A stretch of DNA of 28,015 nt from a virus. Its lineage: Duplodnaviria; Caudoviricetes. Both the position numbers and the translations under genes were made by a program. Positions 1-28,015 of the stretch are shown here, piece by piece. The notes beneath the pieces are model-generated. The model had not been told where the DNA came from, did no database searches, and was given only the letters and a program-made list of their open reading frames with translations. The stretch spans positions 1-28,015 of the IMG/VR virus record IMGVR_UViG_3300032212_000120. One strand, 5' to 3'. Each line of letters begins with the position of its first letter. Position 1 is the stretch's first letter.

Positions 1-132
1 GAATCAGCGCGCCGCATAACAGAAGTGCCAGAGCAATACAGAGAAGGCGCAAAACGACACCGGAAAGCGGTGCGGTGGTTGAAGTCACAACAGGTCGATA
101 AGGGGAACACGCAATGCACGGCGACAAAATGA
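1..132 (+). CDS. 3' end of a hypothetical protein (truncated by the window edge)
   Basis: Frame 1 is open from base 1 to TGA at 130-132, overlapping ATG 129 of the next gene (ATGA coupling). Confidence 0.45.
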   Translation, partial: ESARRITEVPEQYREGAKRHRKAVRWLKSQQVDKGNTQCTATK

Positions 133-464
133 AGCAGGACGGAAATAAGCACAGGATGGAGCTATTACCAAGATACCCGCTTGAGGCGATCTCTGATGTT
201 TTGGCATTTGGCGCGGAGAAATATACACCGCACGGATGGCGTGAGGGCATGGAGTGGAGCCGGGTTGCAGGCGCGGCTATGCGTCACTTACAGGCATTCA
301 ATGACGGTGAAGATCAAGATCCCGAATCAGGATTGCCGCATTTAGCACATCTTGGTTGTTGTGTTTTGTTCCTGTTGGAGTATACGCGAACCTACCCCGA
401 ACAAGACGACCGATACAGGCGGTGCGGTTATGACCGTCTTATGGCGGATCATACACCCGAATGA
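114..464 (+). CDS. dATP/dGTP diphosphohydrolase N-terminal domain protein (DUF5664-like)
   Basis: Motifs K.D..K.RMELLP, VLAFGAEKY...W..G, AAMRHL..F..GED.DPESGLPHLAH..C are typical of this phage family. The start is 114 or 129 (129 gives an ATGA overlap). Confidence 0.85.
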   Translation: MHGDKMKQDGNKHRMELLPRYPLEAISDVLAFGAEKYTPHGWREGMEWSRVAGAAMRHLQAFNDGEDQDPESGLPHLAHLGCCVLFLLEYTRTYPEQDDRYRRCGYDRLMADHTPE

Positions 465-474
465 GGTAAATAAA

Positions 475-690
475 ATGCAAAGCAAAAAACACAGCGCGCT
501 TGAGTCGGTAATGAATGTATTGGTTGGCTATATCGTCGCGTTACTTAGCCAGTTATTGATTTTCCCTTTTTTCGATATTCACGTTTCATTGCAAGAAAAC
601 ATGCTGATTGGTTTTTGGTTTACCGTAATTTCACTGTTACGTAGCTACACGATAAGACGCTGGTTCACTCGCAAGACGGAGGCGGCATGA
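475..690 (+). CDS. small membrane protein, DUF7220-like (MQSKKHSALES..NV.VGY...S.LRSY..RRWF)
   Basis: GAGGT RBS at 463-467 precedes ATG 475. Two hydrophobic segments and a recognisable conserved phage motif. The ORF-track start at 352 is too early. Confidence 0.75.
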   Translation: MQSKKHSALESVMNVLVGYIVALLSQLLIFPFFDIHVSLQENMLIGFWFTVISLLRSYTIRRWFTRKTEAA

Positions 691-905
691 TTAACTGGCA
701 ACAGGTATGCCTAAATTTGAGGCGGCACAAATCGCTGTCATCCATAGCGCGTGATCTTGGCTGTGATTGGCAACACCTAAACAGGTTGGCAAGGGGCGAG
801 GTTCAACAGCCCCGGTTCAATACAGGCATGGCTTTGCTTGATCTGCATTATGACCTATATCCAGAAAGACATGATTGCAAATTGCTTATGAGGCAGGCGC
901 TATGA
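687..905 (+). CDS. small helix-turn-helix (XRE/Cro-like) DNA-binding protein
   Basis: [34 protein letters not shown] is an HTH pattern. ATGA overlaps on both sides. Confidence 0.7.
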
Positions 906-1024
906 GAAAAGAAATAATCGGAAACGCCACACTTTACTGCGGTGACTGTCTTGAGATATTGCCGACACTGGACAAGTGCGAGCGAATAGAGCAAGCCCAA
1001 AAGCAGGGGAGGTTGTTTGCATGA
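902..1024 (+). pseudogene. 40-aa internally deleted N4/N6 DNA methyltransferase remnant ([25 protein letters not shown]|[15 protein letters not shown])
   Basis: Not in the ORF track; translated by hand. The N-terminal 25 aa match the start of phage N4/N6 MTases (LY.GDCLEIL) and the last 15 aa match their end ([13 protein letters not shown]). The DPPY and FxGxG motifs are missing. ATGA overlaps at both ends are intact. Confidence 0.75.
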
Positions 1025-1449
1025 ATATCGCCCTTGTCAAAACTCAATCAGGCTCATTCATACCTGCCACCAATCAGGACAATGAGGCGTGTGAGCGTAT
1101 CGGGCAAGGGGAGTTAATACACGGCAAATTCACCAAGATGCGTAATGGCGCATTTCATCGCAAGTTCATGAGCATGGTTCAGTATGTATTCCAGAACCAA
1201 GACAAGCATAAATGCTTTGAGGATTTGCTTGTTGAGATAAAAATCAGAACAGGCCACTACAAAGAACACATCAGGGAATCAGGCGAGATTGTTTACATCC
1301 CAAAATCAATCAGCTTCGCAAAGATGGATGAGATTGAGTTTAGTGATTTTTACAGCAAGGCAATCAAGGCAATTATCAATGGTGGAATTATGCAGGGTAC
1401 TGAATCGCAAATCATGAAGGCAGTTGAATACGTGGCGGTGAATTACTGA
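1021..1449 (+). CDS. DUF1367-family nin-region protein
   Basis: Motifs [34 protein letters not shown] before ATG 1021. Lies directly upstream of ninG. Confidence 0.8.
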
Positions 1450-1997
1450 TGGCTAATAGCAAGCCCCGCAAGTTGAAAAAATGCCGGGTATGCCGAGATT
1501 CGTTCAAGCCATACAGGACAACGCAAAGAGTTTGCGGTGTTAATTGCGCTATCAAGGATGCTGAGAATGCCAGGGAAAAGATTAAGCGCCGGGAATTACG
1601 AAAAGCAAAACAGGCGCTTAAAACGAAATCACAATTACTCAATGAGGCGCAGGTGGCTTTTAACAGGTACATCAGGATAAGAGATAAGAAAGATCCTTGT
1701 ATTAGCTGCGGAACCACCAACCCCAATATCCAGTATGCGGCAGGTCACTACCTGACACGCGGTGGGCATCCGGAATTGAGATTTAATGAGCTGAATGTAC
1801 ACAAGCAATGCAATAAGAGCTGCAATCTTGCTCTGTCAGGAAATATTGCCGCATATCGAATCAACCTGAAAAATAAAATTGGCGCTGAAAACTTGGCGTG
1901 GCTGGAAGGGCCCCATGATGCGGTGCATTTAACGAGAGATCAGATTATTGAGATAAAACGCACATACAGCAGAAAGGCGAGGGAGCTTGATTCATGA
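1449..1997 (+). CDS. ninG: NinG/Rap-family recombination endonuclease
   Basis: KKC.VC...F.P....Q.VC...CA, AQ.AFN.YIR.RD...PCISCG, AGHY..RG..PELRFNE.NVHKQC...CN..LSGN...YR..L..KIG, WLEGPH. Confidence 0.92.
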   Translation: MANSKPRKLKKCRVCRDSFKPYRTTQRVCGVNCAIKDAENAREKIKRRELRKAKQALKTKSQLLNEAQVAFNRYIRIRDKKDPCISCGTTNPNIQYAAGHYLTRGGHPELRFNELNVHKQCNKSCNLALSGNIAAYRINLKNKIGAENLAWLEGPHDAVHLTRDQIIEIKRTYSRKARELDS

Positions 1998-2197
1998 AAT
2001 ACGCAAATATGAGAAAAGAGGCAATCAACAACCTTGACTTGAGAACCTTGAAAAACGACTTATGGGAAATTGATAAGCAAAGGGCCAGCAATCGCAACTG
2101 GCAAACTGGCAGGCGGTTAGCGGGTGAGACATTAATCATCGAGGCAGAGCTAAAGCGCCGTGGCAATCCACTACTACCCGAGGAAGTTTTTAGATGA
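1994..2197 (+). CDS. hypothetical protein
   Basis: 67-aa ORF with ATGA coupling at both ends and a GGAG upstream. Confidence 0.65.
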   Translation: MKYANMRKEAINNLDLRTLKNDLWEIDKQRASNRNWQTGRRLAGETLIIEAELKRRGNPLLPEEVFR

Positions 2198-2583
2198 GAC
2201 GCAGAGAACAAAACAAAGCGCTGCATAAACGCCTCGAGGCTTGGGGTGACAGAGAATCAAGGCCCGTGCGTGGCCTGGGTTATCGATCACAAACAACCGA
2301 GGCGGAAATGATGGAAATGGGCCAGGTATGCAGAAGCGGCAATGCTGCTGTTGCCATCGTGCCTGAGTTCACGATTGATAAGAAGGTTGCAGAGGTTGAG
2401 GCAGGCATACAGGCCATGAATGTTCCAGAGTGGAAAAGGGCGATTGAATCAAAATATCTACATCGTCACCGGGGGCAGGAAATACAAAAATATTGCGGCC
2501 AATCAAAGAAGCAATTTTATATTAATCTCAAGAATGCAGAGGCGTTCATGTGTGGTTGGTTGGGGTATCAATGGGAGGATTAA
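2194..2583 (+). CDS. antitermination protein Q-like late regulator
   Basis: Last gene of the nin region. RLEAWG near the N-terminus and a C-terminal HTH-like segment (KYL....QEI..YCG.SKKQFY..L..AE.F..G). Followed by a promoter-like AT tract and a terminator. Confidence 0.65.
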   Translation: MRRREQNKALHKRLEAWGDRESRPVRGLGYRSQTTEAEMMEMGQVCRSGNAAVAIVPEFTIDKKVAEVEAGIQAMNVPEWKRAIESKYLHRHRGQEIQKYCGQSKKQFYINLKNAEAFMCGWLGYQWED

Positions 2584-2599
2584 ATAAATATCGAAATCC

Positions 2600-2640
2600 T
2601 ATTGTTTTGTGTACACGGATTTGATATATAAATATATATA
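2600..2640 (+). promoter_or_regulatory. candidate late promoter (pR'-like)
   Basis: TTGTTT (2602-2607), 17 nt, then TATATA (2625-2630) in an AT-rich tract. Palindrome GTGTACAC (2609-2616) lies in the spacer. Position directly after the Q-like gene. Confidence 0.45.
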
Positions 2641-2662
2641 GTGGGGATTATGACCCCGACAC

Positions 2663-2694
2663 AAGCCCGGAGCCAAATGGTTGCCGGGTTTTTT
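2663..2694 (+). terminator. intrinsic terminator (tR'-like)
   Basis: AAGCCCGG-agccaaatggttg-CCGGGTT followed by a T run (TTTTTT at 2689-2694). Confidence 0.75.
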
Positions 2695-2708
2695 ATTGGG
2701 CGGTGATT

Positions 2709-2837
2709 ATGTTTAACGATGATTGGAAACCGAGTGAACATCCAGCCCGTGACCTAATCACAGCAATACTGATTGTGGTTGCGTTTGGCCTGGTTATGGG
2801 GCTTGTCGGCGTACTGCTTGGGGCGGTGTCGTTTTAA
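2709..2837 (+). CDS. 42-aa single-pass membrane protein (MFNDDWKPSEHPARDLITAILIVVAFGLVMGLVGVLLGAVSF)
   Basis: Not in the ORF track. GGCGGTGA RBS-like sequence upstream and a long uninterrupted hydrophobic C-terminus. Its stop overlaps the stop of the convergent gene. Confidence 0.55.
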   Translation: MFNDDWKPSEHPARDLITAILIVVAFGLVMGLVGVLLGAVSF

Positions 2838-3160
2838 TACTCGTTGAGCATCAGCTTGCCAAAGACAATATTGCCAATAAATCGCTCGGTCTTTGGGTTG
2901 TATAGCTTCACTCTCAGTAACCCTAATCCTGCTGTATCAAAGTATTTATAAAGTAGCTGCACATTGGCGGCTATATCAGGGGCGGGCTCAGATAAAAACT
3001 TTGGCCCGATAGTCACCACAACGACCTGTGGAGTGCTTTCTATTTTCTCGATAACGCCATCATTCATCAATGATTGAATCAATGACCATCGCTGATCTTG
3101 TATTGGGCTGGCAACTGACATAGAGCTAACAAGCAACAGCACAGCAAATAAGTATTTCAT
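2834..3160 (-). CDS. secreted/periplasmic hypothetical protein (moron)
   Basis: Signal peptide MKYLFAVLLLVSSMSVA-S. GGAGGG RBS on the - strand just upstream of ATG 3160. The only credible minus-strand gene in the window. Confidence 0.7.
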   Translation of the reverse strand: MKYLFAVLLLVSSMSVASPIQDQRWSLIQSLMNDGVIEKIESTPQVVVVTIGPKFLSEPAPDIAANVQLLYKYFDTAGLGLLRVKLYNPKTERFIGNIVFGKLMLNEY

Positions 3161-3195
3161 GATAGACCCTCCCTGTAATGATTGGAGCATAGACC

Positions 3196-3555
3196 ATGCC
3201 CATGCGACCAGGCAAGCCATGCAATCACCCCGGATGTCCTGAAGTCGTGCATGACGCCTACTGTGACAAGCATAGAAAGCAGAAACGGCGCTATGCCAGC
3301 CGTAACAGGGAAAGCTCTACAGCACGCGGATATGGCTACAGATGGCAGAAGGTAAGGCTCAACTACTTACGTAGACACCCGCTGTGCATACTGTGTGAGG
3401 CAGAGGGAAAGATAACGGCAGCTAATGTTGTCGATCACATTAAGCCACACAAAGGCAACACATCGCTGATGTGGGATGAAGGTAACTTTCAACCGTTATG
3501 CAAGCATCATCATGATGTAAAAACTGCCACTCAAGATCATGGGTTCGGTAGGTAA
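3196..3555 (+). CDS. HNH endonuclease, packaging-associated (HK97 gp74-like)
   Basis: MP.RP..PC.HPGCP......YC..H, RGY...WQK.R..YL..HPLC..C, A.VVDHI.PHKG...L.WD..N.QPLCK.HHD.KTA. GGAG RBS. Located upstream of the terminase genes. Confidence 0.9.
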   Translation: MPMRPGKPCNHPGCPEVVHDAYCDKHRKQKRRYASRNRESSTARGYGYRWQKVRLNYLRRHPLCILCEAEGKITAANVVDHIKPHKGNTSLMWDEGNFQPLCKHHHDVKTATQDHGFGR

Positions 3556-3578
3556 CAAATAAATCACCGGGAGTATTT

Positions 3579-4487
3579 ATGCCTGATGCGGATAATGCTG
3601 CAGAGTTCGTCATGTCTGAAAGACGGTGCGAGCATTGCGATGGTGAGATATGGACTGCACCAAAAGCAGATGGAACAGCCAGGAAGAAACGGTTTTGTAG
3701 CACCACATGCGGCCACGTACACAGGAATGTTTCTGGAAAGACCAGAGAGCAGATAAAGGCTGAATACAAACAACGCAAGACCTTTACATGCCAGCACTGT
3801 GGTGAGCAATATGTGAATAAACGCACCCGCAATGATGGTGAGGGTGAGAAGTTCTGTGGACATGCCTGTTATGTTCTGAATCTGCGCTCTAACGCAAAAG
3901 AGCAGCCAGCTAAGTTCACCAAGATATACACGTGTGATTGTGAAATATGTGGGTCGATGTTCCTGTCCAAGACGGATCGCGCTACTTGCTCAAGCGAATG
4001 CCTCAAGGAAAGACAGAGGCGTTCTGCCACAGCTAGCTACTATAAGAAGTATAGGTTTGCCAACACGCACAGGGAATGCGCGCACTGTGGAATAGCGTTC
4101 TGTTCATTACCCGGTGTTGGTATCCGTGTATGTCCACCATGTAGCGAGCAGAAAGCCAAAGCAGATAAAAGGGAGCGCAGGTCTAGGTATAACCACACGC
4201 GCCGAGCCAGGTTGCGAGGATGTGCCGCAGAACCATTCAGTATTGAATCGGTTTTTACACGCGATAAATGGATGTGCCAGATATGTGGCGGCGACACACC
4301 ACAACATCTGCGTGGCACGATGCATGATGACGCGCCTGAGTTAGATCACATCACCCCACTAGCGTCAGGCGGTAGCCACACTTACATCAACACACAGTGC
4401 TTATGCAGAACCTGCAACATCCTCAAGGGCGCGTCTAGCAATGATGAATTTAAGCAGTGGAATCAAGGGGTTGCACGGGGCGGGTAA
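3579..4487 (+). CDS. second HNH endonuclease with multiple N-terminal Cys-rich zinc fingers (homing-endonuclease-like)
   Basis: Repeated CxxC...FCS..C modules. C-terminal RD.W.CQICG...PELDHI.PLA.GG.H...N.QCLCR.CN..KG. GGGAG RBS. Confidence 0.85.
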   Translation: MPDADNAAEFVMSERRCEHCDGEIWTAPKADGTARKKRFCSTTCGHVHRNVSGKTREQIKAEYKQRKTFTCQHCGEQYVNKRTRNDGEGEKFCGHACYVLNLRSNAKEQPAKFTKIYTCDCEICGSMFLSKTDRATCSSECLKERQRRSATASYYKKYRFANTHRECAHCGIAFCSLPGVGIRVCPPCSEQKAKADKRERRSRYNHTRRARLRGCAAEPFSIESVFTRDKWMCQICGGDTPQHLRGTMHDDAPELDHITPLASGGSHTYINTQCLCRTCNILKGASSNDEFKQWNQGVARGG

Positions 4488-4560
4488 AAAGTCGGCCGCT
4501 TCTCCCCATATAGACCGCCGCCCAAAGCATTATTTTACACATGCAATTGACGATTTTAAG
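4476..4560 (+). other. probable cos (cohesive-end) region with core CGCCGCCCAA at 4516-4525
   Basis: GGGGCGGGTAAAAAGTC...GACCGCCGCCCAAA...TTTTACAC between the HNH genes and terS resembles, from memory, the 3'-overhang cos regions of HK97-like phages. The exact cut site is an inference. Confidence 0.55.
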
Positions 4561-4568
4561 GAGGGCGC

Positions 4569-4958
4569 ATGGCTAGAGCAAGAAAACCTGACAATGTGCA
4601 TCTCTTACAGGGAACGCATCAGAAGTGTCGGCACGGCAATCCTGATGAAAAGCCCCAGGTAGAAATTAAAATACCGTCACCGCCTGAATACTTATCAGGT
4701 GTGGCGCACGCAGAATGGCAGCGCATTTGTGATGTACTGAAAAACTCAGGCATTCTCAGTGATGCAGATATAGGCGTGATGGCGATCTATTGTGAGCTAT
4801 ATGCACAATTCCAGACTGACCCCGTTGAGTTTCCAGCAGCTAAATATACCCAGCTAAGACTTTGCATGGTTGAGCTTGGCATGACACCCGCAGCACGCAG
4901 CAAAATTACTGTTGGTGGCGGCAAGAAAAAGAACCGTTTTGCTAAGTACGATGTATGA
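4569..4958 (+). CDS. terS: terminase small subunit (P27 family)
   Basis: RKP...H.LQG, PP.YL...A..EW.RI...L...GIL...D...MA.YC, ELGMTPAARSKI. AGGAGG RBS. Confidence 0.92.
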   Translation: MARARKPDNVHLLQGTHQKCRHGNPDEKPQVEIKIPSPPEYLSGVAHAEWQRICDVLKNSGILSDADIGVMAIYCELYAQFQTDPVEFPAAKYTQLRLCMVELGMTPAARSKITVGGGKKKNRFAKYDV

Positions 4959-6613
4959 GCTACGCAATCAGGGCGGTGCAATATGCCGACTCGGTGTTAG
5001 CGGGAGATACCCCGGCTTGCAAGTTTGTTATCCAGGCATGTGAGCGGTTTATATCCGATCTGGAGCGCGCCAACAGTGTTGGAGATATACGCTTAGACGA
5101 TAAAAAAGCCGAAAAGTGGTGCTCTTTCCTAGAAGATTTACCCCACGTCAAAGGCAAGTGGGCCGCAACAAAGCAAACGCTTACCCTGTCTGATTGGCAG
5201 ATATTCTGCACGGTCAACATTTACGGTTGGTACTTTACCGAGACGGGCAGGCGGCGGTTCCGTGACGTATACATTGAGGTTCCCCGCAAGAATGGAAAAA
5301 CATTCTGGATTGCAGGGCTTGGGCTTGGTCATCTCTGTATTGATGGTGAGTTTGGCGCTGAGATTTATTGTGGTGCTACATCAGAGAAACAAGCCTTTGA
5401 GGTATTCAGGCCAGCAAAGCAGATATGTGAGAGAACGCCAGAGCTACGTGAGCATTATGGCCTGGACGTTAATGCAAAGAACCTGAACATCCTTGAGACG
5501 GGCTCACGGTTCGAGCCTGTCATTGGCAAGCCTGGTGACGGCGCAAGCCCTTCATGCGGCATTGCTGACGAGTTTCATGAACACCCTGACTCTGACCAGG
5601 TTGATACCTTTACAACAGGTATGGGCGCACGCGATAACCCGGTGATGCTTCATATCACTACAGCCGGATCTGATATGGGTGGGCCTTGTTACGCCAAGCG
5701 TGATGAGGTCAAAAAGGTTCTTGATGGATCTGTCGTTGATGACACCATTTTTGGAATCATCTACACGATAGACGAAGATGATCAATGGGATACGGTTGAG
5801 GCACAGATAAAAGCCAATCCCAACTATGGCATTTCTGTTGATGGCGTGTTTCTAAAGGCGCAGCTTGACGCAGCCAAGCGCTCTGCAATCAAGCAGGCGG
5901 CATACAAAACCAAGCATCTCAATGTATGGGTTGGGGCTAAAGCGGCATGGATGAATATGCTTGCTTACCAGGTGTGTCGTAAAGATATAAGCATTGAACA
6001 ATACAAGGGTCAGCGTTGTTATGTTGGCATTGATTTAGCGTCCAAGATAGACGTTGCATCAATGGTTGCATACTTCCCTGATTCGGGCGCGGTGTTTGCT
6101 AAACACTACTTGCCAGAAGATCGCATACTGGATGGCGGCAGTACACGATACAAAGCGTGGCACGCTGACGGTTGGATCGAAGCAACGCCAGGAAATGTGA
6201 TTGATTATTCCTACATTGAGGATGATTTGATTGCATTTAAGAGTGATTTTGAAGTGATTGAGGTCGCTTATGACCCATTCCAGGCAACGCAATTCAGCGT
6301 AAGAATGCAAGAACAGGGCTTTCCAATGATAGAAGTGGGGGCAACTGTTAAAAACTTCTCTGAGCCGATGAAAGAGCTTGAGGCTTTGGTGTTGAAAAAG
6401 TCTATTAAGTTCAGCCTTGATCCGGTTTTGATGTGGATGTTTGGCAATGTCGTTGCCAAGCTGGACAAGAAAGACAACATATTTCCCGATAAAGAGAAAC
6501 CCGAAAACAAGATTGATGGCGTTGTTGCGATCATAATGGCAATCAGTAGGGCCATTATTCATCGTGAGACAGGCACGCTTGATGACTTCTTAGCCAACCC
6601 GGTCAGTATATGA
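4955..6613 (+). CDS. terL: terminase large subunit
   Basis: Walker A VPRKNGKT, Walker B GIADEFHEH, ITTAG, nuclease motifs YVGIDLAS and NKIDGVVA. Confidence 0.97.
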   Translation: MSYAIRAVQYADSVLAGDTPACKFVIQACERFISDLERANSVGDIRLDDKKAEKWCSFLEDLPHVKGKWAATKQTLTLSDWQIFCTVNIYGWYFTETGRRRFRDVYIEVPRKNGKTFWIAGLGLGHLCIDGEFGAEIYCGATSEKQAFEVFRPAKQICERTPELREHYGLDVNAKNLNILETGSRFEPVIGKPGDGASPSCGIADEFHEHPDSDQVDTFTTGMGARDNPVMLHITTAGSDMGGPCYAKRDEVKKVLDGSVVDDTIFGIIYTIDEDDQWDTVEAQIKANPNYGISVDGVFLKAQLDAAKRSAIKQAAYKTKHLNVWVGAKAAWMNMLAYQVCRKDISIEQYKGQRCYVGIDLASKIDVASMVAYFPDSGAVFAKHYLPEDRILDGGSTRYKAWHADGWIEATPGNVIDYSYIEDDLIAFKSDFEVIEVAYDPFQATQFSVRMQEQGFPMIEVGATVKNFSEPMKELEALVLKKSIKFSLDPVLMWMFGNVVAKLDKKDNIFPDKEKPENKIDGVVAIIMAISRAIIHRETGTLDDFLANPVSI

Positions 6614-7875
6614 ACCTATTTTCACCGATATTGCGATTGTTCGGCCTTGGGGCATTCACGAACACCGACACAGGCGCGCAGTACGGTTCAAGCGCGAAGA
6701 TCACGACTGACTCAGGTATATCAGTCAATGATGAGCGCGCCATGCAGGTTTCTGCTGTTTGGGCGTGCGTTCAATATATTACTAATTCGGTCTGTTCGTT
6801 GCCGCTTGGTTTCTATCGCAAGACCTCGGAGGGTGGCCGGGTTGAGGTTGAGAATCACGCATTAAACAACCTGTTTCACAATAGCCCCAATAGTCTCATG
6901 AAGCCTAGAGATTTCAGAAAGGCTATGACCATGCAGATGGCCCTATGGTCGAATGCATACGCCGAGATTGTTTATTCTGGTGATCGCCCCGTGTCATTGT
7001 TGCCGCTACGGGCGGGACGCATGACACCATTTATCACCGATGATGGTGAGCTTACATATCACTATCACACGGATAAAGGGGTCAGGATTTACTCGAAGCG
7101 ATCTATTTTGCATCTAAAGGGCTTTGGCTCTGATGGGATAGTTGGCCTGGAGCGAAACAATTATGCGCGTGAAACTCTCGGCCTATCTGTTTCCGCTGAC
7201 ACCTACGCGGCAAAGCAGTTCGCAAACGGGGGAAGGTCGGGCGGTGGCTACCTCAAGTTTGATCAGTTCTTAACGGATGATCAGCGTAAGCAGGCCCGTG
7301 AGCTTTATTCGGGCATGTCTGAAACGGCTTACAACACTAACAAGCTATGGATTCTGGAAGGTGGGGCGGGGTATGAGCAAGACACCCTGAACCCTGACAC
7401 CATGCAGATGATTGAAACGCGCAAGATGCAGCTTGGCGAGATAGCCCGGTTCTTTGGCGTTCCAGAGGTTTTGATTGGTTCCGGGGGCTCTACGAGCGCA
7501 TGGCCTGCATCCTTTGAGCAGCAATTGCTGTCATTCCTGACGTTCACGCTACAGGACTATATTGACGAGTGGGAGCACGGCATTTCACACGCGCTATTAA
7601 CCCCACTTGAGAGACGCAGGATCATAGTTGATCACGATGTCACTAATTTCATCAAGATGGATAGTCAGGCCAAGGCAAACATCCAATCGACATGGGTTCA
7701 AAACGGACTCAAGACGCGTAACGAAATACGCAAGATAAATAATGATCCGCCTGTTGATGGCGGTGATGATCTGACTGTCCAGGTGAATTTAACACCCGTG
7801 ACAGACTTGGAGAATGTAAATGATGCACAAAATTCACAATCCACTGGAAGCATGCAGCCTCAAGTTCAGCAATGA
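6610..7875 (+). CDS. portal protein, HK97 family
   Basis: AMQVSAVWACV, PN..M, NAYA.I, ILHLKG...DG..G, Q.IETRK....EIARFFGVP, G..TRNEIR...N.PP..GGD. Confidence 0.96.
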   Translation: MNLFSPILRLFGLGAFTNTDTGAQYGSSAKITTDSGISVNDERAMQVSAVWACVQYITNSVCSLPLGFYRKTSEGGRVEVENHALNNLFHNSPNSLMKPRDFRKAMTMQMALWSNAYAEIVYSGDRPVSLLPLRAGRMTPFITDDGELTYHYHTDKGVRIYSKRSILHLKGFGSDGIVGLERNNYARETLGLSVSADTYAAKQFANGGRSGGGYLKFDQFLTDDQRKQARELYSGMSETAYNTNKLWILEGGAGYEQDTLNPDTMQMIETRKMQLGEIARFFGVPEVLIGSGGSTSAWPASFEQQLLSFLTFTLQDYIDEWEHGISHALLTPLERRRIIVDHDVTNFIKMDSQAKANIQSTWVQNGLKTRNEIRKINNDPPVDGGDDLTVQVNLTPVTDLENVNDAQNSQSTGSMQPQVQQ

Positions 7876-8491
7876 TGAGAAAGGCGAATTTGAGGGCTAT
7901 GCATCAGTGTTTAACGGCGTTGATCGCGTGAATGACACGATACTACCGGGCGCATTTAGTAAATCGCTCGAGGGTAAGCGCGGCCCTGCAATGTTTGTCA
8001 ACCACAAGAGTCACGAGGTTCCGGTTGGGGATTGGGTTGAAGTGAAAGAGGACGAGCACGGTCTATACGTTAAGGGCAAGATCGATCTGAACCACAAAGA
8101 TGGCCCAACGGTTTACTCAGCATTAAAGCGCGGCGCAATGGATGCGATGTCAATCGGGTTCAGAATACCTGCCGGTGGTTCCGAGGAAAAAGAAGATGGA
8201 ACCCGTGAGATCAAGGAAATTGATCTTGTAGAGGTGAGCGTTGTCAGTTTTCCGGCAGATGATGCGGCCCGTATATCAGTGGTCAAGCATGAAGTGGAAG
8301 AAATCAAAAGTTTAAAAGACGCGGAAATATTCCTGAGAGATTCAGGCTATTCCAAGTCGGCGGCGACTGCCTTTGTGAGCCGCATCAAAGACCTGATGCA
8401 GAGCGATTCTGTTGATGATGTTAATGATGAAATTACAAAGCATGACGTAACCGATGATGTGGTTGCAATTATACGCAACTTACAAGTTTAA
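7820..8491 (+). CDS. prohead protease, HK97 family
   Basis: FEGYASVF..VD...D.I.PGAF, M..NH.....PVG.W, ED.HGL.V.G, MSIGF, L.EVSVVSFPA. Overlaps the portal 3' end by 56 nt. Confidence 0.95.
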   Translation: MMHKIHNPLEACSLKFSNDEKGEFEGYASVFNGVDRVNDTILPGAFSKSLEGKRGPAMFVNHKSHEVPVGDWVEVKEDEHGLYVKGKIDLNHKDGPTVYSALKRGAMDAMSIGFRIPAGGSEEKEDGTREIKEIDLVEVSVVSFPADDAARISVVKHEVEEIKSLKDAEIFLRDSGYSKSAATAFVSRIKDLMQSDSVDDVNDEITKHDVTDDVVAIIRNLQV

Positions 8492-8501
8492 ATTTAACGC
8501 A

Positions 8502-8515
8502 ATGCCGTGAGGCAT
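8502..8515 (+). promoter_or_regulatory. GTGA-tetraloop hairpin in the capsid gene leader
   Basis: ATGCC-GTGA-GGCAT perfect stem. Same core as the copies at 16201, 17132 and 17156. Confidence 0.6.
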
Positions 8516-8540
8516 CGCTATCCGAAACGGAGTAATTATC

Positions 8541-9725
8541 ATGAGTGATATGGCAAAAGAAGTCCTTGATCTGAAAAAGGTTGAGGAGGCAATGGTTGAG
8601 AAGCATAACGAGCTTATTGGCACAATCGAAAAGGCAAACGAGGAAGCTAAAAATGCTGGCTCTGTTGCCAATGAAACGAAATCTGCAATTGATGGAATTT
8701 CAGGACAACTGAATGACATTGGTGATCGCCTGCATGAGATGGAGCAGAAAGGCGCGCATGGCGAATCAACAGATGAAGCCTACGACATAGGCGCTGAATT
8801 TGTTAAGTCAGAGCAGTTCCAGGCATTTGCGGAAGGTCGCCAGAATGGCGCACGCATGGAAGTCAAGACGGCCATCGTGAATGCTACAGGCCAGAACCAA
8901 CCGCTTGTTGATTCTGACCGCCTGGGCGGTATCAATGCAACGCCTAATCGGGTGCTGTCTATTCGTGACATCATTCCCACAAGCCAAACAGACAGCAATC
9001 TGATCGAGTTTGTGCGTGAGAATGTGTTTACAAACAGCGCAGGCCCACAGTACAGCTCACCGAACTATGAAAACGTGGCTAAAGCTGAATCAGGCATCAC
9101 GTTCACCCTGGTCAATGAGCCTGTTCAGACGCTTGCCCACTTCCTGCCTGCATCCAAACAGGTGATCGCTGATTCTGCACAGTTGCAGTCATATATCTCG
9201 GGTCGATTGATGTATGGCTTGAAGCTGTATGAAGAAGCACAGCTTTTGAGTGGTTCAGCCGCAAGCGGTCAGCTTAATGGCTTGATCACTCAGGCAACCA
9301 GCTACACGGCACAGTCACCAGCGCTGACCAATGAGCTTGACATCATTCGTGATGCAATCAAACAGGCTCATCAGTCTGAGTACATGCCTGATGCAATCGT
9401 GCTGAATCCATCAGACTGGTATGACATTGAAGTTCGCAAGGTCGGGACATCTGATGATCGTTATGTTGTGGGTAATCCGCGCAGCATGATGGGGCCAACG
9501 CTTTGGGGTCTGCCTGTTGTTGTGACAAACAGCATCGCGGCCGGAACCTTCCTGCTTGGTTCATTCGGCATGGGCGCTGAGATCAAGGATCGTATGAACG
9601 CAACAGTGGAAGTATCACGCGAGCACAGCGACAACTTCACCAAGAACATGGTTACTATCTTGGCAGAAGAACGCATAGCTCTGTGTGTTTACCGTACTGA
9701 GGCATTCATTACTGGCTCACTGTAA
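8541..9725 (+). CDS. major capsid protein, HK97 fold with N-terminal delta (scaffold) domain
   Basis: Coiled-coil N-terminus; K.ES.ITF......VQTLAH....SKQV..DS.QLQSYI..RL.YGL...EE.QLL.G; TLWGLPVV; DNFTKNMVTILAEER.AL.VYR.EAF..G. Confidence 0.97.
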   Translation: MSDMAKEVLDLKKVEEAMVEKHNELIGTIEKANEEAKNAGSVANETKSAIDGISGQLNDIGDRLHEMEQKGAHGESTDEAYDIGAEFVKSEQFQAFAEGRQNGARMEVKTAIVNATGQNQPLVDSDRLGGINATPNRVLSIRDIIPTSQTDSNLIEFVRENVFTNSAGPQYSSPNYENVAKAESGITFTLVNEPVQTLAHFLPASKQVIADSAQLQSYISGRLMYGLKLYEEAQLLSGSAASGQLNGLITQATSYTAQSPALTNELDIIRDAIKQAHQSEYMPDAIVLNPSDWYDIEVRKVGTSDDRYVVGNPRSMMGPTLWGLPVVVTNSIAAGTFLLGSFGMGAEIKDRMNATVEVSREHSDNFTKNMVTILAEERIALCVYRTEAFITGSL

Positions 9726-9740
9726 TAGTGAAATAAGGAT

Positions 9741-9768
9741 GGCCGGGGGCAACCCCGGTCAATCTTTT
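9741..9768 (+). terminator. hairpin/weak terminator after the capsid gene
   Basis: GGCCGGGG-GCAA-CCCCGGTC followed by AATCTTTT. Confidence 0.6.
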
Positions 9769-9770
9769 CT

Positions 9771-10034
9771 ATGAGAGTAAAAGTTAAAGGCAATCCCATC
9801 ACACCATACGGATCATTTGCAGATGGCCAGGTATTGAGTGATGACAAGTATTCGCGTGAGTTCTTATCTCATCTTGTGAATGATGCAGGCGCAGCCGATC
9901 TGATTGAATATGAGACGAAGGTTGTTGAGGAGTATGAACCTGTAAAAAAGCCCCGATCTTCACGGTCATCGCAACCGGGCAAAGCCTCACAGAAAAAGAC
10001 GCAAGTTACGCGCAAGAAAAAAGCCAAGTCATAG
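9771..10034 (+). CDS. small post-capsid protein with a basic C-terminal tail (zero-frame product of the frameshift gene)
   Basis: 87-aa ORF directly after the capsid gene. Lys/Ser/Arg-rich tail after the slippery site. Confidence 0.75.
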   Translation: MRVKVKGNPITPYGSFADGQVLSDDKYSREFLSHLVNDAGAADLIEYETKVVEEYEPVKKPRSSRSSQPGKASQKKTQVTRKKKAKS

Positions 10035-10519
10035 CGGTCAATGATGCATGGCGAGTAATACCTGAAGCGCCGTATCACTATGCATGTGATGCTAAATGGT
10101 GGGATCTGTATTACCGAGAAGTAAAAGATGGTTTTCAGGGTCAATCATTCACGATAGATGACGATGAGCGACCTGACGTAAACCCTAAATCAGAATATGA
10201 CCTGGTTCGCCTCAAGTCAAAGCACGGCGAAGGGTTAAGTAAAAGATTTATCCACTACGGTTTACCCCGTGGCGGAAACTCAGGCTATCAGGCTGTAAAT
10301 CTGGCCTACCAGTTGGGTGCAAAAACTATCTTGCTGCTTGGGTTTGATATGCATGGGGCTCACTATTTTGGGAAACACCCGGATAGCCTAGTGCAGAGCA
10401 GTCCATTTCAAAAGTTTATCGAGTCATTTAAGACGATCCGGGGCGTTGAGATTATCAACTGTTCCCCTGATTCGGCGTTGACGTGTTTTCCAAATATGAG
10501 GATTCAGGATGTCATCTAG
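9771..10519 (+). CDS. predicted -1 frameshift fusion (~249 aa): post-capsid protein plus Maf/MptE-like (DUF115, sialyltransferase-like fold) transferase domain
   Basis: The -1 frame is open from 9938 to 10519 with no ATG/GTG/TTG until 10313. It encodes IFTVIATGQSL...VIAVNDAW...YACDAKWW...GGNSGYQAVNLAYQLGAKTILLLGFDM...HYFG.HP...EIINCSPDSAL..FP. Slippery A_AAA_AAG lies at 9944-9950 in the correct phase. Confidence 0.75.
9927..9980 (+). promoter_or_regulatory. -1 programmed ribosomal frameshift signal
   Basis: SD-like GAGGAG (9927-9932), 11-nt spacer, A_AAA_AAG (9944-9950), then a GC-rich possible stem (CCCGAT...ATCG..CGGG, about 9952-9979). Confidence 0.72.
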
Positions 10520-11066
10520 CGCACAGCAAGCAGAAATAAACAAATATGAAAACGTGTATCAGCATCCTAACTACAAGATGGGTGATGCGCGTATGCAATG
10601 CGCCCGTGACAACCTGACAGATTCCCCGTTCCGTAAGTCTTACCTCGATGTGGGGTGTGGCCGGGGTGAAATGCTTTCCCTGGCTAAAAGCCTTGGATAT
10701 AAGAAGGTCAAGGGCGTTGAGGTTGTATCTTATCTGATCGGCGGTGACGTTGTTCAAGGTAAGGCGTGGGATTTACCTTTTAAGAAAAATGAGTTTGAAG
10801 TTGTTTCGCTGTTCGATGTAATTGAGCATCTACTTTATGAGGATATGATCCCAACCCTCAACGAATTAAAGCGCGTTGCATCCAAGCAGGTGATTCTAAC
10901 TGCCGCAAACTATTCATCCAAATCACTCGGCCAAGAGCTTCATGTAAATCGCTTACCTTATGAGGTTTGGGATGAGGTTATAAAGGGTGCGTTTGAAGGA
11001 TGCTCGGTTGAATGGCTGCCCAGGGCGCACGGCACTAACTCTGAGACATGGGTGATCACACTTTGA
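10509..11066 (+). CDS. class I SAM-dependent methyltransferase
   Basis: YLDVGCGRG motif I, GVEV, LPF..NEFEVV..FDVIEHL. Confidence 0.9.
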   Translation: MSSSAQQAEINKYENVYQHPNYKMGDARMQCARDNLTDSPFRKSYLDVGCGRGEMLSLAKSLGYKKVKGVEVVSYLIGGDVVQGKAWDLPFKKNEFEVVSLFDVIEHLLYEDMIPTLNELKRVASKQVILTAANYSSKSLGQELHVNRLPYEVWDEVIKGAFEGCSVEWLPRAHGTNSETWVITL

Positions 11067-11857
11067 GGGTTGCCTTCTTTGCCGCTCCTGGCAAAGCCCA
11101 TCATTCACGATGGGGCGCAGCATTCCTAAAAGGACTTAGCAAGCACGGCATATACGCCAGCCTCCAGAGCATCAACGATGACATTGAGTGCGATGTGGCA
11201 GTGATGTGGAGCCACAAACATCGGGCCTTGATCGAAAGACAGAAGGCGCGAGGCGGTGATTACCTGGTTATGGAAGCCGGTTATTTTGGCGACCGTCTTG
11301 GCTTTGCCTCGGTTGGCTGGAATGGCCTGAATGGGCGCGCTGATTTTAAGAATCAGGACATGCCCGGTGACAGGTGGGAAAAGCACGGCGTTGATATTAA
11401 GCCTTGGCACAACGGCGAATATATTTTAGTTGCGGGACAAGTACAGGGCGATGCAGCGGTAAACGGCATTGATCTAAAACGTCGATACACCGAAATCATC
11501 AACCAACTCAAGACCATCACAAATCGTGAGGTTGTATTTAGACCTCACCCTTATAGCTCACCTATTCCTGATGGTGTGACCGTCTCACACGGATCACTCG
11601 AGTCAGATTTAGCAGGCGCAAAGTGCCTCGTTGCTATCAACAGCAATACAACGGTTGATGCAGCAATTGCGGGAACCCCCGTGGTTGCACTTGATGAGGG
11701 TTCGATGGCATGGCCTGTATCAGCGCATGAGCTTGAGGGCGTATTAATACCGCGCAGACCCGACAGGCACCAGTGGTTAAACAACCTGGCTTATTGCCAG
11801 TGGACAGAGAATGAGATCCGAGCGGGTCACGCTTGGGAACACTTGATCGCATATTAA
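11063..11857 (+). CDS. putative glycosyltransferase, capsule-synthesis (KpsS/KpsC-like) type
   Basis: YLVMEAGYF, YILVAGQV.GD, VVFRPHP, LE.DL..A..LV.INS...VDA..AG.PV match the E.G / Q...D / RPHP / INS..G.EA motifs of Capsule_synth-like transferases. Start is TTG 11063 (overlapping the previous stop) or ATG 11048. Confidence 0.65.
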   Translation: MRVAFFAAPGKAHHSRWGAAFLKGLSKHGIYASLQSINDDIECDVAVMWSHKHRALIERQKARGGDYLVMEAGYFGDRLGFASVGWNGLNGRADFKNQDMPGDRWEKHGVDIKPWHNGEYILVAGQVQGDAAVNGIDLKRRYTEIINQLKTITNREVVFRPHPYSSPIPDGVTVSHGSLESDLAGAKCLVAINSNTTVDAAIAGTPVVALDEGSMAWPVSAHELEGVLIPRRPDRHQWLNNLAYCQWTENEIRAGHAWEHLIAY

Positions 11858-11867
11858 ATACACCAGC

Positions 11868-12770
11868 CTTAAAGCCGAAATTATTGCCGAACAGTTCAGC
11901 CCTGAAACATTGCAGTTAATGACAGGGATGCAAGTCACTGATGAAGTGATGGAGCTACTGCGCAACGATCCAGCACGGTCATTTATGATCGACATCGAAA
12001 CGGACTCCACTATCGCCGCTGATGAAATGGAAGAAAAGCAGCGCCGCACAGAGTTCTTGGATTCAGTTGGTGGGTTTATGGAAAAAGCGCTCCCCGTTGT
12101 TCAAGAAGTCCCTGCAATGGGCAAGATAGCCAGCGAGATGCTGTTGTTTGCTGTACGTGGATTCAGAACAGGCCGCGAGCTTGAATCTTCGTTTGAAGAA
12201 CTCGCTGAAAGCATGGGCCAAGAGAAGAAAGGCCCGGATGTTGGTCAGTTAATGCAACAGGCCGAGCAGCTTCAGATGCAGAACCAAGAACTGCAAATGC
12301 AAAACCAACAACTACAGGAACAGGCTGACGCCAATCGCGTTAAGGCCGGTACAGATATACAGGTTGCTGACCGAAAACTGCAAGCGGCCAACATGGAAGC
12401 TGAAGCCAAACGCCTTGCAGACATCGAGATTGCCAAAATACAGGCGCAAGCAGACATCCAGATTGCTGCCATCAAAGAAGAGGGCGAGCTAGGCAAGGCT
12501 GCACAAGAACGCCAGTCAACGGCTGAAGAAAACGCCAACGCACGCGCAGAGATTGATAAAGAGATTGCAGATATACGTGCTAAGGCAGATGTAGAGATTG
12601 CCAATTTAATGCAGCAGTCAGAACAGGCCCGTGTTCAGCTTGAAATGGGGCCACCACAACCAGAAGTAAAACTTCCAGATGTAGTCATTAACATGCCATC
12701 CCCTAACAAAACCATCACCGTCGAGAAGAACGGCGACACCATGACCGGAAGGGTAGAAGAAGATGCTTAA
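11868..12770 (+). pseudogene. 5'-truncated C-terminal part of a podovirus-type (P22-like superfamily) portal protein
   Basis: LKAEIIAEQFSPETL..MTG, LLRND..RSF.IDIETDSTI..DE..EKQ.R.EFL..VGGF, EMLLFAVRGFR.GRELE and a Gln/Ala/Glu coiled-coil tail. The similarity begins before any start codon, just after the upstream gene's stop. Confidence 0.65.
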
Positions 12771-12791
12771 AACTGTCGAGGGATTCATAAA

Positions 12792-13232
12792 TTGATACGG
12801 CTTTATTTAACGCAATGGACTGAACCAAGCCCGAAACACGTCACTACACCTATACAGGATAGCGGACTGGATTTGCTACCCGCTAAAAACTTTACTGCCG
12901 CCGCTTATTATCCAGATGTGGATTTAGACGGTTACCCCGATACACAGTGGGTTTTAGTGGCAGTGGAAAGTGCGACAGCGATTGAATCAGATTTCACACC
13001 ACTGGAGTCATTACCAAATACCGCTTTGCTAGACCCCGAAGATTTATTCAAGCAAATCAAGAACGGTCGCAGAAACAGTTATCAGAACAAGTTGAACAAT
13101 GCCGGAATCATTGTGGATTTAAGTTCTGCAAGCACATTAATGGATGTTGTAACCCTAACTATTCAATCATGGAATCCAACCTTTCAAGGGTTTGGTCAGC
13201 ATATTGAAGATAGAGCGAGTGAGTTTGCATAA
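12792..13232 (+). CDS. hypothetical protein
   Basis: 146-aa ORF with a TTG start after GAGGG. TAATG coupling to the next gene. Confidence 0.65.
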   Translation: MIRLYLTQWTEPSPKHVTTPIQDSGLDLLPAKNFTAAAYYPDVDLDGYPDTQWVLVAVESATAIESDFTPLESLPNTALLDPEDLFKQIKNGRRNSYQNKLNNAGIIVDLSSASTLMDVVTLTIQSWNPTFQGFGQHIEDRASEFA

Positions 13233-13888
13233 TGGCTTTTACTGACGATTTTGATGGCGAAGGAACAGACGCTAATTTAGAAGATCATACACCGTCAGGC
13301 GGCACGGCATGGTCATTAATATCTGGCGGTGCTGGTTCAGCCAAATGTACAACAGCGGGTGAGGTTGAGGGTAATTCGTCAGGTGATGCGGAATACAACT
13401 GTGACGACCAAGCAGACGCCGACCATTACGCTATTCATCGCTCCAAACTACTTGGCTCATCACTTCCTGATTCATTCGTGGCGTGTCGTTTAGCGGACAC
13501 TAACAACTTTATAGGCTGGCGGTTATTTGGTAGTGGCGCGGCTGGCCGCAGACTCTCCAAGCGTGTCTCAGGGACTATCACCGACTTAATCACCTCACAA
13601 GGCGTTGATAAAGAGTGGATTAAGGTCGAGGTAGAAGGCTCTACAGCAAGACTTTATGAAGGCGGTACAGGCGCAAGCCCTTCATGGACTCAAGTTTCTA
13701 CCGACCAAACATTTTCAGACGACACCACCACGACTACACAAGGCTTGATGATCTCAAACGTCTATGGTGCGGCGGGGTGGATTGATGACTTTGAAGCTGG
13801 AGTATTAGGCGGCGGCGGTGGCGCAACCGGCAAATGTAACCCATTACACGGCCCCTTGGGCGGCCCACTCTACGGAGCAATAGCATAA
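13232..13888 (+). CDS. putative virion accessory protein with a beta-sandwich (ConA/lectin-like) domain
   Basis: FTDDF..., HTP.GG..W, IKVEVEGST.RLY, WIDDFEAG pattern. Gly linker and C-terminal NPLHGPLGGPLYGAI. Rich in Ser, Thr, Gly and Asp. Confidence 0.5.
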   Translation: MAFTDDFDGEGTDANLEDHTPSGGTAWSLISGGAGSAKCTTAGEVEGNSSGDAEYNCDDQADADHYAIHRSKLLGSSLPDSFVACRLADTNNFIGWRLFGSGAAGRRLSKRVSGTITDLITSQGVDKEWIKVEVEGSTARLYEGGTGASPSWTQVSTDQTFSDDTTTTTQGLMISNVYGAAGWIDDFEAGVLGGGGGATGKCNPLHGPLGGPLYGAIA

Positions 13889-15108
13889 TGCAATATTTAG
13901 GTGACTTCGCAGAAGATGCAACGGTATATATGCCGTTCAATACATTTAGCTCTGATGACCCTCAAGCATCCGTCACGATTACTAATCTGGCTGACGCTGA
14001 CATTAAGGTTTATAAAGACGGAAGTGTGACGCAAATCGTGACAGACGGCGCAACGATTGCGATTGATTTTGATTCCATCACAGGCAATCACTTAATCACG
14101 ATTGATACCTCTGCGCACGCCGACTATTCCGTAGGCTCTGACTACATTGTAAGAATTGAAGGCACGACAGTCGATGGCGGTACGATTAACGCGTTCATCG
14201 GAAGTTTCAGTATTGAGAACAGATTTGATAACGACACGGCCAAAGCATCCGCATTAACGACAGTCGATACTGTTGTTGACGGTATTCAAACAGACCTTAG
14301 TAACGCAACAGACGGGCTCGGGGCGATTAAGACCGCCGTAGATGCTAACGGCACTTCAATCTCTGGCCTTAATGATGTTTCAGCCGCTGATGTAAATGCT
14401 CAGTGTGATGCGGCTATTGAAACCTACGGACTCGATCATCTTATTGCTGCTGCCGTGTCAGGTACAGACATAACGGATAACTCAATCATTGCGAAGATGG
14501 TCAGCAAGTCAGCCACGGCAGACTGGGATTCATTCGATAATACCACTGATTCACTTGAGTCAATTACTGATTCAGGCGGCGGCGGCCTAACGCAGCAACA
14601 GGTGCGTGATGCGATGAAACTCGCACCCACGGCAGGCGCTCCGTCAGCGGGGTCTATTGATGAGCATGTTGACGACATACTATCAGATACCAACGAACTA
14701 CAGACCGATGATATACCGACAACCCTAGCAACACTCGCAACATCATCAGCACTAGCCACGGTTGATACGAATGTAGACGCTATACTTGTAGACACAGGTA
14801 CTGACATTCCCGCGACTCTGGTGACTATAGCTGGATACATTGACACTGAGATTGCAACCATCATCACGAACTTGGCGACTGTTGATGCTGTTGTCGATGG
14901 AATCCAAACAGATTTAAGCAATGGCACAGACGGTCTCGGGGCGCTCAAGACATTAATCGACACCCTGGACACAGTGGCCGATGCCATTAAAGCGAAAACA
15001 GATCAACTCGTATTCACTAAAGCGAATGAACTGGATGCTAACGTTCAATCGATCAATGGTGCGACGATTACAGGTGACGGCAACGGAACGCCGTTTGATG
15101 TTGTATGA
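13888..15108 (+). CDS. putative fibre/decoration virion protein (Ig-like N-terminus plus repetitive Thr/Asp/Ala stalk)
   Basis: Beta-rich N-terminal domain (DIKVYKDG, DFDSITG.HLI.ID). Repeated VD.VVD.I..D units. C-terminal DAIKAKTD.L.FT...LDANVQ.ING..I.G.G. Confidence 0.55.
   Translation: MQYLGDFAEDATVYMPFNTFSSDDPQASVTITNLADADIKVYKDGSVTQIVTDGATIAIDFDSITGNHLITIDTSAHADYSVGSDYIVRIEGTTVDGGTINAFIGSFSIENRFDNDTAKASALTTVDTVVDGIQTDLSNATDGLGAIKTAVDANGTSISGLNDVSAADVNAQCDAAIETYGLDHLIAAAVSGTDITDNSIIAKMVSKSATADWDSFDNTTDSLESITDSGGGGLTQQQVRDAMKLAPTAGAPSAGSIDEHVDDILSDTNELQTDDIPTTLATLATSSALATVDTNVDAILVDTGTDIPATLVTIAGYIDTEIATIITNLATVDAVVDGIQTDLSNGTDGLGALKTLIDTLDTVADAIKAKTDQLVFTKANELDANVQSINGATITGDGNGTPFDVV
14263..14952 (+). 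repeat. two 72-nt (24-aa) internal direct repeats at 14263-14334 and 14881-14952
   Basis: VDTVVDGIQTDLSNATDGLGAIKT versus VDAVVDGIQTDLSNGTDGLGALKT (21/24 aa identical, many synonymous changes). Confidence 0.85.
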
Positions 15109-15290
15109 GCCTGAGTGTTGCGGGTGTTTGGGCGGTCGATGTTTGGGATCAGACCGTATGGGCCGATGGTGTATGGCGTGAAGGCGAGCCAGTAATTACC
15201 CCGGCACTATTTAGAACAGGTCGCAATCGTGGAGCAAACAGTCATAACCGACCAGGTGTGCAGAGTCATTCCAGGGCGGGTGTCAGATAA
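15105..15290 (+). CDS. small protein with four VW pentapeptide repeats and a basic tail
   Basis: AGVW-AVDVW-DQTVW-ADGVW periodicity. ATGA coupling to the upstream gene. Confidence 0.6.
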   Translation: MSLSVAGVWAVDVWDQTVWADGVWREGEPVITPALFRTGRNRGANSHNRPGVQSHSRAGVR

Positions 15291-15308
15291 TATTCGAGGC
15301 GCAACTAA

Positions 15309-15905
15309 ATGAGTTACACACGAACAGTCGATCCAACCGTTGAGCCTGTCACGCTCGCTGAAGCAAAGGCGCATCTAAATGTGACAGTTAGCACGGATGA
15401 CACGTTGATCGGCGCATTGATTCAGGCTGCGCGGGAGCATACAGAGACATTCACTAATCGCGCCCTTGTGTCGCAGACGTGGAAGCTCTTGATGGATGAC
15501 TTTCCAGAGTGGGAGTTGCGAATATCTAAGCCGCCTCTGATCTCAATTACATCCATCAAGTATTACGACATTAATAACTCACAACAAACGCTTGTTGAAA
15601 ATACTGACTTTACCAAAGACAAGTTTTCACAGCCGGGGTGGGTTGTGCCAGGTATTGATGGCTGGCCTTCTGTGTATTCAGACGGGATCAATGCGGTAGA
15701 AATTATATTTGTGGCGGGTTATGAGGATTCAAGCGCCTCACCCGTTGACCTTGCGGATAAGATACCGCAAGCGATCAAAACCGCAATCCTATTGCTTGTT
15801 GGTCACTTATACGAACACCGGGAATCTGTTTCTGATTTTCAGGTGCATACCGTGCCGATGGGATATGAGGCGCTGCTTTACTCATACAGGATTTTGAACC
15901 TATGA
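15309..15905 (+). CDS. head-tail connector (HK97 gp6 / phiE125 gp8-like)
   Basis: EPVTLAEAKAHL.V....DD.LI..LI.AARE..E.FT.RAL..QTW, F.AGY, P.AIK.AILLLVGH.YEHRE. Confidence 0.92.
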   Translation: MSYTRTVDPTVEPVTLAEAKAHLNVTVSTDDTLIGALIQAAREHTETFTNRALVSQTWKLLMDDFPEWELRISKPPLISITSIKYYDINNSQQTLVENTDFTKDKFSQPGWVVPGIDGWPSVYSDGINAVEIIFVAGYEDSSASPVDLADKIPQAIKTAILLLVGHLYEHRESVSDFQVHTVPMGYEALLYSYRILNL

Positions 15906-16219
15906 GGGGTGGCAAACTTCGTCATCAGATTGTGATCCAGCAAACAACTGAATCACGCAATGCAGTTGGCGAGGTTGATGATACATGGTCAACCTTTGCG
16001 ACAGTACGCGCATCGGTTGAGCCATTACAGGGGCGTGAGTCATTCGTACTCAGCCAGAGCCTTGCAGAGATGACCATCCGGTTCAGGATACGATACCTGG
16101 ACGGGGTTACGCCGAAGATGCGCATCTCATACGATTCACGGTTATTTGATATTGAGTCTGTTGTCCACGTTAATGAGCGGGGCAGGGAAATGCACTTGTT
16201 AAGCCGTGAGGTTTTGTGA
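15902..16219 (+). CDS. head closure / head-tail adaptor (SPP1 gp16-like)
   Basis: GKLRH.I.IQ, W..FATV.ASVEPL.GRE, RFRIRY..GVTPKMRI....R.FDI.SV. Confidence 0.92.
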   Translation: MRGGKLRHQIVIQQTTESRNAVGEVDDTWSTFATVRASVEPLQGRESFVLSQSLAEMTIRFRIRYLDGVTPKMRISYDSRLFDIESVVHVNERGREMHLLSREVL

Positions 16220-16758
16220 TGCCAGAAGGTATAGAGGTTCAAGGCATGAAAGAGCTTCAAAAAATCTTAAAGAAGCTTGATGATAAGGTTCAAACGAAAG
16301 TCATTAAATCTGCATTGCGTGCCAGCGGCAGAGAGGTGATTAAGTCAGCGCGGAGAAAACTACCTAGCGAATACGGCACTTTAAAACGCAGTTTGGCAAC
16401 CAAGATACTTAAGCCAACAGGCGGCGGGGTTGGGTTGTTGGTGGGCGCACGGACTACCACCATCACAAAATCAGGAAATAGGAAGCGCCCCAAATATGAT
16501 GGTTTCTATGCAACGATGGTTGAGCTAGGCACGCTTGGCAGTAGAACAGAGAAGCTTTCAGCTTCCACGAAAAGAAAAAAACAATGGACGCGAAAAGGGA
16601 CTGATGCAGTTTACAACCGTAGAGGAACGCCACGGGGATTAAGGCCGCGCCCATTTTTAAGACCCGCATTCAGAGATAGCAAAACTAAGATCATCGATGC
16701 CTTTGTGACCCAGGTGAACAAGGCGGTTGACAAAGAGTTATCAAAGGCCAAAAAATAA
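16216..16758 (+). CDS. HK97 gp10-family neck/tail-completion protein
   Basis: I.V.GM.EL.K.L..L, G.LKRS, FY..MVELGT, PRPFLRPAF. Start is GTG 16216 or ATG 16219. Confidence 0.9.
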   Translation: MMPEGIEVQGMKELQKILKKLDDKVQTKVIKSALRASGREVIKSARRKLPSEYGTLKRSLATKILKPTGGGVGLLVGARTTTITKSGNRKRPKYDGFYATMVELGTLGSRTEKLSASTKRKKQWTRKGTDAVYNRRGTPRGLRPRPFLRPAFRDSKTKIIDAFVTQVNKAVDKELSKAKK

Positions 16759-17123
16759 TGTCAATCCAATCTGATTTATACACGCATCTATCAACTGATG
16801 CGGGATTGCTCACGCTTGTATCAACCCGGCTTTACCCTGTCAAAGTGCCACAGTCGCCAACCTACCCGCTTGTGAGCTATCTAGCAATATCAGGGCAGTC
16901 AATGAACTCGCTTGGCGGAACGGGTGCGCTGCGAAACAGCCTGTATCAATTTGACGTGTATGCCAAGACATACAGCGAAGCGATAAGCATAGCCGATGCC
17001 CTTGAAACCGCGATGGCATCAGCGTCTTTTAAAACACTATTACAGTCACGCATTGATGCTGACTTTGATGACACGCCTGACGTGTACAGAATAATTCTAG
17101 ATTTTTCTATCTGGCACTTGTAG
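16758..17123 (+). CDS. tail terminator (DUF3168-like)
   Basis: LV..RLYP...PQ...YP.V.Y..IS, QFDVYA.TY.EA..IA, YR..LDF.IW. Confidence 0.85.
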   Translation: MSIQSDLYTHLSTDAGLLTLVSTRLYPVKVPQSPTYPLVSYLAISGQSMNSLGGTGALRNSLYQFDVYAKTYSEAISIADALETAMASASFKTLLQSRIDADFDDTPDVYRIILDFSIWHL

Positions 17124-17131
17124 CCAAAACC

Positions 17132-17171
17132 GCGCCGTGAGGTGCTAATTAAACCAAAGCCGTGAGGCTTT
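17132..17171 (+). promoter_or_regulatory. tandem GTGA-tetraloop hairpins in the tail tube gene leader
   Basis: GCGCC-GTGA-GGTGC (17132-17145) and AAAGCC-GTGA-GGCTTT (17156-17171). Confidence 0.6.
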
Positions 17172-17196
17172 AAATTCCTGTTAATGGAGAAAACTC

Positions 17197-17616
17197 ATGT
17201 CAAGTAACTCACTTGAATCACAGGGTATGCTGTTTCAAATTGGTGACGCTGCAAGCCCGGAAGTATTTACATCAATAGCAGAAGTCACAAGTATCAGCGG
17301 CCCAGGCGGTTCAGCGGCGGTTATTGATACGACTGACCTTAATTCAACAGCCAAAGAGAAGCGTATGGGGTTGTCTGATGAGGGCCAAGTGACGCTGGAT
17401 ATTATGTATATCCCTGCCAACACACAACATGCCTTGTTGCGCACTCGTCGCGCCAGCCGTGTGCTGACAAACTTCAAGATTATATTCACTGATAGCCCCG
17501 CGACTACTTGGAGCTTTTCTGGTTACGTGCTTGGCTTCACTGTCAACAATGCCGTTGATGCCACAACTAACGCCAGTGTCACAATTGAAGTCTCAGGCAG
17601 CATTACTGAATCATGA
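17197..17616 (+). CDS. major tail tube protein
   Basis: F..IAEV.SISGP......IDTTDL.S.AKE...GL.D.GQV, W.F.GYV..F, A.VTI.VSG. GGAG RBS. Confidence 0.9.
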   Translation: MSSNSLESQGMLFQIGDAASPEVFTSIAEVTSISGPGGSAAVIDTTDLNSTAKEKRMGLSDEGQVTLDIMYIPANTQHALLRTRRASRVLTNFKIIFTDSPATTWSFSGYVLGFTVNNAVDATTNASVTIEVSGSITES

Positions 17617-17966
17617 GTTTAATTCAACAGATTCAGCAAGCCAATGACCTTAAGAAGAAGCAGGTCGATGTTCCTGAGTGGGGCGTAAAAATCACCCTCC
17701 AAGAGATGACGGGTTTCCAGCGTGCAGAGTTTGAGCAGGAAGTATCCAAGCTTACTGACTCAGGCGATTCCAAGGATACCGTCAGGATGATGGCGCTGGT
17801 TATTGTGTGTAGCGCTGTCAGCGATGACGGTTCACCCGCATTTACTCACAATGACATCGATGTTCTTGCCGGTAAAAGCCTGTCTGTAATTACCGCGTTA
17901 TCCCAGGAGGCGATGAAACTTGCCTCTATGACTGAGGATGACATTGAGGAGTTGCAGGGAAACTAA
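17613..17966 (+). CDS. tail assembly chaperone (gpG analogue)
   Basis: V.VPEWG..I.L.EMTG..R, ends with ...EELQGN* at a G_GGA_AAC slippery site. Lies between tail tube and tape measure. Confidence 0.88.
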   Translation: MSLIQQIQQANDLKKKQVDVPEWGVKITLQEMTGFQRAEFEQEVSKLTDSGDSKDTVRMMALVIVCSAVSDDGSPAFTHNDIDVLAGKSLSVITALSQEAMKLASMTEDDIEELQGN

Positions 17967-18286
17967 AAGCCCGACCAGAGCGGCGGTTTTATTTCCGCCT
18001 TGCTCTGGCTCTTGGCATGACGGTTCGAGAGTTGCTGTCAAGAGTAAGCGCATCCGAGATAGCAGAATGGATGGCTTATGACTCTCTTGATCCAATAGGC
18101 CGGGAGAGGGGCGATCTTCAAGCAGGCGTAATAGCAAGCACCATTGCAAATACTATGGGCGGCGGAAGAAAGGACGGGCAACCACATAAGCCCGTTGACT
18201 TCATGCCATACGTTGACAGACCTAAGCCGGAAATAGTCAAAAAGTTTAGGGCGAGCATGGTTCACCTAGTCGAAAAGGCAGAATAA
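17613..18286 (+). CDS. tail assembly chaperone gpGT analogue (-1 frameshift at G_GGA_AAC, 17957-17963)
   Basis: The -1 frame reads KLKARPERRFYFRLALALGMTVRELL...SEIAEWMAY..L.P.G.ER.DL.AG through to 18286, the conserved G/GT arrangement. Confidence 0.85.
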
Positions 18287-20232
18287 TGGCAACACTCGCA
18301 GCAATTACAGTCGCTATCCGGGCGAACGCAACAAAGTTCACATCAGCGATCAAAAAATCACAACGCCAACTGAAAAAGTTTGCCAAATCCACAAAGAAAG
18401 CATCCAAGGTGGTCGGCGATCTGTTCAAGAAAGTAGCAACCACGTCTCTGATCGGTGGCGGTATTTTTGTCCTACTATCAAAACAATCTCTCGCTGCTGT
18501 TGACAACATAGGGAAGCTATCAACCAGGCTTGGTATATCGACACGAGCATTATCAGAATACAGACTGGTCGCGGATAAATCGGGCCTTTCTTTCCAGACG
18601 TTAGCGCTTATATTTCAGCGTAGTACACGGAGAATATCTGAAGCTGCGGCCGGTATTGGTGAGGCAAGAACTACGCTTGAGGCATTGGGCCTTGATGCGC
18701 AGGCGCTGAACAGGTTGTCTCCAGATCGTCAGCTTGAAGCAATCGCCGATGCAATGTTGAAAACAGGTAACTCAGCAGACCGTTTGAGACAGTCTGTTAA
18801 GCTGTTTGACACAGAGGGTGCGGGGTTTTTGCAGTTTGCAAAGAATGGCTCTGCAGGGATTAGAGCATTACGAAGTGAGGCGCGGCAGCTTGGTTTATCA
18901 CTATCCAGCGATGCAGTGCGTGGCGTAGAGCGTGCAAGTAATGCTTTCTCAGAGCTTGGCTCATTGTTCACCGGGCTGAGAGATCAAACAATATCGAGCC
19001 TTGCGGGTAGCTTCGAGTTTCTTACTGATAAGATTAAGAACTCAGTGCTTGAGGCGTCGAAATCTCAAGGTGGTGTTGAGAAACTTGGTCAGGCTATTGC
19101 CAAGAGCATTCTTACAACATTCAGATCTCTGATAAATGGCGTTCTCAAGGCTAGCCAAGTCCTCGATTCGATATTGGTGAAGGTCGGGCTATCTCAGGAA
19201 GCATCTGCAGATAAGCTTGAGCAGAGCATTAAGGGATATTCAGACAGAATTAATAGGCTGCGAGGGGTAATCCGTTCGGCGCTGGTTGACCCAAATTCTC
19301 TTGATCCCAGTAATCAGATTATCAACGCACTGGATAGCGATAGATTTATCAGGGCGCAAGAGAAAGAGATTGACAGCCTTGTTTCAAGAATGCAGGAAGC
19401 GAAAACGGCGCTTGAAGCTATCAGTTCGGCTGGCGCAGGCAATGAATCCATACCAGCTCTTGAATCATTGTCTACCACTCTCGGTGAGATGATCGATAAC
19501 ATCGGTAAGTCATCCGGTGCAACGGAAAAACTAAAATCTTCATTGGGCGGGGTGAGCCTACAGTTAAATGCCACGTCAGAGGAAATCAAAGAATTTAACA
19601 ATTTACAGTCTGAAGGTAAGTCTCTTACAGAATCACTGCGTACACCTCTAGAAATATACGACGACCAATTATTTAGGATTCATGATCTATATCAAAGTCT
19701 TGCCATCGATCTTGAAACTTACAACAGAGCTATCGAGGCCAATAAGAATGAGCTTGATGATGCCCTTAATCCTGACAAGACAAAAGATGCGACAGACGCA
19801 GCCAAAGAGCTTGGCCTGACCTTCTCCAGCGCATTTGAGGAAGCGATCACAGGCGGCAAAAATCTGTCAGAAGTTCTCAAAGGTCTTATTCTTGATATAA
19901 ACAAGATATTCTTTAGAAAGACCGTCACAGAGCCAATTGCCACAAGCATCAGCGACTTTGCCAAAGGGTTTAATATTCTCGATTTCTTACCGTTTGGCGG
20001 AGGCAGGGAAACGGGCGGGCCTGTATTTGGCGGTCAAGCCTACCTGGTAGGTGAGCGCGGTCCTGAATTGTTTACCCCATCCTCATCAGGATCAATCACG
20101 CCAAACAACCAACTCAATTCAACAATTAATCAAACCTTCAACATCAGCGGCCCGGTTGATCGCCGAAGCATGGATCAAATCCAGGCGGCGGCGGCATCAG
20201 GTGCGCAGCGTGCCATGAGGCGTAACACATGA
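18286..20232 (+). CDS. tail tape measure protein
   Basis: 648 aa, helical and Ala/Ser/Leu-rich. C-terminal GGR..GGPV..G..YLVGERGPELF.P...G.I.PN motif. Confidence 0.93.
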   Translation: MATLAAITVAIRANATKFTSAIKKSQRQLKKFAKSTKKASKVVGDLFKKVATTSLIGGGIFVLLSKQSLAAVDNIGKLSTRLGISTRALSEYRLVADKSGLSFQTLALIFQRSTRRISEAAAGIGEARTTLEALGLDAQALNRLSPDRQLEAIADAMLKTGNSADRLRQSVKLFDTEGAGFLQFAKNGSAGIRALRSEARQLGLSLSSDAVRGVERASNAFSELGSLFTGLRDQTISSLAGSFEFLTDKIKNSVLEASKSQGGVEKLGQAIAKSILTTFRSLINGVLKASQVLDSILVKVGLSQEASADKLEQSIKGYSDRINRLRGVIRSALVDPNSLDPSNQIINALDSDRFIRAQEKEIDSLVSRMQEAKTALEAISSAGAGNESIPALESLSTTLGEMIDNIGKSSGATEKLKSSLGGVSLQLNATSEEIKEFNNLQSEGKSLTESLRTPLEIYDDQLFRIHDLYQSLAIDLETYNRAIEANKNELDDALNPDKTKDATDAAKELGLTFSSAFEEAITGGKNLSEVLKGLILDINKIFFRKTVTEPIATSISDFAKGFNILDFLPFGGGRETGGPVFGGQAYLVGERGPELFTPSSSGSITPNNQLNSTINQTFNISGPVDRRSMDQIQAAAASGAQRAMRRNT

Positions 20233-20852
20233 GTTTCAATGAGTCTCGCATAAGTGATGGTATAGCCTATGGCTCAACTGGTGGGCCTCGATACAAAACG
20301 GTCATCATCACCCTGGATAGCGGCTATCAAACCAGGGACAGCAAGTGGTCATATCCCTTGTATGCCTACAACGTTGGGTATGGAGTTAAAACCCTGGCTG
20401 ATATGTATGAGCTTCAAGAGCTTTTTCATGCCTCAAAGGGCTCTGCAAACGGGTTCCGGTTCAAAGACTTTGCAGACTTCAAATCATGTGCAGTGGATCA
20501 GACGCTATCATTCAATGATCAATCCATCGGAACGGGTGACGGAGCAACAACCGCGTTTCAACTCTCCAAGACATACACGTTCGGTGCGGTATCACAGTCG
20601 CGCATCATATCTAAACCCGTATCAGGAACAACGGTAATTGCCATTGATGGTGTTGAACAAACTTCAGGGTGGACAATCGACACGACAACGGGAATTGTGA
20701 CGTTTACAACTGCCCCCCTGTCTGCAGAAGTGATCACGGCGGGGTTTGAGTTTGATGTTCCTGTTCACTTTTCATCTGATGAATGGTCTTGGTCATGGGA
20801 AAACTTTGAAAGCTTGAGTGCTAATGTCGGTTTGATGGAAGTTCGCTTGTGA
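20229..20852 (+). CDS. distal tail protein, DUF2460 (RcGTA-type)
   Basis: F.E.R....I.YGS.GGP.Y.T, GFRFKD..D..S, Q.IGTGDG.TT.FQL.K.Y, ITAGFEFDVPV.F. Confidence 0.92.
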   Translation: MSFNESRISDGIAYGSTGGPRYKTVIITLDSGYQTRDSKWSYPLYAYNVGYGVKTLADMYELQELFHASKGSANGFRFKDFADFKSCAVDQTLSFNDQSIGTGDGATTAFQLSKTYTFGAVSQSRIISKPVSGTTVIAIDGVEQTSGWTIDTTTGIVTFTTAPLSAEVITAGFEFDVPVHFSSDEWSWSWENFESLSANVGLMEVRL

Positions 20853-22120
20853 AAACGATCCCCGCAGCCCTGCAAACGCATCTTGATAGCAGGTCAACAA
20901 CACTCGCGGCCATGTGGATCGTCACGGCAACGAATGGCACGGTTAAGCGCTTTACTGATCATGATATTGACATCACTTATAGTGGCGATGTTTATTCAAG
21001 CGTATCAGGTTACGTCCCTTCCAATATCCGATCAACCGATACCACGTCAGTTGATAACCTCGATATAAAAGGTTTGCTGTCATCCATCGGGATCACCCGC
21101 GATGATTTGCAGGGCGGCGTTTATGATAATGCGGCGGTTCGTCTTTTCTCGATCAATTATGAATCCCCGTCAGATGGCGAGATAAAGCATAAAATCGGGA
21201 ACCTTGGCGAAGTCAAAACCGCTGACGATTTTGTTGCGGAGTTTCGATCACTAAGCCAAGCCTTACAGCAGGTCATTGGCTCTCAGTATTCCCCTGATTG
21301 TCGTTATGACCTGGGCGATGGTTTGTGCCTGGTGAATCTACCAGGCCAGGTTGCGCCATCAGCACATGAATACTGGAGAATATACGAGTCAGCAAACGGT
21401 GTATGCAAGATACGAGAAATAGAGATGGCGCTTGTTGCGGCTGGTGCTGATCAATGCACGGGCGGGACGGCGACAGCCAGTAGTGATAACGGGTTTGATG
21501 TGGCGGCCAATGCCTTTGATGACACGTCTAACTCTTGGGAAAGCGCAGGAAGCACCGGGCCGCATTGGATTGAATACCAATTTACATCGGCTCAAACGAT
21601 ACTGGAGATCAGGTTGGTGGCGGGATCTACCCCCTCACAGATGCCGTCAACCTTCGATATTCAATACTCTGATAACGGATCTGATTGGACGACAACGATC
21701 ACATATTCGGGTAACTCTTGGTCAACCAATGGCGAGTCACAATCATTTTTGGCGCAACTTCCAGAAGAAACCGATTACACCCGATCAGGAACACTCACGG
21801 CCGCGACAGATAATGCAAATTTTGCCGACTCATCTTTGACTGATGGTGATGGTTATTTTAATTATGGCGTTATCACGTTCACATCGGGAAACAATAACGG
21901 GCTTTCTAAAGAGATAAAAAATCACATTAGCGCTGGTGGGGTGATAGAGCTATTCGAGCCGATGCCTTTTACTGTTCAAATTGGAGACGACTACGACATT
22001 GTAGCGGGGTGCGACAAGCTTTTATCTACCTGTAAAACAAGGTTTGACAATGTTGTTAATTTTGGCGGAGAGCCTCATGTGCCGGGGCTAAATACTGTAA
22101 ATCGATTTGGTGGTCAGTAA
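20849..22120 (+). CDS. baseplate hub protein, DUF2163/BR0599 type, with an inserted discoidin-like domain
   Basis: MK.IP.ALQ.HL....TTLA..W, FTDHD.D, CRY.LGD..C and AGCDK...TC..RF.N..NF.GEP.VPG (four Cys, Fe-S type). Extra ~140-aa insert. Confidence 0.9.
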   Translation: MKTIPAALQTHLDSRSTTLAAMWIVTATNGTVKRFTDHDIDITYSGDVYSSVSGYVPSNIRSTDTTSVDNLDIKGLLSSIGITRDDLQGGVYDNAAVRLFSINYESPSDGEIKHKIGNLGEVKTADDFVAEFRSLSQALQQVIGSQYSPDCRYDLGDGLCLVNLPGQVAPSAHEYWRIYESANGVCKIREIEMALVAAGADQCTGGTATASSDNGFDVAANAFDDTSNSWESAGSTGPHWIEYQFTSAQTILEIRLVAGSTPSQMPSTFDIQYSDNGSDWTTTITYSGNSWSTNGESQSFLAQLPEETDYTRSGTLTAATDNANFADSSLTDGDGYFNYGVITFTSGNNNGLSKEIKNHISAGGVIELFEPMPFTVQIGDDYDIVAGCDKLLSTCKTRFDNVVNFGGEPHVPGLNTVNRFGGQ

Positions 22121-22530
22121 TGGATGGTATGCGAGTTGTTGAGAGCGCGAGGGCTTGGTTGGGTGTTCCTTACCATCATCAAGGCAGGTCAAAGACAGGT
22201 GTTGACTGTATTGGGTTGCTGATCAAGGTTGCGCACGATCTTAATTTATCGGATTACGACTACACCGCATACAAAGAAACACCGGACGGTAAAACATTGA
22301 TGCTTGAGGCATCCAGGATGCTGTCAAGAATACCGGCCAGCAAGGCAATTCCGGGTGATTTGTACGTTATGCGGTTCAGGCAAGACCCTCAACACTTTGC
22401 AATCAAAACAGACACCGGGATTATTCATGCATTGCGTGGATCTGGAAAAGTCATTGAAACCGGGATCGGGGAAAAATGGAAAAGCAGGATTGTTGCAGCG
22501 TTTAGATTTAAAGGTGTGAATAATGGCTGA
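22120..22530 (+). CDS. NlpC/P60-family tail-associated peptidase
   Basis: AR.WLG.PYHHQGR...GVDC.GL, PGD...MRF...PQH.AI, IIHA. Confidence 0.92.
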   Translation: MDGMRVVESARAWLGVPYHHQGRSKTGVDCIGLLIKVAHDLNLSDYDYTAYKETPDGKTLMLEASRMLSRIPASKAIPGDLYVMRFRQDPQHFAIKTDTGIIHALRGSGKVIETGIGEKWKSRIVAAFRFKGVNNG

Positions 22531-25500
22531 ACTAACAGCAGGCAAGGTTTTTGGTTTCTTTGCTAGAACCGCGTTTAGTTACCTCATAAGTTCGCTATTC
22601 GCCCCAAAGCAACCAGACCAGGAAGGTCCGCGTCTTGATGACCTTCAGGTTCAAGCGTCATCATACGGAAACGGCATCCCGGTCATATATGGAACCATGC
22701 AGCTTGCGGGTAATATCGTTTGGCTCAAAGGCAACCAGATTGATGAAACACGCCACAAGTCATCATCGGGAGGCAAAGGCGGTGGCGGTGGAGCCACCAC
22801 AACAACCTATAGTTATTCTGCAACCTTTGCGGTCATGTTTGGCGAAGGTGAGATCGTAGGTATACGGAAAATTCTAGGTGACAGCGTTACGATCTACGAC
22901 ATAAGCGACACGGCCAACGGTGCAACATTATCCGCAAGTAATGAGGCTGCTAAATCAATAACGATATACAGCGGATCGTCAGATCAGCTACCCGATCCAA
23001 TTATTGAAGCGGAAAAAGGCACTGATACACCAGCTTACAGAAACAGATTTTATATTGTTTTTGAGGACTTGCAGCTTGAAAAGTTCGGCAACCGGATTCC
23101 TAACCTACGTGCAGAAGTAATCGCAGCAGGTTCGGAAACATTAAGCTCTCAGCTATATAACACTGGCTCACATGATGTGAACTATGAGGATATGGCATTT
23201 GTTGGAAACGATAACGGTGTTTTGAGGCTTTGGGACCGCATACCCTCAACGCTTGGGGGTGAACAAGGTAAAATCCACTTGATCGATCCTAGTGGTAATT
23301 ATCTAGGGTTTGAGACAGCGCCTCCTCTTATCGTGCAAGCCTTTAGTCAAGACTCTTACCCGCTTGATCGGACGGGCTATGGCGTTGTTGGGAGTCTTGG
23401 AAATGGACTAGCCACAACATCTATTTATTATAAATCACAGGGCAGTCTGCCTGCACCAGCCGGATCTGCAGAATTGAATCAGTCAACATCACTGCCTGTT
23501 GCTGGCTTAGAAGATTTACACAACCTCTGCTTTAAGCTTGAGCAGGACAGATATATTTTAGGTGTGGCGATCAGCGCGGACCGTGAGCGAATGATTGTTG
23601 TCCAGGGTGACGCGGGTGGCGCTTATTTTACAGATCATGTTGATGGGTTTTATACCGTATTTGATGCAGGCGGGGATGTCATTGAGACAGGCGTGGCTGA
23701 TCTTGCATCTGCAAACGAAGGGGTGGGGGTTGACTATGCCTCATTTGGTTTTGGTAATTCTGAGGGGGTAATCACGGGCATGTATTGCGCGGCCATGATG
23801 GAAAACGATTACAGGCATGTATGGTCATACTATGCGGCAGGGAGTGATACAGCGCATGTGTGGGAGATTCAAGATGGCGTTATGTCGCTTGAGCAGGAAA
23901 TTTCATCAACCATATCTGATAAACCCTTTCAGGCTGGCAGCTTATATGCCAATGATGGTGTCATGGTGTTTGCCAACGAGGAGGCTTCAGGCGGTGGTGG
24001 CGTTGTTGGTGCGTTTTACCGCTTAGAGCGATACGGGGAAACTGGCAGCACATTATCATCGGTTGTTGCTGATATATGTGACCGGGCTGGTTTAAGTGCG
24101 TCAGAATATGATGTCACCGCCTTAACTGACAGCCTGGATGGCTATGCTATCACTAGGCCGATTTCAGCGCGTAGCGCATTACAAGAATTGCAGTCTGCCT
24201 ATGTATTTGATGCTGTTGAATCAGATGATGTCCTTAAATTTGTCAAGCGCGGCGGTTCAAGTGTAGCGACTATTGCCGAGTCTGATCTTGGTGCGTCATC
24301 AGGTGAGTCTGTGCCGGTCATGGAAATACAGAGAGCGCAAGAATCAGAATTACCTATAGAGGTTAATGTTCAATATATCAGCCCTGAGCTTGAATATCAG
24401 CCAGGAAACCAGCGATCAAGGCGTGTTGCTGTTAGCAGTGTACAAAATTTGTCGATCAGCCTTGCCGTATCCATGAGTGATAACAAAGCCAAGCAGCTTG
24501 CAGAAATTATACATTATGGGGCATGGGCGGAGCGCGAGCAGTTTAGTTTTAACTTGCCGCCTGAATACGCATACCTTGAGCCTACGGATATAGTCACCGT
24601 TACGGCCAATGATAGAACAGACAAGATCAGAATCACGTCAATAGATGCCGCCCCCGGAGGAGTCATATCAGTTGTTGGCGTTTCTGATCGTGCTGAGGTT
24701 TATTCATCATCCGCATCAGGTGCGGCGGGGGCATTCCCTGGTTCCGAAATATCATTAATTGGGCCGACCAGGTTTGTTCCTCTAGATTTGCCAATGCTGA
24801 CAACAACGCAAGATCAAGAAGCGTTTTATTTTGCCGTCAGCGGGTACTTGTCAGGGTGGAATGGCGCGGCGATCCTGAAATCAATTGACGGGGGCTCTAG
24901 CTATGCCAACCTCACATCCTCACCAACTGGCGCAACTATCGGGGTATGCACCGACTCATTGGGCGATGCTCGCCCCAATCTTTGGGATAGGGCCAATACT
25001 GTCAACGTCCGTATATATGGCAGCAACACTTTATCTAGCGATACAGAGGCTAATGTATTGGACGGCGCGAACATTGCCGCCATAGGTCTTGATGGTGCAT
25101 ATGAGATTATCCAATGGACCACAGCGACATTAGAGGCTGACGGAAGCTATACGCTGTCAGGTTTACTCAGGGCAAGATTTGGCACTGAAAATCACACGGG
25201 CAGTCATGTTGCTGGCGATAGCTTTGTCGTTTTGGAAAGCGGAACAATTGGAAATGTCACAAGCGATCTTAATGTTGAAAGGCATTATAAGGCTGTGTCA
25301 TTCGGCAATTACAGCGATGATTCTATTGCGCATGTGTTCACGAATAACGGTGTCAGGTTAAAACCGTATGCGCCGTATTTACTCAAGGCGGTGCGTAACG
25401 CAGCCGGGGATATTACGTTTACTTGGCAGCGCCGATCACGCAGGCGACCATCTCAGCCCTTTTGGGATATTGATCTTGACGAATCCTCAGAAAGTTATGA

Positions 25501-25687
25501 GCTGGATATTATGAGCGGTTCCCCTGAGTCAGCGGTTCGTACACTCACAGCGACAAGCGAAACAGTGACATATACGGCTGCACAGCAAGTCACAGATTTT
25601 GGATCAACACAATCATCCGTCAATATTGAGCTTTACCAGCTATCGGCCAGTGTCGGGCGCGGTGAGGTATTGGAGCAAGCAGCATGA
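22523..25687 (+). CDS. large tail tip / host-specificity protein (RcGTA megatron-like, Phage-tail_3)
   Basis: EGPRL.DL.VQ.S.YG..IP..YG...LAGN..W, PAYR...YIVFEDLQL..FGNRIPN, FDAVESD..LKF..RG, LSGLLR..FGTE, W.RRSR. Confidence 0.92.
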   Translation: MAELTAGKVFGFFARTAFSYLISSLFAPKQPDQEGPRLDDLQVQASSYGNGIPVIYGTMQLAGNIVWLKGNQIDETRHKSSSGGKGGGGGATTTTYSYSATFAVMFGEGEIVGIRKILGDSVTIYDISDTANGATLSASNEAAKSITIYSGSSDQLPDPIIEAEKGTDTPAYRNRFYIVFEDLQLEKFGNRIPNLRAEVIAAGSETLSSQLYNTGSHDVNYEDMAFVGNDNGVLRLWDRIPSTLGGEQGKIHLIDPSGNYLGFETAPPLIVQAFSQDSYPLDRTGYGVVGSLGNGLATTSIYYKSQGSLPAPAGSAELNQSTSLPVAGLEDLHNLCFKLEQDRYILGVAISADRERMIVVQGDAGGAYFTDHVDGFYTVFDAGGDVIETGVADLASANEGVGVDYASFGFGNSEGVITGMYCAAMMENDYRHVWSYYAAGSDTAHVWEIQDGVMSLEQEISSTISDKPFQAGSLYANDGVMVFANEEASGGGGVVGAFYRLERYGETGSTLSSVVADICDRAGLSASEYDVTALTDSLDGYAITRPISARSALQELQSAYVFDAVESDDVLKFVKRGGSSVATIAESDLGASSGESVPVMEIQRAQESELPIEVNVQYISPELEYQPGNQRSRRVAVSSVQNLSISLAVSMSDNKAKQLAEIIHYGAWAEREQFSFNLPPEYAYLEPTDIVTVTANDRTDKIRITSIDAAPGGVISVVGVSDRAEVYSSSASGAAGAFPGSEISLIGPTRFVPLDLPMLTTTQDQEAFYFAVSGYLSGWNGAAILKSIDGGSSYANLTSSPTGATIGVCTDSLGDARPNLWDRANTVNVRIYGSNTLSSDTEANVLDGANIAAIGLDGAYEIIQWTTATLEADGSYTLSGLLRARFGTENHTGSHVAGDSFVVLESGTIGNVTSDLNVERHYKAVSFGNYSDDSIAHVFTNNGVRLKPYAPYLLKAVRNAAGDITFTWQRRSRRRPSQPFWDIDLDESSESYELDIMSGSPESAVRTLTATSETVTYTAAQQVTDFGSTQSSVNIELYQLSASVGRGEVLEQAA

Positions 25688-26223
25688 CCACAGATGTTTT
25701 AGACCTGCCCGAGTTATCAACCAACCCCTCACAGCCTGATGTGACGGTCAATCAGATGCTCGCTGAGATAGAAGCAAAGACGGTCAGGGTTATATCTAGC
25801 ACGACCACGGCAGAACCAGGATCACCTAGTGAGGGCGACACCTACATCATACCGGGCAGCGCGACAGGAACAGATTGGGCGACTTATACCCAAGATGATA
25901 TAGCGCATTATTACAACGGAGTATGGACGAACTACACACCTAATGAGGGGTGGATCGTCTATGTCAATGATGCAGATGTGATTGCCAAGTTTAATGGCAC
26001 GGATTGGGTTGGCACGATTGTTGAGGACGTGAACAATAATGTCACAGTTGGTGAGGCATCACTTGCCACAACTGCAACAGATGGATTTCTGTACATCCCA
26101 TCCTGTGCAGGCACGCCAACCGGCACACCTACCACAAAGACAGGCTTTGCACCGCTTGTCATTGATTCAACAAACAACAAGCTCTATGCCTACATCGGCG
26201 GTGCTTGGCAGGTTATGAACTAA
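25684..26223 (+). CDS. DUF2793-domain tail fibre adaptor
   Basis: L.LP.L...SQP.VTVN, P.SP.EGD.YII...ATG.DW.....DIA.Y..G.W....P.EGW..YV. C-terminal LAT.ATDGFLYIP.CAG.PTG.P...G.AP.V.D..NNKLY.Y.GGAW. Confidence 0.85.
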   Translation: MTTDVLDLPELSTNPSQPDVTVNQMLAEIEAKTVRVISSTTTAEPGSPSEGDTYIIPGSATGTDWATYTQDDIAHYYNGVWTNYTPNEGWIVYVNDADVIAKFNGTDWVGTIVEDVNNNVTVGEASLATTATDGFLYIPSCAGTPTGTPTTKTGFAPLVIDSTNNKLYAYIGGAWQVMN

Positions 26224-26239
26224 GCGAGGAGCCAGGTAA

Positions 26240-26464
26240 ATGTCTGATCAAGCTGACACACAAGAAGAAATAAAAAAACTTCGTGCCGAGTTTAACGAGT
26301 TTCGCACTGAGATGAATGAGTTACTGGATATATTCAGAGCATCCAAAGGCTTTATCAAAGTGGCGGGGCGCATCGGGCAACTTATTAAATGGGCGGCGGG
26401 TTTAGGGATCAGTGTCGGGGCACTTTGGTACTTCCTGAAAACAGGGCATTGGCCGGAGCATTAG
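26240..26464 (+). CDS. putative holin-like membrane protein
   Basis: Coiled-coil N-terminus plus one C-terminal TM helix. Directly upstream of the endolysin. GAGGAG RBS. Confidence 0.5.
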   Translation: MSDQADTQEEIKKLRAEFNEFRTEMNELLDIFRASKGFIKVAGRIGQLIKWAAGLGISVGALWYFLKTGHWPEH

Positions 26465-26465
26465 C

Positions 26466-26879
26466 ATGGATAAAGAATTAATCCTTGATCTGCTAAAGCG
26501 TCATGAGGGTTTAAGGCTGAAGCCTTATTTATGCAGCGCGGGTAAATTAACCATCGGATATGGGCACAACCTGGATAACCCAATTTCTGAAGAAGTTGCG
26601 GAGGCTATTCTTATGACTGATATGGCTATCGCGATCCAAGAATGCATCTATCTCGAATACTGGCCCCATCTTTCAGAAGTTCGTCAGGCTGTGATCGTTG
26701 ATATGGTTTTTAATCTAGGGATGTCCAGATTCAAGAAATTCAAAAAGATGAGAGCAGCAATCATGAAGCGTGATTTTAAAACCGCCTCACAGGAGATGCT
26801 TGATTCAAAGTGGGCAAGGCAAGTCGGCGGCAGGGCTATACGATTATCAAAGATGATGGAAACGAATAAAGCTTCATAG
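26466..26879 (+). CDS. endolysin, lysozyme (GH24/T4-like)
   Basis: HEGLRLKPY.C.AGKLTIGYGHNL, RQ.V.VDMVFNLG......FKKM, EMLDSKWA.QVG.RA.RL..MM. Confidence 0.93.
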   Translation: MDKELILDLLKRHEGLRLKPYLCSAGKLTIGYGHNLDNPISEEVAEAILMTDMAIAIQECIYLEYWPHLSEVRQAVIVDMVFNLGMSRFKKFKKMRAAIMKRDFKTASQEMLDSKWARQVGGRAIRLSKMMETNKAS

Positions 26880-26888
26880 GTGAACAAC

Positions 26889-27152
26889 ATGAGATTAATT
26901 CTGATGGCCGCTATTGCGGCTTTTTTTATGTCTGGGTGTGCGGTTCTTGGTGAGGCGTTTGATTACCTGGGGATGAAGCGCGGCCAATTTGCAAAAGCAG
27001 AATTTGCCGATGCCATAGACCGGGCGTGTTCCGCAAATATGGATGAGGTGATTTCTAAGTATGGCAATGACGCTGATGATTGGAAGGCGTTTCTCAGAAC
27101 GTGCCGGTATGGACAGGGCGACAAAGACCTTCCAAGCAACGTAGAAAGATGA
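26889..27152 (+). CDS. lipoprotein (possible spanin-like lysis accessory)
   Basis: MRLILMAAIAAFFMSG-C lipobox, two further Cys, follows the endolysin. Start is 26889 or 26880. Confidence 0.65.
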   Translation: MRLILMAAIAAFFMSGCAVLGEAFDYLGMKRGQFAKAEFADAIDRACSANMDEVISKYGNDADDWKAFLRTCRYGQGDKDLPSNVER

Positions 27153-27550
27153 AATATCGCGGGGGGTATAAGTATCAGCTTGCTGCATCGGTCAAAGTAC
27201 AAATCCCTGTCTATCCCTCAGAGGACATTGATGCCAAGTTTATAAAGCTCAGTCGCGGCGGCGTGATGACTATCCTTATAGGGTACGCATGGGATGGCCC
27301 AAGTGGGCCGACCTTCGACACGGCAAACTTCATGCGCGGATCATTGGTGCATGACGCGCTTTATGAGTTGATGAGAAAACAATTGCTTTCTATCAAGTGG
27401 CGCAAACCTGCAGACAGAATACTACAGCGCATTTGTATTGAGGATGGAATGACGCGAGCACGCGCTTGGTGGGTGTACACGGGTCTGCAGATTGCAGGCG
27501 GTGAAGCGGCTCTGCCCGGAAATAAAAAACCGATATTGGAGGCTCCATGA
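27149..27550 (+). CDS. DUF1353-like protein
   Basis: MKY..GYKYQL, GYAWDGPSGPT.DT..FMRGSLVHDALY.LMR, ADR.L..IC.EDGM...RAW.VY. ATGA coupling at 27149. Confidence 0.75.
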   Translation: MKYRGGYKYQLAASVKVQIPVYPSEDIDAKFIKLSRGGVMTILIGYAWDGPSGPTFDTANFMRGSLVHDALYELMRKQLLSIKWRKPADRILQRICIEDGMTRARAWWVYTGLQIAGGEAALPGNKKPILEAP

Positions 27551-27792
27551 AGAAACTCATATTGTTGTTAATGCTTTTCTCTACCCATTGTTTTGGTAAA
27601 GCAACGCTTGTCACATCATGCGGTATGCCTGTGCTGTTTAGTTTTGAGTATAACGATGAGCATTATGAGATCGAGCCTTATGAGATGACAGGAGAAATAT
27701 TAATGATGTGGAAAGAGGCGGTACAACAGGGTGAGGTCAGGTTAATTGAAGCTCAACATCTATACCCTTATATCTGTCCTGCATCAGCTTAG
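27547..27792 (+). CDS. secreted hypothetical protein
   Basis: Signal peptide MKKLILLLMLFSTHCFG. GGAGG RBS. ATGA coupling. Confidence 0.65.
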   Translation: MKKLILLLMLFSTHCFGKATLVTSCGMPVLFSFEYNDEHYEIEPYEMTGEILMMWKEAVQQGEVRLIEAQHLYPYICPASA

Positions 27793-27865
27793 TCAGAACC
27801 TTGATCGGTTTGATTGCTTTGCATACGGCTTGGCGTTTGGTTTCTTTGTCGGGGTGATGATATGA
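27746..27865 (+). CDS. possible 39-aa membrane peptide (MKLNIYTLISVLHQLSQNLDRFDCFAYGLAFGFFVGVMI)
   Basis: TTG start after GAGGT, hydrophobic C-terminus, and a stop forming an ATGA overlap with the next gene. Overlaps the previous gene by 47 nt. Confidence 0.3.
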   Translation: MKLNIYTLISVLHQLSQNLDRFDCFAYGLAFGFFVGVMI

Positions 27866-28015
27866 AAAAGAAACTTGTTGAGGTCACTTGGCAGGACATC
27901 GAGTGTCAGCCAGGGTGGCAAGATGATGACAGCAAACCCCTCCCCATTCTCAAATCATACGGGTTACTTATCCGTAAAGGCAATCCGCTAAAAATAGCCT
28001 CAACTTACGATAAAG
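27862..28015 (+). CDS. hypothetical phage protein, 5' part (runs off the window)
   Basis: MKKKLVEVTWQDIECQPGW...SYGLL......KIASTYD has the V.V.W.D....GW...S.G.L...IAST pattern common in phage proteins. GGGGTG RBS-like sequence upstream. Confidence 0.6.
   Translation, partial: MKKKLVEVTWQDIECQPGWQDDDSKPLPILKSYGLLIRKGNPLKIASTYDK

Follow-up and report, generated by a model that had tools for sequence, protein, structure and literature searches.

A likely frameshift-fused cassette of predicted CMP-ulosonate transferases in a phage head operon, and its possible part in virion glycosylation

Programmed −1 frameshifting is familiar in phages and bacteria from the tail chaperone G/GT, from dnaX and from IS-type A_AAA_AAG sites, and in the known cases one gene gives a short and a long product from a shift heptamer with a Shine-Dalgarno-like site upstream. 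Glycosylation of phage particles, for its part, has been described in mycobacteriophages: Che8 and Rita glycosylate their virions (Freeman et al. 2023, as cited in PMC11256854 and PMC12619734), several phage-encoded glycosyltransferases being involved and glycans being carried on capsid and tail proteins, and in Maravista the genes are placed near the 3′ end of the genome. Two classes of bacterial enzyme are also relevant. Maf enzymes can, according to bioRxiv 10.1101/2020.06.03.131540, place Kdo on Ser/Thr, and the retaining β-Kdo transferases have QXXXD nucleophile and HP motifs as set out in PMC10148158. Literature searches returned only mycobacteriophage-type or unrelated papers or, as with one joining frameshift, glycosyltransferase and capsid, nothing relevant; nothing of the frameshift-linked head-operon sugar cassette considered here was found in print by these searches.

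The window, by which is meant the whole stretch of 28,015 nucleotides analysed (IMG/VR record IMGVR_UViG_3300032212_000120), resembles the mycobacteriophage systems in encoding several transferases, with capsid and tail proteins here only the presumed carriers. It differs from them in having its genes inside the head operon, in diderm hosts, in predicted CMP-ulosonate donors, in a methyltransferase and in a likely frameshift fusion. The gene for the HK97-type major capsid protein (8541..9725; Pfam PF05065 Phage_capsid, E 3e-43; phrog_10), a likely acceptor, is followed by a terminator-like hairpin (9740..9761, by consensus match only) that would reduce read-through into the cassette. The cassette itself consists of four reading frames with overlapping ends: a small post-capsid gene of 87 aa (9771..10034), a start-less frame for a Maf/GT42-fold transferase (9938..10519), a class I SAM methyltransferase of 185 aa (Methyltransf_11; 10509..11066) and a KpsC/WbbB-fold (GT107/GT99-like) transferase (11048..11857), all of these features being on the + strand. 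No membrane segments are predicted in the cassette proteins, and a consensus scan found no promoter-like site ahead of them (2 such sites in 4.6 kb, 4.9 expected). An earlier note on this DNA had seen three genes with overlapping starts and stops, namely Maf/MptE-like, methyltransferase and KpsS/capsule-type. The overlaps are indeed present and the enzyme classes are supported, fold and motif tests favouring Maf/GT42 and KpsC/WbbB, but there are four frames, and the ORF from 9771 is a separate 87-aa protein. Its placing of the cassette between capsid and connector was right in that both flank it, and wrong in so far as the head-tail connector gene (15309-15905) is not adjacent, 3.4 kb lying between. 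This interval opens, outside the cassette, with a foreign portal fragment, C-terminal and without a start codon (11859..12770, + strand). The fragment matches positions 523-700 of the 715 in phrog_12082 (E 7e-32), a different portal of podovirus type, and is taken to mark the left boundary of a swapped block of 3.3 kb, a natural mosaic. An assembly chimera at 11859 was considered and rejected: a contig at depth 262, possibly the window's source and so not independent, covers 11380-15350 with zero differences. A sequencing slip behind the frame break was rejected because the strain L001/L086, at 90% DNA identity, has the same arrangement and because a contig at depth 321, from a run that is possibly the window's own source, covers the break with zero differences.

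The Maf-like frame is −1 relative to the small gene, beneath whose 3′ end it lies, and has no ATG, GTG or TTG before 10313. In phase with the small gene is the slippery heptamer A_AAA_AAG (9944..9950, + strand), and 11 nt 5′ of it is GAGGAG (9927..9932, + strand), Shine-Dalgarno-like and a possible stimulator. Of 41 start-less loci, 32 have an X_XXY_YYZ heptamer in phase, the other phases having 7 and 9; synonymous shuffles lead one to expect 10.1 in phase, and the observed count was reached in 0 of 200,000 simulations. Among the 51 loci that have a start of their own the counts across the phases are 5, 6 and 4. In a replicate set chosen by capsid gene the in-phase heptamer is present in 20 of 25 (6.2 expected), or 19 of 24 when a repeated contig is dropped. 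L089 and L106 were left out before counting for want of an anchor, as was L280 from the replicate set together with 6 loci already used; within that set the anchors of L278, L287 and L313 are misplaced, and L287 repeats L014. The identity of the heptamer varies by lineage, a perfect one is lacking in 9 of the 41 start-less loci, and the relatives are not independent of one another. Shine-Dalgarno-like elements are found upstream in 17 of 37 loci, where upstream control stretches give 5.25, a weak signal, and the fold downstream of the window's site is also weak (−6.7 kcal/mol), with stronger ones in some relatives. There are natural in-frame fusions of the small domain and the transferase (L073, L052, P0232, P0200 and P0145). 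Because of these fusions and the heptamer excess in start-less loci, programmed −1 frameshifting at A_AAA_AAG is likely from sequence. A portion of the ribosomes would very probably slip there to give a 249-aa fusion of domain and transferase beside the 87-aa short product, the first 60 codons of the small gene likely opening the fusion. In yielding a short and a long product with a heptamer and an upstream Shine-Dalgarno-like site the locus is like the known cases; unlike them, its long product is predicted to be an enzyme fusion within the head module.

Neither the frameshift nor the small domain ahead of the transferase had been noticed in the earlier reading. The 87-aa protein from 9771 has no transferase sequence and is made up of a domain of ~55 aa (DUF7302/DUF7210/L9-N-like) and a basic Ser/Lys tail. 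Its family numbers 254 representatives, and 24 of the 60 members scanned match DUF7302 or DUF7210 at E<=0.01; the window's copy has no Pfam or PHROG match. An Atlas search gave scores all <0.9 and leads to DUF7302/DUF7210/L9-N only, and comparison with solved structures turned up noise from histone H2B together with an archaeal GINS chain (E 0.013) and L9 (0.73). Lambda FI is likewise a small gene directly 3′ of the major capsid gene, with homology to gpFI not established: gpFI is absent among the 60 solved-structure matches listed, hhalign to its C-terminal domain gives a probability of 5.7% (E 0.0066, on FI 103-130) with a score equalled by 63 of 2000 shuffles, and a scan for lambda FI relatives yielded near-identical copies only.

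The transferase frame matches phrog_4603 (E 1.8e-37), a family that carries the label alpha-2,3-sialyltransferase, a name only. To Pfam PF01973, MptE-like, it matches at E 0.002 with 18 bits, under the 34.6 cut-off, and 52 of 61 relatives match at E<=0.01 (best 2.6e-8). Searches with the protein and with its profile against solved-structure sequences returned no match. Its structural model (pLDDT 94.7) is closest to Magnetospirillum Maf 5mu5 (Z 14.4, rmsd 2.8, 165 aligned) and then to Cst-I (2p56; Z 11.8, rmsd 3.7, 172 aligned), and the top Foldseek match is CstII (1ro7; E 4.3e-4, probability 1.0). Of 61 relatives, 60 retain Asp48, 59 Ser112 and 58 Asp134, at spacings of 64 and 22 against 62 and 23 for the essential Maf residues, the comparison being by spacing and not by residue alignment. 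The domain is predicted to have the GT42-like variant of the GT-A fold, shared with Maf (PF01973) and with CstI and CstII; by spacing its acidic and Ser residues would correspond to those of Maf, and the enzyme may work like Maf. It is not filed as Maf because it misses the PF01973 cut-off, is a domain of 190 aa and belongs to a phage head operon, not to a flagellar locus. Maf 5mu5 has 632 residues to the single domain here; its extra domains are replaced by the small phage domain, and there is no flagellin context.

The methyltransferase matches Methyltransf_11 at 42.9 bits (cut-off 21.2, E 8e-11), has motif I as DVGCGRG and matched no DNA-methylase family in Pfam; it likely O-methylates the glycan, a substrate that we infer. 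The KpsC-like protein probably starts at TTG 11063, overlapping the upstream stop, and so is a single module of about 263 aa (264 aa in the database record). Its model (pLDDT 96.9) matches KpsC (Foldseek E 7.9e-9; Z 14.5, rmsd 4.0, 234 aligned), WbbB (Z 13.6) and KrkA (Z 11.6), with ordinary GT-B proteins from 10.4 down. The QXXXD and HP motifs are invariant in 94 of 94 KpsC-like relatives, and those of the window align to the motifs of KpsC and WbbB (6mgd, 5fa0). Glu70 of alignment A2 is conserved in at least 90% and would correspond, by its position, to the general-base Glu66 of KpsC. Capsule_synth (PF05159) matches 19 of the 94 relatives at E<=0.01 and not the window's protein. The third enzyme is predicted, from its model and motifs, to be a reduced GT-B fold retaining β-Kdo transferase of the KpsC/WbbB class. 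It shares fold, nucleophile motif and HP motif with KpsC (GT107), WbbB (GT99) and KrkA at 12-14% identity; it lacks a membrane anchor, and it sits in a phage head operon where they sit in capsule or O-antigen loci.

Variable cassettes of this kind occur widely in the head operons of phages that infect diderm bacteria, Pseudomonas phage D3 included. The Gram-negative host proposed in the earlier note agrees with the hosts of relatives. A survey of synteny, as that note had advised, found a window-type capsid gene in 34 of the 41 start-less loci and the connector in 30. The KpsC-like gene goes with the Maf-like gene in 37 of 105 loci; the partners seen across loci are GT2, GT8, GT9, GT4-like and KpsC-like genes. 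In D3 and P. aeruginosa relatives the Maf-like gene has other partners. P1 pmgO, P7 hdmB, D3 orf7, PAJU2 ORF010 and CcrColossus gp126-131 belong to the same family as the window's frame at 28-32% identity and are annotated as hypothetical or morphogenetic. D3 is like the window in its order of capsid gene, small orf6.5, overlapping transferase frame and connector, with C_CCA_AAG in phase, orf7 being annotated from a start that lies some 80 nt into the stretch of homology. The copies of P1 and PAJU2, unlike the window's frame, have their own start, and pmgO does not lie in a head operon. pmgO is given as non-essential in the laboratory in PMC10695390, and PmgO is not named in the main text of the P1 virion-proteome paper (PMC9024508). 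Neither a CMP-sugar synthetase nor NeuB was found in any of 24 related contigs, among which 9 have a completeness of at least 90%, and this fits the reliance on host CMP-sugars proposed before. The host would supply the donors; that the donor is CMP-Kdo, the simplest case, is an even call.

Candidate acceptor sites are Ser-Pro pairs, all on the + strand: Ser173-Pro174 in a capsid loop insertion that we take to be the E-loop (9057..9062), Ser144-Pro145 in the head-tail connector (ASP; 15738..15743) and, as a weaker candidate, Ser20-Pro21 in the tail tube protein (ASP; 17254..17259), where a GT-free relative (L296) has GSP too. The capsid pair is kept across relatives while its flanks vary. It is present in 26 of 40 GT-bearing and 1 of 16 GT-free loci, and a small-residue-Ser-Pro in the connector in 21 of 27 and 1 of 14. 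On these raw tables Fisher tests give 6e-5 and 3e-5; when only independent pairs are compared, of which there are 5 to 6, the association is not significant. L291 and L292, with short flank, were left out of the counts, and the Pfam scan of ORFs left out 12 of 105, the long tail ones. In a second lineage the capsid pair occurs in 7 of 14 against 2 of 9 (p 0.23, not significant), 12 of 35 loci having too little flank to be counted; the downstream GSP count for this lineage takes in the capsid gene. PAJU2 has the transferase, yet almost no Ser-Pro in the structural genes checked, and within the window alone Ser-Pro is no more frequent in the virion proteins than in the enzymes. The motif as a proven sequon was rejected for now, the independent pairs being too few, and small-residue-Ser-Pro loops are proposed only tentatively as acceptor sites.

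We slightly favour the reading in which this head-operon cassette, two predicted CMP-ulosonate transferases and a methyltransferase with the first enzyme likely a frameshift fusion, glycosylates its own virion. Enzymes of Maf/GT42 and KpsC/WbbB fold would probably use CMP-activated ulosonic acids. That virion proteins are the acceptors, with the Maf-like enzyme priming Ser/Thr, the KpsC-like enzyme adding an ulosonate with retention and the methyltransferase capping the chain, seems rather likely, the order of steps being modelled on known enzymes only; the target is suggested by gene position, co-occurrence and the candidate loop motif. The earlier note had suggested shielding from defences or proteases, or an effect on adsorption, as possible roles. 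The small domain might guide the priming enzyme to the prohead, at somewhat less than even chances. An unlikely reading has the enzymes act, late or in the lysogen, on host envelope glycans (LPS core, O antigen or capsule linker), with superinfection block or serotype change as outcome. The closest solved relatives of the third gene, KpsC, KrkA and WbbB, are described as building capsule and O antigen, in agreement with it; but the genes are on the late strand in the head operon, after the terminator-like hairpin, the scan found no promoter-like site ahead of them, a membrane segment is lacking and the first enzyme is coupled to the product of the small gene behind the capsid gene. Hardly different in its low probability is modification of phage DNA before or during packaging, or of a host protein as counter-defence. 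The window does carry a dATP/dGTP diphosphohydrolase-like gene, and the small protein has its L9-N-like resemblance, such domains binding nucleic acid in ribosomes. DNA-acting phage glycosyltransferases are also known (PMC12619734). Against this, a thymidylate-synthase-like hydroxymethylase was found in 0 of 24 related contigs, no DNA glucosyltransferase came near the top of either fold search and the methyltransferase, as noted, matched no DNA-methylase family.

The remaining readings concern the first enzyme. That it is diphosphokinase-like, or an idle morphogenesis or structural protein with the other enzymes acting separately, is improbable. Its model does match the MptE/HPPK diphosphokinase 8sd5 (Z 10.7, rmsd 3.4, 142 aligned), SteA (9.6) and TPK (8.0), GenBank labels, as labels only, give 'structural protein' (PAJU2 ORF010, Eowyn) and 'head morphogenesis' (P7 hdmB), and in D3-type loci the Maf-like gene stands alone 3′ of the capsid gene; Maf and Cst-I score higher, however, the three conserved residues keep Maf-like spacings and the gene travels with other transferase genes. 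More improbable still is that the transferase frame, in a cassette otherwise as we propose, uses a non-standard start codon of its own with no frameshift. ATC at 9956 coincides with the model's first strand, L047 and L068 carry TTG with a Shine-Dalgarno-like site within the small gene, and D3 has GTG 22 codons upstream of a conserved Gly, but the ATC is GTC in the close relatives L002 and L109, and the heptamer excess is limited to the shifting phase and to start-less loci, in-frame fusions existing besides.

The broader possibility is that many tailed phages of Gram-negative bacteria, D3 among them, wear methylated Kdo-type coats, made by a Maf-like priming enzyme that a conserved −1 frameshift joins to a head-binding domain and that recognizes a small-residue-Ser-Pro tag on capsid, neck and tail protein loops, together with a variable transferase kit. 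This is speculative and, taken whole, rather doubtful; in it the kit would diversify the coat, like a viral capsule serotype. If virion glycosylation by such cassettes is true, it would be common and variable in phages of Gram-negative bacteria and no mycobacteriophage oddity, and the long-unexplained genes P1 pmgO, P7 hdmB, D3 orf7 and PHROG 4603, with 3,719 relatives in a set of 8,000 scored candidates, would gain a function. The head module would contain a conserved frameshift, its product truncated by current annotation, and would be a source of very small protein- and Kdo-transferases. Coat sugars, whether Kdo or sialic-acid-like, would then shape how these phages are recognized by antibodies, host defences and surfaces.

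This phage contig of 28 kb has a late region of lambdoid type, with head genes of the HK97 type and the tail of a siphovirus. Its capsid gene (8541-9725) is separated by a terminator-like hairpin (9740-9761) from four cassette frames. The earlier note saw three genes here; its three enzyme classes with overlapping ends stand, but 9771-10034 is a separate ORF, whose 87-aa product has no family match. Beneath the 3′ end of this small gene, in the -1 frame, is a Maf/MptE-like frame (9938-10519) that matches phrog_4603 at 1.8e-37 and Pfam MptE-like at only 0.002, and whose first ATG, GTG or TTG is at 10313, two thirds into the domain. Next come a class I methyltransferase gene (10509-11066) and, from 11048 or 11063 to 11857, a KpsC-like gene; the ends overlap, and none of the four proteins has a membrane segment. 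The slippery heptamer A_AAA_AAG (9944-9950), with GAGGAG 11 nt upstream, is at the entry of the start-less frame and in phase with the small gene. The arrangement is the same in a strain 90% identical in DNA, and a depth-321 contig, possibly the source of the window, spans the site with no indels. In the microbial-mat run another strain co-occurs over 8500-11400, at roughly half the depth.

Comparison of related sequences makes it very probable that programmed -1 frameshifting at A_AAA_AAG yields a fusion of the small domain and the Maf-like transferase, with predicted products of 87 aa and 249 aa. Relatives of the transferase were collected together with P1, P7, D3 and PAJU2, and the 105 loci kept after dropping near-copies and two anchor-less loci were classed by rule: 51 have their own start, 41 lack one and are overlapped by an upstream +1-frame ORF, seven have both features and six neither. 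In the stretch where a shift would be obligatory, 32 of the 41 start-less loci have an in-phase X_XXY_YYZ (other phases, 7 and 9), though these relatives are non-independent, nine lack a perfect heptamer and the downstream fold is weak in the window. Synonymous shuffles gave an expectation of 10.1, and 32 was reached in 0 of 200,000 simulations; counts across the phases in the 51 own-start loci are 5, 6 and 4. Among loci chosen by capsid gene alone, a set with three misplaced anchors, 20 of 25 have the in-phase heptamer (19 of 24 minus one repeated contig), against 6.2 expected; the counts for the two other phases are 8 and 9. The heptamer varies by lineage (A_AAA_AAG, A_AAC_CCN, C_CCT_TTG, G_GGA_AAN, C_CCA_AAG), and in one lineage x-Asn-Pro at the site is spelled NNA-AAC-CCN in all 12 loci that have it, with five different residues at x; four other members have no Asn-Pro there. 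In-frame fusions of the two domains occur in the loci L073 and L052 (two clear cases among 28 extensions tested) and in the proteins P0232, P0200 and P0145 (three of nine extensions among 120 homologs), P0232 being related to L052. That the transferase frame instead has its own start is highly improbable; a non-standard one is unlikely because the sole well-placed ATC of the window reads GTC in the related loci L002 and L109. The loci L047:2921-3163 and L068:2103-2345 place the transferase in frame +1, with a conserved TTG and a Shine-Dalgarno-like site inside the small gene. In the protein P0278 a GT-A-type protein is fused in frame ahead of the small domain, and the tail of that domain again resembles the +1 reading of the Maf-like start; a three-domain product is possible.

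The small-domain family has 254 representatives, mostly stand-alone proteins of 50-160 aa, and 24 of 60 hand-picked members weakly match DUF7302 or DUF7210. The C-terminal domain of lambda gpFI binds the head. The FI gene occupies the same place as the small gene, a likeness of gene position. Lambda FI is described as linking capsid and terminase (PMC13595911), and for TP901-1 a gpFI-like protein was proposed to be joined to capsids via -1 frameshifting (PMC4493119).

The cassette is modular. A KpsC-like gene is nearby in 37 of the 105 loci, the window's methyltransferase type in 11 and a second Maf-like gene in 15, with GT8, GT2, GT9, GT4-like and FkbM genes at others. The survey of capsid-gene synteny proposed in the earlier note found the window-type capsid gene within 34 of the 41 start-less loci and the connector gene within 30. 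In D3 the genes run capsid, orf6.5, orf7, connector, and an in-phase C_CCA_AAG is present; homology begins about 80 nt ahead of the annotated start, and an upstream GTG allows an own start. D3 (L083:5879-7274) and PAJU2 (L084:5513-6905) have two more genes in common in the neck region, a methyltransferase gene (PF13489) and an unnamed one, which are probably the remainder of their cassette. CcrColossus has a six-gene version flanked by a tail gene and endolysin. PAJU2 ORF010 and the Eowyn copy carry the GenBank label ‘structural protein’, a label only. P1 pmgO is reported as non-essential (PMC10695390), and a term search of the main text of a P1 virion proteome paper (PMC9024508) did not find it named; the adjoining pmgP (L081:4492-5118) is another MptE-like paralog (E 3e-4), a pairing seen at 15 of the 105 cassette loci. 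Post-capsid cassettes with GT2, GT31 or GT4-like genes instead of a Maf-like gene are also present (L285:9507-12345, L288:2967-5895, L323:8628-9542).

Exactly at the KpsC-like stop a 3.3-kb block (11859-15215) opens, where the near relative L086 has head-fibre genes; DNA identity to L086 is 90% upstream of the block and 71% downstream. First in it is the C-terminal part of a podovirus-type portal (of the kind in Brucella/Rhizobium phages), lacking a start codon; the block also has three unknown structural-looking genes (146, 218 and 406 aa). Elsewhere in the window are a dATP/dGTP diphosphohydrolase-like gene at the left end (114-464; PF18909, E 7.5e-33), any partners of which would be beyond the contig, and two consecutive HNH genes (3196-4487) ahead of the small terminase gene, the second of 302 aa with many Cys-x-x-Cys repeats.

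CMP-Kdo is made by nearly all diderms. The Gram-negative host earlier proposed fits those of the relatives: isolate hosts are diderms in all 60 rows listed except three for ‘Tetraselmis virus’ and one for an uncultured phage, and genome bins with relatives are diderm by title in 18 of 20, the closest (57-62%) being gammaproteobacterial or unplaced alphaproteobacterial. Foldseek comparison, also suggested earlier, agrees with the predicted enzyme classes. The Maf-like model (pLDDT 94.7) has CstII and Maf as top matches, and in a wide structure search Maf leads (Z 14.4, rmsd 2.8, 165 aligned), followed by Cst-I (11.8), MptE/HPPK (10.7) and GT29 enzymes (9.5 and below). Asp48, Ser112 and Asp134 are conserved in 60, 59 and 58 of 61 relatives and fit, by spacing only, three residues required by a Maf reported to move Kdo and Neu5Ac onto Ser/Thr (bioRxiv 10.1101/2020.06.03.131540). 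For the model of the third gene product (pLDDT 96.9) KpsC (Z 14.5), WbbB (13.6) and KrkA (11.6) outrank every other GT-B fold (next 10.4). The QXXXD and HP motifs of this protein are unchanged in 94 of 94 relatives and line up with the KpsC and WbbB motifs, the QXXXD Asp being described as the nucleophile (PMC10148158). Folds and motifs thus point to CMP-activated ulosonic acids as donors for both transferases. As in the window, where no sugar-synthesis genes had been seen, CMP-sugar synthetase and NeuB are absent from 24 related contigs (nine at least 90% complete).

A candidate acceptor tag, offered as a lead, is small-residue-Ser-Pro, frequent in capsid, connector and tail tube proteins of cassette phages. 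In 56 loci picked by capsid gene, blind to cassette, a capsid loop insertion with fixed SP and highly variable flanks is present in 26 of 40 glycosyltransferase-bearing loci versus 1 of 16 lacking one, though mostly in one clade, with only 5 to 6 independent pairs (non-significant); the connector has the motif in 21 of 27 versus 1 of 14. L285 and L288 keep the loop. Relative to expectation, GSP in non-enzyme genes stands at 2.25 and 2.24 in the two cassette classes versus 1.09 in glycosyltransferase-free loci, and at 0.64-0.88 in cassette enzymes. A second capsid lineage often has GSP at the extreme C-terminus (6/22), but there the capsid protein has the motif in 7 of 14 bearing versus 2 of 9 free loci, a non-significant difference; capsid plus following genes have 25 per 42,023 versus 3 per 29,945 residues. 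PAJU2 is nearly free of Ser-Pro in the structural genes examined, and the window alone shows no Ser-Pro enrichment.

The gene anatomy is observed, and each further step is inferred. Most likely, a ribosomal slip would make a minor fusion carrying the priming enzyme to the head, where the Maf-like enzyme would attach a ulosonate to virion proteins at Ser/Thr, with extension by the KpsC-like enzyme and capping by the methyltransferase. That the cassette modifies the host envelope is unlikely; modification of DNA or a host protein is quite unlikely, and against DNA a hydroxymethylase-type gene is present in 0 of 24 contigs. A non-transferase role for the Maf-like protein is very doubtful.

Virion glycosylation is already known from mycobacteriophages (PMC11256854, PMC12619734). 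In literature outside subscription journals, no relevant frameshift-linked capsid glycosyltransferase, virion phage sialyltransferase or Kdo on phage virions was found. Cassette anatomy and recoding are well supported; the chemistry is an unproven prediction, for which D3 is a cheap test system.
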